Positions 1-64,000 of a stretch of DNA of 64,000 nucleotides are shown in pieces. Within the stretch, counting starts at the first letter, position 1; each line of letters begins with the position of its first letter. A program made the position numbers and the translations under genes. Location of the stretch: the sequence record PQ567651.1; one strand, given 5' to 3'. Under the pieces are notes generated by a model. The model made no database searches. It saw nothing but the letters and a program-made list of their open reading frames with translations, and was not told the origin of the DNA. The DNA comes from Escherichia phage cardinal.

Positions 1-1
1 G

Positions 2-274
2 GAAGTTCAGGACAGTGAAAAAACTCGTTGCCTCACGACTGTGCCTAAAGACGTACTATTAGCTTACATTCCACCTGGAAGATATCTAGATGCCTTTGAA
101 AAATTAAGTGAAGGCGTACATTATAGAAAGTTAACGGTTAAAGAGTGTTGCCGCTTGCAAGGTGTGCCAGATGACTACTTTAAAGTGAGTAGTAACACAC
201 AAGCATATAAGATGTTAGGTAACGGTTGGACTATACCTGTCATTGCACATATTCTTAAATGTATGGAGGAATAG
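2..274 (+). CDS. DNA (cytosine-5) methyltransferase, C-terminal fragment (gene begins upstream of window)
   Basis: C-terminal C5-MTase pattern RKLTVKECCRLQGVPDDY ... MLGNGWTIPVIAHI; frame open to window edge. Confidence 0.7.
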   Translation, partial: EVQDSEKTRCLTTVPKDVLLAYIPPGRYLDAFEKLSEGVHYRKLTVKECCRLQGVPDDYFKVSSNTQAYKMLGNGWTIPVIAHILKCMEE

Positions 275-397
275 TGGAAACATTGTGGAAAGGCTGGAAG
301 ACTGCTCTGATAGCTTTTATAATTCCATTAACTTTTCTTGGTTGGTGTTTTTGGGAATTTATCTTTTGGTTAATTTCCCATATACATTGGGGGTAAT

Positions 398-1006
398 ATG
401 ACTCAAAAAGTTGCATATCAAGTAGATCGTGAAGATGGTGAAGGTAGTGTTGTAGTTTTTGATACACATGGTCTTGCAGCAAGACGCAAAGGCGCTTGTC
501 TACTGGACATTGGTGGTGAAGATGAATACTGCACTGTACGTAGAGTAAAAGAATTTGATCAATATGCTGAAAAAGGTTTTGTACCCGTGAAAGCACTATT
601 AGAAGCTGGATGGTGGATACCTAGTGCACATGATTATGATATTTTGGAAGATACAGATGAATTCAACAGTGAAGATTTTGTTTTTTCTCTGGATGAAAAA
701 TGCGTTTGGAAAAACTGGGATGAAATGGAACGCCATGCTTATTTTATAAACGAAGCATTAGATCGTAAAACTTGGTTTGAAAATACAGTTAAAGCAGCGT
801 ATCCTCAATTTACTTTTATACAGTTTTGGGGTGGCCCACATCATATTACTCATACAGCATATTTCGAGTTCCCAGGTTCACGTTATAAAGGTACTGTTTA
901 TTGGGATTGGGACGAGGACAAAGAACCTTCTGCTCAAGACTTCCGTTGCTATGTTTGTCAAGGTGATCAAGAAGCCCTTGACAAGTACCTTAAAAGTCTG
1001 GTATAA
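398..1006 (+). CDS. hypothetical protein
   Basis: 202-aa ORF, purine-rich stretch before ATG, followed by hairpin terminator. Confidence 0.5.
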   Translation: MTQKVAYQVDREDGEGSVVVFDTHGLAARRKGACLLDIGGEDEYCTVRRVKEFDQYAEKGFVPVKALLEAGWWIPSAHDYDILEDTDEFNSEDFVFSLDEKCVWKNWDEMERHAYFINEALDRKTWFENTVKAAYPQFTFIQFWGGPHHITHTAYFEFPGSRYKGTVYWDWDEDKEPSAQDFRCYVCQGDQEALDKYLKSLV

Positions 1007-1023
1007 TCCGTAAAACTTAACCA

Positions 1024-1050
1024 AAGCCCCCCAAGCAGGGGCTTTATTTG
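1024..1050 (+). terminator. rho-independent terminator
   Basis: aagcccc-ccaagca-ggggctt hairpin followed by tatttg. Confidence 0.5.
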
Positions 1051-1062
1051 TCTGGAGGATAT

Positions 1063-1617
1063 ATGGGTTTTGATGATATGTTATTATATGAGGAGGCTTG
1101 TGTGAAAGAAGCTATGGCTTTACCAGTTTTATCTATTGATATTACAACAGTAGACACTTTTTCAGATTGTGAAACGTGTGGATCGTATTCAAGTATTGTA
1201 CATGTGGTCTGTGGGGATTTAGGCACTTACGAAGATGGAGATTATGCAAGTTGTTTAGGTGATAATCAAGATGGTGAAGTGGCAAATGTTGCAAACTGGA
1301 TTGCTTCTAAGTTAAAAGAAAGAAATCGTCCGTTCCCTAATCTTCTTACACCAGAAGCTATGCTTAAAGCTGAACAAGAGATGTATGATTATGGTTATAA
1401 AGTAGATTATGACTATAATGATCCTAATTATAAAAAATTGAGTGACAAGTATTGGGAACTAGCTAACGCTTATGATAAATACTACTCTACAGAAAACATT
1501 GTTAAATTGTTTTTAGATTTTGGAGTAGAAATTAATTGGGATTTCGAAGAGGAAGAGCGTTACGACGCATCTTCTTGGGATGATGATTACGAAGAGGATA
1601 TTGAATGCGAAGAGTAA
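1063..1617 (+). CDS. acidic hypothetical protein
   Basis: ORF with GGAGG RBS before ATG at 1063; D/E-rich C-terminus. Confidence 0.5.
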   Translation: MGFDDMLLYEEACVKEAMALPVLSIDITTVDTFSDCETCGSYSSIVHVVCGDLGTYEDGDYASCLGDNQDGEVANVANWIASKLKERNRPFPNLLTPEAMLKAEQEMYDYGYKVDYDYNDPNYKKLSDKYWELANAYDKYYSTENIVKLFLDFGVEINWDFEEEERYDASSWDDDYEEDIECEE

Positions 1618-2417
1618 TTTTTGTTAGTGGCGCAGGACTATCTGTGGATAGCGGTATCCCAGCTTTTAGAACAGATACTTCTTCAGGGGAGGCGTTATGG
1701 TCTTCTTATGATCTTTCTGAGGTTTGTGACATTTTCAACTTCCGTGACGGTTATCAGCAAGAACAAGGTGTTCTTGATGCTATGGGTGGTTTAGATGCGG
1801 AAGGATATAACCTCTACCGTAAAACTCACGACTTTTACAATAAACGTCGCGTGGAATTAGAGAAAGTTGACCCGAATCCAGCACATCTTCAGATTGGAGA
1901 ATGGTTCAAAAAATATGGCCCAGAACGAATTATTAACATTACTACTAACGTGGATGACCTCCTTGAACGAGCAGGAGTAGATAGGGAAGAAGTGCTACAT
2001 GTGCACGGTTTTCTTCCTGAAATTACTTTTCAAAGAAAAGCCGGACAACCTACAATTGTAAAAGATGTTGGTTATCAAGCCATAGATGTAGATGACTACC
2101 ATTATGTAAAACCTAATGTAATTTTCTTTGGGGAAGCTGCTCCACTTTACACGGATATGTATTATATTTTTGATACACTGACGGCTCAAGATTTGGTTGT
2201 AGTAGTAGGATGTTCAAACCAAGTTATCAATTTTAATTGGGAATTATTCCCTGCACTTAATATGGGTACAAAAATGATCGTTGTTAACCCAGGAATTAAT
2301 TACGAAGAAACTCTTCTTTACGAAGATAGAGGAGTCTTTGTTTATCGAGAAAAGGCCGCAGATGCTTTTAGCAATCCTGCTTTCATAAAAATGATAGAAG
2401 ATCATTTGACTAAATAA
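1605..2417 (+). CDS. Sir2-family (sirtuin-like) NAD-binding protein lacking the zinc-ribbon module
   Basis: Motifs FVSGAGLSVDSGIPAFRTD (GAGxS..GIPxFR), ITTNVDDLL, VLHVHG, PNVIFFGE; no CxxC pairs. Confidence 0.7.
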   Translation: MRRVIFVSGAGLSVDSGIPAFRTDTSSGEALWSSYDLSEVCDIFNFRDGYQQEQGVLDAMGGLDAEGYNLYRKTHDFYNKRRVELEKVDPNPAHLQIGEWFKKYGPERIINITTNVDDLLERAGVDREEVLHVHGFLPEITFQRKAGQPTIVKDVGYQAIDVDDYHYVKPNVIFFGEAAPLYTDMYYIFDTLTAQDLVVVVGCSNQVINFNWELFPALNMGTKMIVVNPGINYEETLLYEDRGVFVYREKAADAFSNPAFIKMIEDHLTK

Positions 2418-2424
2418 CTTAACC

Positions 2425-2447
2425 AAGGGGCGAAAGCCCCTTTTCTT
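2425..2447 (+). terminator. rho-independent terminator
   Basis: aaggggc-gaaa-gcccctt hairpin plus T-rich tail. Confidence 0.5.
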
Positions 2448-2460
2448 ATAGGAGAATATT

Positions 2461-2718
2461 ATGACCACAGAACAAATCGTTAAAGACCATTTTATGATGC
2501 ACTACGTTTATTACTTCAATAATAATCAACAGAAAGGTGAGGGATTTTGTTATCTATCCGCACAACAAGGTTTTGGTATCCGTCAAGCAGATATTAACGG
2601 AGCAGTGGCTGGAATTACAAAAGGCTTGGTTGCAAACCTTAAAGACAATGTTGTTGTTGTCCCAACGTGCATCTCTTACCTCTCAACCTGCCCTGAAGAA
2701 GATTTTATGCATTCCTAA
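2461..2718 (+). CDS. hypothetical protein
   Basis: 85-aa ORF with AGGAGA RBS. Confidence 0.45.
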   Translation: MTTEQIVKDHFMMHYVYYFNNNQQKGEGFCYLSAQQGFGIRQADINGAVAGITKGLVANLKDNVVVVPTCISYLSTCPEEDFMHS

Positions 2719-2785
2719 AACCTCCTGTAACGAATTCTAACGCACTTTTTATTTTAGTAATACGTTTCCCTATCCAATGCAAACA

Positions 2786-2820
2786 AAAGCCCCTAGAATC
2801 GCTTCTAGGGGCTTTATTTT
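2786..2820 (+). terminator. rho-independent terminator
   Basis: aaagcccctagaa-tcgc-ttctaggggcttt hairpin followed by atttt. Confidence 0.55.
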
Positions 2821-2893
2821 AGTCTTCTGTAAAATATCCTATGACAACAATGATAAAGATGATTAACACTACGATACTCTCTAGTAAAGTCAT

Positions 2894-3115
2894 CTATAAA
2901 TCTCGTTCATATAGTTCAATTATCAATTCATCCTCTGCTGTTATCGTACCAATTTGCCAAGTGTGAAGATAAACCTCTGTGTAAGAGTGTATCTTACTAT
3001 CTAACAAGCACAACCACGTATTGTTGCTTACCTTTTCTTGAATATGAACCTTAACCACGAAAGGGTGAGGGTTATCTACTAAGAAACCAATACTACCTTC
3101 TACAACTACAGACAT
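2894..3115 (-). CDS. hypothetical protein
   Basis: ORF with AGGAGG RBS on minus strand. Confidence 0.5.
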   Translation of the reverse strand: MSVVVEGSIGFLVDNPHPFVVKVHIQEKVSNNTWLCLLDSKIHSYTEVYLHTWQIGTITAEDELIIELYERDL

Positions 3116-3169
3116 AATACCTCCTATTATTTATGCTAAGAAAATACTTATAACAAATAAAGAACACAC

Positions 3170-3197
3170 ATACAAGAAAACCCGCCGAAGCGGGTTT
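3170..3197 (-). terminator. hairpin terminator (bidirectional-looking)
   Basis: aaacccgc-cgaa-gcgggttt hairpin with T-run on minus strand after gene 3203-3526. Confidence 0.45.
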
Positions 3198-3202
3198 ATG
3201 TG

Positions 3203-3526
3203 TTATACAATGTGTTTTGTTTTAACGTGCGAAGATTTAAAAATCTTATTATGTAATGAAATACGATTATCACGGAACACATAATAGTTAACAACATCTG
3301 GTTTATCAACACAGAGTGTAGCCACAACTTTCATAGGTATAGATACATTCTCACGAAGAGTAACACTACCTTTCAAACGTTCAGATGAAATGTGAATCAA
3401 ACCTTCTTTTTCATCAATGATAACTTCTTTAACATTTTTGAAATTATAACAAGAGTTGTCAACATAAGATACCCTTGCTTTTGTTTGCTTCTGTTTAGGA
3501 CGAGAACCAGTGTTTATTTTTTGCAT
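3203..3526 (-). CDS. hypothetical protein
   Basis: 107-aa ORF in co-directional block. Confidence 0.5.
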   Translation of the reverse strand: MQKINTGSRPKQKQTKARVSYVDNSCYNFKNVKEVIIDEKEGLIHISSERLKGSVTLRENVSIPMKVVATLCVDKPDVVNYYVFRDNRISLHNKIFKSSHVKTKHIV

Positions 3527-3534
3527 AGTTTTCC

Positions 3535-3822
3535 TTATTTGCTTTCACGAGCAAAATAATAATTTTCATATTCATTACGTGTAACGATTTCTGGATGATC
3601 AGGTTCACCGTAACTAAGTTTAATTTCAGGATACACTTTGGTGTTGAATAGACACGTAACACCTCTCATATAATATCCTGTAGGACTTAAAACAACATCA
3701 TCTTCACTTACACTTGAGAATTTTATTTCACCATTAGTATCTTTGACGACAATAAGAGCATGTTCAGGCCAATCAAGATTCTCTTCTTTCAGTTTTTCAT
3801 AAACTTCTTGCACTAGTTCCAT
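3535..3822 (-). CDS. hypothetical protein
   Basis: 95-aa ORF, GAGGAGG RBS immediately upstream. Confidence 0.55.
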   Translation of the reverse strand: MELVQEVYEKLKEENLDWPEHALIVVKDTNGEIKFSSVSEDDVVLSPTGYYMRGVTCLFNTKVYPEIKLSYGEPDHPEIVTRNEYENYYFARESK

Positions 3823-3831
3823 ATTGCCTCC

Positions 3832-4005
3832 TCAGATTACAAATTTTTCTTCTTCTGGTTTCTCGTAGTTGGGAGAATAAACGTGGGATGGATTAAAACC
3901 TTTAAAGCTACCCCGCCCTTTTCGTGGACAATTGAATGTTTTAGCTTTGTGATCACCAAAAGATTTACCACAATGTACACATTTATAATTGGTATCTTTG
4001 AACAT
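3832..4005 (-). CDS. small Cys-rich (zinc-ribbon-like) protein, 57 aa
   Basis: MFKDTNYKCVHCGKSFGDHKAKTFNCPRKG..., strong AGGAG RBS; below the 60-aa track cutoff; replaces GTG-start track ORF 3837-4034. Confidence 0.5.
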   Translation of the reverse strand: MFKDTNYKCVHCGKSFGDHKAKTFNCPRKGRGSFKGFNPSHVYSPNYEKPEEEKFVI

Positions 4006-4160
4006 TTTACTCTCCTTTGAAAGATAGGCTGCACAGCAGTACAGCCTTTTAAAAATTAGTGTTTAAATTTTTCGATTACTTCGTCAACTTTAGCGATGAT
4101 AACATCTTGGTACTTGTGACCAAAATAACCAACAACAACACCAACAATAAACGTCATCAT

Positions 4161-4760
4161 TTACTTCTCCTTTTTAACTATAATTGCTTCTTCATTCAGG
4201 GTAAACAGCAAGGAAGATGTATCACCAACACACCTTGCACCTGGAATGAGTTCTAAAATCTTAGAGGATATAGCAATAGTATCTTCATCCAGTACATATT
4301 CTCCAGGTAACAATCTTAATGTTATTGGAAAATCTACGGATGCCAAACCAGAGAACATCCCATCATTAAGAAGAACAACTTCTAAACCGTTGCCTTCTTG
4401 TTGTGCATTATGCACTTTTTCAGGTAAGAAGTCAATACATTGATTTAAAATTTCCACATTTAATTCTACGCCAGTCCGAGCTTTATAAACTCTAGCCAAA
4501 TCTATGATCCGAGGATCAATACTGGCGTAAGGAGATTCTAGGTGTTTTGGGTCAATAGGAGCAACGCGCAATTTACCATCGAGAGATATCCACGTTACAA
4601 TCCACATTTCACCAACCCCAGGTTGATCTCGCTCAGTAAGGAATTCTACTAATGCTCCAGGGTTAGGCATTATGTAATCTTGTGTGATCAACATGTTCTT
4701 TACTCGCAAAAGCATTCCTGGCTTTAGTAAGCCCCTCTCACCACTCCAATATTCTTTCAT
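4161..4760 (-). CDS. hypothetical protein
   Basis: ORF; start moved to internal ATG (MKEYWSGE) with AGGAG RBS to avoid overlap. Confidence 0.5.
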   Translation of the reverse strand: MKEYWSGERGLLKPGMLLRVKNMLITQDYIMPNPGALVEFLTERDQPGVGEMWIVTWISLDGKLRVAPIDPKHLESPYASIDPRIIDLARVYKARTGVELNVEILNQCIDFLPEKVHNAQQEGNGLEVVLLNDGMFSGLASVDFPITLRLLPGEYVLDEDTIAISSKILELIPGARCVGDTSSLLFTLNEEAIIVKKEK

Positions 4761-4773
4761 TTTTACTCCTGAT

Positions 4774-5046
4774 TTAATGTCGTAGTTCACTAAACTTACA
4801 AACAAAGTGAACGTTAAGAAAAGTTAGTTTTCGATCTGGTGTAAACTCTGTTACTGTTTTATACACCTGTGCAATACCGAACCTGTTGATAGCAGGTACT
4901 GACAATTGGCTTATACATTTCATAGCTGACAGTTTTGCCTCTTCTTCAGATGCAAAATAAGTAAAGATACCTTCTTCGTCAACTATAATTTCTTGTGTAA
5001 CACAATCTACAAAACAAAAGAAAACATTAGGTAATTTTTCCGACAT
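4774..5046 (-). CDS. hypothetical protein
   Basis: 90-aa ORF with RBS. Confidence 0.5.
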   Translation of the reverse strand: MSEKLPNVFFCFVDCVTQEIIVDEEGIFTYFASEEEAKLSAMKCISQLSVPAINRFGIAQVYKTVTEFTPDRKLTFLNVHFVCKFSELRH

Positions 5047-5047
5047 A

Positions 5048-5260
5048 TTAGTTGTTCCTGTACTTAGAGAACAAAGTATTGACTAACCAGTCAGCAAACA
5101 GTAATCCAAGTGTACCAATACCGTAACCGATAAGCATAATGTAAGGCACTGCCTTATTTTCATTACCTGTCATTACTTCAGGAAAAATCAAAAACACAAT
5201 ACCGTTACCAACGATAATCCAGAACATAAGAAACACAAACATACGAAGCAACATTGTCAT
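5048..5260 (-). CDS. small hydrophobic (membrane) protein
   Basis: 70 aa, two hydrophobic segments. Confidence 0.5.
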   Translation of the reverse strand: MTMLLRMFVFLMFWIIVGNGIVFLIFPEVMTGNENKAVPYIMLIGYGIGTLGLLFADWLVNTLFSKYRNN

Positions 5261-5261
5261 A

Positions 5262-5444
5262 TTATTCTTCCTCCTTCACTTCTTCAACTTTACGAAGCAT
5301 ACGTTTATCAAATGTAGCTTTCTGTAGTTGTTCATTAACATCAAACCACACCACTTCGCAAGTATCGTAGGTAGATACCATTACAGTCATTAACATTTCT
5401 TCACTGGCAAGACGTACAATATCACCTGTTTTAATATTTACCAT
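5262..5444 (-). CDS. hypothetical protein
   Basis: 60-aa ORF, packed between neighbours. Confidence 0.45.
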   Translation of the reverse strand: MVNIKTGDIVRLASEEMLMTVMVSTYDTCEVVWFDVNEQLQKATFDKRMLRKVEEVKEEE

Positions 5445-5848
5445 AACTCCTCCAGAAGTTTACCAAGTTTAGTTTTAAATTCATTATCCCACGCTATACG
5501 AACTATGTCAAGATCACCTTGTGCATTACGTTTTGTATCTAAGTAGTAACCACCATGCTCATAGCGGTGTTTTATATGCTCGATCAGACGTTCTTTACCA
5601 CTCTTAGATAAATAATCATCAAATTCCCCATTGAAAAGGTCTAAGATTGTTTGTCTATTATCTCCTAATTGAGTGATTCTAAAGCTAATCAAACATCCCT
5701 GTAAACCTATATCTGTTTGTTTAAGAGAAAACTCATGACCAAAGCCGCCTGTAACTATAACAAGCGGTTTTCCTGTGATAGAGCTTTTAATAACATCTTG
5801 CTTAGGTTCTGCCAAAGATGTTAGAAACTCTTTTAACCATTTGAACAT
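5438..5848 (-). CDS. hypothetical protein
   Basis: 136-aa ORF. Confidence 0.5.
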   Translation of the reverse strand: MFKWLKEFLTSLAEPKQDVIKSSITGKPLVIVTGGFGHEFSLKQTDIGLQGCLISFRITQLGDNRQTILDLFNGEFDDYLSKSGKERLIEHIKHRYEHGGYYLDTKRNAQGDLDIVRIAWDNEFKTKLGKLLEELW

Positions 5849-6008
5849 AAACTCTCCTGTGTGGCGTGGCTTTGCCTAAGCGCCGAAGGCGCGGATCAAA
5901 TATAAGCTGAATTTATTACGCCCAGGTAGCCAGGGCGCATAAATATCAGAAATTTACCATCGAATAACTATTCGAGTAAAATTTTCATCGTAATGAGATG
6001 TTTCTGTA

Positions 6009-6203
6009 TCAATAAAAGTTGAAAAAACCTTCAGCATCCAAGCTAACTTTTGCGAAAGTTGGATAAAGCGTGTATATAGCAACTTCTCTGTCTCCATCTT
6101 TAGCTGCTCTCTCAATATACGCGTAGATATTTTGTAAACTCTCCTTTGCTTTGTTAAGTTCTGCGTTTTCTGCCAGTTCTCTCATTTTATCTGCTACAGT
6201 CAT
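6009..6203 (-). CDS. hypothetical protein
   Basis: 64-aa ORF. Confidence 0.45.
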   Translation of the reverse strand: MTVADKMRELAENAELNKAKESLQNIYAYIERAAKDGDREVAIYTLYPTFAKVSLDAEGFFNFY

Positions 6204-6472
6204 TTGTCAGTATCCTTTTCAATAAATCCTGTGGTTTTACAAGGCACACATTCATACATCTGTCCAACATCTGCAACTACCCAACCCATTCCATTGCAAT
6301 AAGGACAGATTGTTTTGTTCTCTTTAGCATACACAGCCAGAAGTCTTTCTTCTAGCTTGTTGTAATCAGCAAGAAGAACATAGTCTCCTTCTGGATCTGG
6401 TACAATATCACATTGACCAGCAGCACCTTGGCTGTACACCTCTAAATCATATCGTGTAACCATTATTCCCAC
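6200..6472 (-). CDS. small zinc-ribbon-like protein
   Basis: CPYCNG...CVPCK cysteine pairs; overlapping start/stop with neighbours. Confidence 0.5.
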   Translation of the reverse strand: MGIMVTRYDLEVYSQGAAGQCDIVPDPEGDYVLLADYNKLEERLLAVYAKENKTICPYCNGMGWVVADVGQMYECVPCKTTGFIEKDTDK

Positions 6473-6681
6473 TCCGCAATCAGTTTTGGATTTTCTGCAC
6501 GAGAATAGAATGTTGTAATGTCACCGTAAGTGTACTCTTGTTCCGACAGTTTTACAAGAGAGATCATTTCACGATCTGGAGTACCAGGAATCCAATCAAA
6601 TACGGCAACGCCACGTGGTGTTACATAGAAACCAGATGTATTACCCGTAAACTTATCTTTTCCTTTATATAATTTGTACAC
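6463..6681 (-). CDS. hypothetical protein
   Basis: 72-aa ORF. Confidence 0.45.
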   Translation of the reverse strand: MYKLYKGKDKFTGNTSGFYVTPRGVAVFDWIPGTPDREMISLVKLSEQEYTYGDITTFYSRAENPKLIAEWE

Positions 6682-6734
6682 TTTCTACTCCTCATAGATA
6701 GAATCTATTAAAAACCTGCTATCAATCGGTATAA

Positions 6735-6805
6735 ACAGTTTTACTTTTCGTAAAAAACATGCTACCCTAATCTTATATACCGAGCGATAGCGAGGTAGAG
6801 AATAT
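6735..6805 (+). promoter_or_regulatory. conserved ~70-nt intergenic element, copy A
   Basis: ttttacttttcgtaaaaaacatgctaccctaa...cgagcgatagcgaggtag matches copy at 33616-33685. Confidence 0.4.
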
Positions 6806-6888
6806 TCCATGTTATACATGGAAAGAGTATATGTAATGTTACTAACTCTATAACTAACTATATACTCTTTATACCTTACTTACTACTC

Positions 6889-7131
6889 TTATTGAAGTTC
6901 AAAGATATCCCCATCTCCATCATATCCATACTCTAACTCTCCTGTATCATATAATACAATAAAGTCTGTATCATCTTCAATAAAAGATTTAGCATAATCT
7001 ACTAACTCTTCATTATCTTCATACCCTTCCAGGTACTCAATACGACCATTGATACATTTAGCTGCAACAACTCCTGGGCCATTGCTTGGAGTCCACTCAC
7101 TGTATACTCGCATACCTAATTCTTTAATCAT
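6889..7131 (-). CDS. hypothetical protein
   Basis: ORF; start set at ATG preceded by GAGGAG. Confidence 0.5.
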   Translation of the reverse strand: MIKELGMRVYSEWTPSNGPGVVAAKCINGRIEYLEGYEDNEELVDYAKSFIEDDTDFIVLYDTGELEYGYDGDGDIFELQ

Positions 7132-7348
7132 TGTTTGTCTCCTCATAATCAATGTAGTTGTAACACTTATTCTTTAAGAAATCTTCTGCTTGTTTCTTGT
7201 GTTTTAGAATGATGCACTTCTCTTTATTCTGTTCTACATCATTATGTAGATTGTATAAGTTAGATGCACCATACAGAATACCAATTAACAAAAGCAAAAA
7301 GATTGCTGTTGATAACAAAAATTGTTGCAACTTGTTTACAGACTTCAT
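7124..7348 (-). CDS. small membrane-anchored protein (paralog of 12134-12343)
   Basis: N-terminal hydrophobic helix; shared C-terminal motif C(I/V)(I/V)LKH..AE.FL...Y.(D/N)Y; AAGGAGG RBS. Confidence 0.55.
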   Translation of the reverse strand: MKSVNKLQQFLLSTAIFLLLLIGILYGASNLYNLHNDVEQNKEKCIILKHKKQAEDFLKNKCYNYIDYEETNND

Positions 7349-7401
7349 AAACCCTCCTTATCGTTAGTACACATTGATACTAACAAGAAGTTAAGATCGT
7401 G

Positions 7402-7575
7402 TCAACATCTTTGTGTTAATTTTATCCACTGTTCACATTCTTCTTTTGTGTCGTACTCTACAGGCTTTCCTGTATCATTTCCACAACCATCTCCGAACGT
7501 AGCCCACCAGGAGAATAGAAAACAAGTTTCTCTTACTCTCCACTTATTGGCATAAGGTACAACATAATAACTCAT
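7402..7575 (-). CDS. small Cys/Trp-rich protein, 57 aa
   Basis: ATG overlaps upstream stop (ATGA); below track cutoff. Confidence 0.4.
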   Translation of the reverse strand: MSYYVVPYANKWRVRETCFLFSWWATFGDGCGNDTGKPVEYDTKEECEQWIKLTQRC

Positions 7576-7823
7576 AAGATTGTGATCCTTAGTTCATTTT
7601 CTAAGGTATGTCTCACACATTCTTTGAAATTGTTATCAATATAAACAACACGTACTCCATGAGGTGTTTCTTTACATTCAAACACATTATATACAGTGTC
7701 AGATAAGACATGTTGTACGTTTACTTGTCCAATACCATCTTTAACCACAACCATCACTTTCAGTAAACTTGTATGGTTTTTAACTTCATCTTCTACGTAT
7801 GCTACAACATCTTTGATATTCAT
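7572..7823 (-). CDS. hypothetical protein
   Basis: 83-aa ORF, AGGAGA RBS. Confidence 0.5.
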   Translation of the reverse strand: MNIKDVVAYVEDEVKNHTSLLKVMVVVKDGIGQVNVQHVLSDTVYNVFECKETPHGVRVVYIDNNFKECVRHTLENELRITIL

Positions 7824-8119
7824 TGTTTCTCCTGTTTAAGTACGATATAAGATTGACGAGATTTCCATCGTCCTATCTTAACAAGGCAAATAATGCCTCT
7901 CTTTAACAGATATTTCATATCTTCGTCATAAGCTGTTTGCAATTGCCACTTACTGTTAACAGGAAGAGAACCATGTACCCTTAAATGAGCTAACAGATAC
8001 TTTCTTCGCTCCTTCCCATAAGGCAGATATTGCCATTCTTTCTTTGATACAGGTTCATGTACTTTACGATGCCAGTAAGTAAGGTGTCTTCTTTTATGTA
8101 AACCCCTATTCCTTACCAT
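7820..8119 (-). CDS. basic hypothetical protein
   Basis: 99 aa, K/R/H-rich; GGAGG RBS. Confidence 0.5.
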   Translation of the reverse strand: MVRNRGLHKRRHLTYWHRKVHEPVSKKEWQYLPYGKERRKYLLAHLRVHGSLPVNSKWQLQTAYDEDMKYLLKRGIICLVKIGRWKSRQSYIVLKQEKQ

Positions 8120-8358
8120 TATACCTCTACCTCCGTTACCCCAGGATCTCTAGTCCAGGTGTAGTAGAGCATACCATCTTCTTTCAGTGCAATGCGATCA
8201 CTTTCGTCTCGAAGATATAGGTCACATACTACGCGCAGTTGCGGATCTGATCCGAGTAGTTCTGAAACAATAAGGTCATCACCGCTCATACGAGCAACAA
8301 TCACTGCATATTGACCAGTATCTGCATCAAAAATTGGTTGTCCGATGTTTAATTGCAT
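8119..8358 (-). CDS. hypothetical protein
   Basis: 79-aa ORF, AAGGAGA RBS. Confidence 0.5.
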   Translation of the reverse strand: MQLNIGQPIFDADTGQYAVIVARMSGDDLIVSELLGSDPQLRVVCDLYLRDESDRIALKEDGMLYYTWTRDPGVTEVEV

Positions 8359-8543
8359 TGTGTTGTCTCCTTATTCAGTACGTTGTTTTGTGCTGCGCAC
8401 CAGCACTCATAAAAACCTTGGGTTAATGGCATAGTGTAGTTTCCAGAAGGATCTCTTTCGAGATCCCCATCTGCATAACAACCACTACCTAAGAACCATT
8501 TTTCAAAATCGGATAAATCATCCCAATCTACACTATTTTTCAT
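8349..8543 (-). CDS. hypothetical protein
   Basis: ORF; start trimmed to internal ATG abutting upstream stop. Confidence 0.4.
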   Translation of the reverse strand: MKNSVDWDDLSDFEKWFLGSGCYADGDLERDPSGNYTMPLTQGFYECWCAAQNNVLNKETTQCN

Positions 8544-8544
8544 A

Positions 8545-9003
8545 TTATACTGTCTTATATCCGACAATAGCAACCTGATTCGTAGGCTTCCAACGACCAA
8601 TAATCTCACCAGAAATCTCTGTGCTACCATTTATGTATTGGTAATGGGTATCATCATGATTAACCCATGCCATAACGTCAAGAGTAGGGGTTTTGACGTG
8701 TACCAGTAGTGTAGCCCATTCTGGGGCTTCTTTAATATCCACAGAATCTTGCCAATCTTCTTCGATGTGCCAAGTAGGTTCGCCATCAACATCTGTAACG
8801 AAGAAACGAGCTTTCATACGTTTAAAGAACATTGGTGTATACCCATGATCGCACTCTGGGATAAAATCATCCATCGTTTCGTCATAGGTGAAATATTGTC
8901 CATCTTTATAATGAAAAGATGCACAAAACAGTTCATTACGAGCAGGAACATGCCATACAGCTACAAAACTACGACCATGTGGATAATGTTTAACCTCTTT
9001 CAT
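8545..9003 (-). CDS. hypothetical protein
   Basis: 152-aa ORF, AAGGAGA RBS. Confidence 0.55.
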   Translation of the reverse strand: MKEVKHYPHGRSFVAVWHVPARNELFCASFHYKDGQYFTYDETMDDFIPECDHGYTPMFFKRMKARFFVTDVDGEPTWHIEEDWQDSVDIKEAPEWATLLVHVKTPTLDVMAWVNHDDTHYQYINGSTEISGEIIGRWKPTNQVAIVGYKTV

Positions 9004-9018
9004 AGTTTTCTCCTTATT

Positions 9019-9363
9019 TTATTCAAAAGAATCAATTCGATTTTGTTCTATGTCAATTGCAGCTTCTAAGATAAGTTTTAATGCTTCAAATTGCAAGTCT
9101 TCCTCTAAAGAGAAGACATATAAAACAACGGATTCCAAGTAAGACAGCACTCCAAGACTAAGCGTTGCAATCTCTACTCCTGCATCGGAGAAACCTGTTT
9201 GCAAAACTTCTTTGAAGAAACGTTGTTTATCAACAATAGCAGATAAGATAAGCGTTTTACGCTCGTCTGCTGATCGTACTGTGCAGTATATGTTGCTAAA
9301 AGAATCTAGCCACATTTTGATCATACCTTGTCGGTACATAAGGATTTCAATATCAGCCAACAT
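9019..9363 (-). CDS. hypothetical protein
   Basis: ORF; start set at internal ATG (MLADIEIL) adjacent to upstream stop. Confidence 0.45.
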   Translation of the reverse strand: MLADIEILMYRQGMIKMWLDSFSNIYCTVRSADERKTLILSAIVDKQRFFKEVLQTGFSDAGVEIATLSLGVLSYLESVVLYVFSLEEDLQFEALKLILEAAIDIEQNRIDSFE

Positions 9364-9364
9364 A

Positions 9365-9532
9365 TTATCTCTCCTCTGGAGAAAGATTTGCATTAATTTG
9401 ATAGTAAAAATCAAAATCCTTGTGTTGATCGCACCATTCTTGAGCTTCTTTAAATGACGCAAATTGCATAGTGAATGTTGCCATCCACGTGTTCATACTT
9501 TTATTGAACTTGTCGATAAAAAATGTTTGCAT
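9365..9532 (-). CDS. hypothetical protein
   Basis: GGGAGGA RBS then ATG overlapping upstream stop (TAATG). Confidence 0.45.
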   Translation of the reverse strand: MQTFFIDKFNKSMNTWMATFTMQFASFKEAQEWCDQHKDFDFYYQINANLSPEER

Positions 9533-9750
9533 TATTCCTCCCATTTTATCCAAAGGCAGTATTCTGGAACATAAACCTCCTTCCCTTTGTTATTTACAAA
9601 GGTGTACTCCACAAATTCTGCTTTATATGTTTTGTTATATTCCTGTGCTGCTGGCACAGGACATTTTGTAATGCGCGTTTCAGTCCAACGGCGGTGTATA
9701 ACCGCCTTGTTCTTTGGATCAAACGGATGTATAAAGTGTGTTTTACTCAT
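9532..9750 (-). CDS. hypothetical protein
   Basis: 72-aa ORF from first ATG. Confidence 0.45.
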   Translation of the reverse strand: MSKTHFIHPFDPKNKAVIHRRWTETRITKCPVPAAQEYNKTYKAEFVEYTFVNNKGKEVYVPEYCLWIKWEE

Positions 9751-10147
9751 GCGCCATTTCCACAAGATTTTTAATCATAGTTTCTCGACAGAGATTCCAC
9801 ATGTCCGAAGCAACCATAGCAGCATATTCATCGGGGTTGGATTCTGGTAAAATCTCTTTAACTGCTTCTGGTGTCGGGTTGCACATAGCAGGTAGTGCTT
9901 TAAGTGCATCTTCAATAGAGAGCTTTTTACCTTCACTGTAAATAACTTCGTAAGCATAGTCATTTACATCTTCTGGAATATCTTGATCCAGGTAACGCAC
10001 AGTAGAGTTATGCATTTTGTTCATAGCTTCACTAACACCAGCGCCACAAAGCTGTGCAACTTCTTTAGAGATACAGTCACAAATAACAACTTCGTAAGGC
10101 TTTCCACCATAATACTGCGCATTATATTTGATTTTAACAGACCACAT
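9743..10147 (-). CDS. hypothetical protein
   Basis: 134-aa ORF with AAGGAGAG RBS. Confidence 0.55.
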   Translation of the reverse strand: MWSVKIKYNAQYYGGKPYEVVICDCISKEVAQLCGAGVSEAMNKMHNSTVRYLDQDIPEDVNDYAYEVIYSEGKKLSIEDALKALPAMCNPTPEAVKEILPESNPDEYAAMVASDMWNLCRETMIKNLVEMAHE

Positions 10148-10157
10148 ATTACTCTCC

Positions 10158-10844
10158 TTATTTAACGTGTTTTAGCAATTCAATGTTGGCAGAATAGTTT
10201 TCACCACAATTAGTAACGCTCAACAGTGACCATTTACAAGAGAATACACCTTTTAGATGATCTGGAACACACATCAGCGGAACATAAACTGTTTCTGAAT
10301 CTTGTGTTTGCTCTGTTTTGTTAACATTGCAACAAAATGGCAATACATCATCATGAATCATTTTACATTCACTCAAATTATCTAACATATGTGAAACTTG
10401 TTCTGAAGTTTCAAACATTTGTGCTTCACAAGCCAGCGCACCAACCACTTGATAAGCCTCTCCACACAAATCTTCTAGTTCTAAAATACGTTCAGACATA
10501 GCTTCGATGATTGCTGATCGTGCTTTCACCTTAGTTTCTGCTTCTTTAATTTTCTTCTCAAGTTCTGTAATGTACTTCAGTAGTGCACTAACAACATCTG
10601 GAGTATTTTCTTGATCATCTTGGGAAATTTTTACCAAAGAAGAAGCTGCTTTGCAGCGCACTTTAGGCTCTACGTAGCCAAAAGTCATATTTTCCGAAGA
10701 AGATTGTTGTGAAAACCAGTGTTTGTTCGAAGAAAACACAGGTTCATCTTCAAACCAGAACACATCTCCAGTGATATCACGAGCCATGAAATTTGCATTG
10801 TCTGGAACTTCGTAACGATGCCCTTCAAACATAATCTCTTTCAT
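10158..10844 (-). CDS. hypothetical protein
   Basis: 228-aa ORF; start overlaps upstream stop. Confidence 0.55.
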   Translation of the reverse strand: MKEIMFEGHRYEVPDNANFMARDITGDVFWFEDEPVFSSNKHWFSQQSSSENMTFGYVEPKVRCKAASSLVKISQDDQENTPDVVSALLKYITELEKKIKEAETKVKARSAIIEAMSERILELEDLCGEAYQVVGALACEAQMFETSEQVSHMLDNLSECKMIHDDVLPFCCNVNKTEQTQDSETVYVPLMCVPDHLKGVFSCKWSLLSVTNCGENYSANIELLKHVK

Positions 10845-11254
10845 TACACATCCTCCATTTGGAACATCTTCTTGTGGTTAGAATAGATCTGTTTGAAAAT
10901 CTTGTCAAGGCGTTCATATGATTCTTTATGCTCTTGTTTCCATCCATGATTTCGGATTTTATCTGCCAGGTCATAAGCCTCGCATAAAACTTTGGCAAAG
11001 TTGGTATTATCTATAGCACAAGCCTCAAAACCTTGAACTAAACCCTCTACATCATACCACGTATAGTCAGAGTCACTAGGAGTCTTTCCTGCATCGGCTA
11101 AACGTTGCCTCACCCATTCGATACGTTTTTCATTTAAATGGCACTTACCTTCTCTACACTCTTGTTCTAATTCTTCTTTAGATTCGTTGAATGGGTGAAG
11201 GACAGGAAGTTCTGCTTTTTGCAATTGCTCCAGGTATTCACCTACAATGCGCAT
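10844..11254 (-). CDS. hypothetical protein
   Basis: 136-aa ORF. Confidence 0.55.
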   Translation of the reverse strand: MRIVGEYLEQLQKAELPVLHPFNESKEELEQECREGKCHLNEKRIEWVRQRLADAGKTPSDSDYTWYDVEGLVQGFEACAIDNTNFAKVLCEAYDLADKIRNHGWKQEHKESYERLDKIFKQIYSNHKKMFQMEDV

Positions 11255-11258
11255 AGCT

Positions 11259-11426
11259 TCACTGTGTACACTTTCTGCCTGTGTGCCAATAACGGAAGAT
11301 ACTTTCTGTTAAACAGATGTTTTTACTAAACATCGCATTGTCTTTAACATTCGATCTATTAACCCAGTCTAAGTAATATACATAAAACTGCAATAATTCA
11401 TAACTGCTTGGTATAACTTTACTCAT
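11259..11426 (-). CDS. hypothetical small protein, 55 aa
   Basis: strong AAGGAGAGG RBS; not in ORF track. Confidence 0.45.
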   Translation of the reverse strand: MSKVIPSSYELLQFYVYYLDWVNRSNVKDNAMFSKNICLTESIFRYWHTGRKCTQ

Positions 11427-11604
11427 AACCTCTCCTTAATTGTGCAAAATGTTATCGATCAGTATGACTAATAGTACGAGGATAGAAGGGAGTAGGAATA
11501 GAAATCTTAACATTATGTGATGCGTGTGAGAAGCGGCTTTAGCGCCAGCCGCCAATAAGCCTACTAATCCTACAATAAAGAGCAGTTGTTCAGGGACACC
11601 CATA

Positions 11605-11829
11605 TTATGGAACACTTGGATACTCCGTAAGTTCGGCTAATAGTTGGATATGTGGACACGTGAATTGTTGTCCTGGATAGCGTGAGCTAATATCATCCAG
11701 TAAAGCAATCACAGCATTGTGCAATGCTTCGTAATCTTCATAATACACCATCTCTCCATTAGGATCTTCAACAATATCACAGTGGCAAGCGTGAGCAGTA
11801 CACGCATCCCATTCCAGACGTTTTACCAT
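11605..11829 (-). CDS. small Cys/His-rich protein
   Basis: 74 aa; AGGAGGG RBS. Confidence 0.5.
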   Translation of the reverse strand: MVKRLEWDACTAHACHCDIVEDPNGEMVYYEDYEALHNAVIALLDDISSRYPGQQFTCPHIQLLAELTEYPSVP

Positions 11830-11875
11830 AAACCCTCCTATTTATATATCAAGAAACACAAAAGAATAACATCTA

Positions 11876-12124
11876 TCACCAAACCGTTACTACTCCGGTA
11901 CGTAGCGTCTCTTCATGTCCCCAAATATCCGCTTCAATTGTAATTACAACCCACTCCGTGCTCCACTGAATACCAGTGATCTCTGTGAGATGTGCAGCTT
12001 CACGTTGTAGTGAGGCTGTGTCTGTAAGAGACGCACGTAAAGCATCCAATTCTTGTTCAATTTTGGTACGTTCTTCTTCGGTAATCGGTGTACCAACACG
12101 ATCAAAGGTAAAAATATCTAACAT
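11876..12124 (-). CDS. hypothetical protein
   Basis: 82-aa ORF, AGGAGGG RBS. Confidence 0.5.
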   Translation of the reverse strand: MLDIFTFDRVGTPITEEERTKIEQELDALRASLTDTASLQREAAHLTEITGIQWSTEWVVITIEADIWGHEETLRTGVVTVW

Positions 12125-12133
12125 ACTTCCCTC

Positions 12134-12343
12134 CTAATTATAATTCACATAGCGCCCACAATCCTGTTCAAGAAATTTTTCAGCATCCCTTTGGTGCTTT
12201 AACACGATGCACTGTTCTTTTTTAGCTTCACTTTCACGAGCTTCTCTTGCCATATACTCACCTAAACGAATGATACTAGAGAATAACACGTATGCAAGAA
12301 TAAGACAAACAGTGATTGCACAGAAAGTTTTAAACTTAACCAT
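12134..12343 (-). CDS. small membrane-anchored protein (paralog of 7124-7348)
   Basis: hydrophobic N-terminus; C-terminal EQCIVLKHQRDAEKFL...YVNYN matches EKCIILKHKKQAEDFL...YIDYE; GGAGGA RBS. Confidence 0.5.
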   Translation of the reverse strand: MVKFKTFCAITVCLILAYVLFSSIIRLGEYMAREARESEAKKEQCIVLKHQRDAEKFLEQDCGRYVNYN

Positions 12344-12686
12344 TGTATTCCTCCATATCACGAATACGATCAATCACCCATTGTACACGTTCTTTATTAA
12401 GGTGTGCAATGCCTAGTTCTGTTTCCGTAAAGTAGTGCGAGAAATCCGTATTAAACGGATGTAAATGGTTCAAACCCGCTTTCTTAAATTGTTCCTTCAT
12501 TTCCTCTCGTACAGAGGATTGGAGCTTTGATACATTCTCAACATCTTTTATCCAAGCAATATTGTACAAGAAGTCTACAAGACACGTGCAAAGACCATAA
12601 TGCTTTTTGCTAAAGTTTGTATCTTCTTGTTCTAACCACCACTCATAAAATTGTAGCAAATAGGAGCTGCTTTTCATGTTACACAC
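12336..12686 (-). CDS. hypothetical protein
   Basis: 116-aa ORF, AGGAGA RBS (possible GTG start). Confidence 0.45.
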   Translation of the reverse strand: MCNMKSSSYLLQFYEWWLEQEDTNFSKKHYGLCTCLVDFLYNIAWIKDVENVSKLQSSVREEMKEQFKKAGLNHLHPFNTDFSHYFTETELGIAHLNKERVQWVIDRIRDMEEYNG

Positions 12687-12699
12687 TTTATTATTCTCC

Positions 12700-12999
12700 T
12701 TAATACCAGTCTACGATCACTGAATCTACAAAGCCCTCTTTGGTGTTTAAAGCATACACCTTACTAAGCCCATGCTCTCGTAGTGCTTCCATAGCAAGAT
12801 CAATCAAATCAACTTGTCGTTTCTTTGCTTGTTCATTTTTTGGATAGTCATCCAAACCGAAAACAGACGGTTTAAATGCTTTGGAGTATTTGCCAGTTTT
12901 AGCCTGATCATAACAGTCCTGAATAATTTCCTCAATAGGAAACCATAAACCTTCTCCACTTTGCTTTGCAATACAGCGCAGTTTTTCTGTAATAGTCAT
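12700..12999 (-). CDS. hypothetical protein
   Basis: 99-aa ORF, AGGAGAGG RBS. Confidence 0.5.
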   Translation of the reverse strand: MTITEKLRCIAKQSGEGLWFPIEEIIQDCYDQAKTGKYSKAFKPSVFGLDDYPKNEQAKKRQVDLIDLAMEALREHGLSKVYALNTKEGFVDSVIVDWY

Positions 13000-13208
13000 T
13001 CTTCCTCTCCTTTCAATTTACACTCAAAGATACCATTCTTAATGTTATCTGTCAAATAAAGGCTATCTTCTATCTCTTCTTTTGTATACACATAAGCCTC
13101 CTTTTCCACGTCTGTCAGACCTTGCATCGGAGCTAGTAGCCACCAGCCCCGCCAGTCAAACATAGGAGACTTATCAGATACACGAAGAATGTATCTGTCA
13201 TTACACAT
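12996..13208 (-). CDS. hypothetical protein
   Basis: 70-aa ORF. Confidence 0.45.
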   Translation of the reverse strand: MCNDRYILRVSDKSPMFDWRGWWLLAPMQGLTDVEKEAYVYTKEEIEDSLYLTDNIKNGIFECKLKGEEE

Positions 13209-13211
13209 ATA

Positions 13212-13664
13212 TTATACGATGTTCACACTAATATCTGCAACACCAACAAGAGAATAGACTTCAACTACACTTTGTGTACGATCCAGCTTGTAACGTTTCG
13301 CCTCTTTTTCAACTTCCTCACGGGAGATGGTTTCCATGATCGGAACTCCATCCACTACAAGCAGGTATTTCTCTTCGTGTTTACTTTTTGGTGCTTCCTC
13401 TAAGACTTCTACAAAATACTCAAACTCACTTTTTGCAAGCAACGTGTAACACTGAAGAAAGTCTCCTTCATTTTGAGCGATAATTTCTTGTTCTCCTGCT
13501 AAGGATTGCAAAGCAGTGACACCATACCAATCATCCACATCTAATACACGAAAATAAGAATCACCTAAAAAAGAAGCAATCCTGCTATTGCACTCAGACA
13601 CGTTAGCAAACTTACGGATATAAGATGGGTTTTTAAAACGATACACTTTACCAATTTCAAACAT
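13212..13664 (-). CDS. hypothetical protein
   Basis: 150-aa ORF. Confidence 0.5.
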   Translation of the reverse strand: MFEIGKVYRFKNPSYIRKFANVSECNSRIASFLGDSYFRVLDVDDWYGVTALQSLAGEQEIIAQNEGDFLQCYTLLAKSEFEYFVEVLEEAPKSKHEEKYLLVVDGVPIMETISREEVEKEAKRYKLDRTQSVVEVYSLVGVADISVNIV

Positions 13665-13675
13665 TACACAAATCC

Positions 13676-13852
13676 TTATTGTTCAAGAGTAAAAGGAATG
13701 ATTTCACCATAGCTGTATTGCATGGCATTCACTTCTGCTTCTGCACGTTGTGCTAGTTCTAATGTTGCACAGATTTTGTAAGGTACAGTGCTGCATTGGC
13801 TCCAGCCTGGGGTATTCTTTGTTACTAAGTACACAGTAGTCTCTTTATCCAT
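13676..13852 (-). CDS. hypothetical small protein, 58 aa
   Basis: AAGAGGAAAAG RBS; not in track. Confidence 0.45.
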   Translation of the reverse strand: MDKETTVYLVTKNTPGWSQCSTVPYKICATLELAQRAEAEVNAMQYSYGEIIPFTLEQ

Positions 13853-13866
13853 CTTCTTTTCCTCTT

Positions 13867-14082
13867 TTAAACAGTATATTCGTGTGGAAGGAAAACATAG
13901 TCTTCTCCTTCAACAACATCAACTACTTCCCACTTCCAGCCAGGTACTTGGCTCATTGTCTTGAATGACACATAAGCAACTCCGCTGTAAGCGATATCGG
14001 CATCTAACATAAGAGGGAAAGCAACGTGTGTCAATCCCAGATAACCACAATTATTTTCAATACACACCTGAATGCTTTTCAT
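13867..14082 (-). CDS. hypothetical protein
   Basis: ORF trimmed to ATG next to upstream stop. Confidence 0.45.
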   Translation of the reverse strand: MKSIQVCIENNCGYLGLTHVAFPLMLDADIAYSGVAYVSFKTMSQVPGWKWEVVDVVEGEDYVFLPHEYTV

Positions 14083-14083
14083 G

Positions 14084-14542
14084 TTATGCTCCATTAAAGA
14101 CGGGGCGTGTAGCATTACGTTCATCATTCACTGTAATAAGGTTTTTCATAACCATAACACCCTGAATATAGCCTAACCAACGATGGCGTTTGGTTTCAGA
14201 CATACCATTACACCCATCCTGAATTTCATTCAACATCCACAGTAAGTGGGAAGCACCTGTTTCACTGGTATCTGGATCTTCTACAGAACTAAGAATCGTT
14301 TCATAGCGTTCACAAATTTCTGGGTAGAATTCATAATCCTGTTGTACATCTCGCATTTCTCGAATGAAGTGACGAGCAATAGGCTTCCCACGAAAATATT
14401 CATTGATGAAATCAATAACACACATCTCACTGCCTGTCACCACGGAAGGCGTTCCTATGTTAAATTGAACACTCACACCGCATTCTTTTACAAGATTATG
14501 TACACGCTCAGTGTTAGCAAGATACAAAGATACAGTTTTCAT
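14084..14542 (-). CDS. hypothetical protein (first gene of leftward block)
   Basis: 152-aa ORF next to the large non-coding region. Confidence 0.5.
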   Translation of the reverse strand: MKTVSLYLANTERVHNLVKECGVSVQFNIGTPSVVTGSEMCVIDFINEYFRGKPIARHFIREMRDVQQDYEFYPEICERYETILSSVEDPDTSETGASHLLWMLNEIQDGCNGMSETKRHRWLGYIQGVMVMKNLITVNDERNATRPVFNGA

Positions 14543-15000
14543 TTACACCTCTCATTAGTAGTTTGTTATGCGCGATATTGCATATTTTATGGAACACAGT
14601 GTACAGACATTTCTATTCAATGCAAGCATTATTTGCATCTTATAAATTTACGTCTCATGCCACACATCATACAGCGTCTTTTCATCTATTACAAGAACAG
14701 CAACCTAGGAACATCATTAATGGAGGGATTAGTATAGGGATTAGTATAGGATTTCCCTATCAATTATTCTATATATACCTAATATTTTTAACACACCCCT
14801 TTGTACATAATATAGACAAATAAATATCTATGCCACAAAAATTTTCTGGTATACCCGATTTATTTCGACACACCCCCTTTTCATAAGCGTAAAGTCAATA
14901 ATATCAATAACTTGCCGCAAAATACTGCTCGCTTGCGAGAGGTGCTTAACGCGATTTTCAGCGCCCCCCCGATTTCTGCCGACCGTCCCCCTCAAATATC

Positions 15001-15036
15001 AATGAGAATAATTATCATTTGCATTATCATTCAATG
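15001..15036. promoter_or_regulatory. Fur-box-like palindromic site(s)
   Basis: aatgagaataattatcatttgcattatcattcaatg; overlapping (n)AT(a/t)AT hexamers. Confidence 0.4.
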
Positions 15037-15198
15037 ACTTATAAGACTTTTGATTATTTTCTGAGCAAGAAAGGTACTACTCACAACAAAACAGATAAAT
15101 TCTAAGTAAATCAATGGCTTGGCAAGTCTAAACATCTATATACACCTTGCCAAATGAAATGATCTGGCGTGAAATAGTGCCACCCGTGGAAGATAGCT

Positions 15199-15217
15199 GA
15201 TAATGATTATCATTTGC
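15199..15217. promoter_or_regulatory. Fur-box-like 19-mer
   Basis: GATAATGATTATCATTTGC vs E. coli Fur consensus GATAATGATAATCATTATC (16/19). Confidence 0.45.
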
Positions 15218-15450
15218 ATACTTTCTGTACTATAAAACCGACTAAAAATCAAGATAATTCTGATTTATTGCGCTTTTAAGAGAGTAGGCTCAACAAATAA
15301 CAACAAATGAGGTATGTTATAGGGGCAATAGTATGAAAAATCATCTATTCAGATGTAAATAATTTTGCGCAATAGTGGTAATATTTTTCTTGACAAGAAA
15401 GATTTCTTTGTGTGCACATAGCGCCCCTGGAGGGTGGCGCATTATGATCA

Positions 15451-15504
15451 TCAGTGTCATTATTCATTTCAGTGTCATTATTCATTTCAGTGTCATTATT
15501 CACC
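15451..15504. repeat. tandem direct repeat, 3 x 18 bp
   Basis: tcagtgtcattattcatt repeated three times head-to-tail. Confidence 0.9.
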
Positions 15505-15604
15505 ATGTTTATTATTGCATAGCTTATTATATGGAGCTTATATTATAGCCAATGTTCTAAACATTAGCTAATAATAACGCACCGCAACAATGTAAGGGAT
15601 ACAA

Positions 15605-15745
15605 TATACCATGTATATTGTTGCGCTTGCAATTGTTGCAAGCTACATAAGCACAAATAATAACTATCGGTGATGGTTATTATGTGGGGTGTGTAGTTGC
15701 GTTATTATTAGCCGCCTATGTGTCCGGCATAGGCTGCTAATGATA
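15605..15745. repeat. inverted-repeat cluster
   Basis: gcttgcaa-ttg-ttgcaagc palindrome and gccgcctatg...cataggctgc hairpin. Confidence 0.6.
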
Positions 15746-15779
15746 CGCTTGCGAATTATATTTCTTGTTATAGTTATTG

Positions 15780-16203
15780 TATGGAATGATTACTACATGA
15801 AATGGTTACTGTATGAAATGATTATCTAAGTAATAGATAGGAAGGTAAAGATTAGATCATAAATAGATAGGATGTGAATTATTTAGTAATGTTACTAACA
15901 ATTTAATAGTTACTTTGTGCAACAATTCGATAGATTATAATTGTAGTTTTAAGGGTTAGATAGATTATATTTAGCTTAGTAATGATTTATATTAGTTATT
16001 ATTGTTTAATACAATGTTATCAATGAGATAGTAACAGTAAGTTATAAATAAAGGTGAGATAATTAGTTTTAATTTAGTTAGATAACTTATTATTTTATAG
16101 GTTAGATGGTCTTAAGTTAAGAATGATTCTCATTATTGCATTATGCAATTTATTGCATAAATAATCAGCTATAAATAAGAATGATTATCATTTAAGAGGA
16201 AAG
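15780..16203. repeat. AT-rich iteron-like region with Fur-box-like sites near 3' end
   Basis: repeated tagatag(g) and atgaaatg(g/a)tta motifs; agaatgattctcattattgc and agaatgattatcattta near 16120-16203. Confidence 0.5.
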
Positions 16204-16402
16204 ACAAGAAAAAGGCTGTTTTTGCCAGGTAATTACATGAAGAAATTAAAAATAAGCGGTCTAAAACACGTTGTAAGCGCCTTATGATCTTCATGGTATG
16301 GTTGTTCATCTGCTCCTTGATTAGCTCGATACCGCGATCTATTCACTTTTTTCGGTGAACGTTTTTGATAGGTAAAAGCTATCATCTTTATTTAGGTAAA
16401 AA

Positions 16403-16430
16403 GAAAGGGCGCAATAAGCGCCCTTGTTTG
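16403..16430 (-). terminator. hairpin terminator after gene 16440-16811
   Basis: aagggcgc-aataa-gcgccctt plus T-run on minus strand. Confidence 0.5.
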
Positions 16431-16439
16431 AAATGTTAT

Positions 16440-16811
16440 TTACTGATAAGCTGGATCGTTTGTTATATCAATCCAATGAGATAAATTAATTTTATTTTTT
16501 GCTTTCATTTTCTCGATCAAACGTTCGGCTAATGTTTCTGAACGAATATAAACATGCTCGCTAAAATCTTGCCCCGTTTCTTCGTCGATCATTTCTCTAT
16601 ATTCAACCTTGCCGATAAACGCATAAGTTTTACCCGTGTACCAGTTATGTAAATGGATCTCGCATTTATAATCATCGCTATACCCTTCGGTTGTTCTAAC
16701 TTCAACCAAGTCACCTTTAAACACTGATAAGCACCACATAGGATCACGATCTACAGCGCCGTTAAAATCTTTACCGTTTACAGTAGCCGCCAGGTTGATG
16801 ATATTGCTCAT
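16440..16811 (-). CDS. hypothetical protein
   Basis: 123-aa ORF with GAGGAA RBS. Confidence 0.55.
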   Translation of the reverse strand: MSNIINLAATVNGKDFNGAVDRDPMWCLSVFKGDLVEVRTTEGYSDDYKCEIHLHNWYTGKTYAFIGKVEYREMIDEETGQDFSEHVYIRSETLAERLIEKMKAKNKINLSHWIDITNDPAYQ

Positions 16812-16886
16812 GGTGATTCCTCGTTTACCGTTTAAAATGATTTGCCCTACACGATAACTATAAGTTAACAGAGGCTATAAAGCAAG

Positions 16887-17117
16887 TTATTTTTCAAAAA
16901 ATTTTTCTACTGTGATATTCTTCCCAGTGGGATTAGCTACTTTCAAAATTTTATCATGTACTGGACGCCCAAAAGAATAAGATCCGTATACAGTAAACCA
17001 ATAATCACCGTCAGGCTGTACTATCACCGCTGCATAGGGTACGCCTTTTTCGTTATTGCTGACAGAATAGATCACATTGCCGTTAATAGCTTCAGCGCGT
17101 TTAATTTGTTCGATCAT
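16887..17117 (-). CDS. hypothetical protein
   Basis: 76-aa ORF preceded by promoter/stem-loop cassette. Confidence 0.55.
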   Translation of the reverse strand: MIEQIKRAEAINGNVIYSVSNNEKGVPYAAVIVQPDGDYWFTVYGSYSFGRPVHDKILKVANPTGKNITVEKFFEK

Positions 17118-17134
17118 GATATGATTCCTATATT

Positions 17135-17195
17135 GAGCGGGAAACCACTTCCCGCCTTACGTGATACATCTTAGTATAAGGGCGATCCGGTGTCA
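17135..17195 (-). promoter_or_regulatory. promoter + 5' stem-loop cassette
   Basis: minus strand: TTGACA-N17-TAAGAT then GGCGGGAAGTGGTTTCCCGC hairpin before RBS. Confidence 0.6.
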
Positions 17196-17317
17196 ATAGG
17201 TAGAATTGTAAAGATTTGATAGTTTATTTCTTTGATGTTTTGTTATTTGATAGGTGGAAGCTATCAATATATAATAAGATCGTCCGGTGATTATCTTCCC
17301 CTGCTCCCAGGTGCCGC

Positions 17318-17352
17318 CCGTTCAATAAGCATAACAAAAAACAGGACAAAAA
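17318..17352 (-). terminator. hairpin terminator after gene 17373-17576
   Basis: acagg...cctgt stem followed by T-run on minus strand. Confidence 0.4.
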
Positions 17353-17372
17353 CAAGCCCTGTTTTGTAAAGA

Positions 17373-17576
17373 TTAGATGATCTGCATATCCTCCACGATA
17401 ATTTCTAATTTCCAAACAAGATGATCTAAGCTCCCTGATAAAAATGATTCCGATACATAACCGCCATCTGACACCGTAGCAAGGATCTCGCCATTTGCTT
17501 GCTCTTTGATTTGAACATCCAGGCGGTTAGCCTTTGCTTTATTCAGGACGGCGATCAGGCGGTTAGCTGTAGTCAT
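17373..17576 (-). CDS. hypothetical protein
   Basis: 67-aa ORF with GGAAGGAAA RBS. Confidence 0.5.
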   Translation of the reverse strand: MTTANRLIAVLNKAKANRLDVQIKEQANGEILATVSDGGYVSESFLSGSLDHLVWKLEIIVEDMQII

Positions 17577-17590
17577 GGTGTTTTCCTTCC

Positions 17591-17654
17591 AGTTGTGAGC
17601 GGCACTATTGCCGCCCTACGAAATACATTCTACCCGATTTATAATTGTTGTCAA
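17591..17654 (-). promoter_or_regulatory. promoter + 5' stem-loop cassette
   Basis: TTGACA-N16-TAGAAT then GGGCGGCAATAGTGCCGCTC hairpin. Confidence 0.55.
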
Positions 17655-17655
17655 A

Positions 17656-17925
17656 CTATTTTTTCAAGCTCGACCAGTCAAAACACGGGGCGATCTCGTT
17701 AAAACTTGTACCATGTAAAGCACATAATTTTTTAGCAATAGCCGCCGTAACCTGGCGTTGTACGCGCGGATCTGCTACTGATTGGAGAAAATAGGCGGTT
17801 TTATATGTGATCATGCTTTCGCCTGTTTCCTTGTTAACGTGGTGCACGGTTTTAGCCTTATCATCTTTTACCAGGGTGTAACCGGATTCGATGGCCTTGA
17901 TTGCAACGTCCAAAGATATTTTCAT
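17656..17925 (-). CDS. hypothetical protein
   Basis: 89-aa ORF. Confidence 0.5.
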   Translation of the reverse strand: MKISLDVAIKAIESGYTLVKDDKAKTVHHVNKETGESMITYKTAYFLQSVADPRVQRQVTAAIAKKLCALHGTSFNEIAPCFDWSSLKK

Positions 17926-17972
17926 GATTTACCTCTTTATTGACGGCGGGGAATACTCCCCCGCCTTATTAA

Positions 17973-18143
17973 TTACTCTTCATCGTCGCCGTTATAGTAT
18001 TCAATGCCGTTTTCATCGGTTACAGTAATGTTAACGCCACCGATAGCAACACGATCACGGGCAAACGTCATGGCTTCATTTAAATCTTCAGACCAAAAAA
18101 TATTGTGACCTTTGCGCGATACATAAAACATAGTTGGGATCAT
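17973..18143 (-). CDS. hypothetical small protein, 56 aa
   Basis: ATG after cassette at 18166-18226; not in track. Confidence 0.45.
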   Translation of the reverse strand: MIPTMFYVSRKGHNIFWSEDLNEAMTFARDRVAIGGVNITVTDENGIEYYNGDDEE

Positions 18144-18165
18144 GATTTGTTTCTCTTCTGTTGTG

Positions 18166-18226
18166 AGCGGGAAACCATTTCCCGCCCTATGTGATAAACT
18201 TTACTACGTTGTTTGCCTAGTGTCAA
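18166..18226 (-). promoter_or_regulatory. promoter + 5' stem-loop cassette
   Basis: TTGACA-N17-TAAAGT then cacatag-GGCGGGAAATGGTTTCCCGC. Confidence 0.6.
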
Positions 18227-18227
18227 A

Positions 18228-18512
18228 TTATTTTTTAATGTTTTGCCCTACAAAATTGATCACTTCCTTAAGCTGTTTCTCAGTCATGATCGTGCCTGGT
18301 AATTCTTCTTTGATTTCTTCCGGTAGATAGATATTACCGCGCCAGGTTAATAAACAACCGTTTTGATCTTCGCAGATAGAATAAGAGAAGATCCACTCAT
18401 TATCATTCTCAAGCTCCCAAAAGCACAAAAAATCTTCTTTCCCTAAATTTTCAACGGTTAAACATAATCCGCGACGTGCTGCATAGTTGGAAAGTGCTTT
18501 TGTGATCTTCAT
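18228..18512 (-). CDS. hypothetical protein
   Basis: 94-aa ORF. Confidence 0.5.
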   Translation of the reverse strand: MKITKALSNYAARRGLCLTVENLGKEDFLCFWELENDNEWIFSYSICEDQNGCLLTWRGNIYLPEEIKEELPGTIMTEKQLKEVINFVGQNIKK

Positions 18513-18532
18513 AGCTTATCTCTTCTGTTAAG

Positions 18533-18594
18533 GCGGGGAAACCATTTCCCCGCTCTATGAGATACAATATACTATCTGTTAGGTGTGCTGTCAA
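18533..18594 (-). promoter_or_regulatory. promoter + 5' stem-loop cassette
   Basis: TTGACA-N17-TATATT then GCGGGGAAATGGTTTCCCCGCC. Confidence 0.6.
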
Positions 18595-18918
18595 TCAATA
18601 ATCTTTAAGATTTTCTACATTTACAAAAGTGCGTTTATTTTCTAAGTTTTCGCCGTACCATTGCCCCATGTTGATTTCTGCGGTGCGCAACCAGGACATG
18701 CCGCGCTCTATCTTTTTACTTGCAATCTCGATCCGGCTTTTGCATAGTGCTTTCGCTTGCAATGTAAAAACACTATTGCCCTGTAATGCTTCCAGGTCAT
18801 CATGTGCAAGGCGATACTCTTTAAAGCCTGATTCTATCATTTCAATAGCATCAAGTAAACGCGCGCGATGATAGAAAAAATCAGAGTTATCCAAATAAAC
18901 ACCGATCACAGATTTCAT
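18595..18918 (-). CDS. hypothetical protein
   Basis: ORF from ATG (MKSVIGVY) with AAAGGG RBS. Confidence 0.5.
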   Translation of the reverse strand: MKSVIGVYLDNSDFFYHRARLLDAIEMIESGFKEYRLAHDDLEALQGNSVFTLQAKALCKSRIEIASKKIERGMSWLRTAEINMGQWYGENLENKRTFVNVENLKDY

Positions 18919-19247
18919 AATTTTACCCTTTTGTTTGCGGCCTTTGCCGTTTTCAAGATATAGTTTAAAGCATAACAAAAAATTGTCAAGCCTTTAAAGC
19001 GTACAACTATAAAACCTATTAAAACACAATGTATAACAACATGGCTATAGTAGCAATACAACATAAAGCCATGCTTGTTTTCCTTCCTTCCTCGTATGCT
19101 GGATTTATTACGCTATATTGTACGGGAATAATTTTCATGCTGTTTCCTTAATGTCTTAAAACGTGGTTTACAATAGAAACAAGCATACAGAAGAAAAAAG
19201 ATCCTGTCAATAAGATACCGAAAAATAAATGTAAATAGGGCATGGTT

Positions 19248-19550
19248 TTACTCCTTAAAAAAATCATTGACAATTAAACTGATAACGCCCAGCACCAGAT
19301 CACCAGGTAGTGCCGCGCTTTCGTTGTTGCTTGTTTGCACTTCCTCACTAGTACCAGCACGATAGATTGCATGGTAAGCAATAGTATAATAACCTTTCGT
19401 TATTTCTTTAAGATTAATGATTAGCACGTTATTTGTTTCATCTTGAAACAATTTAGCGGTGATAGTATTGTTTTCTTTTACACTATCGACTTTTATTGAT
19501 GGATCATTTACACCAGAAAAAAGAAAAAACGTTTTAGCTATGCCGTTCAT
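19248..19550 (-). CDS. hypothetical protein
   Basis: 100-aa ORF with AAGGAGA RBS; TTGACA-N15-TATAAG upstream. Confidence 0.5.
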   Translation of the reverse strand: MNGIAKTFFLFSGVNDPSIKVDSVKENNTITAKLFQDETNNVLIINLKEITKGYYTIAYHAIYRAGTSEEVQTSNNESAALPGDLVLGVISLIVNDFFKE

Positions 19551-19597
19551 GTAGTTCTCCTTTGTTGTGTGTATCTTATAACGTGCTTTCTATGTTG

Positions 19598-19999
19598 TCA
19601 ATCTTTTATCTCGGTGCATTTTGCCAGGGTATACGTTGCAAGTGCTGACACTAGTTTTTCATTGCTACGATCTGCGGCTGTACTGTGTACTTTTTGAATA
19701 CTTTTTAACCACGGCGTAAAATTTTGAGTAGTCAGCACACTGGTAATAATTTCACATGGCACATCTTCATTTAAGCCGTTAACAATAGATTTATCTATTT
19801 TTGCCGTTAGTTGTGTAACAGCACCATAAGCGATCATGTGTGAATCCTCCATGATTTCATCGGGGATCGCATTATTAATAAGCATGACGTTTTCCATTGC
19901 ATCAACGGCGCTTAATTCTGCTACTGTGGAGGATATCGCCGCGCTAGATGTTCCAACCATGCCAAAAGAGATTAAACCAGCGATCAATAATTTTTTCAT
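19598..19999 (-). CDS. secreted/periplasmic hypothetical protein
   Basis: N-terminal signal peptide MKKLLIAGLISFGMVGTSSAA. Confidence 0.55.
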   Translation of the reverse strand: MKKLLIAGLISFGMVGTSSAAISSTVAELSAVDAMENVMLINNAIPDEIMEDSHMIAYGAVTQLTAKIDKSIVNGLNEDVPCEIITSVLTTQNFTPWLKSIQKVHSTAADRSNEKLVSALATYTLAKCTEIKD

Positions 20000-20007
20000 T
20001 TCTTGCC

Positions 20008-20190
20008 TCATATATGTTTTATTGAGATTATATTGTCACTATATACAACGTTTTTCAACGTGTCAATAAAAATCTTATTGCCTTCAATCCCCAGGATCAC
20101 GCCGCTAGTTATGAAGCCATATTGATCACGATATCGGGCGCATAACCTTTGCCCCTGGGCTAGTGCCTTGCTTATTTCGTCTAATTTCAT
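20008..20190 (-). CDS. hypothetical protein
   Basis: 60-aa ORF with AGGAG RBS. Confidence 0.45.
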   Translation of the reverse strand: MKLDEISKALAQGQRLCARYRDQYGFITSGVILGIEGNKIFIDTLKNVVYSDNIISIKHI

Positions 20191-20283
20191 TTTTAAAGCT
20201 CCTGTAAAGCCGTCTAACGTTGATTTATAGGCTTATCCTGGCGTTACCATTGCCTATGGGTAACAAGCCTCTATATAAGCTAA

Positions 20284-20308
20284 AAGGGCGCTTATTGCGC
20301 CCTTTTTT
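20284..20308 (-). terminator. bidirectional hairpin terminator
   Basis: gggcgc-ttatt-gcgccc flanked by T-runs on both strands. Confidence 0.5.
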
Positions 20309-20309
20309 G

Positions 20310-20447
20310 TTATTCGTTCCAGTATCTTTTTGTGCTGCGATCTCTTTTTGTTTTGTTCCGCTTGTCGCCTTTTTTGGTGATCTCTTCGTTCCAATTTTTA
20401 CGCGCCTTGCTGCGGTTGAATTTTTCGATCTGCTGTGATGCGTTCAT
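20310..20447 (-). CDS. very basic small protein, 45 aa
   Basis: MNASQQIEKFNRSKARKNWNEEITKKGDKRNKTKRDRSTKRYWNE; AAGAGGAAG RBS. Confidence 0.4.
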   Translation of the reverse strand: MNASQQIEKFNRSKARKNWNEEITKKGDKRNKTKRDRSTKRYWNE

Positions 20448-20462
20448 GTTTCTTCCTCTTAA

Positions 20463-20822
20463 TTACGCCACGTTATGCTGTTTTGCCAGGATTACGATCA
20501 TGCTTGCAATATATAACCAATAATTTTCCCGCTCACGGGTAACGGTTGTTTCTTTGCTTGTTTCTTTTATGTACTTCCATTCAATTAACAAGTGATCGAT
20601 CTCGTTATAATCAAAAGCAATATTGATTTCTGACGGTAAACCTTGTAACCAGGAGGCTATCGCCTTGATCATGTTGTGATTGTAACGTTTTTGATTATCG
20701 GGATACCAGTATTCAGATGTAAAACGGCGCATCAGTTCGGTGATCTTTTCTTTTTCTGTTGTAGTACCCTCAAAAGAAATAGCCGACACAATGTAAGTTT
20801 TAATTGCTTTTACTGATTTCAT
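20463..20822 (-). CDS. hypothetical protein
   Basis: 119-aa ORF. Confidence 0.5.
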   Translation of the reverse strand: MKSVKAIKTYIVSAISFEGTTTEKEKITELMRRFTSEYWYPDNQKRYNHNMIKAIASWLQGLPSEINIAFDYNEIDHLLIEWKYIKETSKETTVTRERENYWLYIASMIVILAKQHNVA

Positions 20823-20842
20823 AATCTTATCTCTTTATTGTT

Positions 20843-20901
20843 GGCGGGAAACCATTCCCCGCCGTTGTTGTTACTTTACTTATAAATGATGCTACTGTCA
20901 A
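20843..20901 (-). promoter_or_regulatory. promoter + 5' stem-loop cassette
   Basis: TTGACA-N17-TAAAGT then GGCGGGGAATGGTTTCCCGCC. Confidence 0.6.
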
Positions 20902-20908
20902 ACGGATA

Positions 20909-21079
20909 TTATTTGTTTTTTAACGTTAATGTTCCCAGCTTATCAGCGTGACGCAGACCAGGAAAGATCCATTTTCCTGATTCATCTTTTACCGGGGCTT
21001 TAAGCGTAGCGCCCAGGTTGGCGGCATTAACTTTACGTGCAACGTTGCGAGCGGCTTCACGGGTAGCGAAAGTGATCAT
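20909..21079 (-). CDS. hypothetical small protein, 56 aa
   Basis: AAGAGGAAAA RBS; not in track. Confidence 0.4.
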   Translation of the reverse strand: MITFATREAARNVARKVNAANLGATLKAPVKDESGKWIFPGLRHADKLGTLTLKNK

Positions 21080-21103
21080 GATGTTTTCCTCTTCTCTTTG
21101 TTA

Positions 21104-21165
21104 GGCGGTGGGCTATTCCACCGCCTTGATGAATACAGTTTACTTTATTTTTGCAGTATTGCAAG
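21104..21165 (-). promoter_or_regulatory. promoter-like + 5' stem-loop cassette (variant)
   Basis: GGCGGTGGAATAGCCCACCGCC hairpin with TTGCAA-N16-TAAACT upstream. Confidence 0.45.
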
Positions 21166-21170
21166 CGGTT

Positions 21171-21386
21171 TTATGAAATAAATGTCAAAGTAAAATCATA
21201 ATCTTTTGACAGTTTATATTGCACCTTGTTACCGTATATGTCACCTTTACGTAAAGATCCGCGAATACCTATTACATCCTTTACATCTTTAAGATTTTTC
21301 ACGCCTGTAATGTCTTTATTGAAATGATCGTGATCAGAAAATAAAACCTGCTTTGCATTTTTTAACAGTGTGCGGATATTAGCCAT
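21171..21386 (-). CDS. hypothetical protein
   Basis: 71-aa ORF. Confidence 0.5.
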   Translation of the reverse strand: MANIRTLLKNAKQVLFSDHDHFNKDITGVKNLKDVKDVIGIRGSLRKGDIYGNKVQYKLSKDYDFTLTFIS

Positions 21387-21405
21387 TTGATAATCTCTCT
21401 TACTA

Positions 21406-21464
21406 GGGGCGGCACTATTGCCGCCCTATGCATTACATTTTACTGATTTTAGTTATCTTGTCAA
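21406..21464 (-). promoter_or_regulatory. promoter + 5' stem-loop cassette
   Basis: TTGACA-N16-TAAAAT then GGGCGGCAATAGTGCCGCCCC. Confidence 0.6.
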
Positions 21465-21472
21465 TATTATTT

Positions 21473-21700
21473 TTAGTTTAATTGATCCAGGCACAACAAG
21501 CGATCAACATTCAGATCGGTTAGGCTAATCGTTGGCACCTGGTAGGATTCGATGTACTCAACGCTCGACCATTGCCCGAAGTTAGCGACCGCCCAGCTAT
21601 TCAAGGAAGAGTGAAGATCATCCCCTTTCTTCTCGGTGATAACTGCTACTACCTGGGAGCTTCCAACCGTACCGGATACGCGAACAATAACGATAGCCAT
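21473..21700 (-). CDS. hypothetical protein
   Basis: 75-aa ORF. Confidence 0.5.
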   Translation of the reverse strand: MAIVIVRVSGTVGSSQVVAVITEKKGDDLHSSLNSWAVANFGQWSSVEYIESYQVPTISLTDLNVDRLLCLDQLN

Positions 21701-21721
21701 AATGATAACCTTTCTTTGATT

Positions 21722-21781
21722 TGGCGGGAAACCATTTCCCGCCCTATGTGATATATCTTACACTAATTTAAAACGTTGTCA
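21722..21781 (-). promoter_or_regulatory. promoter + 5' stem-loop cassette
   Basis: TTGACA-N16-TAAGAT then atatcacatag-GGCGGGAAATGGTTTCCCGCC. Confidence 0.65.
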
Positions 21782-21877
21782 AATTATTTTCTATTTCTTC
21801 CGTAATAGCCCAATTTATGATCTAAGCTAAAACGTTTTGTGAGATAGGTCGAACGATGTTTCATTTTTATGTCTCCT

Positions 21878-22117
21878 TTACATTCCAACCATAGCGGCAC
21901 GGATCGCGGTTTTACTGAACTTGAATCCGTCTGGCGTTTTATCTTGATCCATACTTTCAAGAAATAACATCATATCCCGCGCTGCGTCATTCTTATTGGT
22001 GTTAGCTGCGATAAATTCACGCGCAAGATTATAAAAACCTTCATCGTTGTTGATCCAAAGGCTTACATTCCAATGAGTTTTGTTTTTGTGACCTAAGAAC
22101 ATTTTAGATTTAGCCAT
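21878..22117 (-). CDS. hypothetical protein
   Basis: 79-aa ORF. Confidence 0.5.
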   Translation of the reverse strand: MAKSKMFLGHKNKTHWNVSLWINNDEGFYNLAREFIAANTNKNDAARDMMLFLESMDQDKTPDGFKFSKTAIRAAMVGM

Positions 22118-22140
22118 GATGTTAATCTCTTTTTCAGTGA

Positions 22141-22199
22141 GGCGGGAACTATTCCCGCTCTCGATATAAGTATTATATGCTTTTTATTCGTGCTGTCAA
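22141..22199 (-). promoter_or_regulatory. promoter + 5' stem-loop cassette
   Basis: TTGACA-N16-TATAAT then GCGGGAATAGTTCCCGCC. Confidence 0.65.
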
Positions 22200-22205
22200 T
22201 GCTTT

Positions 22206-22571
22206 TTATAAATCTTTTTTACGTTTAACATCGCTTGCATGACTGTATACAGCGATCCCATTATCACGGCAAAAACGGGAAAGATACGCGCCGCGTGAAA
22301 ACTCTTTGCCCTCCAGGTTGATAACCTTGCTAAACTCTTCCAGGGCGACGGTATCAAAATGATCCCCATAACCATATTGAAACGGAACGTTAACGACTTC
22401 AATCAGTTTACCGCCGATCTCAACGTCAACCATCAAAGAGAAATAAGTATTACCATAAGACTTTTGAAACCAGCGACGGGCGCTAATATGTACCGCTTCA
22501 ATGCTGGATAGTTCAATTTTAGCAGTGTTAGCCAGGGTAGCATAAGCAGAAACATTGATATTTTTAGCCAT
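22206..22571 (-). CDS. hypothetical protein
   Basis: 121-aa ORF with AAAGAGA RBS. Confidence 0.5.
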   Translation of the reverse strand: MAKNINVSAYATLANTAKIELSSIEAVHISARRWFQKSYGNTYFSLMVDVEIGGKLIEVVNVPFQYGYGDHFDTVALEEFSKVINLEGKEFSRGAYLSRFCRDNGIAVYSHASDVKRKKDL

Positions 22572-22666
22572 AGTCTTTAATCTCTTTTGATTAGTTAGGA
22601 GTATTCCCGATAAAAGTTATTATGCTTGTACTATCGTTCGTTGTCAATAGCACAAGACTAAAACTT

Positions 22667-22846
22667 TTAACGATAATCATCATAGGCTTTATTGACCTGG
22701 CGAATATAGCATTCAAAAGCTAGATCAATAGATTTATATTCACGGATATAATCACCATAGGAAACCACATACATTTCTATAGCTTCCTCATATGCCAGGA
22801 TGATAGAATCTAAACCTACGATCTCAGTCTTTGCAATAATAGCCAT
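22667..22846 (-). CDS. hypothetical small protein, 59 aa
   Basis: ORF downstream of cassette 22934-22989; not in track. Confidence 0.4.
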   Translation of the reverse strand: MAIIAKTEIVGLDSIILAYEEAIEMYVVSYGDYIREYKSIDLAFECYIRQVNKAYDDYR

Positions 22847-22933
22847 GCTTTTATTCCTTAGTAATGTTTCAATCTATATAAGCATTATAGCTTACTGATT
22901 TCAGGTGTCAAGTGATTTTTTATTTCACCTTAT

Positions 22934-22989
22934 GGGGCGTTGCCCCGCTTTATGTGGTACATATTACGGGGCTTGTTCGCATATGTCAA
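22934..22989 (-). promoter_or_regulatory. promoter + 5' stem-loop cassette
   Basis: TTGACA-N17-TAATAT then GCGGGGCAACGCCCC. Confidence 0.55.
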
Positions 22990-22992
22990 GCC

Positions 22993-23547
22993 TTACACAA
23001 GACAATTTTCATAATTTTTTAGGGCTTGTCTTTTTTCCTCTTCCGTCGGCATGTATGGCTGGATCTCTTCCTCTTCCAGGGTAGGCATGATTTCTTCCTC
23101 TTCCTCCTGGTCGTCCTGGTCTTCCTCTTGCGCTACTGCAACAAGTTTATTGATCTTCTCCTGGGCTTTAATCAATTTTGCATCTAGCACCATTTTAGCG
23201 GTGTTGTATACCGTCCATGCCATGCGTTTTTCTTCGTATGCTTTATCTAGTGCGGCTAATTTAGCGGGATACTCTTCCAACACCTTAAAAGCCGGATCAA
23301 TGCTGTATAAGGGATTATTTTTAGCGTCATCGCTTGGATCTGCGGCGCTTGCAATGTCAGCGTTGCCATTCGCCAGCCATCCAGGGCGAACGGATCGCGC
23401 CTTTGTGTTGCCGTTGCTCTTTGCCGCTCGATTTCCTATCTGCTCCCCGCTATACCCTACCATGTGATCGATCATGTCATCTGGTATTATGCGCGGATCA
23501 TTAGCGTCATGCTTTACCCAGGACTGGATCACATATTCACGCCCCAT
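22993..23547 (-). CDS. hypothetical protein with acidic C-terminal tract
   Basis: 184 aa; QEEDQDDQEEEEE run. Confidence 0.5.
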   Translation of the reverse strand: MGREYVIQSWVKHDANDPRIIPDDMIDHMVGYSGEQIGNRAAKSNGNTKARSVRPGWLANGNADIASAADPSDDAKNNPLYSIDPAFKVLEEYPAKLAALDKAYEEKRMAWTVYNTAKMVLDAKLIKAQEKINKLVAVAQEEDQDDQEEEEEIMPTLEEEEIQPYMPTEEEKRQALKNYENCLV

Positions 23548-23809
23548 GTTCGTTCGCCTCTTCTGTTAGTAGTTTACATACCTTAAACATGCTTGCCGCG
23601 TCTTTTGACGGTAGCCAGCCTATGCGATACACTCCAGGATCTGGATTCGTTATATCTGTTAATTGAGCGTTACGATGATTAAAAATAGTGTAACCGCCGC
23701 CAGCACGGGGATAAACATTATCTTTAAACCTGATAGCGTATCTCGCCAGGTTGAACGTTGTAGCATGTTCAAAAGCGATCACATTATCAAAAACTTTTAG
23801 AAAAAACAA
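23537..23809 (-). CDS. hypothetical protein
   Basis: 90-aa ORF, GGGGAGGA RBS. Confidence 0.5.
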   Translation of the reverse strand: MFFLKVFDNVIAFEHATTFNLARYAIRFKDNVYPRAGGGYTIFNHRNAQLTDITNPDPGVYRIGWLPSKDAASMFKVCKLLTEEANEHGA

Positions 23810-23976
23810 GATTATCCTCCCCAGCGTTTAAAGCCCGTTGCACGGTTATTTTTTAACTCTCGTTTTAGTCTCTTGCAACGGTTTACAAGTGCAAACCGTG
23901 CCGGAGTGGTAACAGTAGCGCCGTTTTTGGTGTGAATACTCATTACATATTGTTTCATAAAGTTTTATCCTATGTA

Positions 23977-24030
23977 AGCGGGAACTATTCCCGCTTTAAG
24001 ATAGCTTATCAGGTTTTAGTGCAATGTCAA
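23977..24030 (-). promoter_or_regulatory. promoter + 5' stem-loop cassette
   Basis: TTGACA-N16-TAAGCT then GCGGGAATAGTTCCCGCT. Confidence 0.55.
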
Positions 24031-24036
24031 CCGTTT

Positions 24037-24399
24037 TTATTCGTAAATTTTACCGCTTTCTACCCATACCATAACGCGGCGCATATTATCCCATGCATCT
24101 TGTCGCAGATTTAAGGCATGCAATTCTTCGGTTGTGCTCATACCTGGTACGGGCTTGCTATATGTTACAAAGAGATCGCCAGCATATTCATAAGCCAGGG
24201 TAAGATCACATTGAATCATCTTTTTAAGCATAGCATTAAGCATCATATTAGCGGCATGTTGATCACGTTTTAGCGGTAGCGTTGCGATCTGTGAGCGATA
24301 GCTTTCGATCCGTGCATCCACTGCATCACGTGGAAGATTTTTCACGTCGTCGCGGAAAGATACCAGGTTTAACATGATAGTATTGATTTGCTTGCTCAT
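24037..24399 (-). CDS. hypothetical protein
   Basis: 120-aa ORF. Confidence 0.5.
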   Translation of the reverse strand: MSKQINTIMLNLVSFRDDVKNLPRDAVDARIESYRSQIATLPLKRDQHAANMMLNAMLKKMIQCDLTLAYEYAGDLFVTYSKPVPGMSTTEELHALNLRQDAWDNMRRVMVWVESGKIYE

Positions 24400-24424
24400 T
24401 GTGTTACCCTTTCTTTGATGGCCT

Positions 24425-24484
24425 GGCGGGAAACCATTTCCCGCCCTATGTGATACATCTTATCAGATTAAAAAACGTTGTCAA
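24425..24484 (-). promoter_or_regulatory. promoter + 5' stem-loop cassette
   Basis: TTGACA-N16-TAAGAT then gtatcacatag-GGCGGGAAATGGTTTCCCGCC. Confidence 0.65.
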
Positions 24485-24503
24485 GAATATTTTTTAGATA
24501 ATT

Positions 24504-24785
24504 TTAACTATATGATCCACATTGTTCGCAGTAGTGATCATCGTCGCCATCAGCTACCTGGCTGATAAAGTGATCTACTTTTGCTTTTAGGTTATTATAA
24601 TTGTTTTCTACTTCCTTTAATCGCTCCTGATAGTAGCCCAGGGCTTTAATATACGCCGCCTCTTCTGTTTTTTCACGCATGGCTAAATTCATGCCGCGCG
24701 TATCATCATACAGCCAAAAGCCATCGGTACATTCACTCATTGAAAGGGTAGGGCTTAACTCTTTATGATTAATTACCTTGCTCAT
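24504..24785 (-). CDS. hypothetical protein
   Basis: ORF; C-terminal CEQCG motif; start uncertain (24785 or 24818). Confidence 0.45.
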   Translation of the reverse strand: MSKVINHKELSPTLSMSECTDGFWLYDDTRGMNLAMREKTEEAAYIKALGYYQERLKEVENNYNNLKAKVDHFISQVADGDDDHYCEQCGSYS

Positions 24786-25169
24786 AGTGTGCGCCTTATA
24801 GAATGATTGAAACAACAATTGCTACAGTGATCCACACTGGAACGGCTAACAAAATAGCGTTAATCGTTCCAACCGTCAAGCTGTTTTCTTTCTTGATCAT
24901 CGTTATCAACCTTTTATAAGTAATGTTATTGTGACGGTGGATTGTGGAGATCCTCACCTTTGCCCGTCCTGCATTGCGCCCTCCTTTTGTTTATTGTCGT
25001 TGTGCCTCGCCCCCCTCGACAAGATGAATAATACGCTACCAGGTGAGGAACGTCAACCCCTTTTTTAATCTTTTTTTCATTTCTTTTTTTTGCTTGCTAT
25101 CTATAAAGGAAAGGGCTATTATCTTTCTACCACGCCAACCAGGGCGCACATCAAAGAAAGGGCGATACC

Positions 25170-25436
25170 ATGACAAATACTACTTTACACCTCATGCACT
25201 CATTAGGCTGGCAAGGCGGCACGGTGCACCAGGTAGCAAGCGCAACGGGCTTAAAGGTTGAAACCGTTCTCAACCTGGGCGATCATAAGGTGGAAGAAAT
25301 AGATCATTTTGATACGTTCGCAAATGGTTATCTATGGGCTTGCAGTGGCGGCGGGGAAAGCAAGATCCCACCAGGGGCGCGGGGTGATATATATTTTTGG
25401 TTAGGTGTCCTATCCTGGCAAGAAAACAAAAAATAA
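25170..25436 (+). CDS. hypothetical protein
   Basis: 88-aa ORF with AAAGAAAGGG RBS; TTGCTA-N17-TATTAT upstream. Confidence 0.45.
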   Translation: MTNTTLHLMHSLGWQGGTVHQVASATGLKVETVLNLGDHKVEEIDHFDTFANGYLWACSGGGESKIPPGARGDIYFWLGVLSWQENKK

Positions 25437-25437
25437 T

Positions 25438-25472
25438 ATTGACAAGCCCAGGGATCGGGCTTATACTGTTTT
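25438..25472 (+). promoter_or_regulatory. sigma70-like promoter with palindrome in spacer
   Basis: TTGACA-agcccagggatcgggct-TATACT; spacer is an inverted repeat. Confidence 0.55.
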
Positions 25473-25586
25473 ACATACAGAAGAGGAAGCGCCACCCCCA
25501 CGGCGTAAAGGCGGGGCTAACATACCAGGGCACTACTGGTTGGAAGGTTGATCGCTGGTACAACGTATTTACAAAGGAGGTTAGCA

Positions 25587-26180
25587 ATGAAAAAAGTTTT
25601 TGGAGTAGGCATTAACGATAGTGCAAAGCCGATCAAAGGTTGTCGATTCTATGCAACATGGCGCAACATGTTACAACGTTGTTATAGTGAATCATATCAG
25701 GACAAAAGGCCATCTTATAAAGGTTGTAGTGTTTGTGATGAATGGTTGACGTTTAGCACTTTTCGTGCTTGGATGGAACAGCAGGATCACCAGGGAAAAC
25801 AATTAGATAAAGATATAATAACACCGGGTAATAAACTCTATTGTCCTGATCGTTGCGTATTTGTAACGCAAGAAATGAATAGTTTGTTAACAGTTACAAA
25901 GAGTAACAAAGGGGATCATCCTTTGGGTGTTTCATTTTTGAATCATAAACCATTGCCGCGCCCTTATTTAGCAACAATACGTTATAATAACGTAGTGGAA
26001 AGATTAGGGTACTATGTAGATCCTTTATCCGCTCATTTGGCCTGGAATAGGCGCAAACGTGAAATAATCATAGAGATTATTAGTAATGAAACGGATTCAA
26101 GGATCGCCGCTGGCTTGGCTTTACGTGTTGACGCTCTCGATCTGGCTTATGAAAATAAAGCGGAAATAACTTGCTTATGA
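25587..26180 (+). CDS. putative homing-endonuclease-like protein with AP2-type DNA-binding domain
   Basis: N-terminal YATWRNMLQRCY...CDEWLTFSTFRAWM and AP2-like YLATIRYNNVVERLGYYVDPLSAHLAWN; AAAGGAGG RBS. Confidence 0.4.
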   Translation: MKKVFGVGINDSAKPIKGCRFYATWRNMLQRCYSESYQDKRPSYKGCSVCDEWLTFSTFRAWMEQQDHQGKQLDKDIITPGNKLYCPDRCVFVTQEMNSLLTVTKSNKGDHPLGVSFLNHKPLPRPYLATIRYNNVVERLGYYVDPLSAHLAWNRRKREIIIEIISNETDSRIAAGLALRVDALDLAYENKAEITCL

Positions 26181-26184
26181 CGCT

Positions 26185-26217
26185 TGACAAGCGCCCGACA
26201 AGGGCGCATAATCTCTT
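26185..26217 (+). promoter_or_regulatory. sigma70-like promoter with palindrome in spacer
   Basis: TTGACA-agcgcccgacaagggcg-CATAAT; gcgccc...gggcgc inverted repeat. Confidence 0.5.
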
Positions 26218-26435
26218 ACATAGACAGGAACGCCTACCAATGGCGCTAAACTTGGTGATGATAGCCGCAGGGCATCGACAGCTATAATCGCCGGTAGCTC
26301 GTCTAAAATAAATTTGTAAAGAAATGTAAAGATAAAAATAATCGCTTGCTTTTGTTGTTGGTTATGCTATTCTTATTGTATGGCGAGGGGACACGGGAGC
26401 GCGAGACAAACACCGCCCCTGCGCGTTATTTTCTA

Positions 26436-26550
26436 AATGAGAAAATTCTCATTTGCTAATGATTCTCATTCTCTTACTGAGAATGATTATCACTTACATA
26501 ATTAAATGATAATGATTCTCATTTACAAATGAGAATGATTATCATACGCA
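26436..26550. promoter_or_regulatory. cluster of Fur-box-like palindromes
   Basis: aaatgagaaaattctcattt, aatgattctcattctc, gagaatgattatcac, gataatgattctcattta, gagaatgattatcatacg. Confidence 0.45.
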
Positions 26551-26564
26551 TACCTATAAAAACA

Positions 26565-26775
26565 CGAAATTGAACTTTTCATTTTTGATTTTTCTACGGA
26601 AAAAGGCAAAAAAACTTTAAATAAACTGGGGAATTTTTAAAAAATTGAAGTTTTCATTTTCAAAATCTGGATAGAAATACGTACAAAAACTTTAAATAAT
26701 TTTGACCAAACTTGAACTTTTCATTTTCAAAATTTGTACCCAAAAATCTGTAAAAACTTTAAATAATTTTGTACT
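26565..26775. repeat. three ~65-bp imperfect direct repeats
   Basis: units start aaattgaa(c/g)ttttcatttt... and end ...aaaaactttaaataa at about 26568, 26642, 26711. Confidence 0.8.
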
Positions 26776-27082
26776 TTTTATAAAAATGATTTTACTGTTC
26801 TGTTATAAGTAGTAGTTAAGAGATAGTATGCCTTTTAAAGATCAGATACCATAGTCAAACAAACAAATTAAATACTTTATTAACAGAGTACAGAATAATA
26901 TTTACTCTGGATATATTATTCAGAGGGTGGATTTCCGTACATGAAACCCACACCCCTTTTTATAAAAATAAAAATTTTCAAAATATCAGTAAATATCAGA
27001 TTGTGCTTTTAGATAAACAGCAAGGTCTGTATGCCATTTTCCTAAAAGATTTTGTCCTTTCCAACAGTCCTTATTTTCCACA

Positions 27083-27538
27083 TCACGATCCCACATTCCC
27101 ATTTTTGATACCATAAATAGAATCATAAGGGCTTGCCTCTACGAACTCCTTATCTGCGTAAGCGATAAGTTTATTTTTGAGATCTTCATTTTGTGTGTAT
27201 TTAAGATACAAACCACGTTTGACAATCTTCTCCCGTAAAGAAGTCCAGGTATCTTCATCATAATCTTTAACTAATCTGCCTAGACGTTTATAATATGCTT
27301 GTTCTTTTTCTCCTGTATATCTTAGATCTCCGGTTAAAATAGAAGATGCAATATTGTAATCATAAAACAAACATGCTTTTCTCCACATCATATATTGTTC
27401 CACACAAGTAAATTCGACAGAACTTGTGATAGAATTATTATACTTGGGAGCTAAAGGTTCAATAAAAGATGATAGATACCAGTTGCTAAATTCATCTTTT
27501 GCCGAGAAAAAGAACACATACTTGTCAGTAATCCGCAT
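27083..27538 (-). CDS. NADAR (YbiA-like) domain protein
   Basis: YVFFFSAKDEFSNWYLS, FTCVEQYMMWRKACLF, EFVEASPYDSIYGIKNG align with E. coli YbiA motifs. Confidence 0.75.
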   Translation of the reverse strand: MRITDKYVFFFSAKDEFSNWYLSSFIEPLAPKYNNSITSSVEFTCVEQYMMWRKACLFYDYNIASSILTGDLRYTGEKEQAYYKRLGRLVKDYDEDTWTSLREKIVKRGLYLKYTQNEDLKNKLIAYADKEFVEASPYDSIYGIKNGNVGS

Positions 27539-28936
27539 TTACACCTCCTTATTGTATACTAATTTGCCACCATATTGTGTAACAATTTTTTGAAGATTTT
27601 CCAAATCAGAAACACTTACTGTTTCTGTATGACCATCTTTCAACTCTCTTGCCGTTAAAATACCAGTTTTTAATTTTTTCTTTATAGCTCTTTCAGCAGC
27701 CTTACATTGTTTCACTGTGCTAAAATCATATAAACAAATACGCTCCATAGGAAACATATTACAGCTATTTTGACGTTTTAATCGACTATCACTATTTTTA
27801 GCTATACCAAACTTAAGAGCAACTATAATATTATCATCCTTAACAATATTAATATATAACTGCTGCTGACTATGACCAGCACACATAGGACAACCTCGAC
27901 CGTGGCTTAATAAGGCATTAGCCCTCCCTGTCTGTTCCCCATGCACAAGACAAAGATATTTAAACTTACCGTGACTTCTAGACGGTTTACCGATCCAACC
28001 TACCCAGACATACCCTTTCCCTTCTACTTCCTTTTTTACCCTGTAGGTAATCTGATTTTCTGTATAGTGATAACTAGTTGCACAGCGGCAAGGGATACTT
28101 CCTTGTTTTAGGGGCCACCCTTTAGAGTAAAATTTACCATCGCAAACACCTGCTTGAACATATTCATCATGGGAGCAAACAGGACACTCAACCATCCATA
28201 CTGCATCACGCTTGTTACGTTTCCCTGTATTGGTGAAGATAGTGCCTTCCTTAAATTTCCCTGTAGAAAAGAAATCTGCAATATGTTGATCGTCGGACAT
28301 TGTTAGTGCCTTCCTTGTATTCTCATACCTACATAAAGGACAACCATAACCACGTTTAAAATTGTTAATACTTGTAGTATCCCATTTATAACCACAGTGA
28401 CACAACAAATCAAGTTTTGTTTTATGTCCTTTCCATTTTCCAACGTACCCTAACACCTGATACCCCTTCTTCTGTGCTATCTCTTCCAAGATCGGTAATT
28501 CTGTTTCCCATGCTAACGGTTTATTACTTGCACATGCCGGACAACCACGTCCATTCCTAAAATCAATAATGTTTGTGGTGTTCCACTCTCCATGTTTAGG
28601 GCAAATTATGCGAATTTTTGTTCGCACACCTCGCCACTCCTCGGCAAGACCTATAAAAGTAAACCCTCTTTCTTTAGCAATATCAACAAGGGAGATACAT
28701 TCCTTTTCTTCTGTTACTTTTCTATGACCATTGCAATCGGAGCAACATTTACCGCCTTTAGTTTTAAATACATTGATTATGGTACTTTCCCACTCTCCAT
28801 GATCAGAGCAAGATAGCTTAAGCCTAGTCCTGCTACCTTTCCATTCACCAACATAACCCAAGATTTGAATATTGTGATTTTTAGCAAGGGGTATTAATTC
28901 TTCTTTATATTGTTCCCATGATTTTAGTGCTACCAT
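27539..28936 (-). CDS. Cys/His-rich triple-repeat protein with C-terminal GIY-YIG-like (T5orf172-type) domain
   Basis: three modules of form GYVGxWKG..TKL.L.C..HGEW.T..I..F..G.GCP.C; C-terminal LYINIVKDDNIIVALKFGIAKNSDSRLKRQ. Confidence 0.45.
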   Translation of the reverse strand: MVALKSWEQYKEELIPLAKNHNIQILGYVGEWKGSRTRLKLSCSDHGEWESTIINVFKTKGGKCCSDCNGHRKVTEEKECISLVDIAKERGFTFIGLAEEWRGVRTKIRIICPKHGEWNTTNIIDFRNGRGCPACASNKPLAWETELPILEEIAQKKGYQVLGYVGKWKGHKTKLDLLCHCGYKWDTTSINNFKRGYGCPLCRYENTRKALTMSDDQHIADFFSTGKFKEGTIFTNTGKRNKRDAVWMVECPVCSHDEYVQAGVCDGKFYSKGWPLKQGSIPCRCATSYHYTENQITYRVKKEVEGKGYVWVGWIGKPSRSHGKFKYLCLVHGEQTGRANALLSHGRGCPMCAGHSQQQLYINIVKDDNIIVALKFGIAKNSDSRLKRQNSCNMFPMERICLYDFSTVKQCKAAERAIKKKLKTGILTARELKDGHTETVSVSDLENLQKIVTQYGGKLVYNKEV

Positions 28937-28973
28937 CTACTACTCCTTTTATTAAATCTGGCATCAATACAAG

Positions 28974-29003
28974 AAAACCCGCCGAAGCGGGTTTTTATTT
29001 GCT
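28974..29003 (-). terminator. bidirectional hairpin terminator
   Basis: aaaacccgc-cgaa-gcgggtttt with T-runs. Confidence 0.5.
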
Positions 29004-29010
29004 GGCTTAC

Positions 29011-30139
29011 TTAAAACACACTTGCCAAAGTTGCACCATTGGTGATAGTTGGTTCCAGAACAATACGGAAAGAATCTTCTGGATCATCACTAAACACAAC
29101 GATTTTACCGCCTGTAATAAGGTCTGCTTTCATTTTTGTCGCATTCAATGGAATTCGAGCATCTCCTTCATCATCAAAAACCACGTAAGAGCTATTAGCA
29201 AGGGCTTCTTTAGAGTCTGCATCACTTGGAGATGACAAGTACACGTCTAGTGTGCACGAACCACCTAAAAAGATTGCAGGTGTGAAGTTATGCCAACTAG
29301 ATACCCAGCTAACTTTCTGAAGTTTTCCATTAATAACAACGCTGCTGATATCCCATTTATTACCACCACCTAAAGAAACACCCATCATAGAGATGCATTC
29401 TTTAAAGGATAAATCAGGGTAGAAATTAAGTTCTTCTACTATACCTTGGATCACATCAAAGGACAACTCTAAACTTACATCCCAAAGTCTTTGGAAATTA
29501 TCAAAGTGTGCTTTGTTATCCAGGTTTTTATCTAAATAGTCAATCATAGTTTCTAGTGAGATTTTATCATAATTAAAATTATAAAACACACGACTAGGAC
29601 GATTTAAAAAGAATTCAGAGATAAAACCACTGTTTTTAGTCAGAATAAACAGTTTATTACCACTGCCAGTACCATCTAACAAAGTGAGAAGTGCTTCTTG
29701 ATCTTGTTTCTTCTCATACACTTTATCAAACTCGTCAAAAATAATCACTGCTTTGTCGGTGATCTTGCTAATAAGTTCAATGAAATTAGCATCGCTGTAG
29801 GCTTGAGTAACCATAATAGTTGGAATACCTTCTTCTACAAGGTCACGACTAATGAGTTTGGCTAACATAGTTTTACCACTGCCCTTAGTTCCTGTCAGGA
29901 GCAAACCTGTATTTTTACCTTGTGCACTCCGGCGATGGAATGTACGAATAACGTGATTTGCTCGTTTTTCTGTTTCACCATACAGAACATCCGGTACACC
30001 TGTTAGATTACCACGGCTTAAAAAAATAATTGCCAAGGGGATCACGACTAACAGTATAGAATCCAGGTGGAAGATAGTTAGATTCCACGCCCATATCTTT
30101 ATTTACACTTACAATATCACCATAAATCGTGTATTTCAT
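29011..30139 (-). CDS. P-loop ATPase, paralog of 45151-46311, interrupted by a frameshift at a T7 run (~30020-30026)
   Basis: Walker A TGTKGSGKT, Walker B VIIFDEFDK; N-terminal 40 codons (ATG 30139, AAAAGGGG RBS) are in another frame and restore paralog alignment if one T is removed. Confidence 0.5.
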
Positions 30140-30151
30140 TTTAAACCCCTT

Positions 30152-30589
30152 TTATTTTTGTTGAGATGAACGAATTAAATCAGCAGCAAATTCAATCAGA
30201 TACACTTTTGGTGCAATAATGATTTTTAGCCAATCAAAATTCGAAAAGAAAATAACAAATCCTAAAAAGAAAAAGAAAGCACAGACAACAAGACCAACAA
30301 TAGGTAAAGCAGATACTTCACCATAGCGATCTCGTGACCACAGGCATTCTTTATCTTTAATTGCTTTTACGAGGTTCCGTACAGCAATAAAAGTAATAAA
30401 CATAAAGCAAATACTAAAAAGTTGCCATAAACCTGCGGATACTGCTTTCCACAATAACAATTGATGGATTACTTCTGGAATTTGTTGTTTTCCAAACTCC
30501 ACAACATCACTCATTGTTTGAATAGTGACGTTAACCATGTTCAGAAGTACATCCGTTGCTTTATCTGCGATTGCGTTTGTTTTACTCAT
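30152..30589 (-). CDS. membrane protein
   Basis: 145 aa with several hydrophobic segments. Confidence 0.5.
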   Translation of the reverse strand: MSKTNAIADKATDVLLNMVNVTIQTMSDVVEFGKQQIPEVIHQLLLWKAVSAGLWQLFSICFMFITFIAVRNLVKAIKDKECLWSRDRYGEVSALPIVGLVVCAFFFFLGFVIFFSNFDWLKIIIAPKVYLIEFAADLIRSSQQK

Positions 30590-30603
30590 TCTTTATTCCT
30601 CAC

Positions 30604-30777
30604 TTACCTTTTAAGGAAACCAATCATAATGAAGAACCACATCCAGGCAGGAGAGATAATAAAGCCAAAGAAACCGCAAATAACCGCTTTCTTAATCTCT
30701 TCCAGACAACCCACCAGGAAAAGACCGAGTGAGACTACAATCCAGATAGCCATAAATACTGTAACAAAGAAACTCAT
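30604..30777 (-). CDS. small membrane protein, 57 aa
   Basis: hydrophobic; GGGAGAAAGG RBS; not in track. Confidence 0.45.
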   Translation of the reverse strand: MSFFVTVFMAIWIVVSLGLFLVGCLEEIKKAVICGFFGFIISPAWMWFFIMIGFLKR

Positions 30778-30797
30778 ACCTTTCTCCCGTCTGTATT

Positions 30798-31049
30798 TTA
30801 AAATTCAACCACCACTTTATCGAGGTGCTCTGCTTCAACTTGATCTAATGTTAACACCTCAACTAAACCCTTGTCAATACCTAATTTAATAACATCAACA
30901 TATTGTCCAAACAGATCCTGAATAGATATCTTGTGTTCGACAACAACCACTACTTCATTCCCTTTTGTGAATTCTCTCCATACACGTCCACATTTGAAAA
31001 TAAAGTCTGCTTCATCTGCTGTTATCATTTTAGGTTTGATACTTAACAT
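30798..31049 (-). CDS. hypothetical protein
   Basis: 83-aa ORF. Confidence 0.5.
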   Translation of the reverse strand: MLSIKPKMITADEADFIFKCGRVWREFTKGNEVVVVVEHKISIQDLFGQYVDVIKLGIDKGLVEVLTLDQVEAEHLDKVVVEF

Positions 31050-31600
31050 TATAAAACTCCGTATTCCGGCTCAAAATCATATTTTTCACAAATCATGTCC
31101 CAGCGTTCGTTGCCGAAGCTGCGACCACAAATTGCATCGTAAGCATAATGCTCTGCTAACCATTTTACAACAGTGTCTACATCGTTATCAAGTGGTAATC
31201 TGAATTCTTTGCCATATCGCATACGAAGAACAAATTCATCCCCTTCTTCAAACAAGTGCATATGGCTTTTTGCATAAGAAGCCAAGTTGAAAAAAGATAC
31301 CTCTTCCCAGCATTCTTTTTCCACTGCAATCCCGTGATCAACAACTAAAGCACCGATAACGCGATACATAATAGGGCTAAACAGTGCGCTTGAGCTAGGC
31401 TGCTCTTCAACTACAGACCAACCTGTTCCCTGCCAAATTTCATTTTTGAACCATTGTTGCATGTCATTCCCTTTTTCATCTACAAGGGATCGGTTACGCA
31501 TTTCAAACCATTCTCCTTCGCAAAAGTATTTATGTTTAACACGTTTGCCTTTTAACATTGCTTCTTTGGCTTCTATCCAAGTCAGATCGGTGTTTTGCAT
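31049..31600 (-). CDS. hypothetical protein, N-terminus DUF2829/Tad2-like (tentative)
   Basis: start MQNTDLTWIEAKEAMLKGKRVKHKYF with GAGAGGAGA RBS; resembles recalled DUF2829 opening pattern. Confidence 0.4.
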   Translation of the reverse strand: MQNTDLTWIEAKEAMLKGKRVKHKYFCEGEWFEMRNRSLVDEKGNDMQQWFKNEIWQGTGWSVVEEQPSSSALFSPIMYRVIGALVVDHGIAVEKECWEEVSFFNLASYAKSHMHLFEEGDEFVLRMRYGKEFRLPLDNDVDTVVKWLAEHYAYDAICGRSFGNERWDMICEKYDFEPEYGVL

Positions 31601-31719
31601 TCGTTTATCTCCTCTCATTTGTGTATGCATTAAGATTAGCACAATAAAACAGTATGTCAATACTTGATCTGAAATTAATTTCTGGTATTCTGTGTGTATC
31701 GTAACAAAAGAGGTTAGAT

Positions 31720-32010
31720 ATGAACATCACACTAGCAACTAAGAATATTACAGAAACTTTTGATGGTTTTGGCATTATTATTGCTGTTCATGGGCATAAC
31801 GAAAAATGGTTAGCCTCTTTTGAAGAGGACAAAGAACGCAATGTACGTTTGAATGCACCAATCAAAGTTTTACACCAGGTAGGTGAGAATAAGAAACAAT
31901 GGAGATCATACAAAGAGTGGAACATTACGAACGAGTTAATACACAAACTTGACAAAGTGATAAACATGTTCGACAATGCACCAAGCAGTGCAAAACGTGT
32001 TTTACTATAA
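31720..32010 (+). CDS. hypothetical protein
   Basis: 96-aa ORF, AAAGAGG RBS. Confidence 0.5.
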   Translation: MNITLATKNITETFDGFGIIIAVHGHNEKWLASFEEDKERNVRLNAPIKVLHQVGENKKQWRSYKEWNITNELIHKLDKVINMFDNAPSSAKRVLL

Positions 32011-32021
32011 AGGAGAGTGAT

Positions 32022-32375
32022 ATGAAAATTGTACACGATGAAATTCAATTTGAAGAGAGTGATCTTCTTGATCTAGATGTAGCACTAAGTAAACTGATCT
32101 ACAATGCACTTTCTGCTTATCGTGCAAAAGTGATAGCCACAAACAATGTTAAAATTCCTAGTGGGTTACTTCGTCGGATGTACCCACACGCTAAAGGTGA
32201 CTATCTACCTTATATGGAAGAACGAGCAGCAGAGCACTGGTTGGAAATTCTTGAAAAAATGGAGTCTTCTTTTAAGGACTCAACTCCACCAGAAGAAGTT
32301 AATGAAAAACAGCGGCAAGATCGTTTAGAAGGTCGTATTTTGTTTGCTAAGTATTTTCATAATCTGTGGATGTAA
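32022..32375 (+). CDS. hypothetical protein
   Basis: 117-aa ORF, AAGGAGAG RBS. Confidence 0.5.
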   Translation: MKIVHDEIQFEESDLLDLDVALSKLIYNALSAYRAKVIATNNVKIPSGLLRRMYPHAKGDYLPYMEERAAEHWLEILEKMESSFKDSTPPEEVNEKQRQDRLEGRILFAKYFHNLWM

Positions 32376-32387
32376 CAAGGAGTAAAC

Positions 32388-32543
32388 ATGGTTATCTACA
32401 AAAATAAGTTCACTGGCTGTCTGCGTAAATTTATTGACAAAAAAGGGTATGTTTCTGTTGACAATGGTGTTACGTGGGTGCAAAATGGCACTTCAGAACA
32501 ACTGATCAAGGCTTTACCTTACTATGAGGAGTTTACAAAATGA
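32388..32543 (+). CDS. hypothetical small protein, 51 aa
   Basis: CAAGGAG RBS; stop overlaps next ATG. Confidence 0.4.
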   Translation: MVIYKNKFTGCLRKFIDKKGYVSVDNGVTWVQNGTSEQLIKALPYYEEFTK

Positions 32544-32740
32544 CAGGATGGGCAAAAGTAGAAGATCCATACGATATCCCACTAGGTGAGTATGTGGTGG
32601 TAATGGAAGATGGTGGAAAAGGGTATTGTGAAGTGCATAAAAGTATGTCTGGTAAGATTATTGTGGTGAACCATCATTTTCACTTTGATTACCCTCCCAT
32701 TGTGGCATATATGCCTTTACCTAAATATGAAGGGGATTAA
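32540..32740 (+). CDS. hypothetical protein
   Basis: 66-aa ORF. Confidence 0.45.
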   Translation: MTGWAKVEDPYDIPLGEYVVVMEDGGKGYCEVHKSMSGKIIVVNHHFHFDYPPIVAYMPLPKYEGD

Positions 32741-32883
32741 ATGTTATTCTTTAGACTTAATATTGCTTTTTGTTTGTTTGCAAACATTGCATTCTGGGTA
32801 TTGGGTAGTGTAAAATTAGGCTACTTCTTTATTGTACTACAAGCTATTTGTTTAGCTGGTCAAATAATCACTAAGGGGCGAGT

Positions 32884-33312
32884 ATGACACAACAAATCCA
32901 AGACAAGTTTAATGAACTCTATCCAGCAAGCGAAAGCGGCACTCATAACGTGCGTAAATCGCTCTATAACGTCTTTAAAGCAGGATGGGAGGCTTGCCTT
33001 CAGGCTCAAGAAGAACCAGCTTCAGGGACGCGTAACGGCTTTTATATCCCGATTGTTGAAAGTGAGGAAGGATGGGGTAGCAAACATGATGGTTATATGG
33101 TAGGATTCACCATAGAAGATCTTGAAGAACGCCGTAAAGTCTTTGAGGCAGCTAATACAGAAAAGTATGGCTACTATTATGAACGACCTGTTCGTTACAT
33201 TCCTGTTGTGCTTAGTCCTAAAGCTGTTGAAACAATGTCTGCAACAGAAAAAGAAAGGACTCGCCATTGTGTATGGTTTGACGATATTGACGATTTTCGA
33301 TTTGGAGAATAA
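32884..33312 (+). CDS. hypothetical protein
   Basis: 142-aa ORF. Confidence 0.5.
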   Translation: MTQQIQDKFNELYPASESGTHNVRKSLYNVFKAGWEACLQAQEEPASGTRNGFYIPIVESEEGWGSKHDGYMVGFTIEDLEERRKVFEAANTEKYGYYYERPVRYIPVVLSPKAVETMSATEKERTRHCVWFDDIDDFRFGE

Positions 33313-33315
33313 ATT

Positions 33316-33588
33316 ATGAAAAATAAACACCCTTACTACAAATTATTGCATGTACTGCGCCGATTGCGCAATAAACAGATTGAAGATTTCCGTCACTTCA
33401 AGCGTGATCGTGTGAATCGTCAATGGATGGATCATCGTTTCTTCTCTTTAACTGTACGTAAGTTCCGTGAAGAGATTAAGAAGACAGACCAGGTAATTGC
33501 AGGTGCTAAACGTGCAATCTCTATGTCAAAAATCACAGGTGTAAATCATATGTACGACTTCAAAACAGACTCTGTTGTACCTATGTAA
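33316..33588 (+). CDS. basic hypothetical protein
   Basis: 90 aa, K/R-rich. Confidence 0.5.
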   Translation: MKNKHPYYKLLHVLRRLRNKQIEDFRHFKRDRVNRQWMDHRFFSLTVRKFREEIKKTDQVIAGAKRAISMSKITGVNHMYDFKTDSVVPM

Positions 33589-33615
33589 AAGTATTTTGTA
33601 AAGTTTTGTGGAGAG

Positions 33616-33685
33616 TATTGACTTTTTCAGAAAAACATGCTACCCTAAACCTGAAAGGTGACGAGCGAAGCGAGTTAGTATTCTC
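33616..33685 (+). promoter_or_regulatory. conserved ~70-nt intergenic element, copy B
   Basis: ttgactttttcagaaaaacatgctaccctaa...gacgagcgaagcgagttag matches 6735-6805. Confidence 0.4.
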
Positions 33686-33752
33686 TATAGATATTGTTCC
33701 TGTCACTCATGGAGGGGCAGGAACAGAGTATATTACTGTATAGGAGAATGCT

Positions 33753-33959
33753 ATGGATATTACTACACTAAAGTTTATACTTCTCTTCTTACTTATAGTT
33801 ATAGGCTTAATTGTTATACCCTATCTATATGTCTACATGTTATCTCGTAAGTATGGTTATGAGCGTATACCATTTTACTATTTAATACCTGTCTTAGTTA
33901 TCTATCTATTTCTCTTTTGTAGATATTGTCCTGAACTAGTCCTGAACATTGGAAGTTAG
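33753..33959 (+). CDS. small membrane protein
   Basis: 68 aa, two hydrophobic helices. Confidence 0.5.
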   Translation: MDITTLKFILLFLLIVIGLIVIPYLYVYMLSRKYGYERIPFYYLIPVLVIYLFLFCRYCPELVLNIGS

Positions 33960-34078
33960 AACCTGTTGAAGTTTACCATCGTGTATGGAAGACAAAATAC
34001 AGATCTAACAGTAATTAGTTATTGACTCTATCTACTAAATAATCTAGACTCTATGTAAAGTTTACTAAGGAGATTACT

Positions 34079-34243
34079 ATGCAAAACATTTCTATCACTA
34101 AAACAAAAAGATCTGTACCTAAACTTACTCACTCTACCTACCCTGTTATCATCCGAAAAGGAAAAGAATGGATTAAAGATGATCATGGTGGTTATGTAGA
34201 AGTGTCAAAGCTGAAAGAAGCAGAAGTTAACTTTGTACGCTAA
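34079..34243 (+). CDS. hypothetical small protein, 54 aa
   Basis: TAAGGAGA RBS; not in track. Confidence 0.45.
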   Translation: MQNISITKTKRSVPKLTHSTYPVIIRKGKEWIKDDHGGYVEVSKLKEAEVNFVR

Positions 34244-34253
34244 GGAGTAGATT

Positions 34254-34535
34254 ATGACTGAAGAGTTTAAGCAATGGTTTGATAAAAACTTTCTACCACA
34301 TCTGTGGCCTAATGAAGAAGAACGTCAAGAGATGATGATCTACACTTGGCTTGCCTGGCGGGATGGCATCCGTAGCAAAGAAGCACAGGAAGAGGAACCT
34401 ATTGCTTACATCTTTAAACATCCAGCAGGTAAGTTGTTTTGGGCTTTAACAGATGAAAGTAATAAAGATCACGACGATGTTATTCCTGTGTATACCAAGA
34501 GCAATGTAAAGGATCAATCAGATGACAATGTATAG
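34254..34535 (+). CDS. hypothetical protein
   Basis: 93-aa ORF. Confidence 0.5.
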   Translation: MTEEFKQWFDKNFLPHLWPNEEERQEMMIYTWLAWRDGIRSKEAQEEEPIAYIFKHPAGKLFWALTDESNKDHDDVIPVYTKSNVKDQSDDNV

Positions 34536-35004
34536 CATATGGGGTAGAATGGGCGAAGACCATGATTACTATTGCTTGAAAAGTAATGTTGAACAGGCAG
34601 ATGTTGATAAAATTATAAAGCACTACCTAAAAACATGGCGTGAAGTGGAGTTTAGAGAGTTCGCTATCCTCCATAGTCAAGAAGGAGAAAAGGAGATAGA
34701 CATGAGTACACTAACTAAAGCAGTACAAACGCATAAAGAATATGAGGAAGCAGTTAAAGATGAAATAAACCCTACTTCACTGACCTTCGAAAACCTTACC
34801 CCTTTGTTTTGGTCATACGATGGTAATGAAATTCTTACACATCATACACCAGAAGCCGTTAAAAATTGGGAAGGCTGTTGTAATTCCTATGAGGTATTAT
34901 ATGTCGTAGAAGAAGATGATACGTACATTATGTTCCGCATAGATAACGGTTGTGGTGATCAATGGGATATTGTTCTTTCTAAACATTTGCAATTGGGTGG
35001 TTAA
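34522..35004 (+). CDS. hypothetical protein
   Basis: 160-aa ORF. Confidence 0.5.
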   Translation: MTMYSIWGRMGEDHDYYCLKSNVEQADVDKIIKHYLKTWREVEFREFAILHSQEGEKEIDMSTLTKAVQTHKEYEEAVKDEINPTSLTFENLTPLFWSYDGNEILTHHTPEAVKNWEGCCNSYEVLYVVEEDDTYIMFRIDNGCGDQWDIVLSKHLQLGG

Positions 35005-35005
35005 A

Positions 35006-35368
35006 ATGCTAAAGTACCTGATGATCACTTGGTTATGTTTACTTTCATTTGCTGGACATGCAACAGAAGGTTTTAAACTTGGTGCTGACGGTACTAAATT
35101 CTTTACATATTGGGGTGGGAAAGCCTTATACCAAGAAGAAAAGAATAGCATAGAGTGTACGGTTAGTAAGAAGATTAAATCAGTAGATCAATATGGGGAT
35201 GCCTATACTGGTGTAGGTTTTAACTGTGGAAAAGATTTATTTCTATTTGTTAAGAAGTATTTAGATGTTAACCTTGTATTGCTTATTGTTGTAGATCCTG
35301 CTAAGTTTGAAGAGCGTAAAGCATATCGTGCAGATATGTTCTTAGAATATGATGATAAGGAGAAATAA
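35006..35368 (+). CDS. secreted hypothetical protein
   Basis: signal peptide MLKYLMITWLCLLSFAGHA. Confidence 0.5.
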   Translation: MLKYLMITWLCLLSFAGHATEGFKLGADGTKFFTYWGGKALYQEEKNSIECTVSKKIKSVDQYGDAYTGVGFNCGKDLFLFVKKYLDVNLVLLIVVDPAKFEERKAYRADMFLEYDDKEK

Positions 35369-35719
35369 ATGCTTGATGTAACTATTAATGGTGTTAAATA
35401 TATTCCTTATGTAGAGAAAAGCAATCCTGATGCCTTGGATGTTATGTTTGAGGATTCAGATCTTGGTACTGTCACTGTACGGGAATATTTCCGACAACTA
35501 CTCTCTACGTTATGGAGAGAAGAAGAGTGTTTTAATGGTAAACGTCCATTTGGTAACTCATGCTGGCAATTTGATATGATCCGCGCCTTAATTGAGGCAG
35601 GGTATATTGAAGGTACAGTTGTGTACGATGAAGATGGATATCCAGAAGAGACTGACTACGACAGTAAAGAAGCTAATAAATTTATACAGGGCTTGATTGC
35701 ACAGATGTGTTTGGGTTAA
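35369..35719 (+). CDS. hypothetical protein
   Basis: 116-aa ORF. Confidence 0.5.
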   Translation: MLDVTINGVKYIPYVEKSNPDALDVMFEDSDLGTVTVREYFRQLLSTLWREEECFNGKRPFGNSCWQFDMIRALIEAGYIEGTVVYDEDGYPEETDYDSKEANKFIQGLIAQMCLG

Positions 35720-35720
35720 T

Positions 35721-36107
35721 ATGAAAGTATTAAATTTTTACCACTTAGGTAAAGTAATACCTGAAGGTGCAGTGTACATTGGCAGAGCTATGCCTCATAT
35801 GGGACTAAAAGCCTCAAAGTTTGCAAATCCTTTTAAGCTAAAGGATGATGAACCACGAGGATCAACTATACAAAGATATAAAGAGTGGTTGTGGGAACAA
35901 ATTCGTTGTGGTAAAATCACTCTTGAGGATTTGTTAGAATTAGAAGGGAAAGACTTAGTTTGCTTCTGCGCACCTCAACCTTGTCATGGTGATGTGTTGG
36001 TAGCAGCGGTTGCTTGGGCTAGAACAGAGTGGGATAAAAGGCATCCTACTTACACAGATGATTATTGGATTTGGGAGGATATTTATGAAGACTACACAAG
36101 AAATTAA
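35721..36107 (+). CDS. DUF4326-like protein (tentative)
   Basis: YIGRAMPHMGLKASKFANPF and LVCFCAPQPCHGDVL resemble recalled DUF4326 pattern. Confidence 0.4.
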   Translation: MKVLNFYHLGKVIPEGAVYIGRAMPHMGLKASKFANPFKLKDDEPRGSTIQRYKEWLWEQIRCGKITLEDLLELEGKDLVCFCAPQPCHGDVLVAAVAWARTEWDKRHPTYTDDYWIWEDIYEDYTRN

Positions 36108-36450
36108 CGTATTTGATCTGTCAGGTTTAGATATGGAAAAAGCAACCCTGTATCATCACGATAAAGATAACATTACATACATCTACATCGGAGCAGATAA
36201 ATATAACATTCCTGAAAACTCCCTGGCAGTAATGAAGGAAGGGGATATGCCTTTGCAAGAGAAGATGATTGGTTTTTCCTTTCGTCAAGATGTTAAGATG
36301 GATGGTGTTATTGCTATCTTCCAGGTGGACGAGTTTTATATGGTTACTTTTGTCACACCAAATTTCACCAATATCAATGGGGAAGAGGCAGCAAACGATG
36401 TTATTGTTCTAACGTTGGGTAATGCCTTAAAAGATTTAGAAAACGTTTAA
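36085..36450 (+). CDS. hypothetical protein
   Basis: ORF from ATG with GGGAGGA RBS. Confidence 0.45.
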   Translation: MKTTQEINVFDLSGLDMEKATLYHHDKDNITYIYIGADKYNIPENSLAVMKEGDMPLQEKMIGFSFRQDVKMDGVIAIFQVDEFYMVTFVTPNFTNINGEEAANDVIVLTLGNALKDLENV

Positions 36451-36471
36451 CAAACCAATAAGGAAAATATA

Positions 36472-36987
36472 ATGTTTTTTGATGCTCAATCTCCACTTGT
36501 TGACTCTGTAAGCAGGGCGGTAATATATCCAGACTTTGATGAAAGAGAAATATGGCTTAAGGAACACCACTATGATCCAGAAAATGTCAACTGGTGCAAT
36601 CTGGATGTTGGTAAGTATCCGCGAGATAAGGGCATCTTGAAATATTATGCTTGCTATACGGTGGATAACATCTATGAATACTACGTGTTTCGTAGTTTGA
36701 TTATCCATCTAAATAAATTGGGTGCTCTAACAGGGGATTCTCAATTTACTCTAGGCCACTATAAACCATTTAAGAAAGGTGGAGAGCACTTTCCAAGCAA
36801 TTGGATTATACAAACATTAAAAGATAATTCTCGTGCTAGTGATGTTATCCCAGACAAAAAAGAAAAGTGGACATGGCATGAGCAAATGGAGTATATTATA
36901 CAACATATGCCACAACGTGTATTGTATGAGGAAAAGTTGGTCAACCGTTGTGCCGAGTTAATACAGATTGTTAAAGGGTTTTACTAG
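36472..36987 (+). CDS. hypothetical protein
   Basis: 171-aa ORF. Confidence 0.5.
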   Translation: MFFDAQSPLVDSVSRAVIYPDFDEREIWLKEHHYDPENVNWCNLDVGKYPRDKGILKYYACYTVDNIYEYYVFRSLIIHLNKLGALTGDSQFTLGHYKPFKKGGEHFPSNWIIQTLKDNSRASDVIPDKKEKWTWHEQMEYIIQHMPQRVLYEEKLVNRCAELIQIVKGFY

Positions 36988-36995
36988 GGGGAAAT

Positions 36996-37472
36996 ATGTC
37001 TAAACGTTTTGGTCGTAATCAAAAAAGAAAGTTAAGTGCTCAACTAGCAGCTTTGCAAAAAGAGGTTAACACTTTACAAAAAAGTGTTTGTGAACTTAAG
37101 GAACAAAACCAACTTGAAAAAGAGTGTATCCAGCTTACACAGGAAGTTATTGGTGAGTATTTTCCTTCACTAGTTCCTAAGAAGGTGGCTCTTAGGGAAA
37201 ATCTACCTTTTACCTTGTCCTTAATGCAAGCAAATGATAGATTCCAAACTGAAACTGATGATTTGATGTTTGCAATGCATCAATTACATGGTTTAGAATA
37301 TACAGCACAAGTGGATAAACTTCGTAACATGTTATATGTGCGGGTAGAAACACCTAAAGGTGAGACAGTAGCTTTTAATTATAATTTCCAACAGCTACCT
37401 GATCATATTATTGAACAAATTTTAAAACGAGATTTTGTTCCTATGCTTGTTAAACAAATTAAGAGAGGTTGA
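36996..37472 (+). CDS. hypothetical protein (coiled-coil N-terminus)
   Basis: 158-aa ORF. Confidence 0.5.
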   Translation: MSKRFGRNQKRKLSAQLAALQKEVNTLQKSVCELKEQNQLEKECIQLTQEVIGEYFPSLVPKKVALRENLPFTLSLMQANDRFQTETDDLMFAMHQLHGLEYTAQVDKLRNMLYVRVETPKGETVAFNYNFQQLPDHIIEQILKRDFVPMLVKQIKRG

Positions 37473-37473
37473 A

Positions 37474-40248
37474 ATGGCTAAGAAAGAGTTGAGCTTCACT
37501 CCGACAGAAGAGCAAACAGCTATTAAGGAGGCTTTTCCAGATCATCGCTTTTTAACTATCCAAGCTAAATCTGGATCAGGTAAAACGTCAACACTTTATT
37601 TGCTGGCTAACAGTACAGAAGATCGCATTCTTTACTTAGCTTTCAATAAAAGCATGGCAGAAGAAGCACGACGTAAGATGCCACCAAATGTAGAATGCCG
37701 TACATTGCATTCTATTTGCTATCAATTCCTGGATCATCGTTTACGTGCAAAACTGTCACGACCAGAAGGACAGTATGTTAACGTTGCAGGTACAGGTAGC
37801 GAGATAGCAAAGAAATTTAAGATTAATAATCTTATTGATAAACGAGGGAAAACACTTTTAACTCGTGCTATGATTGGTTTAATGATCAAGCAAACCGTAG
37901 GTAAGTTTGAATTTTCGGATGATCCTTTTATCAGCCGTAAACATTTTCCTAGTGTACATCTTGCAGATATTAAAAGAAAAGGTATTAACGAACACAAACT
38001 AATTACAGAAGTAGTTAAGTATGCAAAACAATTGTGGCGAGAGCGCATCGATCCTAACACAGATACTTTGATGACGCATGACACCTATGTAAAATTGTTT
38101 GAATTGTCTGGTGCTGATCTTGGTTATGACATTATTTTTGGGGATGAATTCCAGGATGTTAACCCTGCATTCTTGTCTATTCTGCGAAATGCTAAATCTG
38201 CAAAACAAATTGTGGTAGTTGGCGATGAATTCCAATGTGTGTCGGAAAACACGGTACTTAACACCGAGAATGGTCAGGTTACAATGAAAGACCTGCAAAT
38301 CGGTGATAAGGTAGAGTCTTATTCTAATGGTAAAGTTACATTTAGAAAAGTAACAAATAAGACTTTATCTACACGTACAAAAGGTAGGAATATTATTACT
38401 GCTACAGGTAAAACTTTAGATATGACACATAACCATCGTATTTGGGCTTCATCCTATGTTCTGAAAGATGACCAGATGGTGGTATACCTAATGTGGAGGA
38501 AAGATTTAGGTTTCCGAGTAGGGATCACTAACAAATTCGATGATAAAGAAGGTTTTTCTAAACTGGGGCAACGTACACGTTCTGAAAAAGCACAGAAATT
38601 ATGGGTGTTGGACATTGTTGAAAATCGCGAAGCTGCTATGGAAAAAGAAATGGCATACAGTTTACAATATGGCATTCCTACTTGTGTATTTGAAGCAAGT
38701 TCACGCGGCATTAATCAAGAAAGGATCAATAACATCTTTGAACAATTCGGACAAAATGGTTTTAAACTTTTAGAGGATAAAGATTATCATTTTGCTTATC
38801 CACACTGGCACAGCATCAATTGTGCAGTAGATGAAAGAAAAATGCTAACAGTGACTTTGCGAGCACAAAGTTGTAAAGGAACACAAGTTAGTTTTGAGTG
38901 GACAGAAAGTGAAATGCCGATCTATTCTTCACTGATTAAAGCAGGTGTAAGCGTAAGTGCTGCTAAATTGGAAGGTCGTTACCGTGTACGTAAATATTTC
39001 AATTCTTATCGTGAAGCATTGAGTTTTGCACAAAAGATCCTTGAAATAGTTCCGTTTGCATCTTTAAAAGAATGCATGTCCTCTGTGAACAGTGCCAAAT
39101 ATAACTTAATTCCGGCAGCGGGTTTGTTTAAAGGCATGTCTGTGTTGGTAAAAGATGGTGATACTGTAACGGCAGAAGAGATTGTGGATATTGTAGATAG
39201 TGAGGGTATCTATTATGATATTGAAGTAGAGGATACTGCTAACTTCTTTGGCAATGAAATTCTTAGCCACAACTGCATTTATCAATTTAGAGGTAGCTCT
39301 AATATGATGATTGAAACAGCTAAGTATGGGGCAGAACTTCCATTAACTGCTTGCTTCCGTTTTGGCCCCAAAGTGGCAAACATTGCCAATATGATTTTAA
39401 GCGATAAAGAACCTTTGCGTCATCCTTTGGTTGGTAAAGGCTTTGATACTGTAGTAGGTAGCTACAAATCAGATGTTGTAGACTATACAAAACCTTACAC
39501 TATCATCTTTCGCAAGAATTTAACCTTGCTTATGGAGGCAATGGATCGTATTGCAGATGGGGAAGAAATTATTATTAACGTAGATACCAGGGATTTTATC
39601 TCTATGGTAGATAGTGTTAATGCTCTTCGGAGAGGAGATATTGAGAAAGTAAAACATGAAACTGTATTACCTTACGCAGACTGGGATGAATTTGTTGAGT
39701 GTGCAGAGGCTGATCCAGATGCTAAACGCTTGTTAAACATCGTAGTTTCTGGTAAGGCGAACACCATAGCACATACACTTAGAACGCACAGAAATTCTCC
39801 TACAGCAAAAGTCACACTTACTACAGCACACAAGTCTAAAGGTTTGGAGTGGGATCAGGTTATTGTTGCTAATGATTTTCCTTCCAACTATGATAAAAAG
39901 ACTGGTGAATGGGTAGGACTAGAAGAGGCAGAGCGAAACCTACTGTATGTAGCGCATACCCGTTGTGTTAAATGCTTACAATGGAACACAACCGTACAGG
40001 AGATTATAGATATCAATCGTGTTGCAACAGAGAAAGTACCAACAAGCACCACTTTACCGATCAATGGTATTAAACTTGGTGTATTTGGCGCTGGCACATC
40101 TCGAAAAACTGTAGAAAAATTTGTTGCAGATTCTTTTGATGGTAACTATAATCATGCACAAGCATATGAGAGTTGGTTAGAGGAAGGTGAAGGTGATTTT
40201 TTAGGTGAAATAAATCTTTTACCAGACATAAATAAACTGGTAAACTAA
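37474..40248 (+). CDS. SF1 (UvrD/PcrA-like) DNA helicase containing an intein
   Basis: Walker A AKSGSGKTSTL, motif II FGDEFQD, motif III VVVGDEFQ|CIYQFRG split by 346-aa insert; AAGAGAGG RBS. Confidence 0.8.
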   Translation: MAKKELSFTPTEEQTAIKEAFPDHRFLTIQAKSGSGKTSTLYLLANSTEDRILYLAFNKSMAEEARRKMPPNVECRTLHSICYQFLDHRLRAKLSRPEGQYVNVAGTGSEIAKKFKINNLIDKRGKTLLTRAMIGLMIKQTVGKFEFSDDPFISRKHFPSVHLADIKRKGINEHKLITEVVKYAKQLWRERIDPNTDTLMTHDTYVKLFELSGADLGYDIIFGDEFQDVNPAFLSILRNAKSAKQIVVVGDEFQCVSENTVLNTENGQVTMKDLQIGDKVESYSNGKVTFRKVTNKTLSTRTKGRNIITATGKTLDMTHNHRIWASSYVLKDDQMVVYLMWRKDLGFRVGITNKFDDKEGFSKLGQRTRSEKAQKLWVLDIVENREAAMEKEMAYSLQYGIPTCVFEASSRGINQERINNIFEQFGQNGFKLLEDKDYHFAYPHWHSINCAVDERKMLTVTLRAQSCKGTQVSFEWTESEMPIYSSLIKAGVSVSAAKLEGRYRVRKYFNSYREALSFAQKILEIVPFASLKECMSSVNSAKYNLIPAAGLFKGMSVLVKDGDTVTAEEIVDIVDSEGIYYDIEVEDTANFFGNEILSHNCIYQFRGSSNMMIETAKYGAELPLTACFRFGPKVANIANMILSDKEPLRHPLVGKGFDTVVGSYKSDVVDYTKPYTIIFRKNLTLLMEAMDRIADGEEIIINVDTRDFISMVDSVNALRRGDIEKVKHETVLPYADWDEFVECAEADPDAKRLLNIVVSGKANTIAHTLRTHRNSPTAKVTLTTAHKSKGLEWDQVIVANDFPSNYDKKTGEWVGLEEAERNLLYVAHTRCVKCLQWNTTVQEIIDINRVATEKVPTSTTLPINGIKLGVFGAGTSRKTVEKFVADSFDGNYNHAQAYESWLEEGEGDFLGEINLLPDINKLVN
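38236..39273 (+). mobile_element. intein (346 aa) in helicase motif III
   Basis: N-terminal CVSENTVLNT (block A), TLDMTHNHRIW (block B), C-terminal YYDIEVEDTANFFGNEILSHN then +1 Cys. Confidence 0.75.
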
Positions 40249-40258
40249 GGGGGTTAAA

Positions 40259-40510
40259 GTGGCAGGGTATCATTTGAAGGAGATTAGCAAAGAGGAATAT
40301 GGTTCTATTGCTAAGATTCAAGAAGAGCTTTATGAACTTCAAGATGCTATTGATCAAGATTGCAAGCTGATGCAACTTATTGAGTTATCAGATATTGTAG
40401 GCGCTGTTGAAGGTGTTCTTGAACAACATTTTCCTGATATGACGCTTCAAGATTTGATCACTATGTCAAACATTACTAAACGTGCATTCCGCAATGGAGG
40501 TCGATCATGA
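40259..40510 (+). CDS. hypothetical protein
   Basis: 83-aa ORF, GTG start with AAGGGGG RBS. Confidence 0.45.
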   Translation: MAGYHLKEISKEEYGSIAKIQEELYELQDAIDQDCKLMQLIELSDIVGAVEGVLEQHFPDMTLQDLITMSNITKRAFRNGGRS

Positions 40511-41079
40511 ATGTTGCAGTAATAGCTCAAGCTGTTGATTACTATGGTCGGTTTGCACAAATGTTGGAAGTTCCATATCTCGTGGATGCTGATATACTGG
40601 CGTACACACTACCAGAAAATAAAGAGGATCGCCCATTAGGGCATCCTAACGGTAAATACTATGTAGCTAGTGCAGAACAATCTTTCCTGCAAATGGAGAA
40701 GGATGGTTTTGAATTTGCAGCAGGAAATCCTTACATGGCACTAACACCATGTTACCGTACAGAAGAAAATTTAGATGATACTCATTTTAATATTTTCTTG
40801 AAATTGGAGTTGATTGAGTTCTACCCTGATGCTACAATTGAAGAGTATGCTAACTCTATGCGCTGTTTCTTCTCTACTTATTATGGAGTTAAAACATATT
40901 TAGTACCCACTAATATTGGGGTTGACGTAGAGGATGAATATGGTTTAGAATTAGGTTCATTCGGTATAAGGGAGTCTCCAAAAGGTCATCCTTATATCTA
41001 TGCAACAGGTATTGCGGAGCCTAGGGCTTCACTGGCAATAAACCGTGTTGTAAATAAGATTCAAAGCATTAGCAAATAA
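40507..41079 (+). CDS. hypothetical protein
   Basis: 190-aa ORF. Confidence 0.5.
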   Translation: MNVAVIAQAVDYYGRFAQMLEVPYLVDADILAYTLPENKEDRPLGHPNGKYYVASAEQSFLQMEKDGFEFAAGNPYMALTPCYRTEENLDDTHFNIFLKLELIEFYPDATIEEYANSMRCFFSTYYGVKTYLVPTNIGVDVEDEYGLELGSFGIRESPKGHPYIYATGIAEPRASLAINRVVNKIQSISK

Positions 41080-41091
41080 GAGGAGAATAGA

Positions 41092-41526
41092 ATGTCTATT
41101 GTGACACAAATGAAAGCAGATCGTATCTTAGCACGTACAACCGATAAGGGTGCTTTTGCTTTGTTAACTAATATTATTGGTGAGTTTGACCTTGCTCGTA
41201 CTCAAAAGGCAAATCTGAATAAATCAGAAGATGATATTATGATTAACATTGTTAAGATTGGTATTGCACACGCTAAAGAGGAACTAGACTCGCTTAAGAA
41301 AGTTAATGCCTCCATTAGCAAATGTGAGCGAGCTATGCGTGATATCACCACTCTGGAGAAATATTTACCAGAAATGCTATCTGAAGATGATCTTCGAGCT
41401 ATTGCCGAAGAATTTGCCTTGACAGGCAAGAAAATGCCAGATATGATGAAACACCTTAAAGCAGAGTATCCGAATCAATATGATGGAAAACTTGCTTCTA
41501 CCATTGCAAAAGAAATTTTAAACTAA
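41092..41526 (+). CDS. GatB/YqeY-domain protein
   Basis: LSEDDLRAIAEEFALTGKKMPDMMKHLKAEY resembles YqeY C-terminal pattern. Confidence 0.5.
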   Translation: MSIVTQMKADRILARTTDKGAFALLTNIIGEFDLARTQKANLNKSEDDIMINIVKIGIAHAKEELDSLKKVNASISKCERAMRDITTLEKYLPEMLSEDDLRAIAEEFALTGKKMPDMMKHLKAEYPNQYDGKLASTIAKEILN

Positions 41527-41543
41527 TTTAGAAGGAGAACATA

Positions 41544-42494
41544 ATGATTGCATTTTACGCTAATAAACTGGAAGTTAAAAAAGCAGCAGAAGAGATGGGT
41601 ATCCTGCATATTCTTAATGAAGCAATTCACAAAAGTTTTGGTTACACATCTGAAGCAGAAATCAATGATCTGATTCATAGTGTTAATGACTTGTTCTTCT
41701 ATCCTAACTTCCTACAGCAATTAGATGGTTGTGGATTTGAATATATGGAACTTCACCCTGAATACACATTTATGGAAGTAACACCTGAAGGTTTTCTGGA
41801 GATTATTCGTACTGAATATCTTGCCAACGAGGATAAAGAAATGGATATGGTTGCAAAAGTACAACTGACTGTGCATAATACGTGTTTCCTGGATACTAGT
41901 GCAACGGAAGAAGATATTAGTTATCTGCTTTCCGTTTGTAATCCGCATTGTCCACAACCACATTGGAAAGATGCAGACCATTATCTAACATATTCAACTG
42001 AAGAAAACATTACTTTCTTCGATGAAAACAGTGGTATTAATGGTGCACATAAGAATTCTCCATATAGGAAAGATCGGTTTGTAGTTGATGTAAAAACATT
42101 TACTAAACTGTTTGAGGAGTATTATTCAAAAAATGAAAGTAAGACTGAATCTTCACCAAAACCACGTTTTCGTCGTCCACGTAAACCTGTGCCTACTCGT
42201 TCTGTAAGTTATGTTCGTATCATTTACACTACGCAGCAGGTATATACTCTTAAGAACGTAAGCACTCTTACTGTACAAGAAGATGTAATTAATATTGTGC
42301 GTAATAATGTTATTACAGAGGGTATTGAGGAAAAGATTATGTCTGTTATCGATCCTAAACTTGTTATGGCAATCATTATTAATGAACCAAAAGGTGTAAC
42401 AACATTGTTCCGAAATATTCATGGCACTTGGGAAACTCAAGTTGACGGTTTGACTTCTGACGGTTGTACACGTATTACCAAAAACCTTGACTAA
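41544..42494 (+). CDS. hypothetical protein
   Basis: 316-aa ORF, AGAAGGAGA RBS. Confidence 0.5.
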   Translation: MIAFYANKLEVKKAAEEMGILHILNEAIHKSFGYTSEAEINDLIHSVNDLFFYPNFLQQLDGCGFEYMELHPEYTFMEVTPEGFLEIIRTEYLANEDKEMDMVAKVQLTVHNTCFLDTSATEEDISYLLSVCNPHCPQPHWKDADHYLTYSTEENITFFDENSGINGAHKNSPYRKDRFVVDVKTFTKLFEEYYSKNESKTESSPKPRFRRPRKPVPTRSVSYVRIIYTTQQVYTLKNVSTLTVQEDVINIVRNNVITEGIEEKIMSVIDPKLVMAIIINEPKGVTTLFRNIHGTWETQVDGLTSDGCTRITKNLD

Positions 42495-42541
42495 GATCAA
42501 GGACAATCTTACGAAAAAGATTTAAAATAAAGATCCACCCT

Positions 42542-42572
42542 AAAGCCAGCATTAAGCTGGCTTTTATTTTCC
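42542..42572 (+). terminator. rho-independent terminator
   Basis: aaagccagc-atta-agctggcttt then tatttt. Confidence 0.6.
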
Positions 42573-42583
42573 ACGGAGGATTA

Positions 42584-43441
42584 ATGACCCAAAAACTATA
42601 TGAGGATGTAATCGGATTCCTCGAACAAACATCCGAAGAATTTACTCGTGAAAATGCAAACAAACCTGCAATGATTGTTAATACTCACCGAGATTTACTA
42701 GCAGGTATCCTAAGCAAGCACATGGCAATGACCCATATTTTACCTGAAGATTTAGCAGAATGGCATAAAAGTGGGTATGGTCACATCCACGATTTAGATT
42801 ATTTACTCTCACCTTTAACTAATTGTTGCCTGGTAAATTACCAAGATATGCTTGAGAACGGTTTCCGTATTGGTAATGCACATATTGAAAAACCAAAATC
42901 TATCGGTGTAGCGACTACTGTCCTAACTCAAATTATTCAAGCAGTAGCTTCTAGCCAATATGGTGGACAAACTTGTGCACATGTTGATACTGGGCTTAGT
43001 CAATACGTTAAAGCAAGTTTTAATAAAATATATGCCGATGTTGGCGATTATGATATTGCTATGCGTATGGTAGATAAACAGGTCTATGATGCAATGCAAA
43101 CTTTAATCTACCAGGTGAACACTCTAATGAGTGTAAATGGTCAGTCACCTTTTATAACAATTAGTTTAGGTTTGGATACCTCTGCTTTTGGTAGAATGAT
43201 CACTAAAAACTACCTAATGGTGCACAAACAAGGATTGGGAAAAGATAGGGTAACTCCTGTGTTTCCTAAAGTTATCTTCTTCTTGGAAGATGGTGTTAAC
43301 ATGAAAGCTGGCGATCCAAACTATGATTTGAAGCAACTGGCAATGGAGTGTTGTGCTGAACGCATTTATCCTGATTTTATCTCTGTACCTTTAAACAAAG
43401 AAGTTACAGGATCTTCAGATGGTCGCGTCACAAGCATGGGT
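42584..43441 (+). CDS. nrdD: anaerobic ribonucleoside-triphosphate reductase NrdD, exon 1 (3' boundary approximate)
   Basis: N-terminal NrdD-like sequence ...GYGHIHDLDY...; frame hits stop inside intron. Confidence 0.75.
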
Positions 43442-43688
43442 AAACTATAACTGCTCATGTAAAATCTGCCTAAACGGGGGAACTCTCAACGAGACAATCC
43501 CGTGCTAAACGTAACAGAACTCCCAACACAGAAGAAGGGGGGTACTATTACGAAATGCCTAACGACTAGCTGTGATGAATGTAGCAGCGTAGGGTGTAAG
43601 CCTATGACACCCCAAATGGTAGACATGCTTTAAGCATGAAGATATAGTCTGATCTGCATGGTGACATGCAGCAGCACGTAATGGTGCG
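43442..43688 (+). ncRNA. group I self-splicing intron (ORF-less) in nrdD; boundaries approximate
   Basis: aaatctgcctaaacggggg...gagacaatcccgtgctaaa...aatgcctaacgacta...aagatatagtctga.ctgcatggtgacatgcag resembles the T4 nrdD (sunY) intron core as recalled from memory. Confidence 0.7.
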
Positions 43689-44663
43689 GGAGTGGCCTTG
43701 CGAGCCACTTTGAACATAATGTGTAGAAGTTTCTTGTCATACTATGCAACAGAGCAAGGTGAAAAATATGATGGTCGTTTCAACTTAGGCGTAGTTTCTT
43801 TAAACTTACCTATCATTGCAGCAGAGTCCCGTGAAAAGGGCATCTTATTTACTGAACTGTTGGAACAACATATGGAGATGGCGTATAAGGCACATATGCT
43901 ACGTGTTAACCGTATTAGACATACCAAAGCATCTCAAAACCCTACATTGTTTATGGAAGGGGCTTTAGCTCGACTAGAAGCTAATGAAGAGATTGGTAAA
44001 CTATTTGAAGGTGGTTATGCCTCTATTAGTATCGGTTATGTAGGTTTAGCAGAAGCTATGGAGATTTTATACCCAAATAACACCAATCCAAAAGCAATGG
44101 GTAAAAACATCCTTCAATATATGAAGGATATCTGTTGCACATTTAAAGAACGTTCTGGTTTAGCTTTTAGTTTGTATGGAACACCAGCAGAATCCTTGTG
44201 CTATAAATTTGCCAAAGCGTTAAATGATCGCTATCCTGGCTCTATTGATCGTGACTATTTGACAAACTCTTTCCATCAACCTGTATGGATGCACACTACC
44301 CCGTTCCAAAAGTGGGATTATGAGGAAGGTTTTGCACAAATTAGTAATGGTGGGAACATAGGTTATGTAGAAACACCAAACCTTAAAAATAACTTGCAAG
44401 CACTGGAAACTCTTGTAGATTATGCCTACAATAAAATTCCTTATTTTGGCGTGAACCAACCTGTAGATCAGTGTTTCAAATGTGGTTTTCATGGTGAATT
44501 TAAGGCAACAGCTAAAGGCTTCGAGTGTCCAAGTTGTGGAAATCATGAAGAAGAATCCATATCTGTGATCAGAAGAGTGTCAGGATACCTTTCTGCTCCT
44601 AACTCTCGCCCTTATAATAAAGGTAAGATGCAAGAGGTACTAGAAAGGGAGAAACACTTTTGA
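43689..44663 (+). CDS. nrdD: anaerobic ribonucleoside-triphosphate reductase NrdD, exon 2 (5' boundary approximate)
   Basis: NIMCRSF near exon start; C-terminal glycyl-radical motif RVSGYL and Zn site CFKCGFHG...CPSCG. Confidence 0.8.
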   Translation, partial: GVALRATLNIMCRSFLSYYATEQGEKYDGRFNLGVVSLNLPIIAAESREKGILFTELLEQHMEMAYKAHMLRVNRIRHTKASQNPTLFMEGALARLEANEEIGKLFEGGYASISIGYVGLAEAMEILYPNNTNPKAMGKNILQYMKDICCTFKERSGLAFSLYGTPAESLCYKFAKALNDRYPGSIDRDYLTNSFHQPVWMHTTPFQKWDYEEGFAQISNGGNIGYVETPNLKNNLQALETLVDYAYNKIPYFGVNQPVDQCFKCGFHGEFKATAKGFECPSCGNHEEESISVIRRVSGYLSAPNSRPYNKGKMQEVLEREKHF

Positions 44664-45130
44664 ATTACGCCGGATATGAACCTGTTGACATGCTCAACGG
44701 TGACGGTGTAAGATGCTCTTTGTGGGTGAGCGGTTGTAGCCACGGTTGCCGTGGCTGCTTTAACCAGAAAGCCTGGTCGTATAACTACGGACAAGAGTTC
44801 ACTGCTGAAACATTAGATCTTATCTTGGAAGATTTATCTCGACCTTTCATTAAAGGATTAACAGTTTTAGGTGGTGAACCTCTTGACAAAGAGAACATTG
44901 ACACTGTAGAGTATGTTCTTGAGAAGGTAAGAGATTGTTTTGGAAACAAAAAAGATATTGTCTTATATACAGGATATCTTTTTGAAGAAATTCCAGAGAA
45001 AATTAAAAAACTGGTTGACATAGTGATAGATGGTAAGTATGATATGAATCAACCAACAACGAAACGTTATAGAGGTTCAGATAATCAACGAATGTGGGTT
45101 AAGAAAGACAACATTTGGGAATCTGACTAA
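44660..45130 (+). CDS. nrdG: anaerobic RNR activating protein (radical SAM) NrdG
   Basis: CSHGCRGC radical-SAM cluster motif; directly downstream of nrdD; TTG start overlapping nrdD stop. Confidence 0.7.
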   Translation: MNYAGYEPVDMLNGDGVRCSLWVSGCSHGCRGCFNQKAWSYNYGQEFTAETLDLILEDLSRPFIKGLTVLGGEPLDKENIDTVEYVLEKVRDCFGNKKDIVLYTGYLFEEIPEKIKKLVDIVIDGKYDMNQPTTKRYRGSDNQRMWVKKDNIWESD

Positions 45131-45150
45131 ATTAAATAGAGGAGAAAACT

Positions 45151-46311
45151 ATGTTTACAGTATTCGGCAATCAAATCTTTCTGCGTCAGAAATCTGGTAC
45201 AGATATTGAAGAAATTCCAGCAGGAACTTTTGGTGTAGGTGTTACTCAAAGTGGTGAGTTCTTCCTGTATCCTAAAAACGATATGGAAGTCCCTTCAGTA
45301 ACATACGGTGATACTGATGATAAATCAGAACGTATTATCAAAACGTTCCTTAGCCGCAAAGGTAAAAACACAGGTGTTCTCCTTGAAGGTACGAAAGGTA
45401 GCGGTAAAACTTTGCAAGCTAAAATGCTGTCTTCTGCTCTTCGTGAAATGGGTATTCCTACTATTTCTATCGGTAGTGCTTTTAATGGTGAAGGCTTTAT
45501 CAATTTTATGTCTAAAATCACACAACCTGTGATGATTATGATCGATGAATTTGATAAACTGTATGCTGAAAAAGATGCACAAGATGGTTTGCTTACCCTG
45601 CTGGATGGTGTTGGTGGCTACGACAAACTGTTTGTATTGACTAAAAATGATGGTTATGTATCAGAATTTTTGCGTAATCGTCCTAGCCGTATTTTCTACA
45701 GTTTTAGCTATAAGAAACTACCTAAAGCTACTATGGATGATTATCTGGCTAAAAATCTGGAGAACAAAGCCTTCTTACCAGACTTTGAAACGCTTTATAA
45801 TCTCTCCGTGGATTTGAACTTTGATATTGTTCAGTCATTAGTAGAAGAACTTAACCGTTACCCTAATGACAAATTTTCTGATGCACTTGCACTAATGGGT
45901 ATCAGTATTACTGAACACCGCTATGCTGCAAAAGAGGTTAAACTTCTGAAAGTTAACGGTGTAGATCGTACAGGAGATGTTTCGGCAGATACCGATATTG
46001 ACGGTATGACAGCACAAGGTTTGTTTAGTGGTAATCGTTATGTTGTAGCTGTAGACCATAAACTAGGTGAAGAGCATCTTCCTGAAATGGAAGGGATCGT
46101 TACCGTAGAAGATAAAGATGAAGAAGGTGACTACTACTGGGGTGTAGACCGTATCTTGCTAACGTATGATGAAAAACACATCCGTACAATGGGTGGTGAC
46201 GGTTATCACTTTATGTTCACCGATGATAAAGGTAACAACATTGAAGTTGTTATTAAAAACAAAGAACGTAAAAACTACACAGAGTATGTGTTTGGTGGTC
46301 GTTCTTACTAA
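45151..46311 (+). CDS. P-loop ATPase (paralog of 29011-30139)
   Basis: Walker A EGTKGSGKT, Walker B VMIMIDEFDK; collinear similarity to the minus-strand paralog. Confidence 0.6.
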   Translation: MFTVFGNQIFLRQKSGTDIEEIPAGTFGVGVTQSGEFFLYPKNDMEVPSVTYGDTDDKSERIIKTFLSRKGKNTGVLLEGTKGSGKTLQAKMLSSALREMGIPTISIGSAFNGEGFINFMSKITQPVMIMIDEFDKLYAEKDAQDGLLTLLDGVGGYDKLFVLTKNDGYVSEFLRNRPSRIFYSFSYKKLPKATMDDYLAKNLENKAFLPDFETLYNLSVDLNFDIVQSLVEELNRYPNDKFSDALALMGISITEHRYAAKEVKLLKVNGVDRTGDVSADTDIDGMTAQGLFSGNRYVVAVDHKLGEEHLPEMEGIVTVEDKDEEGDYYWGVDRILLTYDEKHIRTMGGDGYHFMFTDDKGNNIEVVIKNKERKNYTEYVFGGRSY

Positions 46312-46316
46312 GTGAT

Positions 46317-46345
46317 AAAAGGAGGCGAAAGCCTCCTTTATTTAT
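46317..46345 (+). terminator. rho-independent terminator
   Basis: aaaggaggc-gaaa-gcctccttt then atttat. Confidence 0.5.
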
Positions 46346-46357
46346 ATGGAGGGTATT

Positions 46358-46549
46358 ATGGATCATTATTTTGTTTTTAAAGATAAAGTTGATACAGCAG
46401 GTGGTCACGTTGCTAAAAATGATCGTGACATTAAAGAAGTATTAGGAGATCTGATTAACATTTTAGAACAAAAAGAGTTGCTTTTAGATAAGGATATTGC
46501 TAGACTTCTTGGTGTGGGGATAAGTGATATACAAAGATTACCATTCTAA
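46358..46549 (+). CDS. hypothetical protein
   Basis: ORF with TGGAGGG RBS. Confidence 0.45.
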   Translation: MDHYFVFKDKVDTAGGHVAKNDRDIKEVLGDLINILEQKELLLDKDIARLLGVGISDIQRLPF

Positions 46550-46560
46550 AGGGGAAGAAA

Positions 46561-46716
46561 ATGCTTACAGATGATGAATATAAAGCTATCCAAGAAAAAC
46601 TAACGGAGCTTGAAATTCTTGCTGTCAATATTAAAGATCAATCACATGCTGGAAAGTTACTACATCAAGAGATCAATAAAATTAAGCAGATGATATTCTT
46701 TTGGACGGAGGATTAA
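46561..46716 (+). CDS. hypothetical small protein, 51 aa
   Basis: AGGGGAAGAAA RBS; not in track. Confidence 0.4.
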   Translation: MLTDDEYKAIQEKLTELEILAVNIKDQSHAGKLLHQEINKIKQMIFFWTED

Positions 46717-46718
46717 AA

Positions 46719-47375
46719 ATGACTGTTAAGCATATTTCTTTTGATGTATGGAACACTCTTATTACTGCTAATCCTTTGTATGCAGAAGAGCGCAACAAGG
46801 TAATTGCCGAGTATGCCTCTTGTTCTGAGGCAGAAGCAGCAACTGTATATAAAGAAGTAAAAACTCTCCTGGATTTAAGAGCAGAAAAAGGCATTTGTGG
46901 AACATCTAGAAATGCTTGGGAAACACTTTCTGCTCATTTGAACATTGATCTTGATAAAGTAGATGGGTTAAAAAGAGACTGTTTAGCAATGTTTATAAAA
47001 CATCCTCCAATATTAAACCCTGAACTTTGCAAGAAGTTGGAAGAGCTAAGTTCAACCTATTCTTTGAGTATTAAAAGCAATACCAATTTTGTACCTGGTA
47101 GTTTCTTAGCTGTATATTCTGGCTTGACAAAATTACCATTTGACTTTATGCATTTTTCTGATGAGTTTTGCTTGTGTAAACCAGATCCCAGGTTTTTTAA
47201 ACTCTCTTTTGATGAAATGGTAACGTTTGATCTCGCACCAGAGGAGATCTTACACGTTGGAGATAGTTTGATCTATGATGGAAAAGCTGTTGACATAGGG
47301 ATGAAGTTCTGTCATATTATTAATCCAGAAGACTTGTTGGCTAAACTTAAAAAAGAGGAACTTATTAATGCGTAA
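46719..47375 (+). CDS. HAD-superfamily hydrolase-like protein (variant motif I)
   Basis: ISFDVWNTLI (motif I-like, second Asp replaced) and HVGDSLIYDGKA (motif IV GDxxxD). Confidence 0.5.
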   Translation: MTVKHISFDVWNTLITANPLYAEERNKVIAEYASCSEAEAATVYKEVKTLLDLRAEKGICGTSRNAWETLSAHLNIDLDKVDGLKRDCLAMFIKHPPILNPELCKKLEELSSTYSLSIKSNTNFVPGSFLAVYSGLTKLPFDFMHFSDEFCLCKPDPRFFKLSFDEMVTFDLAPEEILHVGDSLIYDGKAVDIGMKFCHIINPEDLLAKLKKEELINA

Positions 47376-48225
47376 TCAAATTCAACATTTTGCTAATATT
47401 TTTACTAACCTGAAGGAAGCAAAATTTAACATTGCAGATTATTCCAAGCTAAAGTTTGGTAGTAACCAGGCAGCAAAAAGAATGGGGCGCATTCTGGCTG
47501 AAAGTTTCTTTTCCAAGTATGAAGAACGACTGGTAAATGAAAGTTTTGTTGTTATTCCATCTCCATATAACTATGTGAAAAATGCAGCTACAGTGTTATC
47601 TGAACATTTTGTAGATCACCTCAACTACCTAATCTCTATCAAAGGAGGTAAAGCAGTGGAGTGGGATATCGTTCATCGTAAAGTGAGCTATATCAATGAT
47701 TATGGATTTCTTAGCAAAGAAGATCGTAAGGCTTTGATCGATGGTGACACTTTCTCTATCAATCGTGATTTCTGGGGTAATAAAACTCTGATTTTCATTG
47801 ATGATGTTAATATTACAGGAACGCACGAAGAAAAACTTATTGAAATTTTAGACAAAGAAGGTGTTGAAAACGATACGTTTTTCCTGTACTTTGCAAAGTA
47901 TGAAGGTACAGAAGCCAACACCGAAGCTGCACTTAACTTCAACTATATCAATAACCTGGCAGCTTTTATTAAAATGATTAAGCAAGAAACTGATGCTAAA
48001 TGTTTGGTTCGTCCTATTAAGTATCTAATGAGTCAAAGCGAAGTTGATTTTAAAATTGCACTTTCACAGCTTCCTTTGTATTATGTAGAACAACTGTTCT
48101 TTGGTTGCCTTGCAGAAGGCTACAATAACATTGAAAAATATAAAGAGAACTTTGATTTCCTGCGTCAATTTTTTGAAAGCAACATTATCAACAAATCTAA
48201 TGTTAAAGGGGATTATTATGTCTAA
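47368..48225 (+). CDS. type I phosphoribosyltransferase (PRTase)-like protein
   Basis: PRPP-binding signature TLIFIDDVNITGTHEE. Confidence 0.6.
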   Translation: MRNQIQHFANIFTNLKEAKFNIADYSKLKFGSNQAAKRMGRILAESFFSKYEERLVNESFVVIPSPYNYVKNAATVLSEHFVDHLNYLISIKGGKAVEWDIVHRKVSYINDYGFLSKEDRKALIDGDTFSINRDFWGNKTLIFIDDVNITGTHEEKLIEILDKEGVENDTFFLYFAKYEGTEANTEAALNFNYINNLAAFIKMIKQETDAKCLVRPIKYLMSQSEVDFKIALSQLPLYYVEQLFFGCLAEGYNNIEKYKENFDFLRQFFESNIINKSNVKGDYYV

Positions 48226-48934
48226 TAAAGTAATGACTTTCGGAGATCCTATCACCAATATTACAGAAAAAGATTTTGGGCGTGTAGCAACAGATAAAGA
48301 TGGTGTCTTAAGAATTCGTGTACAAGGTATTACAGCACAGGATGAATATGCTGTGTATGTTTCAGGTCTTAACTATATTGATGATCGCATTACACAAAAC
48401 TTTGCACTGATCGGTGGTGTAGAGAAAATGTATTGGGAAGATGAAATTGTAACAAGTTATCCGGCAGGTATCATTGAGGTATACGGTGATCTTTTAGCAG
48501 CAGCCGAGAGAGGCGATATAGACGCTATAGCACACTGCTGTAACTGTTTTTGCACTATGGGTAGTGGTATTGCACCAAAAATTAAAAGCAAGTGGCCTGG
48601 TGCGTTTAAAGCAGATTGTGCCACTAAACGTGGTGATTATAAAAAATTAGGTACGTTTACCAAATATACAGAAAACAATTTGACAATTTATAATTTATAT
48701 GGACAATATGGTTATAGTCGTCGTGAGGAAGGTAAGCGTGACCTGAATTATGAAGCTATCTACAATGCGTTAGATAGTATGGGAGACGATGTTGTATCTT
48801 CAGGCGGTAAAGTTGTAGGTTTACCGATGCTGGGTTGTGGTTTGGCTGGAGGGTCTTGGAATATTGTAAAACTTATGATCGAAGAAACTCTAGTAAACAA
48901 AGGTTTAAATGTAATTGTTTACAAACTGAAATAA
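48218..48934 (+). CDS. macro-domain-like protein (tentative)
   Basis: IAHCCNCFCTMGSGIAPKI and GLPMLGCGLAGGSW resemble macro-domain glycine-rich motifs; AAAGGGG RBS. Confidence 0.4.
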   Translation: MSNKVMTFGDPITNITEKDFGRVATDKDGVLRIRVQGITAQDEYAVYVSGLNYIDDRITQNFALIGGVEKMYWEDEIVTSYPAGIIEVYGDLLAAAERGDIDAIAHCCNCFCTMGSGIAPKIKSKWPGAFKADCATKRGDYKKLGTFTKYTENNLTIYNLYGQYGYSRREEGKRDLNYEAIYNALDSMGDDVVSSGGKVVGLPMLGCGLAGGSWNIVKLMIEETLVNKGLNVIVYKLK

Positions 48935-48943
48935 GGAGAAAGT

Positions 48944-49150
48944 ATGGCAGGTGTTTTAGCAGTATTAGGTTGTTTTATTGTTGTGTTTTTGATTGTGTTA
49001 ATCCCTAGTTGGCTGCTGCTTTTAGCATACAACTATATGATTGACATTATCGGTTTAGACTGGCATCATGTTCCTGTAACGTTTTGGAGTGTAGTCTGTG
49101 TGACGTTCATTCTTGCGGTACTTCGTGGTATCTTTCAATCTAACAAATAA
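48944..49150 (+). CDS. small membrane protein
   Basis: 68 aa hydrophobic; AAGGAGA RBS. Confidence 0.5.
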   Translation: MAGVLAVLGCFIVVFLIVLIPSWLLLLAYNYMIDIIGLDWHHVPVTFWSVVCVTFILAVLRGIFQSNK

Positions 49151-49177
49151 GAGAGGATTTTTATATGCGTAAAGTAA

Positions 49178-49414
49178 ATGTTGAAGTGCTTGAAAAAATT
49201 TAGAAACACTCGTGATTGTACTATCGGCAAGGTTTACGAGGCTATTCTCCTTGAAGATGGAGATCAAGTTCCTGCCCCGTATCACGCCTTTAATGGTCAG
49301 ATTAGCAAAGTGGAAGGTGGTATTGCTATTTGCTTTATTGATGACGTAGGTGATGCTGTAGCTTTCCCTATCATTAACAAAGAAGATAAACTTAAAATTA
49401 CAGAACTGAACTAG
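49178..49414 (+). CDS. hypothetical protein (start uncertain; possible frameshift from 49165)
   Basis: RBS GAGAGG serves ATG 49165, which terminates after 12 codons at an A6 run; long frame starts at ATG 49178. Confidence 0.4.
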   Translation: MLKCLKKFRNTRDCTIGKVYEAILLEDGDQVPAPYHAFNGQISKVEGGIAICFIDDVGDAVAFPIINKEDKLKITELN

Positions 49415-49491
49415 TTGACTTTCTTTAAAAACAGTTTATAGTATAAGACATAGAGCGGAGGATTGTCCTCCGCATTAAAGAGGAGAAAAGA

Positions 49492-50469
49492 ATGCAACTG
49501 GGTTTCCCAATTATTGATGTGGTTGTTTTAGTGGGTATTTTAGTCTTGTCGATTTGTATTGACTTCTTTGGACACAGAGAAAACAAAGAAATTTCATTTA
49601 AATCGGCAGTTGGTTGGTCAATTTTCTGGATTGGAGTATCATTAGCCTACTATGGTTTTGTATACTTCCAACACGGTGCTGATTTTGCGAGCTTGTTCTT
49701 GAGTGGGTATGTGTTGGAGAAATCTCTTTCTGTAGATAACTTAGTAGTATTTGTGGCAGTATTCGCAAGTTTTGGTATTAAAAGCACACACTTGCAACAC
49801 AAGATTCTACTTTGGGGTATTGCAGGTGCGATTGTCTTCCGAGGTGTGTTTGTAGCAGTAGGCACTTACTTGTTGAGTTTGGGCTGGTATGTTAATATCT
49901 TCTTCGGTGCTGTCATCCTTTTCTGTGCGGCTAAAATGGTATTCGCTGGAGATAATGATGCAGAAGTTGATTACTCTAAACACTGGGCTACTCGCATTGT
50001 TCGTAAGCTGTTCCCTGTATCTGATCAGATGGATGGTGAGAAGTTCTTCACAATCAAAAATGGTGTTCGTGTAGCAACTCCGGCTCTGGTTTGTGTGTTT
50101 GTAATGGAAATGGTTGACGTAATCTTTGCAGTAGACTCTGTTCCAGCAGTAATTGCAGTGACACAAGAACCTCTGCTTGTATTTTCTTCGATGCTCTGTG
50201 CAATCTTAGGTTTACGTGCTCTGTTCTTTGTTCTTAGTGTTGCACTGAAGTATTTGGTTCATCTGGAGAAAGCAGTTATCGTAGTCCTGGTATTTGTGGG
50301 TGCAAAACTGATGTATCATCCGTTTGCAGAAACTCTGCACGCAAAAATGAGTTTCCTGCCAGCACACATTGATCCGACGATCAGTATGTATATTGTGTTA
50401 GGTACTCTTGGGTTGGGTGTTGTTGCAAGTTTAATCTTCCCTGAAAAAGAAGATCAGACTGTTGCTTAA
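49492..50469 (+). CDS. terC: TerC-family integral membrane protein
   Basis: multiple TM helices and TerC signature LEKSLSVDNLVVF. Confidence 0.8.
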   Translation: MQLGFPIIDVVVLVGILVLSICIDFFGHRENKEISFKSAVGWSIFWIGVSLAYYGFVYFQHGADFASLFLSGYVLEKSLSVDNLVVFVAVFASFGIKSTHLQHKILLWGIAGAIVFRGVFVAVGTYLLSLGWYVNIFFGAVILFCAAKMVFAGDNDAEVDYSKHWATRIVRKLFPVSDQMDGEKFFTIKNGVRVATPALVCVFVMEMVDVIFAVDSVPAVIAVTQEPLLVFSSMLCAILGLRALFFVLSVALKYLVHLEKAVIVVLVFVGAKLMYHPFAETLHAKMSFLPAHIDPTISMYIVLGTLGLGVVASLIFPEKEDQTVA

Positions 50470-50475
50470 TTCATT

Positions 50476-50498
50476 AAGCCCCTTCGGGGGCTTTGTTG
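50476..50498 (+). terminator. rho-independent terminator
   Basis: aagcccc-ttcg-ggggctt then tgttg. Confidence 0.55.
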
Positions 50499-50508
50499 AG
50501 GTGATCTG

Positions 50509-50715
50509 ATGGTGGTTTTACGTGTTCTTTGGATTCTGTTTGAAAATATTTGTTTTGCTCTAGGGTTGTTTTGTTTGATTTTTATCTTGACAACATATAT
50601 TGATAACCATACAATTACTATCAACAGGAACGGAGAACAGATGTATTGTTTCTCTAGGGATTTTAAAAATTGTGTTGAGACTTTAAATGAGAGGGTTACA
50701 AATGAAAAACATTAA
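50509..50715 (+). CDS. small membrane protein
   Basis: 68 aa with hydrophobic N-terminus. Confidence 0.45.
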   Translation: MVVLRVLWILFENICFALGLFCLIFILTTYIDNHTITINRNGEQMYCFSRDFKNCVETLNERVTNEKH

Positions 50716-51292
50716 ATCTTTTATTGTTGCAGTTGTTTTAGGTAGTGCATTGCTGGTAGGTTGTGATGATTCTGAAAATGTACAAAATCAACGTTACCAA
50801 CAAACACCAAATCAGATGGTAGATGAACAATATGTAAATCAGCCTGCACCTCAAGTTGTTCAAGCAGCACCTGCACAACCTTCAACAGTTGTTGTGCAAG
50901 GAGGCGGCAGTGGTTCTTCTGGCGTAGGTGAGTTTGCTACAGGTATGCTTCTTGGTCATATGTTGAGTGGTAATAGTGGCGGTGGTGGTTATAGAGATGG
51001 CGGTAGCAATACAACAATTATTAATAACAACGCTGCTCCTACAACTAACAGTAAAGCATATACAACACAAAAACATAGTTTTTATGATAAACAAGGGAAT
51101 ACATATACAACAACTAAACAAAACACAATTAAGCAGCAAAGTGTACAAACGTATTCACGCCCATCAACAACAAAAGTGAATAGTGATTACTCTGCTCGTA
51201 AGTCTTACTCAAGCCCTATTAGCTCTTATAGTAAGTCTTCGAAAAGTTATTCTTCGTCGAAACGTAGTTTTAGTAGCTCACGTCGTCGTTAA
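50702..51292 (+). CDS. putative lipoprotein with Gly- and Ser/Thr/Tyr-rich low-complexity regions
   Basis: signal peptide with lipobox MKNIKSFIVAVVLGSALLVGC; C-terminal SYSSPISSYSKSSKSYSSSKRSFSSSRRR. Confidence 0.6.
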   Translation: MKNIKSFIVAVVLGSALLVGCDDSENVQNQRYQQTPNQMVDEQYVNQPAPQVVQAAPAQPSTVVVQGGGSGSSGVGEFATGMLLGHMLSGNSGGGGYRDGGSNTTIINNNAAPTTNSKAYTTQKHSFYDKQGNTYTTTKQNTIKQQSVQTYSRPSTTKVNSDYSARKSYSSPISSYSKSSKSYSSSKRSFSSSRRR

Positions 51293-51327
51293 TAATTTAA
51301 TACAGATTAAATAAGAAGGAGAAACAG

Positions 51328-52179
51328 ATGAAACTAGAAGTTGGTAAAGTGTATCGCCTGGAAGGTTGGATCTTTAATCAAGAAATTCTTGAGAAGAATA
51401 AAGATGGTTTTGAGTTTGTTGGTACTACCAAAGAAAGTATGCACGATGACGAATACTGTAAATTCGTTGGTAAAAATACAGGTCAAGAACAATTTTGCTT
51501 TAAAAGCGCAATCGGTGATTATGCTTCTGTAATGCCAACACCAGAAAAGACTTCGAAGCAATATACTGTCTTTGGTGTAAAACTTGAAGAACTTGTAGAA
51601 CACCCACGTTTTGAAGAGTTCAAGGTTGCTGCAATGCGCAAGCATTCTGAAATTAAAATACATAATTTGTTTGATTTAGAAGATCGGTTTGATATCTTTA
51701 TGTATGATCGCAGGGAAAAGCATTTTGATGCAACGACTTCAAAATTTGCTGCAACAGAGGATATTAAAATCCTTGATGTTGATACCTTTCTTGAGAGTGT
51801 ATCGTTTGTATTCATCCATAAATACAAGAAACGTAGTGATCATAAACGTGTGAAAGGAACTCCTCGTAAGAAACGTACTGTAAACAAAGCAACTTTGCAC
51901 TTCACTTCTGGTGATAAATATACTCTCAAAGGGTTTGAAAGTGTTTTGTATGATGCTGGAACGGGTAATATCAAGTTTATTATTAAGGCAACCTACAAAG
52001 GTACGGTATTGCACGAAGAGGCTGTTACACTACCTGTATTCGATATCTCTCGTGTTGAGGTACGGGGTGTTAAAGAGTCCTTCGATCTGGATTTCTTAAC
52101 TGCTAATACCACGGGTTATGTTAATCTGGAAGCAGATGGAGCATTTATTACTACAAATTATTTAGATATGTTTGTTTAA
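51328..52179 (+). CDS. hypothetical protein
   Basis: 283-aa ORF, AAGAAGGAGA RBS. Confidence 0.5.
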   Translation: MKLEVGKVYRLEGWIFNQEILEKNKDGFEFVGTTKESMHDDEYCKFVGKNTGQEQFCFKSAIGDYASVMPTPEKTSKQYTVFGVKLEELVEHPRFEEFKVAAMRKHSEIKIHNLFDLEDRFDIFMYDRREKHFDATTSKFAATEDIKILDVDTFLESVSFVFIHKYKKRSDHKRVKGTPRKKRTVNKATLHFTSGDKYTLKGFESVLYDAGTGNIKFIIKATYKGTVLHEEAVTLPVFDISRVEVRGVKESFDLDFLTANTTGYVNLEADGAFITTNYLDMFV

Positions 52180-52247
52180 TACTTAACTTGTGTTATGATG
52201 GTGGTACAGAGGTATCACCATTTACTAAAGAATATGGAGGAAATTGA

Positions 52248-53351
52248 ATGTCCAGTCCTTTTATCAGTGCCGTAAAAAGCAAACCGTCTGAAATGAGTGT
52301 ATTCACGGCAACAACAGAAAAAAGTAAGTCTTTGTTTGCTCCAAGTGCTATGGATGCAAGCCCTGTATATGCCCCTGCTGTTGCACGCCCTGTACAAATG
52401 CTGCCTCCAATGTCTCGTGAAGAGATTGAACAGGTTGGTGCTGATGCAGGACTTACTCTTCGTAACCTTAATGCTGAAGTGCTTAAACACCAGCGTTCAT
52501 CTCAGGGAGATGAAATGAGTGAACGTTTAACTGCGCTTATTAAGCAAGCAAAGCAACTTGATCCTAACTCTATTAAACAATCTAAAGGTTTAGGTAAACT
52601 AGTTAAGAAAGTTTTAGGTATGAAAGAAGATTTGTTTGGAGAATTTGACACCATCAATAACCGTATTGAAGGTTTGGTAAAGACACTCCAAACAGACTTG
52701 AAAAAAGAAGAAGATTCTTTACGATATCTGCAACGTTTAGAGGAAGCTATTGCAAAATATGCTCTTAGCTTAAACAGGGATATAGAGCTTCTAACAGCTA
52801 CTTATGAAAAAGAAGAAGTTCGCCTTAATACACTACCTGAAAATGAGGTAGAAGAGCGTCAACGTACTCGTGATACTATGGATCTGCTTGAAATTCGTAT
52901 TGCAGACCTGAAAGCCTTACGCTTACTATGTGTTCAGATGGGGCCACGTGTACAAAGTATGCAGAAAGTATCTGCAAGTTTGATGCGATCAGCCCGTAAT
53001 ATTGTGAATAATGTTATTCCTGCTTACTCTGCAAACTTTTCTATGTATATTGAAAGTCTACGCCAGAAGAAAGCAGCCGATACACAGAACAATGTACTGA
53101 ATGAATTTAATGCTGCTATTGCAATGGGTAGTGATCTGGCTGCACAAAACCAGATTGAAGCTACACAACTTGCTAATCGTCAAGTATTGGATATTGAAAC
53201 ATTGCGTCGTGATCAAGAAAACTTAGTTAAAATGTTGGAAGAAACTAACCGAATCAACACTGAAGCCCGTGCTGCTCGTATTGATTACATTCAAGAAGTG
53301 CAGTCTCTTGAAGATGGTATGATTCAAACTGTTAAACGTGGTCTACTTTAA
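52248..53351 (+). CDS. TelA-like (toxic anion resistance family) protein, tentative
   Basis: 367-aa mostly helical/coiled-coil protein; call rests mainly on size, composition and Ter-gene context. Confidence 0.4.
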   Translation: MSSPFISAVKSKPSEMSVFTATTEKSKSLFAPSAMDASPVYAPAVARPVQMLPPMSREEIEQVGADAGLTLRNLNAEVLKHQRSSQGDEMSERLTALIKQAKQLDPNSIKQSKGLGKLVKKVLGMKEDLFGEFDTINNRIEGLVKTLQTDLKKEEDSLRYLQRLEEAIAKYALSLNRDIELLTATYEKEEVRLNTLPENEVEERQRTRDTMDLLEIRIADLKALRLLCVQMGPRVQSMQKVSASLMRSARNIVNNVIPAYSANFSMYIESLRQKKAADTQNNVLNEFNAAIAMGSDLAAQNQIEATQLANRQVLDIETLRRDQENLVKMLEETNRINTEARAARIDYIQEVQSLEDGMIQTVKRGLL

Positions 53352-53364
53352 GGAGAAATATATT

Positions 53365-53571
53365 ATGAATATTAAAATTTACAAACTGTCTGGTTCTATG
53401 ATTGCTGTTCAGTATGACAATGAAGATCGTTATGTTCTCCTCCAGGATGCTTGGTTAGATGATCCTAATGTATTCACTGTCCTGCGAGAACTACGTGCTG
53501 TCTATACCTATTCTTCTAAAGATGGTTTTGACAATTCAACAATGGAATTGGTAAAAGAGGAGAATGTGTAA
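53365..53571 (+). CDS. hypothetical protein
   Basis: ORF with AAGGAGA RBS. Confidence 0.45.
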   Translation: MNIKIYKLSGSMIAVQYDNEDRYVLLQDAWLDDPNVFTVLRELRAVYTYSSKDGFDNSTMELVKEENV

Positions 53572-53771
53572 TGAGTAAAGATATTCACTTAACTCGTGAA
53601 GAATTGCAAACCATTATGGAAGATGCTTTCATTGATGGTTGGAAACAAGGTCAAGAATCAGATTGGTATGATGCCGAAGATTTTTTGTATTATCATATGA
53701 CTGCACCTGTAGACGAGCAAACACACTCTGAAACAACTTTGGCTTTAATTGATCTTAAGGCTGGTGTATAA
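53571..53771 (+). CDS. hypothetical protein
   Basis: 66-aa ORF, overlapping start/stop. Confidence 0.45.
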   Translation: MSKDIHLTREELQTIMEDAFIDGWKQGQESDWYDAEDFLYYHMTAPVDEQTHSETTLALIDLKAGV

Positions 53772-54334
53772 TGGGGTGTTTTAGTTTCTTGTGCAAAGAG
53801 TCTGGTAATGCTGCTCTTTCTACCTCTTTCGATGGCTCTCCTTGCTACCTATTTCTTTTGAAAGGTGGTAAGGTTGTCGAAGAGATGTATGGGAATTATG
53901 ATAGCTATGGTAGTGTTTTCTCTAACGAAGAAGATAAACATGGCAATCGTAAAAGATTCAAGTGGTCTATGCCTTGGGAAGAAGTTTGTAATTTGATGTT
54001 CTCTTCCGATCTTGGAGATGGGATTGCTCTGGTATTAGAAGAGCACTTTACAGGCGAGATCCCAACAGAAAGATCTGAAGAAGATCCTAACCAGGGTTGG
54101 GGTGATGGGGAAGAAGATCCAGATTGCTTCTTCAGCACTGAAAATAATAAATTTAAACGTGTTGACAATCCTTACCACAAAGTGCATAATACTTGCATTG
54201 AGACAGAAGAAGACTCAAAGCTAGAAATTGAAGATGATTTAGTTGTAACTATCTCTTTAAACGAGTTGCAAAAGATCACCAGAGAGGCTTTCTATTTAGG
54301 CTTGAGAGCAGGTAAAGGAGAAGACAGTGCTTAA
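53771..54334 (+). CDS. hypothetical acidic protein
   Basis: 187-aa ORF. Confidence 0.5.
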   Translation: MGCFSFLCKESGNAALSTSFDGSPCYLFLLKGGKVVEEMYGNYDSYGSVFSNEEDKHGNRKRFKWSMPWEEVCNLMFSSDLGDGIALVLEEHFTGEIPTERSEEDPNQGWGDGEEDPDCFFSTENNKFKRVDNPYHKVHNTCIETEEDSKLEIEDDLVVTISLNELQKITREAFYLGLRAGKGEDSA

Positions 54335-54596
54335 ATTTAATATCAAAGACGACAAATCAGATGAACCTAAATGTTTTGGAGAACTTGACGTAGGTGATAC
54401 ATTTGTATATTATGTTGCCTATCAAGATTCTGGTTTAGATACGTTCAGAAACTTAGTGTTTATTAAAGTTAATACAAACCAAGCAATGTGTCTGAACGGT
54501 TCGCAAAGAGGTCAAATTAGCTGTATTTCGTATGATACAGAAATGGTAGAAGTGGATTTAGAAGTTACTAACATTACACTCAGAAAGGAGAAATAA
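54327..54596 (+). CDS. hypothetical protein
   Basis: 89-aa ORF, GTG start with AAAGGAGA RBS. Confidence 0.4.
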   Translation: MLKFNIKDDKSDEPKCFGELDVGDTFVYYVAYQDSGLDTFRNLVFIKVNTNQAMCLNGSQRGQISCISYDTEMVEVDLEVTNITLRKEK

Positions 54597-54597
54597 T

Positions 54598-55391
54598 ATG
54601 TCCAATAAAATCAGTCTTAAAAAACGTCAAGAAACTCTTACCGTATCTCTGCGTAAGAAAAAGATTAACGATGTTGTTCTTCGTGTCGGTAGCGCCTTAG
54701 ATATTTCGGGTAGTATGTGTGAGCTGTATCGTGATGGCACTGTTAGTGATTTTGTAGGTAAGCTGCTGCCGTTTGGTATGAAGTTTGATGATAATGCACA
54801 GATTGACATGTGGGCTTTCAATAGTTCTTCTTTTGAACTGCCTCCTGCAACGGCTGATGTATATGATGATTATGTCGGCTCTTGTATGTCTAACGTTTGC
54901 ATCAATGGTGGTACAGCTTATGCTCCAGTAATGCAAGAGATCTATGATACATACTTCGGTAGTGTACCTATGAAAAATATTACACGCGAAGTCGTTGAGT
55001 ATGAAGAAGTTCCGGCTAAGGGTTTCCTTGCTAAACTAACTGGTAAAAAGAACTTGTAGAAGTAACACGTACTGTTGTAGAACAGGTTGTAGATACTGAT
55101 GCACAAGTTGATCGTACTCCTGCAATGATTTTCTTCCAAACTGACGGGGAGAACATGGATACTTCAGCAGTACGTAGCTTACTGAACAAACACCGCAATA
55201 CGCCTGTTTACTGGTTTATGGTTGGTGTAGGTAATGCAAACTTTAAATTCCTGAAAGACTTGGCAAAGGAATACGATAATGTTGACTTTATCGGTATTGC
55301 AGATTTGTCCTTGTCTGATGAAGAACTTTACGATAAACTGTTATCCGAAGAGTTTGGTGAGTGGGTTAAAAAATTTGGAGCAAAAGCGTAA
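54598..55391 (+). CDS. von Willebrand factor A (vWA) domain protein (TerY-like), interrupted by a frameshift at an A5 run (~55045-55049)
   Basis: MIDAS motif ALDISGSM, NGGTAYAP; after TAG at 55057-55059 the domain continues in another frame (...MIFFQTDGENMD...). Confidence 0.6.
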
Positions 55392-55463
55392 AAAACGCTT
55401 GACTTTGTAGAAAAGATTAGTAAAATAGACAACGTAAATTAACAACAAAGGAGATAATAAATT

Positions 55464-56060
55464 ATGACTCAGAAAATTTCCCTGAAAAAAGGTTCTAGCG
55501 AAAAAGTTTCTCTGAAAAAGATCGCACCAGCACTGAAACGCATTCGTCTGGAATTCTCTTGGAAATCTAACGAAAAACTGGATCTGGATGTTAGTGCTCT
55601 GATTTGCCGACACAATGCATCTGGTCTGCCGGAACTGTTGTCTCCTCGTCACCTGGTGTGCTACGCGCAGAAATTTGATCCTGAACGTTCTACTTTTGCA
55701 GGTGAAGATGTTCGTGATGGTGTAGGACAGATGGAGCAGATCGATGTTACTCTGGATAATATCTCTGCTGAAGCACAGGAAATTGCATTCGTAATTACTA
55801 TTGATGACGAAACGGGTAAGAAACGCCTTGGTCACGCTACCGAAGGTTTCCTTAAAATCTTCGATGATGAACGTAACGTTGAACTGCTGGATTTTGACTT
55901 CTTGGCTCCAGAACTTGCAGGTAATACCATTTGCCACGTTGCCTCCCTGGTGCGGGAAGATAATGAATGGAAACTGAAAGCATATGGTGTAGGTAAAGCT
56001 GGACTTGACATTTATGATGTAGTTAAAGCGTTTGGCGCTGGTGACGATTGGTTCGAGTAA
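55464..56060 (+). CDS. terD: TerD-family protein
   Basis: collinear with E. coli TerD: SLKKGSSEKVSLKK, DLDVSALIC, IAFVITIDDE, NEWKLKAYGVGKAG. Confidence 0.8.
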   Translation: MTQKISLKKGSSEKVSLKKIAPALKRIRLEFSWKSNEKLDLDVSALICRHNASGLPELLSPRHLVCYAQKFDPERSTFAGEDVRDGVGQMEQIDVTLDNISAEAQEIAFVITIDDETGKKRLGHATEGFLKIFDDERNVELLDFDFLAPELAGNTICHVASLVREDNEWKLKAYGVGKAGLDIYDVVKAFGAGDDWFE

Positions 56061-56068
56061 TAAATCAT

Positions 56069-56093
56069 AGCGCCCTTCGGGGCGCATATTTTA
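56069..56093 (+). terminator. rho-independent terminator
   Basis: gcgccc-ttcg-gggcgc then atatttt. Confidence 0.55.
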
Positions 56094-56112
56094 AATAGAA
56101 GAGGAGAAAACA

Positions 56113-56715
56113 ATGGGTATTACTTTAGAAGGTCAAAAACTTATTCGTAGCGGTAATTTTCTTGTAGATATTGACAACAATGAAGATTATGCTTTAGAAG
56201 TTAGTGATGTACTGTTTGATGCTTTGCAGTCTGGTTTCAATTTTGAAGTTTATGAAGTAATCCGTGGAACTAAACTCAGAGAAACCCTTGGATCAACTAG
56301 TGATGTTTATTCTGCGATCTGGCAATATTTCGGGTTAATGGATGGTAAGACATACCTTACTGATAGTTATTCTGAAGATGTTGTTTATCTTGATATGGAA
56401 GAGTTTCGTCGTCTGTTCAAGAATGAAGAAAATGAAGAAGAGGGCGAACTTTTTGAAGGAATTACTCTCGAAGGTAATGTTGAAATTGTGTATAAAGCAG
56501 GAAAAACATTCCACTTGCGCGAAAACGGTAAAGCAAAAGTTGATTTTGTAAACAAGACAGTGACAACCGAACATAATTATCTTAAAGATGGTCAACCAGC
56601 TTTTGAACGTGTAAAAATTAAATTTAAAGTGTTGTCTGCACTAGTTACGGATCAAGAACGTATTGATTTTGTAGAAGATGGTGTAGTAACTCATACAAAG
56701 GTTTACAATATCTAA
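56113..56715 (+). CDS. hypothetical protein
   Basis: 200-aa ORF, AGAGGAGAAAA RBS. Confidence 0.5.
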   Translation: MGITLEGQKLIRSGNFLVDIDNNEDYALEVSDVLFDALQSGFNFEVYEVIRGTKLRETLGSTSDVYSAIWQYFGLMDGKTYLTDSYSEDVVYLDMEEFRRLFKNEENEEEGELFEGITLEGNVEIVYKAGKTFHLRENGKAKVDFVNKTVTTEHNYLKDGQPAFERVKIKFKVLSALVTDQERIDFVEDGVVTHTKVYNI

Positions 56716-56807
56716 CAGAGTGTAAGAGGGGGATAGTCCCCCTCCACTTGCAAAATAGCCTCTTCTGTGTTACAATAAAAGTTCGTTTAACAAAATAGGA
56801 GGCAAGT

Positions 56808-57317
56808 TTGTCAATAAAAACCTTTGTCGCAATTGCGTTACTATCCTTAACTGCTTTTACATTTACACCTGTTGTGGCGCAAGCCGAAGCTGCAAACGTA
56901 AAAACTGCTAAAGTAGTTCACAAGTGTACAAAGCGTGATAGTAAAGAAAATCTATTAGCTTGTGCAATCTATGCAGAAAGTCGTAATCAAGGAAAGCGCG
57001 GTATGTCTGCTGTTGGTAATGTAGTATTGAATAGGGCTAGAGATTCATATTTCCCTGATACTATAAAAGAAGTTTTGTTTCAAAAAGGACAATTCTCTTA
57101 CACAAAGACATTCAACGTTATGGAACGTGATAAGTGGAAAGACGCTAAAGCTATAGCAGAACGTCTACTTTATCTCGATAACCATTTTCCAGAATTACGA
57201 ATTGCATTAGATATTACAAAAGGAGCATTATACTTTAAAAAATCTACAATAAGAGCACACTGGGAAAAAGATATGGTTCTAGTGTACCGCTACAAAGAAC
57301 ATCAATTCTATCGCTAA
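56808..57317 (+). CDS. secreted SleB/CwlJ-family cell-wall hydrolase
   Basis: signal peptide then LLACAIYAESRNQGKRGMSAVGNVVLNRARDSYFPDTIKEVLFQKGQFS; TTG start with AGGAGG RBS. Confidence 0.7.
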   Translation: MSIKTFVAIALLSLTAFTFTPVVAQAEAANVKTAKVVHKCTKRDSKENLLACAIYAESRNQGKRGMSAVGNVVLNRARDSYFPDTIKEVLFQKGQFSYTKTFNVMERDKWKDAKAIAERLLYLDNHFPELRIALDITKGALYFKKSTIRAHWEKDMVLVYRYKEHQFYR

Positions 57318-57327
57318 GGAGATATAG

Positions 57328-57606
57328 ATGAAAGATGGCGTTATCGTTGCAAGTTATCTTGTTATTGGTCTTACAGAAGAGGATGTACATTACATTAGGA
57401 AACATTTAGAACAGTTTGCAATGATGTTCATCGAAGACGAAGACAATGTGGATGTTTATTCAATTGAAATGATCAATGATAACGTCTATCCTTGTGTAGC
57501 TTTACGAGTCGATGAAGATGTTTGGGAACGTTTTTCACGTAGTCACGATAATGTTGAATGTTCTATGGTTATGTCACAAAGCAACATACTGGGAGTGTTA
57601 CACTGA
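57328..57606 (+). CDS. hypothetical protein
   Basis: 92-aa ORF, TAAGGAGA RBS. Confidence 0.5.
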   Translation: MKDGVIVASYLVIGLTEEDVHYIRKHLEQFAMMFIEDEDNVDVYSIEMINDNVYPCVALRVDEDVWERFSRSHDNVECSMVMSQSNILGVLH

Positions 57607-57836
57607 TGGCTGATGTTATTGAAGTTAACTTTAAAACAAAAAAGAAAGTTGATAAGTATACAATCTTAAAAAATATTTGCGTTGTGTGCTTCAATTCTGT
57701 AATATATGACTCACGTAAGGGCGAAAATGAAAATGAACCTTACATCCAGATTTCTAAAGGTAAAGGGCAGTGTATCTGCAAAAACTGTGCTGTAGCAATT
57801 AAGGAGGTTGTAGATGAAAACCATTGGGATCAATGA
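57606..57836 (+). CDS. small zinc-ribbon-like protein
   Basis: CVVCF...CICKNC; ATG overlaps upstream stop. Confidence 0.45.
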   Translation: MADVIEVNFKTKKKVDKYTILKNICVVCFNSVIYDSRKGENENEPYIQISKGKGQCICKNCAVAIKEVVDENHWDQ

Positions 57837-58008
57837 TACTGGTGAAGTTGTAAAGTCTTGGGATGATCTTAGTGGTATCCCTACAGATAAACTGATTAAA
57901 CTGCGTGATGTTTGTCGTGATCATCTTAATGAAACATATAAAGAGTATATGGAAGCACGAGATCACAGTTTAGCTATCCAGATGGAACTCGCAAAACGTA
58001 ATCAATAG
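57814..58008 (+). CDS. hypothetical protein
   Basis: 64-aa ORF. Confidence 0.45.
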   Translation: MKTIGINDTGEVVKSWDDLSGIPTDKLIKLRDVCRDHLNETYKEYMEARDHSLAIQMELAKRNQ

Positions 58009-58065
58009 GTAAAACCATTTGGACTTTTTAGTCTAAAAATGCTAAAGTAATAATACGGAGGGAGT

Positions 58066-58629
58066 ATGATATTTCACATAACTCCCTATCTTTCTGGAGA
58101 TATTGGAAAAGGTATCAATGACACAATAAGTGTCTTACCAGAAGATAGTTGGATTTGCCTAAGAGACATTGATACAATGTTTCTTCTTCCAGAACAACCT
58201 GCTTGGTTGGAATCAATAGTCCGTTCAAATCCTGATTTTGATGTTCTTGGTGCATCTTGTAATAGATTGGGATCAACATATCAATTATTTAATAATGAAA
58301 GAAGTGAAGATCCAAATATATTACACCACATTGAGATTGCAAAAAGAGCACATCTAGAATGGGGAAACTCAATAGAGGAAGTACCTACAGATGCTATCTT
58401 AGCAGGATTCTTTCTTCTCTTTCGTAAGAGTCTGTGGAATGAAATCCCTTTTGAGGAAAGATCAATACAGTTTGATATAATTTTCTCTAAAGCATTACAC
58501 GCTAACAATAAAAGGCTAGGTTTATTACGTGGGCTATATTTATTTCACACATACCGTTTAGGTAGTGATGATCCTAGGAAAGCTGTTTCACACCTTTTAC
58601 ATTGTCAAGACATGAATAAAATTATTTAA
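58066..58629 (+). CDS. hypothetical protein (possible glycosyltransferase-like)
   Basis: 187-aa ORF with DID motif (CLRDIDTMFL); assignment weak. Confidence 0.35.
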   Translation: MIFHITPYLSGDIGKGINDTISVLPEDSWICLRDIDTMFLLPEQPAWLESIVRSNPDFDVLGASCNRLGSTYQLFNNERSEDPNILHHIEIAKRAHLEWGNSIEEVPTDAILAGFFLLFRKSLWNEIPFEERSIQFDIIFSKALHANNKRLGLLRGLYLFHTYRLGSDDPRKAVSHLLHCQDMNKII

Positions 58630-58638
58630 GGAGTTATT

Positions 58639-59325
58639 TTGGAAAATACAAAAATTGGTGTTGGTGTTATTACTGTAGGTAAGCGTCCTCTTAAAGATTA
58701 TCTTGTGACTGATCCTAATGCTACTTTTGTTGTACAGTATGATCGGGAACGAAAAGGTGTTGCATATGCCCGTAATGAACTGATGAAAAAGTTTTATGAT
58801 GAAGGGTATGATTACTGGTTTATTTTTGATGATGATTGTTATCCGGTTGTGCCAGGTTGGGAAACATATTTTGTAAAACAGGCTAAGGAAAATGGTTGGG
58901 ATTTCTTTGGTATGCCTGAATACTTTAAAGATAAAGTAAAAGGTATTGAAGGTGAAGTGGTTATTTGGGAACTAGGTATGTGCCAGTTTGGTATGTATTC
59001 CCGTGCAGTTATTGAGAAAGCTGGCTATTTCCGTTCATACACCCACGGTTATGGATATGAAGATGCAGAGTGGATTCAGCGCGTTCCACTGGCAGGTTTG
59101 AACCGAGGTATTCTCGGCGTACCATGTCCTATTCGAATTATGGCGTTTATCCATCCTGACGATGTGTTTGGAGATAATCCTTTACCTTTTGCGAATCTGT
59201 CAAAAGAAGAGAAAGAACAGGGGATTGGTGTAAACTGGGAACAATATAAACAATCACTGGAGGATCTTCGCAATGGTAAAACTTTTATCTCTTATGAGGA
59301 GGCTCAAAAATATGGTAAGTCCTAA
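58639..59325 (+). CDS. putative GT-A-type glycosyltransferase
   Basis: DYWFIFDDDCYP (DxD-like) after N-terminal nucleotide-binding-like segment. Confidence 0.4.
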   Translation: MENTKIGVGVITVGKRPLKDYLVTDPNATFVVQYDRERKGVAYARNELMKKFYDEGYDYWFIFDDDCYPVVPGWETYFVKQAKENGWDFFGMPEYFKDKVKGIEGEVVIWELGMCQFGMYSRAVIEKAGYFRSYTHGYGYEDAEWIQRVPLAGLNRGILGVPCPIRIMAFIHPDDVFGDNPLPFANLSKEEKEQGIGVNWEQYKQSLEDLRNGKTFISYEEAQKYGKS

Positions 59326-60286
59326 TACTCCTGTACTTAAGTGTGATAATAAGTTAGGCAGTGGTTGTGATTACCATCGTATTGTAATGCCGTTTGCGGG
59401 AAATACATTTAAACCTAAGAAAGACGTTTTGGTTTTTAATAGAGTGTATTCTCGTGGATCAGACGAGGTTAAACGCCTGAAGGCACAAGGTGTTAAGATT
59501 ATTGTTGACTTAGATGACTTTTATTCACTTAACCCTGAACATTATATGGCTGGCGTATTTACTAATCACTCAAAGACTATTGTAGAGATGATTAAGTTAG
59601 CAGATGTTGTTACTGTAACAACAGAATATCTAGCTTACAAAATTCGTCATTTAAACCGTAATGTTGTCGTTATTAGAAACGCACTGCCTTACGACGAAGG
59701 TCAATTTACTTTGACAAAAGACCGTTATTCTGACACGCCTATTATTTGGGCTGGAGGAGCAAGCCATGAGCCTGACTTATCTCTTGTAGCTAATACATTT
59801 GATGATACACTATTGACAATTGCAGGGTATGAAGTGTATCCTTCTGCACCTGTTGGAAATAATAGTCAGTATCTAACTACTGCGGAGTGGGTTAAAGTAA
59901 AACGTAAAATTCCAAATGCACAGTATAAACCAGCTATTAAAAATTTAGGTGAGTATATGTCTGTGTATGACGGTCACAGTATTGCAATTGCTCCTCTGGT
60001 AGATAACGACTTCAACAACTGTAAAAGTAATTTGAAGATTTTGGAAGCAGGTGCAAAGGGTCTTCCTATTATCTGTTCTCCTGTGCTGCCGTACTTCAAT
60101 CCGGTAGATGCAAAGGCTGTTATCTATGCAGACTCTAAAGCATCTTGGCATTATGAAGTTGTCAAGCTAATGAGAAACCCTAGATACACAGAAGATCGTG
60201 GTATGATGCTTGCAGAACACGTTCGTCTTAATTATAATCTTGCAGATGCCAATGAACTGCGTCGTCAAGTTATTGAAAGTCTTTAA
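59312..60286 (+). CDS. putative GT-B glycosyltransferase (paralog A)
   Basis: C-terminal KSNLKILEAGAKGLPIICSP (GT1/GT4-like E..G.P motif); GAGGAGG RBS. Confidence 0.5.
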   Translation: MVSPNTPVLKCDNKLGSGCDYHRIVMPFAGNTFKPKKDVLVFNRVYSRGSDEVKRLKAQGVKIIVDLDDFYSLNPEHYMAGVFTNHSKTIVEMIKLADVVTVTTEYLAYKIRHLNRNVVVIRNALPYDEGQFTLTKDRYSDTPIIWAGGASHEPDLSLVANTFDDTLLTIAGYEVYPSAPVGNNSQYLTTAEWVKVKRKIPNAQYKPAIKNLGEYMSVYDGHSIAIAPLVDNDFNNCKSNLKILEAGAKGLPIICSPVLPYFNPVDAKAVIYADSKASWHYEVVKLMRNPRYTEDRGMMLAEHVRLNYNLADANELRRQVIESL

Positions 60287-60297
60287 TAAGGAGCGAT

Positions 60298-61242
60298 ATG
60301 CCTAATATTATTCTTGACACACGTGGGCATGAGAGGTATAGTGTATGTGATTTTCATAGAATCATTTTGCCATATAAACGCAAACTGACCATTAATCCTA
60401 AGCATAATATTTTTGTGTTTAATGGAGTACCAACCCGTGGAAAGCCAGGTTTCCTGGCTCTTAAACAACTTGGGTTTAAATTGGTAATGGATCTGGATGA
60501 TTCTTTAATTATTCCTGAAGGGCATATGCTGGAAGGATTATTTGAAAATCAAATCCGAGATGACCTAAAATGGTTCCTTGAAAGAAGCGATCTTGTAACT
60601 ACAACAACTCCGGCATTAAAGGTTGAACTAAGCCAATACAATGATAATGTACATATTGTGCCTAACGGACTACCTTTTGATGAAGGACAGTTTGTTCTTA
60701 CTAAAGATCGTTATTCTAAAAGTCCACTGGTTTGGGCGGGAAGTGAAACACATAAACATGATTTAGCAATTCTTCCTGATTTTGGTAAAGATTTAACTTT
60801 ATGTGGATTTCGTAGAGATCACGAAGAGTTAAGTAGTGCTCAATGGTTGCAAATTAAAGAAAATATTCAACCAGATTGTGTTTATGAAGGTATTCGTCCT
60901 TATGAGTGTTATATGGAAGCATACGATGGTCATCAAATCTCCATAGCTCCATTAGTAAATAATCATTTTAATAATGCCAAAAGTAATTTAAAAATTCTTG
61001 AAGCTGGTGCTAAAGGTTTGCCACTCGTTTGTTCGCCACGAGAGAACTATTATACTGAAGAATTTAAAGATCTAATCTTCTTTGCTGATTCAGTTAAAGA
61101 GTGGAAAGATATTGTAGAATACTTAATCGAATCCCCTGATGTTTGTATTGAGAAAGGATTGGCTCTTGCTAAGTATGTAAGAGATAACTACAATATTGAT
61201 GATTTAAATGAAACCCGCAGACTGCTTATCGAGGATTTATAA
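60298..61242 (+). CDS. putative GT-B glycosyltransferase (paralog B)
   Basis: shares FVLTKDRYS..P..WAG and KSNLKILEAGAKGLP with paralog A. Confidence 0.5.
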   Translation: MPNIILDTRGHERYSVCDFHRIILPYKRKLTINPKHNIFVFNGVPTRGKPGFLALKQLGFKLVMDLDDSLIIPEGHMLEGLFENQIRDDLKWFLERSDLVTTTTPALKVELSQYNDNVHIVPNGLPFDEGQFVLTKDRYSKSPLVWAGSETHKHDLAILPDFGKDLTLCGFRRDHEELSSAQWLQIKENIQPDCVYEGIRPYECYMEAYDGHQISIAPLVNNHFNNAKSNLKILEAGAKGLPLVCSPRENYYTEEFKDLIFFADSVKEWKDIVEYLIESPDVCIEKGLALAKYVRDNYNIDDLNETRRLLIEDL

Positions 61243-61511
61243 TGCACACTTTTGATTTTGAGTATAAACAAGATAATAAAGAACCTATTATTGTTGAAGT
61301 AGATTACTATTATGAAGAACCTAACCCTTTCTCACGAGAAAGTGATTGGGATTATTATGGTGGTCTTATTGTTGATGGTATTAGGTTTTATTCTGGTACA
61401 AAAGACCTTTTTGATATAGATATTTCCCCATCGGAAATTGTTTACCAATTTAAGAAACATATGGAAGATTTGGAAATGCAATATATTATGGAGACAAACG
61501 AATCATTTTAG
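61242..61511 (+). CDS. hypothetical protein
   Basis: 89-aa ORF. Confidence 0.45.
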   Translation: MHTFDFEYKQDNKEPIIVEVDYYYEEPNPFSRESDWDYYGGLIVDGIRFYSGTKDLFDIDISPSEIVYQFKKHMEDLEMQYIMETNESF

Positions 61512-61523
61512 TAGGAGAATCCT

Positions 61524-63296
61524 GTGTCTTATGTTGTAAATAAATATGGGTATAACATTGATCTAAGTCAAGAAGGACATACTGGGTGTCCTCGTTGTAT
61601 GAAAGGAGGGCGTGATCGATCACAAAACAATTTGATGGTATATGGCTTAGATGCCGATGAAGACCATCGAGGCGCACATTGTTTTTCTTGTGGCTTTACT
61701 ATCCCTGATCAAAAATGGTTAAATGCACACGGCGAAGAAATTGAAGAGGAGGATATCTTGGGTAGTGAGTTTAATCCAGAAGTACATGATAAACTAAAAG
61801 CCAGCACTGGAACTAATCCAAAAGGTTATCGCGGTATTCGTGAAGATATCTCTAAGCCTTTCGGTGTACGTTATATGTACGATGAAGCTACTGGCGAAGT
61901 AATTTCAACACTATACCCTACAACTAAAGATTACAATATTGCTGGGTATAAACAACGTATCGATCCAAAAGATTTCTCACATCCTATAGGTGAAACAGGA
62001 AAGGATTGTGATCTTTTTGGGGAGTTTAAATATCGTAACCACAGCGGTACTATTCTAATCGTTGGTGGTGAACACGATATGCTGGCTGCAACACAGATGC
62101 TAAAAGATTATAACAAGGGTGGTAAATATCCTGTTCCTGCTGTAGTATCTGGTACTTGTGGCGAAACATCTCTGCATAAGCAGCTTCAACATCGTTATAA
62201 ATTCTTAGATCAATTTAAAAAGATTGTTCTATGTATGGATAATGATGAAGCTGGACGTGCAGCAGTTGAGAAATGTGTTAAAATCTTACCACGTAATAAA
62301 GTTTACGTGATGGAACTAACGGATGTTAAAGATCCTAACCAGGCACTAGTAGAAGGAAAAATTGATCATTTTATTGATCGCTTTTTCAAAGCTAAACTGT
62401 ACACACCTGCTGGTGTTTACGCTTCTAACGTACTATATGAAGCAGCCTTGGAATGCCTGGAAGCTAAAATGATCACCCTTCCTCCATTCATGCGTGTTGC
62501 TTCTAACATGTTAGGTGGAGGCTTGGTAGAAGAAGAAATTACTGTTATACTTGCAAAAACAAGTATCGGTAAAACACTGTTGGTTAACGAGATTACGAAG
62601 CACATTATTCTTGCACACCCAGAACATACTCTTGGTATTTTATCTTTGGAGGCAACGTATAAGAAGTATTCTCGTAACTTACTGTCTTCATTCTTGCACA
62701 TCCCTCTTCACCGTAAAACAAAAGAAGAGAAGGAAAAGATTTTAAAAGATAATGAAGAAAAGATTCGTGATTTTTACGAACGAGAAGATGGAACACCACG
62801 TTTCTATGTTTGTGATGATCGTGGAGCTAACGTAGATGTGATTAAAGAGAAGGTTCTGGAAATGATTATTTATTTCGGAGTAACCATTCTTGTTATCGAC
62901 CCTTATTCTGACTTGCTTTCTGGTATGGACGTGTCACAACAAGAGGAACTTGCGACGTGGCTCAAACGCATTATGAAAGAGTACGCAATTACCATTGTTG
63001 TAATTTCACACGTTAAAAAGTCTTCTAACAATAGTAATGAACATATTGTAGAAGATGATGCAATGGGTAGTAGCTTCCTTGCTAAAGGTGCTGGTATCAC
63101 AATTGCGCTGGAGCGTGATAAACAAGCTGAAGATCCTATGGAACGTAACCGCACATATTGCTACATTCTAAAGAACCGTGAGTTCTCAGAGACTGGTGCA
63201 GCAGGTAGTTTCTTCTATGAGATTAAAACAGCGACACTTCACGATTACGATCAATACACAAGTAACCCAGAGAATATTCCTGATGGTTCTTATTAA
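61524..63296 (+). CDS. bifunctional DNA primase-helicase (T7 gp4-like)
   Basis: N-terminal zinc ribbon CPRC...CFSCG, TOPRIM-like VGGEHD...CMDNDEAG, DnaB-type Walker A AKTSIGKT; GTG start with AGGAGA RBS. Confidence 0.8.
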   Translation: MSYVVNKYGYNIDLSQEGHTGCPRCMKGGRDRSQNNLMVYGLDADEDHRGAHCFSCGFTIPDQKWLNAHGEEIEEEDILGSEFNPEVHDKLKASTGTNPKGYRGIREDISKPFGVRYMYDEATGEVISTLYPTTKDYNIAGYKQRIDPKDFSHPIGETGKDCDLFGEFKYRNHSGTILIVGGEHDMLAATQMLKDYNKGGKYPVPAVVSGTCGETSLHKQLQHRYKFLDQFKKIVLCMDNDEAGRAAVEKCVKILPRNKVYVMELTDVKDPNQALVEGKIDHFIDRFFKAKLYTPAGVYASNVLYEAALECLEAKMITLPPFMRVASNMLGGGLVEEEITVILAKTSIGKTLLVNEITKHIILAHPEHTLGILSLEATYKKYSRNLLSSFLHIPLHRKTKEEKEKILKDNEEKIRDFYEREDGTPRFYVCDDRGANVDVIKEKVLEMIIYFGVTILVIDPYSDLLSGMDVSQQEELATWLKRIMKEYAITIVVISHVKKSSNNSNEHIVEDDAMGSSFLAKGAGITIALERDKQAEDPMERNRTYCYILKNREFSETGAAGSFFYEIKTATLHDYDQYTSNPENIPDGSY

Positions 63297-63306
63297 GGAG
63301 AGAAAT

Positions 63307-63702
63307 ATGAAAGACAACGAAAATATCCTCTATGGAGTATCCCCTTCTGCGTTAGGGTATGATTATACGAAAACTATTGCTAAGTTTAAATTTCAAGATG
63401 GATCGGAGTTAGAACCATACGGTTATGCTTATGGTGAACATTTGTGGTTTGAGGATGGTTGCCTATACCTTCTCATTCAAACTACCAGTGGTTTTGTGGG
63501 AGAGCTTGTAGATCGTATGCTGAAAAATGTTAGTGATAAAGTTGTTCTTGATATCGCTAGTAAGGATGAAAACATTAATAACATTGTTTCCACTTTTAAT
63601 GGTTTGACAGGCACTGTTAAAATTGAACGTGTAGGCTTGAGAAATACCAATGGTGTCCCTAATTGCCTTATTAAAGTACAACTAAGTGCTGACAATAAAT
63701 AA
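63307..63702 (+). CDS. hypothetical protein
   Basis: ORF from ATG with AAGGAGAG RBS. Confidence 0.5.
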   Translation: MKDNENILYGVSPSALGYDYTKTIAKFKFQDGSELEPYGYAYGEHLWFEDGCLYLLIQTTSGFVGELVDRMLKNVSDKVVLDIASKDENINNIVSTFNGLTGTVKIERVGLRNTNGVPNCLIKVQLSADNK

Positions 63703-63706
63703 CAAG

Positions 63707-63730
63707 AAGGGGCGAAAGCCCCTTTACAAA
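63707..63730 (+). terminator. hairpin, weak terminator
   Basis: aaggggc-gaaa-gcccctt, T tract weak. Confidence 0.35.
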
Positions 63731-63792
63731 ACAATTAATTTGTGGTACAGTATTAACAAATTAAGACTTTAGAAATATTTTAAGGAGGGAGA

Positions 63793-64000
63793 ATGGGAGC
63801 TTTTACTTTCGACATTGAAAGTAACAACTTGCTTAATGACGAAAGTGTAGATTACTTGGCAAGTCCATATCGTTTAAAAGATAGTTTTGCAATGCACTGT
63901 ATTGTGTGCGAAAGTCATGAGACTGGAGAGATTATTGCTTTCCATGATGGTGATAAATATCTTTTCGATGGTCGTCCGTATATTGAGACTGACGGAAAGT
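63793..64000 (+). CDS. family A DNA polymerase (T7 gp5-like), N-terminal fragment
   Basis: FTFDIESNNLL (Exo I DxE) and FHDGDKYLFDG resemble T7 DNA polymerase N-terminus; AAGGAGGGAGA RBS. Confidence 0.6.
   Translation, partial: MGAFTFDIESNNLLNDESVDYLASPYRLKDSFAMHCIVCESHETGEIIAFHDGDKYLFDGRPYIETDGK

Follow-up and report, generated by a model that had tools for sequence, protein, structure and literature searches.

Why does one block of this phage genome carry the same kind of promoter, followed by the same kind of hairpin, in front of one small gene after another? The window, meaning the whole 64,000-nucleotide stretch of Escherichia phage cardinal that was analyzed (PQ567651.1), belongs to a phi92-like Justusliebigvirus with about 98% identity to known isolates. 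The preliminary description had reported units of promoter, hairpin, ribosome site and ATG preceding small genes, and re-measurement on the coding strand bore this out: 11 near-consensus sigma-70 promoters, each with a GC hairpin of 7-10 bp, lie on the minus strand between 17.1 and 24.5 kb. Their -35 to -10 spacers are 16-17 nt long, the same range as first claimed, and the gap between the -10 and the hairpin is 9-13 nt in 10 of the 11 cassettes, the exception being cassette 24030, in which the core stem begins about 6 nt past the -10. An A-rich leader follows the hairpin, and the ATG stands 17-25 nt beyond it. A cassette of about 80 bp comprises a strong host-type promoter, a GC hairpin and a ribosome site in front of a small early gene. 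Besides these, the block has a promoterless hairpin, a weak copy and a decayed one, and a motif search found a single further copy outside 17135-24484, on the plus strand at 49415-49491. The features are as follows, with each cassette named by its highest coordinate.

24400-24484, minus strand: cassette, TTGACA-16-TAAGAT, extended -10 TG, CACATAG; class A hairpin 24445-24425; leader; ATG 24399 (120 aa).
23959-24030, minus strand: cassette, TTGACA-16-TAAGCT; class C hairpin core 23996-23976, extended helix 24002-23967, stem start at about +1, ACATAGG 3' of the hairpin; ATG 23958 (48 aa).
22847-22989, minus strand: tandem promoters, 22989-22961 followed by a weak 5-bp hairpin (22947-22933), and 22911-22884, consensus without hairpin; ATG 22846 (59 aa).
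22572-22647, minus strand: promoter with decayed hairpin, TTGACA-17-CATAAT; CGGGAATACTCC at 22608-22597, judged by eye to be the remnant of a flipped class E hairpin; ATG 22571 (121 aa).
22118-22199, minus strand: cassette, consensus TTGACA-16-TATAAT; class C hairpin 22162-22139 (core 22158-22142); ATG 22117 (79 aa, DUF7249).
21701-21782, minus strand: cassette, TTGACA-16-TAAGAT, CACATAG; class A hairpin 21743-21723, exact consensus; ATG 21700 (75 aa).
21387-21464, minus strand: cassette, TTGACA-16-TAAAAT; class B hairpin 21426-21407; ATG 21386 (71 aa).
21080-21164, minus strand: cassette with weaker -35, TTGCAA-16-TAAACT; class D hairpin 21126-21103; ATG 21079 (56 aa).
20823-20901, minus strand: cassette, TTGACA-17-TAAAGT; class A hairpin 20863-20843 with a G.U pair; ATG 20822 (119 aa).
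20282-20306, bidirectional: canonical intrinsic terminator inside the block, AAAAGGGCGC-loop-GCGCCCTTTT, in contrast to the cassette hairpins.
19551-19601, minus strand: promoter without hairpin, TTGACA-17-TAAGAT; ATG 19550.
18919-18989, minus strand: promoter with only a 4-bp hairpin (CGGCAAAGGCCG), TTGACA-16-TAAACT; ATG 18918.
18513-18594, minus strand: cassette, TTGACA-17-TATATT; class A hairpin 18553-18533 with an extra G-C pair; ATG 18512 (94 aa).
18144-18226, minus strand: cassette, TTGACA-17-TAAAGT, CACATAG; class A hairpin 18187-18165; ATG 18143 (56 aa).
17926-17972, minus strand: promoterless class E hairpin 17965-17945 (first placed at 17943-17968), beginning 7 nt past the upstream stop codon and ending 19 nt before ATG 17925 (89 aa).
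17577-17654, minus strand: cassette, TTGACA-16-TAGAAT; class B hairpin 17614-17599; ATG 17576 (67 aa).
17338-17365, minus strand: canonical intrinsic terminator with U-tract, after gene 17373-17576.
17118-17196, minus strand: cassette, TTGACA-17-TAAGAT, CACGTAAG; class A variant hairpin 17155-17137; ATG 17117 (76 aa).
49415-49491, plus strand: extra cassette, TTGACT-16-TATAGT, GACATAGA; hairpin 49455-49473 (GCGGAGGATTGTCCTCCGC); AAAGAGGAG; ATG 49492 of a 325-aa membrane protein.

Comparison with shuffled sequence confirmed that the repeated cassettes are real and far beyond chance. A 21-nt consensus with up to 3 mismatches found 5 sites, against 0 in 100 shuffles, and in the 7.4-kb block 200 dinucleotide shuffles gave means of 0.44 GC hairpins (13 observed), 3.9 promoter-like sites (18 observed) and 0.01 strict promoter-hairpin pairs (9 observed). 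The originally quoted hairpin consensus, GGCGGGAAATGGTTTCCCGCC, is valid for one class, and about five classes exist, the others being GCGGCAATAGTGCCGC, GCGGGAATAGTTCCCGC, GCGGTGGAATAGCCCACCGC and GCGGGGGAGTATTCCCCGC; similarly, the CACATAG start region is exact in three copies and replaced by variants in the rest. All copies share the GCGG/CCGC stem base, whereas the inner stem varies and covaries, position 5 being found as G-C, C-G, U-A and A-U. RNA folding gave energies of -12.8 to -18.7 kcal/mol, and the hairpin dominated the predicted structures. Paired cells amounted to 96.8%, as compared with 42-61% when the partner columns were slid, in a set that was gathered by a hairpin finder and thus carries an ascertainment bias, and G.U pairs on the sense strand showed a weak excess over A.C mismatches (15 versus 6 variants, which are not independent). 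The claim that the hairpins lack U-tracts held: the 8 nt past the stem are A-rich and contain no more than 3 T in every cassette hairpin, which therefore misfit intrinsic terminators, and the block also contains U-tract terminators, namely 20306-20282 and 17365-17338.

The suggested resemblance to promoter-associated stem-loops of large phages found its match in the PeSLs (promoter-early stem-loops) of the T4-like phages RB49/phi1, PST/T4 and nt-1/KVP40 (Arbiol 2010, PMC2839356; Comeau 2014, PMC4122927). Both kinds of unit combine an AT-rich stretch, a near-consensus sigma-70 promoter, a GC-rich stem-loop, a Shine-Dalgarno sequence and an ATG in less than 100 bp; both form dense arrays in a variable region, among small genes whose function is unknown, and both show indels and replaced or displaced genes when close relatives are compared, crossovers within the units and degraded "half" copies. 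However, the present phage is not T4-like but a member of Stephanstirmvirinae (the units also occur in Vequintavirinae), and its stem-loop lies 9-13 nt past the -10 and is thus transcribed, whereas it stands mostly between the -35 and -10 or over the -10 in RB49/phi1 and upstream of the promoter in PST and nt-1; one published PeSL subclass likewise has it downstream of the -10. The stem base is an invariant GCGG/CCGC here and poly-G/poly-C in PeSLs. Terminator activity and mini-circles have been reported for PeSLs, while the present cassettes are described from their sequence. We consider it probable that the units are PeSL-type expression cassettes of a phi92-like phage, which recombine and carry the hairpin as a 5' or intercistronic element; this kind of element is already known, and it is found here outside the T4-likes.

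To locate exchange, the block was compared with nine relatives. Although cassettes make up 17.5% of the block, 16 of the 19 distinct breakpoints lay within 15 nt of one (a count reached by 0 of 10,000 permutations) and 10 fell inside (permutation p = 2e-4), an enrichment that is confounded because nearly all intergenic space here is cassette, so that selection for intact genes alone would put surviving breakpoints there. Individual cases point to crossovers within the units. Cassette 24484 breaks at 24470, in the promoter spacer, in all nine relatives, and joins the promoter half of one L008 cassette to the hairpin half of the one after it. Flipped loops occur in A145 at cassette 24030 and in L007 at cassette 21164, the latter between flanks of 100% identity, and Nernie has a breakpoint at 21152/21178, by cassette 21164. 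At cassette 18226, the L007 ortholog carries a class B instead of a class A hairpin, again with 100% identical flanks, and phi92 breaks at 18150. At cassette 17654 the breakpoint is 17574 in seven relatives and 17648 in one, and cassette 17196 has further breakpoints at 17154, 17192 and 17212. The unit 22572-22839 is missing from phi92, VEcB_OZ and UAB_1; A145 and VEcB_OZ each have a different extra gene between the promoter and hairpin of cassette 22199; and an 87-nt indel (21791-21877) adjoins the upstream edge of cassette 21782 in four relatives. Overlapping homology segments occur at cassettes 22199 and 24484, the pattern expected where a single cassette matches both copies flanking an insert. 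Gene 17373-17576 has counterparts of about 99% identity in Phapecoctavirus nepoznato and Vequintavirus 241Ecol014PP, and across these phages it is found with three promoters and two leaders, joined at the hairpin. The alignments thus place crossovers between relatives, including those of other genera and another subfamily, inside the cassettes.

How would such a unit work? Each self-contained module, with its A-rich stretch 5' of the -35, carries a near-consensus sigma-70 promoter that host RNA polymerase could read without modification as soon as infection begins, then the conserved start region CACATAG, the 7-10 bp hairpin with its GCGG/CCGC base, an unstructured A-rich leader and a purine-rich ribosome site before the ATG. 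Because of the 9-13 nt gap, the hairpin would fall around +0 to +7 in the predicted transcript, i.e. some 0-7 nt from the 5' end of the primary RNA, and between cistrons in read-through transcripts. It may hinder 5' decay dependent on RppH and RNase E, or 3' exonucleases after processing, and may shield the ribosome site from upstream sequence; its role as a 5' or intercistronic RNA stabilizer is what we infer from this layout. Secondary structure at the 5' end stabilizes mRNA by way of RppH and RNase E access (PMC3997798). The stem-loops of the ompA and papA 5' UTRs (Emory, Bouvet and Belasco 1992, in PMC3997798) likewise place a stable 5' hairpin before an accessible ribosome site and keep RppH and RNase E from a single-stranded 5' end, but each of those belongs to a single gene, and their 5' ends have been mapped and their half-lives measured, whereas here the 5' ends are predicted and the family is repeated and recombining. 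A start 6-8 nt past the -10 would leave 3-6 unpaired 5' nt in most copies, an overhang that may suffice for RppH or RNase E, so that protection could be partial and weaker than in ompA and papA. Our literature search found no transcriptome study for this phage group. The promoterless hairpin 17965-17945, which relatives share, cannot form the 5' terminus of a primary transcript, and a hairpin is dispensable for expression, since five promoters in the block (22989, 22911, 22647, 19601 and 18989) have no strong one.

An alternative that we regard as possible but unlikely, proposed for PeSLs by their authors (PMC2839356), is that the hairpins act as terminators or attenuators of upstream-initiated transcripts, limiting read-through from many tandem promoters. 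With PeSL211/210 inserted between lacZ and a strong promoter, expression fell about as much as with rrnB T1 (PMC2839356), the cassettes directly follow upstream stop codons, and such activity could coexist with a PeSL-type cassette. Like intrinsic terminators, the hairpins are GC-rich and intergenic, and some copies are labelled terminators by automated tools, as in the Paula record; however, none has the sense-strand U-tract seen in the phage's canonical terminators at unit ends, and each cassette hairpin lies 3' of its own promoter, whose transcript an efficient terminator would stop too. The earlier view of 5'-UTR structures rather than terminators accordingly stands as regards U-tracts and geometry, but the promoterless copy does not fit it, and "not terminators" cannot be asserted because one PeSL stem-loop gave such activity in a reporter.

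It is improbable that the palindrome serves as a protein recognition site, either for a phage repressor or RNA-binding protein that represses early genes or for a structure-specific nuclease or recombinase that targets exchange, as the PeSL authors also speculated (PMC2839356). The invariant stem base beside a varying inner stem and the fixed place around +1 to +25, where operators typically lie, would suit this, but stability alone would also select GC pairs at the base, no candidate protein was identified, and sequence-specific recognition beyond 4 bp is disfavored because inner stem and loop differ over five classes and viable phages can have them swapped or flipped at a single locus. Even less probable are repeats without function of their own, in which duplication and gene conversion would have spread the promoters, with the palindrome hitch-hiking along. 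Loop flips are tolerated, some promoters work without a hairpin, and the class B copies read ATGG in 5 of 5 cases in Phapecoctavirus DIJ07P1 and ATAG in all but one of the copies read in Justusliebigvirus, a pattern indicative of concerted evolution of paralogous copies; but pairing is preserved through four different base pairs at one stem position, the spacing to the -10 and ATG is tightly held, the architecture persists over two subfamilies and the promoterless copy is conserved. Finally, termination of antisense (plus-strand) transcription, as annotated for phage Paula, is very unlikely: LR865361 has a plus-strand "terminator" at seven hairpins matching window cassettes and the promoterless copy looks terminator-like on that strand (17945-17965 followed by TTATTAATTA), but this copy alone passes a terminator scan, most others are followed by CCTATGTGAT with few T, the Paula features have the look of automatic predictions left unreviewed, and there would be little antisense transcription to stop, as the sole good plus-strand promoter-like site in the block, 17247-17275, lies below every hairpin except 17137-17155 and reads rightward into the block.

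The PeSL-type reading thus returns to a unit whose anatomy, fixed spacing, absence of U-tracts, compensatory pairing, one-block confinement and crossovers are apparent at the level of sequence. Throughout a relative's whole genome, GCGG-type cassettes are confined to one 8.3-kb block in one orientation, and the genes they drive are PHROGs or DUFs of unknown function. The architecture spans Stephanstirmvirinae and also Vequintavirinae, as the rV5-like phage JEP1 shows it too, and the promoterless arrangement at 17965-17945 is kept in L006 and L007. As in integron attC cassettes and phage morons, small genes of unknown function are gained and lost as units beside a conserved folded repeat, each bringing its own expression signals; however, neither an integrase nor any other site-specific recombinase was found for the cassettes, whose exchange resembles homologous recombination or gene conversion acting on repeats of about 80 bp, and morons are independent of conserved flanking repeats. 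The repeated units may provide portable homology for phage or host recombination machinery, and promoter, hairpin, leader and gene modules would therefore reassort with genes unbroken. Judged from the alignments, the cassettes mark where relatives swapped, gained or lost genes, and service as crossover points for gene gain, loss and replacement, which was missing from the preliminary description, is the best-documented property of such units.

The minus strand of the small early-gene block at 17.1-24.5 kb contains 11 units of about 80 bp (cassettes, designated here by the start of their -35 element) that share a common order of A-rich stretch, -35, spacer, -10, start region, GC hairpin, leader, and ATG. 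The -35 element is TTGACA in 10 of the 11 cassettes and TTGCAA in one, the spacers are 16-17 nt long, and the -10 element matches TATAAT at three to six of its six positions, with A2 and T6 always kept. Upstream of TTGACA, the alignment (A1) gave the consensus AnAAAA, and the start region often reads (T)ATCACATAG. The gap between the -10 element and the stem amounts to 9-13 nt in 10 of 11 cassettes, the exception being cassette 24030, with a core stem about 6 nt past its -10. The stems comprise 7-10 bp and their predicted RNA folds range from -12.8 to -18.7 kcal/mol, each hairpin being the dominant structure; the core hairpin is separated from the ATG by 17-25 nt of A-rich leader with a purine-rich ribosome site. 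These counts were far above those obtained with shuffled DNA: GC hairpins numbered 13 in the block, promoter-like sites 18, and strict promoter-hairpin pairs nine, against means of 0.44, 3.9, and 0.01, respectively, in 200 dinucleotide shuffles, and the consensus hairpin with up to three mismatches was found at five sites vs none in 100 shuffles. The array of promoter-hairpin cassettes ahead of small genes, as put forward in the preliminary description, is thus real and well above chance. It is accompanied by the following partial copies and related elements.

Elements accompanying the 11 cassettes (window coordinates)
17965-17945, minus strand: promoterless hairpin, starting 7 nt past the upstream stop codon
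After promoter 22989, minus strand: weak hairpin copy of 5 bp
After promoter 22647, minus strand: decayed hairpin remnant
22911, 19601, and 18989, minus strand: promoters without a strong hairpin
20306-20282: canonical U-tract terminator in the same block
17365-17338: canonical U-tract terminator in the same block
49415-49491, plus strand: further full cassette outside the small-gene block, ahead of a gene for a 325-aa membrane protein
25439-25467, plus strand: sigma-70-type promoter with a 6-bp GC hairpin in its 17-nt spacer, TTGACA-AGCCCAGGGATCGGGCT-TATACT
26184-26212, plus strand: sigma-70-type promoter with a 6-bp GC hairpin in its 17-nt spacer, TTGACA-AGCGCCCGACAAGGGCG-CATAAT

The promoterless hairpin is the one that had been noticed near 17943-17968, and the full cassette at 49415-49491 lies beyond the range given at first. 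The 325-aa protein behind this cassette is a homologue of phi92 gp182 (phrog_7180), which is labeled as a tellurium-resistance membrane protein in the phi92 record. About 140 nt of non-coding DNA (17197-17337, minus strand) lie between terminator 17365-17338 and the next cassette, and a strong promoter-like site, TTGATA-17-TATAAT, is present there on the opposite strand at 17247-17275.

About five hairpin classes could be distinguished, all beginning with GCGG and ending with CCGC, so that the single consensus quoted initially holds for class A and not for the other classes. Stem position 5 may be G-C, C-G, U-A, or A-U, and positions 6 and 7 vary on both sides too. Since the MAFFT alignment of the hairpins (A2) was inconsistent with the structure, pairs were counted on base-anchored stems (A3). 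In this alignment, 96.8% of cells were paired, a value biased upward by the use of a hairpin finder to gather the set, compared with 42-61% when the partner columns were slid; both figures include two unrelated non-cassette hairpins, one of them gapped, and the result for the family is independent of either. That several distinct stems occupy one position with respect to the promoter shows that pairing is kept, rather than one particular sequence. The asymmetry between G.U and A.C on the sense strand, employed as a test of selection at the RNA level, was weak, and the variants are non-independent. No Rfam 15 family reached its gathering score in window 16000-26000, and there were only four sub-threshold hits. 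Two of these touched cassettes, either on the wrong strand or with a longer span, and the other two fell on a canonical terminator.

Units of this kind were defined in phages RB49 and phi1 as promoter-early stem-loops (PeSLs), i.e. small cassettes that combine a stem-loop with a strong sigma-70-like promoter and lie, in hyperplastic regions, between small genes without known function; the position of the stem-loop defines five subclasses, one of them downstream of the -10 (PMC2839356). Promoter activity, crossovers within the units, and mini-circles were demonstrated by the same authors, and one PeSL stem-loop had terminator-like activity in a lacZ reporter (PMC2839356). PST/T4 and nt-1/KVP40 possess comparable sets, in which "degraded" copies lie close to indels (PMC4122927). 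The suspected likeness of the cassettes to phage promoter-associated stem-loops was borne out for every sequence-level PeSL feature: (i) an AT-rich stretch, a near-consensus sigma-70 promoter, a GC stem-loop, and a Shine-Dalgarno sequence with the ATG ending the unit; (ii) a hairpin fitting the published "downstream of -10" subclass in 10 of the 11 cassettes; and (iii) clustering in a variable small-gene region, with indels and replacements whose crossovers lie in or beside the units. Moreover, the spacer-hairpin promoters at 25439-25467 and 26184-26212 correspond to the commonest RB49 subclass. The cassettes differ from the PeSLs of T4-like phages in their host lineage, in having the hairpin at one uniform, transcribed place throughout the block, and in the GCGG/CCGC base. 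By its sequence features, the block is a PeSL-type cassette array. We found no report of such units in rV5- or phi92-like phages in the open-access papers examined, a scope that leaves out the phi92 genome paper (PMC3457257). The rV5 paper with its Table S4 lists promoters and terminators and no promoter-hairpin association, and the literature search returned no relevant transcriptome of this phage group and nothing on "promoter stem loop" in rV5-like phages. So far as the papers examined show, a PeSL-type array is new for the rV5/phi92-like lineage, the kind of element being already known.

Beside the block, promoter 25439-25467 looks like a U-tract terminator on the minus strand. A 726-bp segment (25561-26286, plus strand), missing from each of the nine relatives, has a promoter of its own (26184-26212) at its end. 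The 197-aa product of its gene at 25587-26180 matches the HNH endonuclease family phrog_953 (E 2e-81), and the segment is likely a homing-endonuclease insertion.

The 7.6 kb around the cassettes are 95-98% identical to many isolates of Justusliebigvirus, a phi92-like genus of Stephanstirmvirinae, e.g. ESCO9, Paula, and AV123. In phi92 the block corresponds to gp226-gp248, small genes directed towards the right terminal repeat, for which only ribosome sites are annotated in the record, promoters and terminators being absent. The right end of that record, i.e. the terminal repeat, aligns as far as window 14947, and the assembly of one relative carries about 730 additional bases at window 14641; window ~14640-14947, just downstream of the cassette block, probably contains the physical end of the genome, or else a terminal repeat that was collapsed. 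The cassette-driven genes are PHROGs or DUFs without known function, and gene content of the block differs across nine relatives; as far as presence and absence tell, these genes would be non-essential. Two UNVERIFIED records, MG065645 ("Campylobacter phage A145") and MG065689, bear Campylobacter names, are classified as Justusliebigvirus, and are 94% identical to the coliphage block; their host label is doubtful.

The GCGG-type promoter-hairpin units of one relative, whose whole genome (OZ035770) was covered by three loci, form one 8.3-kb block in one orientation, and one further unit elsewhere is the counterpart of the window's 49.4-kb copy. A 91-nt cassette query matched 136 phage records, which belong to Justusliebigvirus and Phapecoctavirus, with partial matches in Vequintavirus. 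The homologous region of the rV5-like phage JEP1 shows the same layout at about five of 16 strong promoters. An exact-match scan of IMG/VR with the 21-nt hairpin gave only three loci on two contigs, which could serve as examples and were too few for a survey. The E. coli genomes searched contained no copy of the cassette, and on this basis both host mimicry and a prophage origin were rejected.

Breakpoints were mapped by blastn of window 15.5-26 kb against nine relatives. Nineteen distinct breakpoints fell inside the block, 10 of them within a cassette and 16 no more than 15 nt from one, even though cassettes make up only 17.5% of the block (permutation p = 2e-4 for the in-cassette breakpoints; the count at ≤15 nt was reached in none of 10,000 permutations). 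This enrichment is confounded, as nearly all intergenic space in the block is cassette, and selection for intact genes could give an equal one; hence, individual exchange cases are more telling. At cassettes 22199 and 24484, the segments of homology overlap one another, as expected where one window cassette matches both copies flanking an insert in a relative. Cassette 24484 unites the promoter half of one cassette from locus L008 with the following cassette's hairpin, leader, and gene, the junction being at CACATAGG/GCGG; in L008, a 358-nt module separates the two. In A145 and VEcB_OZ, an extra small gene, different in each, lies between the promoter and the hairpin of 22199. Cassette 18226 has a class A hairpin in the window vs class B in locus L007, the flanks being 100% identical. 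The loop is inverted in L007 (cassette 21164) and in A145 (cassette 24030), with flanks identical but for one base, so loop orientation is not essential. The inversions read GGAATAGCCC to GGGCTATTCC and TAG to CTA (window 21103-21126 and 23976-23996; L007:666-685; A145 locus L010, minus strand); small hairpin-associated inversions are known from chloroplast DNA.

The 67-aa gene at 17373-17576 (minus strand) and its terminator are missing from most Justusliebigvirus relatives, and the gene is 98.6-99.5% identical in Phapecoctavirus nepoznato and Vequintavirus 241Ecol014PP (loci L017 and L018). In each of the three phages it follows a different promoter, and two leaders occur among them, with the junction at the hairpin; in 241Ecol014PP the window's downstream neighbor gene sits upstream of the homologue. 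This comparison of sequences points to a recent exchange between subfamilies. Furthermore, class B copies carry ATGG in all five cases from Phapecoctavirus DIJ07P1 and ATAG in the Justusliebigvirus copies read, with one exception, a split that points to concerted evolution among paralogous copies. An 87-nt segment (21791-21877) with a 26-codon ORF (21784-21863, minus strand) is missing from phi92, A145, EC_OE_11, and UAB_1 and adjoins the upstream edge of cassette 21782. Overall, the comparative evidence is clear that the cassettes are the joints at which genes are shuffled, both within genera and between them.

As to the hairpin, the preliminary description had regarded it as a 5'-UTR structure without a U-tract. 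The lack of a U-tract was confirmed: zero to three T follow every cassette stem within 8 nt, and a minus-strand terminator scan listed none of these hairpins. The missing U-tract argues against efficient intrinsic termination. The Paula record (LR865361) labels cassette hairpins as "terminator" on the strand opposite to the genes; these labels are probably an artefact of automated prediction, i.e. unreviewed tool output. If, as would be expected, transcription starts 6-8 nt past the -10, then 0-6 nt would separate the hairpin from the 5' end of the primary transcript; in read-through transcripts, it would stand between cistrons. The known stabilizing effect of 5' structures is explained by the requirement of RppH and RNase E for a single-stranded 5' end (PMC3997798). 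The hairpin, ending 17-25 nt ahead of the ATG, would also stand at the edge of the ribosome footprint and leave the A-rich leader open. Given these two properties, it would most likely serve as a stabilizer and insulator. The stabilizer role has its weak points: the -10 gap predicts an overhang of 0-6 unpaired 5' nt (3-6 in most copies), the promoterless copy is conserved, and some promoters lack a hairpin.

Alongside stabilization, the hairpins may attenuate read-through, as in the PeSL reporter test. Recognition by a specific protein partner is another, less probable explanation; at one and the same locus, hairpin classes can be swapped and loops flipped, which speaks against recognition beyond the 4-bp base. 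Quite improbable, in our opinion, is the wider proposal that the GCGG/CCGC hairpin is the target of a dedicated phage factor (a structure-specific nuclease or recombinase, or an RNA-binding regulator), making the array an integron-like system of early-gene capture and expression that would serve Vequintavirinae and Stephanstirmvirinae as a shared recombination currency, not a passive substrate of general homologous recombination. RNase III processing was rejected on general knowledge, the 8-10 bp stems being too short, as was a lambda/HK022-type antitermination RNA, because a single short hairpin is unlike the two-stem put elements.

The cassettes offer compact, naturally insulated expression modules with a strong promoter, a 5' hairpin, and an open ribosome site, and are candidate expression parts and landing sites for engineering these phages. 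They also call for caution in annotation, since cassette hairpins are being labeled as terminators on the wrong strand. In addition, they carry the PeSL idea, in which small regulatory cassettes serve both the expression of accessory genes and their exchange, beyond the T4-like phages to the rV5/phi92 supergroup, whose members are widely isolated for phage therapy. The sequence-level cases of exchange at cassettes across genus and subfamily help to explain the mosaic early-gene regions of these phages.

What the first reader, a model, noticed from the sequence alone, without database searches (positions are those of the whole stretch)
25587..26180. Free-standing AP2-domain homing-endonuclease-like gene between two palindrome/repeat regions
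The protein combines an N-terminal Cys/Trp-rich segment (YATWRNMLQRCY...CDEWLTFSTFRAWM) with an AP2-like DNA-binding segment, an arrangement seen in phage HNH/AP2 homing endonucleases. It is the only rightward gene in the GC-rich block and is flanked by promoters with palindromic spacers, so it may be a mobile insertion.
Basis: partly seen in the sequence, partly recalled or inferred. Interest (0 to 1): 0.45.

Follow-up and report, generated by a model that had tools for sequence, protein, structure and literature searches.

The report
Mobile AP2-type homing endonuclease gene cassette
This is an ordinary selfish gene of a recently named phage family (IPA-HNH homing endonucleases) that has inserted, with its own promoter, into a highly conserved non-coding site of a phi92-like coliphage; the only unusual points are that its nuclease motif has no histidine and that it always lands at the same nucleotide.

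Summary
The ORF at 25587-26180 (+) is real: 197 aa, AAGGAGG ribosome-binding site, purifying selection (dN/dS 0.12-0.18). The window is a phi92-like (Justusliebigvirus) coliphage. phi92 and about 140 relatives lack the gene. Their sequence runs straight across a ~726-bp indel (window 25561-26286). Nine of nine close homologues (at least 63% aa identity) sit at the same point, 27-38 nt behind an ~80-nt GC-rich non-coding element. They lie in at least four backgrounds: phi92-like, Mydovirus, Certrevirus-like, and the unplaced short contig L057. Cassette and flank identities disagree, which indicates horizontal transfer. One phage (P7_Pc) keeps only a remnant.

This is a new member of a known kind. 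Nuclease activity and the target site are inferred, not shown.

The parts
25439..25467 (+). Promoter P1 (TTGACA-17-TATACT). Its spacer is the palindrome AAGCCC..GGGCTT. It is native to the phage and present in gene-less relatives.
   Evidence: 11/12 match, and the hairpin is also flagged as terminator-like; and alignments show it in phi92 and other genera with different but still palindromic spacers.
25482..25560 (+). Conserved ~80-nt GC-rich non-coding element. It is native and forms the left flank of the insertion. It ends in ATCGCTGGTA (25551-25560), the left copy of the short direct repeat.
   Evidence: Covariance model R1 hit at E 6e-22. More than 30 nt are invariant across 9 genera. 245 phage records carry the element. 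No Rfam family matches.
25561..26286 (+). DNA present in the window but absent from phi92-type genomes. This is the mobile cassette: 5' UTR, ORF, its own promoter and a leader. The boundaries are ambiguous by about 10 nt because of the flanking repeat.
   Evidence: window 24438-25560 equals phi92 L001 2948-4058, and window 26287-27901 equals L001 4049-5664. Searches give the junction alignments.
25574..25580 (+). Ribosome-binding site AAGGAGG, 6 nt before the ATG.
   Evidence: Read directly.
25587..26180 (+). The gene: a 197-aa IPA-HNH-type homing-endonuclease-like protein.
   Evidence: dN/dS is 0.18 against Ro1 and 0.12 against L005.
25797..25889 (+). Codons 71-101: the predicted beta - omega-loop - beta - alpha (His-Me-finger-like) core. 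It holds the near-invariant residues D74, K75, D76, N82, Y85, C90 and N98, and no His.
25920..26087 (+). Codons 112-167: the AP2-like DNA-binding domain (three strands and a helix). A C-terminal helix follows at codons 171-189.
26184..26212 (+). Promoter P2 (TTGACA-17-CATAAT) with the palindromic spacer GCGCCC..GGGCGC. It is carried by the cassette, 4 nt after the stop codon.
   Evidence: 11/12. It is present in all occupied alleles and in the P7_Pc remnant, and absent from empty sites.
26213..26296 (+). The cassette's own leader. It ends in ATCGCCGGTA (26287-26296), the right copy of the direct repeat. It resembles the native element only weakly.
   Evidence: alignment. Covariance model hits are weak and seen only in relatives (E 0.88 in Ro1, 0.15 in L057), with none in the window. 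The minimum-free-energy fold has a similar layout but z is -0.9.
26297..26345 (+). Resumption of native sequence (GCTCGTCTAAAAT..TTTGTAAAGAAATGTAAAGA). This is the right flank of the insertion.

Best explanation
The gene is a free-standing homing endonuclease gene of the IPA-HNH class. It is carried on a ~730-bp cassette made of a short 5' UTR with a strong ribosome-binding site, the ORF, a sigma70-type promoter with a palindromic spacer, and an ~85-nt leader.

The cassette sits immediately 3' of a very conserved ~80-nt GC-rich non-coding element. That element lies behind promoter P1 and upstream of an AT-rich, repeat-laden, origin-like region.

Proposed mechanism (inferred, not shown). The gene is transcribed from P1 through the conserved element. 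The C-terminal AP2 domain binds the GC-rich target around ..GGAAGGTKGATCGCCGG|TAGCTCG.. in a co-infecting genome that lacks the cassette. The N-terminal beta-beta-alpha-metal domain then cuts nearby. In that domain, D74 or D76 together with N98 would hold the metal, and Y85 in the omega-loop (as in PacI) or K75 would replace the usual His general base. Recombinational repair from the cassette-bearing genome copies the cassette into the cut genome. The cassette's own promoter P2 and leader restore promoter-proximal transcription into the downstream region, which limits the cost to the phage.

Shown here: the gene is intact and under purifying selection. It is absent at this exact site from most relatives. 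It occupies the same site in several genera. It has moved horizontally. It decays to a remnant in one phage. It is homologous to ICP1 Gp59. It has an AP2-like fold.

Inferred only: nuclease activity, the catalytic residues, the target sequence and the role of P2.
For: Indel against phi92: the flanks are 98% identical up to 25560 and from 26287 onward. 139 phage records carry the site uninterrupted. Only Ro1 has the gene at the DNA level.

Same site: all nine close homologues lie 27-38 nt behind the conserved element, with covariance model E-values from 4e-21 to 3e-25. These are the window, L004, Ro1, L005 and L057-L061. Homologues at 47% identity or less have no such element.

Horizontal transfer: L058 flanks are 96-98% identical to Ro1 and Mydo, but its cassette is only 83% identical to Ro1 and 92% identical to L005, whose flanks do not align. 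Mydo has a clean 731-bp gap at the site.

Decay: P7_Pc retains the element, the last 25 codons (92% aa identity), P2 and the leader.

Family: tblastn gives E 3e-17 to the ICP1 locus annotated 'previously GP59', named as an IPA-HNH homing endonuclease gene in PMC10448857. phrog_953 'HNH endonuclease' scores 2e-81.

Domain swapping: Bacillus phage Nemo_162 joins the same N-domain to an I-HmuI NUMOD-like domain and sits inside a split DNA polymerase gene. Vibrio phage 70E35-3 has a copy between its primase and polymerase genes.

Active-site-like conservation in 219 sequences: D74 218, K75 219, D76 219, Y85 218, N98 219.

Selection: dN/dS is 0.12-0.18.
Against: No Pfam or NCBIfam nuclease profile matches. 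The residue that defines His-Me nucleases is absent. My hhalign comparisons with an I-HmuI/HNH_3 alignment gave probability below 1%.

No member of the IPA-HNH family has published cleavage data that I could find.

The cassette is flanked by an imperfect 9-10-nt direct repeat. Homing itself does not create such a repeat, but it would allow precise deletion. The right junction of the window allele still carries 15 nt identical to the empty site (ATCGCCGGTAGCTCG), so self-immunity is unexplained unless recognition extends further left.
Confidence: 0.7

Rival explanations
1. A domesticated, nuclease-dead DNA-binding protein. On this view the AP2 domain and the degenerate HNH-like domain bind the GC-rich element, the palindromic promoters or the neighbouring origin-like repeats. 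The protein would regulate transcription or replication, and the cassette would spread only by ordinary recombination.
For: No catalytic His occurs anywhere in the family. No nuclease profile matches. The gene always lies beside a promoter, a conserved element and origin-like repeats. Purifying selection would also fit a host-beneficial function. AP2 domains derived from homing endonuclease genes do act as repressors elsewhere (CasPRs, bioRxiv 10.64898/2026.02.23.707548; MH1 of Smad is a dead His-Me finger, PMC5714182).
Against: The gene is missing from about 140 close relatives that keep the site intact, so it is dispensable. Cassette and flank phylogenies disagree and the insertion point is the same in several genera, which is the signature of an active homing element. 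D74, K75, D76, Y85 and N98 are near-invariant at the positions where a beta-beta-alpha-metal site needs ligands. PacI shows that a His-less site can be active. The same N-domain sits in the nuclease slot of intron-like insertions in polymerase genes.
Confidence: 0.15
2. An ancestral gene of rV5-like phages that has been lost repeatedly by precise deletion between the 9-10-nt direct repeats ATCGCYGGTA. On this view it is not a mobile element.
For: The cassette is bounded by an imperfect direct repeat. The phi92-type sequence is exactly what recombination between the repeats would leave. P7_Pc shows that deletions do occur here.
Against: The uninterrupted element is found in at least 9 genera with the same junction. 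The cassette in a Mydovirus background (L058) is 92% identical to one in a Certrevirus-like background whose flanks do not align. It is only 83% identical to the cassette of Ro1, whose flanks are 96-97% identical to L058. Vertical descent cannot give that pattern. The window cassette is 87% identical to Ro1 across subfamilies that share no other blastn-detectable DNA nearby.
Confidence: 0.05
3. An inter-phage competition nuclease rather than a homing enzyme in the strict sense. It would cut the conserved element next to the origin-like region of co-infecting related phages to exclude them, with cassette spread as a by-product.
For: The target lies in a sequence shared by hundreds of rV5-like phages next to an origin-like repeat region. 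A second nuclease-type gene (CapR x5 + T5orf172) lies 1.3 kb away on the other side of the repeats. The literature on ICP1 describes related nucleases used in such conflicts (PMC10448857).
Against: Sequence data cannot distinguish this from homing, because the same cleavage gives both outcomes. There is no direct evidence of exclusion.
Confidence: 0.1

Closest known systems
IPA-HNH homing endonuclease genes (ICP1 Gp59, Gp115/116, Gp209; Barth, Dunham & Seed 2023, PMC10448857)
   Same: Sequence homology to Gp59 (tblastn E 3e-17, 36% identity over residues 24-184). The same architecture: a divergent HNH-3-like N-domain that Pfam does not detect, followed by AP2. Free-standing, sporadic, and located at a boundary of genetic exchange.
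   Different: It is shorter than Gp59 because it lacks the N-terminal extension. It lies in a non-coding element beside an origin-like region rather than next to polymerase, ribonucleotide reductase or terminase genes. It carries its own downstream promoter. The paper does not mention phi92/rV5-like phages in its main text (its supplementary tables were not checked), nor the absence of the catalytic His.
I-HmuI / HNH_3 homing endonucleases (PDB 1u3e; His-Me group 2, some of which carry AP2; Magnani et al. 2004 as cited in PMC5714182)
   Same: Predicted beta - omega-loop - beta - alpha layout at almost the same residue numbers. By eye, the GNK and (W/F)VTQxxN motifs line up, and Asp and Asn sit at the metal-ligand positions. 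Nuclease plus DNA-binding modules are arranged the same way. One relative even carries the I-HmuI NUMOD-like domain.
   Different: DHKD in I-HmuI is DKD here, so there is no general-base His. No Pfam HNH_3 hit and no hhalign match. An extra Cys/Trp-rich helical subdomain precedes the core.
Restriction endonuclease PacI (PDB 3m7k/3ldy; His-Me group 20)
   Same: It is the best structural match of the N-domain. It is a His-Me finger without His. It uses Asp and Asn as metal ligands and a Tyr in the omega-loop as general base, and this family has an invariant Tyr (Y85) in the omega-loop. Both have Cys-rich, zinc-type stabilisation.
Free-standing homing endonuclease genes of T4-type phages (seg and mob genes)
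   Same: Intergenic and free-standing, with presence/absence polymorphism among relatives and spread by double-strand-break repair in mixed infections (general knowledge; reviewed in papers cited).
   Different: Different nuclease families (GIY-YIG, canonical HNH). Those genes usually target a neighbouring protein-coding gene, whereas here the flank is a non-coding element.

Membership tests
IPA-HNH homing endonuclease genes (Barth et al. 2023) | Significant sequence similarity to the founders ICP1 Gp59, Gp115-116 or Gp209 | tested here: met
   tblastn E 3e-17 to ICP1 25085-25537, which is the CDS 'previously called GP59'. The alignment shows shared invariant residues R31, W53, L73-D76, N82, Y85, C90 and N98.
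IPA-HNH homing endonuclease genes (Barth et al. 2023) | N-terminal domain related to HNH-3 but not detected by the Pfam HNH_3 profile | tested here: met
   No Pfam hit at E up to 10. No HNH family appears among 27 relatives. The PHROGs families it matches are annotated as HNH endonuclease.
IPA-HNH homing endonuclease genes (Barth et al. 2023) | C-terminal AP2 DNA-binding domain | tested here: met
IPA-HNH homing endonuclease genes (Barth et al. 2023) | Endonuclease and homing activity | not testable with these tools
   I found no biochemical data for any member. Only comparative evidence of mobility is available.
Canonical HNH / His-Me finger nucleases (HNH_3, I-HmuI type) | Beta-hairpin plus alpha-helix (beta-beta-alpha-metal) core | tested here: inconclusive
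Canonical HNH / His-Me finger nucleases (HNH_3, I-HmuI type) | General-base His at the end of the first strand | tested here: not met
   That position is Lys in 219 of 219 sequences, and no conserved His exists in the N-domain. I-HmuI relatives have an invariant H75.
Canonical HNH / His-Me finger nucleases (HNH_3, I-HmuI type) | Asp/Asn (or His) metal ligands in the strand and helix | tested here: met
   D74 218/219, D76 219/219, N98 219/219. The assignment to ligand positions is by motif and predicted secondary structure only.
Canonical HNH / His-Me finger nucleases (HNH_3, I-HmuI type) | Profile similarity to HNH families | tested here: not met
   hhalign against a 28- and a 120-sequence I-HmuI/HNH_3 alignment gave probability 0.1-0.3%. 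Barth et al. report HHsearch hits, but I could not reproduce that search.
PacI-like His-less His-Me nucleases (group 20 of PMC5714182) | Structural similarity to PacI | tested here: inconclusive
PacI-like His-less His-Me nucleases (group 20 of PMC5714182) | Tyr in the omega-loop acting in place of His | tested here: inconclusive
   Y85 lies between the two strands and is Tyr in 218/219 sequences. Its three-dimensional equivalence to the PacI Tyr was not checked because no coordinates were available to me.
PacI-like His-less His-Me nucleases (group 20 of PMC5714182) | Cys4 zinc sites | tested here: inconclusive
   Five conserved Cys: C19 212, C32 215, C47 216, C50 205, C90 219 of 219. Their geometry was not examined.
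AP2/ERF DNA-binding domain (PF00847) | Three-stranded sheet packed on a helix, with a profile match | tested here: met
   The fold is met. The sequence profile is only marginal for this protein.
Homing endonuclease gene (functional definition) | Presence/absence polymorphism at one site among close relatives, with horizontal spread | tested here: met
Homing endonuclease gene (functional definition) | The encoded enzyme cleaves the gene-less allele, and the gene is over-transmitted in crosses | not testable with these tools
   This needs biochemistry and phage crosses.

The most novel reading that the evidence does not exclude
The IPA-HNH family holds at least 8000 clusters at 90% identity. It may be a large class of phage homing nucleases that work without the eponymous histidine, using a PacI-like Tyr (Y85) or a Lys (K75) as general base. 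This particular sub-lineage may be specialised on a previously undescribed, ultra-conserved non-coding element that sits between a strong promoter and an origin-like repeat region in rV5/phi92-like phages. The cassette may carry a substitute promoter and leader to replace what it separates from the downstream region.
Probability: 0.35. Interest if true: 0.5.

Novelty: new member of a known kind. Interest (0 to 1): 0.33.

Why it matters
For annotation: the gene should be labelled an IPA-HNH-type (AP2-associated, His-less HNH-like) homing endonuclease gene. Its ~730-bp cassette should be treated as an accessory insertion, not as part of the phi92-like core genome.

For biology, the locus offers a clean natural series: empty site, two cassette subtypes in several genera, and a decayed remnant. 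That series makes the target and the catalytic residues of an uncharacterised nuclease family directly testable.

The locus also points to a conserved non-coding element next to a likely replication origin in a phage group used in therapy cocktails. If the enzyme proves active without a histidine, it would extend the PacI exception to thousands of phage proteins.

Tried and rejected
These checks led nowhere or were rejected:

- Pfam and NCBIfam on the protein gave no hits.
- A PDB sequence search with the N-domain profile gave only chance hits, to trypsin, dCK and MAU2.
- Foldseek against PDB with the full model gave nothing significant.
- hhalign against I-HmuI/HNH_3 alignments, both whole and trimmed to the core, was negative. 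I therefore do not claim demonstrated HNH_3 homology.
- A second big-database search with the N-domain profile was saturated by close family members and could not bridge to canonical HNH.
- There are no tRNA or tmRNA genes in the window.
- There is no Rfam match for the conserved element, the leaders or an intron, so the group I intron idea is rejected.
- The idea that leader 2 is a structural paralogue of the conserved element is not supported. Covariance model hits were only E 0.88 (Ro1) and 0.15 (L057) with none in the window, and fold energies are unremarkable at z -0.1 to -0.9.
- A transposon origin is rejected. There are no terminal inverted repeats and no transposase, and the flanking repeat is imperfect.
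- A host origin is rejected: there is no match in 5,426 E. coli genomes.
- There are no paralogues elsewhere in the 64-kb window.
- IMG/VR added only Ro1 itself as a close relative.

Full report
**Observation**

ATG is at 25587 and the stop ends at 26180, giving 197 codons, with AAGGAGG six nucleotides upstream. The Cys/Trp-rich N-terminal motifs are present.

Two consensus-quality sigma70-type promoters flank the gene at 25439-25467 and 26184-26212, each matching 11 of 12 positions. Their 17-nt spacers are GC-rich palindromes. In a scan of the whole window for such promoters with a spacer stem of at least 5 pairs, these are the only two whose spacer is a GC-rich palindrome.

The small gene at 25170-25436, the phi92 gp224 homologue, is also rightward. 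The gene itself is not GC-rich: its GC is 0.384 against 0.374 for the window. Only the two promoter/leader units beside it are GC-rich, at 0.51 and 0.54.

**Genomic setting**

The window is a phi92-like myophage (Justusliebigvirus, Stephanstirmvirinae). Flanking DNA is 93-98% identical to phi92 and to more than 100 Escherichia phages.

In phi92 the sequence runs straight from window 25560 to window 26287. The two alignments overlap by 10 nt in phi92 because an imperfect repeat bounds the extra DNA: ATCGCTGGTA on the left and ATCGCCGGTA on the right. The window therefore carries about 726 bp that phi92 lacks: a 26-nt UTR, the ORF, promoter P2 and an ~85-nt leader.

At the DNA level only Raoultella phage Ro1 (Mydovirus, Vequintavirinae) has this segment, at 87% identity, where the gene is annotated "HNH endonuclease". 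A metagenomic contig of the same phage type (L004) carries a 99% identical gene.

**The site**

The DNA just left of the insertion (25482-25560) is an ~80-nt GC-rich non-coding element. It lies behind promoter P1 and is strikingly conserved. 245 phage records match the region, and 139 of them carry it uninterrupted.

In an alignment of nine genera (phi92, phAPEC8, Klebsiella 05F01, phiTE, W70, Mydo, CR8, PVP-SE1, Acinetobacter ABPH49), more than 30 consecutive positions are invariant, while the promoter spacer and one internal hairpin vary with pairing kept. The invariant stretch reads CGCCA-CCCCACGGCG-AAAGGCGGGGCTAAC, followed later by GGAAGGT..ATCGCCGG.

The element matches no Rfam family. 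Its folding energy is not unusual, and only two base pairs show compensatory change. I therefore call it a conserved element, either RNA or a DNA-level site, and not a demonstrated structured RNA.

Downstream lie a third promoter-like sequence and a 0.22-0.26 GC region. That region contains TGAGAATGATTATCA repeats in both orientations and three ~70-nt tandem repeats. This looks like a replication origin, but that is inference only.

**Mobility**

I built a covariance model of the element and searched the loci of all close homologues I could fetch. In nine of nine cases (at least 63% aa identity: the window, L004, Ro1, L005, L057-L061), the element ends 27-38 nt before the start codon. E-values run from 4e-21 to 3e-25. 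Six homologues at 47% identity or less have no such element.

The element upstream of each copy is the native variant of its own background. The backgrounds are phi92-type, Mydo-type, CR8-type and a fourth type, while the cassettes fall into two subtypes:

- Subtype A: the window, Ro1 and L057.
- Subtype B: L005 and L058-L061.

Each subtype has its own UTR, its own promoter with a palindromic spacer and its own leader.

The L058 comparison is the clearest case.

- Its flanks are 96-98% identical to Ro1 and to Proteus phage Mydo.
- Mydo has a clean 731-bp gap at the site.
- The L058 cassette is only 83% identical to that of Ro1.
- The L058 cassette is 92% identical to that of L005, whose flanks do not align with L058 at all.

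This discordance cannot come from vertical descent with loss. It shows repeated horizontal arrival at one nucleotide position.

Pectobacterium phage P7_Pc keeps the element, then the last 25 codons of the gene (92% aa identity), P2 and the leader. That is a decayed copy.

The gene is under purifying selection, with dN/dS 0.18 against Ro1 and 0.12 against L005. The cassette has no counterpart in E. coli genomes. There is no paralogue elsewhere in the window.

**The protein**

Pfam and NCBIfam give nothing. PHROGs gives phrog_953 "HNH endonuclease" at 2e-81, plus four further HNH-annotated families and one family (phrog_8790) annotated "restriction endonuclease".

The family is very large. There were 902 hits with the single sequence, and at least 7998 clusters at 90% identity with an N-domain profile. 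Nearly all are 190-220 aa, and some carry a Pfam AP2 hit.

tblastn finds 1579 phage records, rich in Vibrio, Rheinheimera and Pseudomonas phages. One hit is the ICP1 gene formerly called gp59.

Barth, Dunham and Seed (PMC10448857) named Gp59, Gp115/116 and Gp209 "IPA-HNH" homing endonuclease genes. [quoted passage not shown] They find these genes abundant in Barbaviruses and Flaumdraviruses and located at boundaries of genetic exchange. The window gene is therefore a member of a family described in 2023. That paper reports no cleavage assays and does not mention histidine.

**AP2 domain**

An AlphaFold2 model from a 27-sequence alignment has pLDDT 91. It shows three strands (115-117, 127-133, 136-143) and a long helix (146-167), followed by another helix (171-189).

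**Nuclease-like domain**

The model places strand 71-74 (QLDK), a 16-residue loop, strand 91-94 and helix 95-101. This is the beta - omega-loop - beta - alpha order of a His-Me finger, at nearly the same residue numbers as in I-HmuI.

By eye, I-HmuI VVDHKDGNK...NLRWVTQKIN lines up with QLDKD...GNK...RCVFVTQEMN. The His is simply missing (I-HmuI sequence confirmed as P0215).

In 219 family sequences, including ICP1 Gp59 and Bacillus and Vibrio phage members, the counts are as follows:

| Residue | Count of 219 |
|---|---|
| D74 | 218 |
| K75 | 219 |
| D76 | 219 |
| N82 | 216 |
| Y85 | 218 |
| C90 | 219 |
| N98 | 219 |
| C19 / C32 / C47 / C50 | 212 / 215 / 216 / 205 |

There is no conserved His in the domain.

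My profile-profile comparisons with I-HmuI/HNH_3 alignments were negative. The PDB sequence search was also negative.

PacI is the textbook His-Me nuclease without His. Its metal is held by an Asp and an Asn, and a Tyr in the omega-loop is positioned as general base. It also has Cys4 zinc sites (PMC5714182 and PMC4081073). The family's invariant D, N and omega-loop Y fit that pattern, but the structural match is weak. I rate PacI-like chemistry as plausible and not shown.

Independent support that this domain is the catalytic module comes from architecture. Bacillus phage Nemo_162 joins the domain to an I-HmuI NUMOD-like DNA-binding domain (Pfam 3.5e-12) and sits between two halves of a DNA polymerase gene. 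A Vibrio phage copy sits between the primase and polymerase genes.

**Mechanism proposed**

The following steps are all inferred.

1. P1 transcribes through the conserved element into the gene.
2. The AP2 domain binds the GC-rich target of a cassette-less co-infecting genome.
3. The N-domain cuts nearby.
4. Repair from the cassette-bearing genome copies the cassette.
5. P2 and its leader keep the downstream, origin-like region promoter-proximal.

The occupied alleles differ from the empty site at the left junction. The window, Ro1, L057, L058 and L060 have GATCGCTGG|TACAACG. L005, L059 and L061 have ATCGGGGGCACAACG, and in those three the right junction is altered as well. These changes could confer immunity to self-cleavage. 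The window's right junction, however, still has 15 nt of the native site, so the true recognition sequence is open.

**Rivals**

- Domesticated, nuclease-dead regulator (0.15). The missing His fits this. The gene's dispensability and its horizontal, site-specific spread do not.
- Ancestral gene with repeated precise loss (0.05). The cassette/flank discordance contradicts this.
- Competition nuclease (0.10). Sequence data cannot separate this from homing.

**Comparison and novelty**

This is a new member of a known kind. Free-standing HNH-type homing endonuclease genes are common in rV5-like phages; for example, 21 are reported in Pectobacterium phage CB7 (PMC7344957). The IPA-HNH class was defined in 2023, and the Ro1 orthologue is already labelled HNH endonuclease.

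Three things are new here:

- A documented insertion series at one nucleotide of a conserved non-coding element.
- The cassette's own promoter and leader.
- The explicit observation that the whole family lacks the catalytic His and resembles PacI.

Overall interest is modest at 0.33. The most novel reading not excluded is a large His-less nuclease class that targets an undescribed origin-proximal element. I give that reading probability 0.35 and interest 0.5 if true.

Noticed in passing
window 25482-25560 (also L001 3980-4058, L009-L016): An ~80-nt GC-rich non-coding element lies behind a sigma70-like promoter. More than 30 nt are invariant across at least 9 genera of rV5/phi92-like phages, and 245 phage records carry it. 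It matches no Rfam family and is mostly unannotated. Its function is unknown. Folding energy is unremarkable and only two pairs covary.
   Followed up: partly
window 26430-26790: An AT-rich region (GC 0.22-0.26) holds TGAGAATGATTATCA repeats in both orientations (26445-26545) and three ~70-nt tandem repeats (26567-26787). It is conserved in layout in phi92 and L005 and looks like a replication origin or another protein-binding array.
   Followed up: partly
window 27539-28936 (-): A second homing-endonuclease-type gene lies 1.3 kb away on the other side of the repeats. It has five CapR repeats plus a T5orf172 domain and is 464 aa, against 397 aa for phi92 gp222.
   Followed up: partly
window 26346-26436: A third promoter-like sequence (GCTTGC..17..TATGCT) is followed by a GC-rich segment (GGCGAGGGGACACGGGAGCGCGAGACAAACACCGCCCCTGCGCG). 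The same arrangement recurs downstream of the site in Ro1, L005 and L058-L061.
   Followed up: no
window about 24438-24493 versus L001 2624-2948: phi92 gp226 (273 nt) has no counterpart in the window. The join lies in a ~35-nt sequence present on both sides, and a related ~85-nt intergenic repeat occurs elsewhere in phi92 (L001 222-306). Intergenic repeats may mediate gain and loss of small genes here.
   Followed up: no
GenBank MG065639, MG065645, MG065656, MG065689, MG065650 (hits H34-H37, H64): Records named 'Campylobacter phage' A150, A145, C3, A110a and B15 are 97-99% identical to phi92-like coliphage DNA at this locus. The host label looks doubtful.
   Followed up: no
L003 (Pectobacterium phage P7_Pc) 3001-3425 and 3983-4522: Besides the remnant of the gene, a 36%-identical paralogue (orf142, weak AP2 hit) lies about 1 kb downstream on the opposite strand. 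The locus appears to attract members of this family.
   Followed up: partly
window 25444-25462: The palindromic spacer of promoter P1 is also scored as an intrinsic-terminator-like hairpin on both strands. The same sequence may end the gp224-homologue transcript and start the next one.
   Followed up: no

Follow-up and report, generated by a model that had tools for sequence, protein, structure and literature searches.

Origins that combine iterons with an unwinding element, such as lambda ori, P1 oriR and those of the iteron plasmids, consist of direct repeats in the same orientation beside AT-rich DNA of low stability, with transcription running toward the repeats; between relatives the sequence of the repeats diverges while their number and layout are kept. 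In promoter-dependent origins (the primary origin of T7, and oriF and oriG of T4) one or more promoters lie directly 5′ of an AT-rich unwinding region, and the transcript activates or primes replication. The cosB site of lambda has three R sites, the pac site of phage P1 is methylation-sensitive, and Fur-repressed promoters of E. coli (the aerobactin iucA operator, ryhB) carry overlapping GATAAT-type hexamers. Tandem repeats are also found in RNA: ToxI of type III toxin-antitoxin systems is transcribed from an upstream promoter and its 36-nt repeats fold as pseudoknots, and phage phiTE is known for pseudo-ToxI repeats (PMC3475682), which form its escape locus. The closest described sequence landscape to the one reported here is Repeat Region 3 of the T5 terminal repeat (the injection stop signal region), a large conserved stretch free of ORFs with nested palindromes and direct repeats, two of which are 66 bp long (Davison, bioRxiv 10.1101/866236). 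The same paper, which does not name these palindromes Fur boxes, reports a homing endonuclease gene inserted between Repeat Regions 1 and 2 of the terminal repeat.

We analysed a 64-kb stretch of DNA (the window) from an Escherichia phage of the genus Justusliebigvirus (phi92-like, subfamily Stephanstirmvirinae), in which three direct repeats follow a cluster of Fur-box-like palindromes. In layout the locus resembles the iteron origins in the respects listed above, with transcription toward the repeats predicted from promoter-like sites, but its units are 62-78 bp long as against 17-22 bp, and it lacks DnaA boxes, IHF sites and a recognisable initiator gene. As in T7 and T4, promoters stand ahead of an AT-rich region; here, however, they are predicted promoters of the host sigma-70 type, two conserved GC-rich elements and Fur-like operators are found upstream, and the array lies between promoter and AT-rich DNA. 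The overlapping hexamers are shared with the E. coli Fur promoters, but the boxes of the window belong to a virulent phage and have no iron-related gene downstream, and binding of Fur to them is a prediction. BLAST connects the palindrome stretch with the corresponding region in T5-like phages of Salmonella, which has ~6-7 Fur-box-like repeats. The T5 region differs in its place within the terminal repeat, in having paired DnaA boxes and other iterons (TGTGCAAATCCGACA, present 8 times in the relative examined) and in its tie to two-step injection, none of which applies to the window. What the locus has in common with ToxI and pseudo-ToxI is a tandem arrangement of repeats in non-coding DNA, within one phage group, but its units have no stable fold. 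phiTE carries the module described below too, at ~39 kb, and as its escape locus is at 106.7 kb we rejected the identity of the two; the homologous locus of phiTE showed no similarity to ToxI, and downstream of the repeats there is no ORF for a toxin. Our searches of the literature open to searching, which covered Fur boxes in lytic phages and the origins and non-coding RNAs of both subfamilies that carry the module, returned nothing on this locus; they gave no description of the module, of Fur boxes in these phages, or of the replication origins or early regulatory circuitry of phi92-like and rV5-like phages.

The repeat units and the conserved module

The repeats lie in the non-coding gap that separates two blocks of leftward early genes, the right-hand one of which (viewed on the + strand) includes helicase, ribonucleotide reductase and primase/helicase genes; nrdD and a second reductase gene are present in the phage. 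Three direct repeats had been seen at 26565-26775 in an earlier, sequence-only reading, and Tandem Repeats Finder together with a repeat search established them as real, in three copies. By the repeat search the repeats, which are AT-rich and ~70 bp long, span 26567-26775, starting at 26567, 26642 and 26709 (spacing 75 and 67 bp), and Tandem Repeats Finder reported 26641-26771 (period 67, 2.0 copies, 81% matches, score 178). The copies are 66-72% identical over 79 nt, with the identity concentrated in two boxes, so that each unit reads as a conserved box 1, a variable spacer of ~20 nt and a conserved box 2 (Table 1). Box 1, TTGAACTTTTCATTTTC (AAATTGAAC/GTTTTCATTTTC...), occurs three times in the window at up to one mismatch, and box 2, AAAAACTTTAAATAA (ACAAAAACTTTAAATAATTTTG), has three exact occurrences; all of these are in the array. 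The stretch 26631-26880, which overlaps unit 3 and the DNA beyond it, is the second most AT-rich 250 bp of the window (GC 21.6%).

Several other identities of the units were considered and rejected. Sigma-70 promoters inside them are represented by only one weak match (9/12) to a -35/-10 pair. Box 2 is reminiscent of a late promoter, as TTTAAATAA resembles T4 TATAAATA, but the motif is unique to the locus and absent 5′ of the structural genes of phage alia; neither box motif was found upstream of late genes in alia (1-50 kb), which indicates that they are not a general promoter type. A CRISPR-like mini-array was dismissed on inspection, since the lengths of repeats and spacers and the imperfection of the repeats do not fit, and short ORFs that would begin with the TTG in box 1 of each unit lack a Shine-Dalgarno sequence, and their frames are not preserved in Phapecoctavirus. 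No similarity of the locus to E. coli genomes was found.

Table 1. Features of the repeat locus in window coordinates (., no strand assigned).
Feature	Position	Strand	Remarks
88-aa gene	25170-25436	+	directly 5′ of the module; only + strand gene within the - strand early block
Promoter P1 (TTGACA-17-TATACT)	25439-25467	+	11/12 hexamer matches; GC hairpin in spacer
Element A, resident GC-rich copy	25468-25560	+	cut off at 'gatcgc' by insertion
Inserted cassette	25561-26286	+	HNH-endonuclease-like ORF (25548/25587-26180), promoter P1′ (26184-26212), start of element A′
Element A′, divergent second copy of A	26213-26304	+	resembles Erwinia phage pEa_SNUABM_55 / Pectobacterium phage P7_Pc type
TTTGTAAAGAAATGTAAAGA, direct repeat of TGTAAAGA	26313-26332	+	conserved in nearly all lineages
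Promoter P2 (TTGCTT-16-TATTCT)	26346-26373	+	weak in window, near consensus in other genera
Element B	26380-26434	+	conserved GAGACAAACACC between GC stems, ending in UUAUUUUCU
Fur-box-like palindromes	26435-26544	.	7-0-7 at 26435-26454; 7-1-7 at 26454-26468, 26478-26492, 26507-26521, 26530-26544
Candidate promoter P3 (TTCTCA-18-TATCAT)	26516-26545	+	two Fur boxes overlap; weak; mirrored on - strand
Repeat unit 1 (75 bp)	26567-26641	+	box 1 26567-26591; spacer with TTTTTC-tacg-GAAAAA; box 2 26608-26627
Repeat unit 2 (67 bp)	26642-26708	+	box 1 with palindrome ATTTTCAAAAT, spacer, box 2 26683-26702
Repeat unit 3 (67 bp)	26709-26775	+	box 1, spacer, box 2 26750-26769
Low-stability stretch	26671-26920	.	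second least stable 250 bp of the 64-kb window
Two hairpins, the second followed by CCUUUUUAU	26905-26963	+	terminator-like end for + strand transcripts; z = -2.3
AAATATCAG, two copies	26981-26999	+	AAATATC(A/C) repeats at same position in Vequintavirinae

A megablast search with 25500-27600 returned 138 phage records, the best at 97-98% identity (e.g., outra, inny, alia and EmilieFrey/Bas61). Homologous regions were compared from Phapecoctavirus (anhysbys, phAPEC8, EP57), a Klebsiella phage of the Stephanstirmvirinae, and the Vequintavirinae (Mydo-, Seuna-, Henuna-, Certre-, Avuna- and Vequintavirus). This comparison placed the repeats in a ~1.4-kb non-coding module that is syntenic across Stephanstirmvirinae and Vequintavirinae, and its layout is the same in all phi92-like and rV5-like lineages examined (~10 genera). 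On one strand, a small gene is followed by promoter P1 with a GC hairpin in its spacer, element A, TTTGTAAAGAnnTGTAAAGA, promoter P2 and element B, and then by one to four or more Fur-like boxes, in most lineages promoter P3, the three repeats, AT-rich DNA and AAATATC(A/C) repeats. A lack of conservation in related phages had been named as what would speak against the repeats; both they and the palindromes turned out to be conserved, so this objection fails. In several lineages a + strand gene in the position equivalent to the 88-aa gene precedes the module. The 88-aa protein itself has no family annotation, and its structural model, although confident, found no structural relative, so we dropped the idea that it is an obvious DNA-binding protein. 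The transposon-free intergenic region of ~2 kb reported for Bas54 is probably a different locus, as it separates divergent genes.

Each lineage examined has exactly three units, of 62-78 bp, with a first-to-third distance of 129-143 bp. This distance is 142 bp in the window, alia and Klebsiella phage phi1_175008 (75 + 67 bp), 138 bp in Phapecoctavirus, where the middle unit is degenerate, 141 bp in both Mydovirus (67 + 74 bp) and Certrevirus (63 + 78 bp), 129-130 bp in Seunavirus (67 + 62/63 bp), 139 bp in Vequintavirus (74 + 65 bp) and 142 bp in Av-05 (Avunavirus), where the middle marker was not separately resolved. The units of the Vequintavirinae (AAAAATTTTTT...GAAAAATACGTTTTCAAAAC...CGATCGAGAACC) cannot be aligned with those of the window, but number and geometry are kept. 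About 250 genomes carry the module, and the unit motifs are of a TTTAAATAA type or of a GATCGAG type with subtypes. Across three genera of Stephanstirmvirinae no piece is better preserved than the core of box 2, AAAANTTTAAATAA. When seven Justusliebigvirus genomes were aligned, there were 4 variable sites out of 220 in the repeats (26556-26775), none of them in box 1 or box 2, compared to 12 of 120 in the Fur-box stretch (26436-26555, plus a 52-bp deletion in phage arall), 17 of 190 on the 3′ side of the repeats (26776-26965) and 6 of 115 in the 3′ end of the neighbouring NADAR gene. Within this genus the repeats thus vary about five-fold less than the flanking non-coding DNA and are under stronger constraint than their surroundings, a mark of purifying selection. 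The AT-rich stretch 3′ of the repeats keeps its composition but not its sequence among close relatives.

Promoters, GC-rich elements and Fur-box-like palindromes

Upstream of the repeats the module has been interrupted. A promoter with a palindrome in its spacer, which the sequence-only reading had placed at 26185-26217, is indeed present as a promoter-like site at 26184-26212 (P1′, TTGACA-17-CATAAT, with a GC palindrome in the spacer), but it is not ancestral, as it lies within a cassette (25561-26286) that is absent from alia, inny and EmilieFrey by pairwise BLAST. The ORF of this cassette matches PHROG 953, HNH endonuclease, over the C-terminal half of the profile only. Raoultella phage Ro1, which belongs to a different subfamily, has the same cassette at the same site (87.6% identical over 761 bp), the pattern expected of a homing endonuclease that targets a highly conserved sequence. 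The interrupted sequence, element A, is ~95 nt long and 80-89% identical across the two phage subfamilies, and so appears conserved enough to serve as a homing endonuclease target. The ~230 nt without an ORF that had been taken as one transcribed unit likewise had to be divided into two, P1′ with element A′, and then P2 with element B; it is to the latter that the GC-rich hairpin and T-run, found at 26383-26434, belong.

To get clues on possible RNA structure, pairs in element A were counted over 16 diverse sequences for a hairpin, a loop-to-3′ pairing and a second, variable hairpin. In total, 88% of the cells were paired, a value rarely reached by shuffles. The CGCC/GGCG hairpin is invariant, whereas the variable hairpin covaries. 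Three pairs change on both sides: in the loop-to-3′ pairing CCC/GGG is replaced by CCAA/UUGG in the Erwinia-type copies and the A′ copy of the window, and A:U by U:A in the Klebsiella phage. The G:U pairs fit the + strand. This covariation lends modest support to a hairpin and pseudoknot in elements A and A′, that is, to a structured RNA made from P1, and makes a small RNA from element A plausible. The hairpin in the P1 spacer (25444-25462) is also terminator-like for the 88-aa gene. For element B a GC stem followed by UUAUUUUCU is possible in the window, but as a structured RNA it has a weak consensus fold of near-zero energy. The hexamers of P2 are conserved in position while the spacers vary (TTGATC/TATTAT, TTGCAA/TATATT, TTGACC/GATACT, TTGACA/CAATAT), and this combination of conserved hexamers and variable spacers, seen for P1, P2 and P3, is the pattern of real promoters.

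The Fur-box-like palindromes that had been noted at 26436-26550 proved real as well: the four 7-1-7 boxes match the Fur consensus TGATAATnATTATCA with one or two mismatches, and the best 19-mers agree with the classical Fur box GATAATGATAATCATTATC at 16 of 19 positions; the overlapping GATAAT-type hexamers fit the 19-bp and 7-1-7 consensus at 15-17 of 19. The boxes are spaced by 23-29 bp and the box array covers a -35/-10-like pair. A related palindrome pattern gave 8 matches in the window versus 0.53 expected, a count reached by none of 100 shuffles, and the Fur consensus itself gave 9 versus ~1 expected, with seven of the nine falling within two non-coding regions; a 50-kb stretch of phage alia, made up of structural and replication genes, gave no match to it. 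Box number differs between relatives, phage arall having lost two by its 52-bp deletion. Most Vequintavirinae have a Fur-like box with an almost invariant flank, aaatgagaatgattctcattcaac, and a box and flank of this type are kept also in a Shewanella phage. A pattern scan of IMG/VR reported 58 loci, of which 15 were true and all from the same phage groups, the remainder being chance matches; of these 15 loci, which bear the signature of element A, 13 have one or more boxes 132-134 nt downstream of the element, or ~160 nt downstream where the locus is Justusliebigvirus-like.

The third promoter is less uniform than the first two. In the window the P3 site is a palindrome and so matches on the - strand as well. 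In Seuna-, Mydo-, Avuna- and Henunavirus a clear P3 (e.g., TTGACA-17-GAAAAT) reads into the repeats, and in most Vequintavirinae a Fur-like box lies ~25 bp 5′ of its -35 hexamer; P3 was not found in Phapecoctavirus. A leftward promoter over the Fur boxes (TTGAAT-18-CAGAAT), which seemed conserved in Seunavirus, was rejected, as its -10 hexamer is not preserved in Mydo-, Henuna-, Certre- and Justusliebigvirus.

Candidate functions of the repeat array

Whether the array acts as RNA or as DNA was approached by folding. The units are no more stable than their shuffles (z of -0.06 to +1.0 on the + strand), the whole putative transcript is no more stable than shuffled controls on both strands, and no structure common to the three units was found on either strand. 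Rfam searches of 24800-27300 gave no match with E < 1 (four chance-level matches, E 1.1-9.5) and nothing at gathering score, and three uninterrupted relatives gave nothing at E up to 5. tRNA scans of the region found none, and the 'tRNA-Ile/Met' annotated over the homologous region of a Klebsiella Mydovirus is not supported by ARAGORN. The units do contain loop-less palindromes (ATTTTCAAAAT in the window; GTTTTCAAAAC, ATTTTCGAAAAT and CTCGATCGAG in other genera), which suit dimeric binders of double-stranded DNA and not RNA hairpins. Taken together, the missing RNA fold, the loop-less palindromes, the adjoining meltable DNA and the fixed number and spacing favour a nucleoprotein assembly site at the DNA level.

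The module is most likely such a protein-assembly site, with a replication origin as the candidate function. In the form that we tentatively put forward, as the leading reading but a possibility short of an expectation, three phased protein-binding sites beside easily melted DNA, fed by sigma-70 promoters and Fur operators, would constitute the origin. The three repeats would act as phased sites for a sequence-specific protein, probably encoded by the phage and co-evolving with its sites, and a nucleoprotein complex would start to form on them, beside the DNA of the region that melts most readily. P1 and P2, joined in most lineages by P3, would all point into this complex. Host Fur, at operators that overlap the last promoter or lie just 5′ of it, would modulate the transcription that arrives there. 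Such an origin would combine repeats that serve as binding sites with an unwinding element and with activation or priming by transcription. We infer protein binding, Fur binding, transcription and replication initiation alike from sequence features. What suggests an origin is that the three-unit layout and its spacing are kept while the unit sequences are unrelated between the subfamilies, that the repeats are under purifying selection, that the AT-rich stretch keeps composition without sequence, as an unwinding element would, that the three promoters are all on the + strand with conserved hexamers, and that the module sits in the early region beside the helicase, ribonucleotide reductase and primase-helicase block. 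Against it stand the size of the units, far above that of classical iterons, the absence of a DnaA box (at up to one mismatch) and of an IHF consensus within 25000-27000, the absence of a recognisable initiator gene adjacent to the repeats, and the weakness and strand ambiguity of P3 in the window; repression of an origin promoter by Fur in iron-replete cells has no obvious logic. GC skew tracks transcription and is uninformative on the origin. A second, similar AT-rich region with Fur boxes at 14.8-16.4 kb means that origin candidates are not limited to the repeat locus.

The conserved + strand promoters that read into the repeats, the Fur boxes over or 5′ of the last of them, the stretch without an ORF and the + strand terminator-like hairpin with its U-run at 26925-26963 would also suit a Fur-controlled non-coding transcript of ~400-600 nt, running from P2 or P3 to the hairpin at ~26963, whose three AU-rich modules either bind a factor of host or phage, with Hfq, ProQ and RNase E as examples, or imitate a host RNA in the manner of pseudo-ToxI; the related phiTE does defeat ToxIN by a tandem-repeat RNA (PMC3475682). 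We consider this rather doubtful, given that the units have no stable or common fold on either strand and no match in Rfam or in E. coli genomes, that they measure 62-78 nt versus 36 nt for the ToxI repeat, that pseudo-ToxI and the module occupy distant positions in phiTE, and that the loop-less palindromes and kept spacing point to double-stranded DNA. Double-stranded DNA could also serve transcription control or the capture of host factors: the repeats might be operators of a phage early regulator bounding the two leftward early operons or, together with the Fur boxes, a sink titrating Fur or H-NS-like proteins, and titration of Fur would de-repress iron uptake for the iron-dependent ribonucleotide reductases of the phage. 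The concentration of seven of the nine Fur-like matches of the window in two non-coding regions where ~1 was expected is in line with this, as are the varying number of boxes, which a dosage element would show, the resemblance of box 1 to the right half and flank of the Fur box (TTTTCATTTTCAAAAT versus TTCTCATTTACAAAT), the nrdD and second reductase genes, and the ~6-7 similar boxes in the terminal-repeat non-coding region of T5-like phages. A pure sink, however, would require neither conserved promoters that read into it nor exactly three units with a spacing fixed over ~10 genera. The subfamilies infect the same hosts but have entirely different unit motifs, which speaks against a conserved host protein as the ligand, and no candidate regulator was found, so that we regard a role of this kind as distinctly unlikely.

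Three phased repeats within ~140 bp resemble the three-site layout of cosB, and GATC palindromes in the Vequintavirinae units recall P1 pac, so the array could be imagined as a packaging recognition site bound by the small terminase subunit. Its position in the early region, at a great distance from the module of structural and terminase genes, and the lack of an IHF consensus make this very improbable; the other non-coding region, at 14.8-15.4 kb, in which more than 10 independent GenBank records start or stop, is a better candidate for the genome ends, and phiTE is reported to be terminally redundant and circularly permuted (PMC3475682). That the array is a neutral local triplication without function would agree with the proneness of AT-rich non-coding DNA to slippage and duplication and with the overall identity of the units of just 66-72%, but the conservation described above already contradicts it: two subfamilies share the number and spacing of units although the sequences have turned over completely, and variability is about five-fold lower than in adjacent non-coding DNA. 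We give it hardly any credence.

Significance for phi92-like and rV5-like phages

Broad-host-range coliphages of the phi92-like and rV5-like groups are put forward as candidates for therapy and biocontrol in many of the genome reports retrieved, and few non-coding stretches in these genomes are as conserved as the module. Should the array prove to be the origin, which we propose as a candidate, it would provide a defined cis element for engineering and for studies of replication. It is conceivable, though on balance unlikely, that virulent phages of enterobacteria, in at least the phi92-like, rV5-like and T5-like groups, have wired host Fur into conserved non-coding control regions. In phi92-like and rV5-like phages Fur would then gate sigma-70 transcription into the three-site array, coupling replication or a long non-coding RNA to iron status, or else the genomes would soak up Fur and thereby de-repress iron uptake for the phage ribonucleotide reductases. 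Should Fur bind these boxes, the module would clearly exemplify a strictly lytic phage that reads or manipulates the iron status of its host, and it would give a new starting point for explaining the repeat region in the terminal repeat of T5.

Element A and the cassette that interrupts it

Element A, a GC-rich, non-coding sequence of ~95 nt downstream of promoter P1, is 80-89% identical across Stephanstirmvirinae and Vequintavirinae. One hairpin is invariant, a second covaries and a pseudoknot is possible; the element had no match in Rfam. We consider it a candidate for a new structured RNA. In the window this conserved element is interrupted by a homing-endonuclease-like cassette, which contains its own promoter and a complete, divergent copy of element A. 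Close relatives lack the cassette, and Raoultella phage Ro1, of another subfamily, carries at the same site a cassette that is 87.6% identical. The match between the cassette ORF and the HNH family profile covers only the C-terminal half of the profile.

Features of the window and of related loci
Feature	Position	Content
Element A copies	25468-25560; 26213-26304	also loci L001-L016, around the ATCGCCGGTAG anchor
Homing-endonuclease-like cassette	25561-26286	ORF 25548/25587-26180; promoter 26184-26212
Shewanella phage 1/40 (L017), Baltic sea ice	1450-1640	promoter, element B-like sequence, Fur-like box
Salmonella phage PHZ191 (Epseptimavirus, L015)	1440-1680; 1700-2310	T5-like non-coding array and iterons
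Klebsiella phage K45PH128C2 (L004)	2532-2685	annotated tRNA-Ile and tRNA-Met
ORF-free region	14800-16450	Fur-like boxes at 15003, 15198 (perfect), 16118 and 16176
Perfect 3 x 18-bp repeat	15451-15502	
AT-richest 250-bp stretch of the window	15851-16100	GC 20%
NADAR/YbiA-like gene	26986-27538	ORFs 27083-27538 and 26986-27126
Group I intron	43396-43671	flanking ORFs 42584-43450 and 43692-44663

Fur-like boxes in other phages

Neither element A nor the three repeats occur in the Shewanella phage locus; its Fur-like box and flank (taaatgagaatgattctcattcaac) are identical to those of most Vequintavirinae examined (Seuna-, Henuna- and Certrevirus). In T5-like phages, Fur-box-like repeats (taaatgagaatcatt...) form an array of about 6-7 copies, next to which lie eight TGTGCAAATCCGACA iterons and a pair of perfect DnaA boxes, all within the terminal-repeat non-coding region that is tied to the injection stop signal. 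The tRNA features of the Klebsiella phage record lie across promoter P2, element B and the Fur-box stretch, and are probably annotation artefacts, since ARAGORN detected no tRNA there.

Other genes of the window

The NADAR/YbiA-like gene, annotated as a single 552-nt gene in the relatives alia and EmilieFrey, is represented in the window by two overlapping ORFs. This points to either a frameshift or an error in sequencing close to the 3′ end of the gene. Elsewhere, a group I intron (Rfam, 72 bits, E = 2e-16) is flanked by ORFs that each match the anaerobic ribonucleotide reductase NrdD, and thus nrdD is intron-split, as it is in T4.

A second ORF-free region

Another region of the window without ORFs holds four Fur-like boxes, the perfect 3 x 18-bp repeat and the window's AT-richest 250 bp. 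Among GenBank records for related phages, more than 10 independent ones begin or finish within the interval corresponding to about 14820-15380 of the window. These positions may reflect genome ends, a site of packaging or a linearisation point that the records share.
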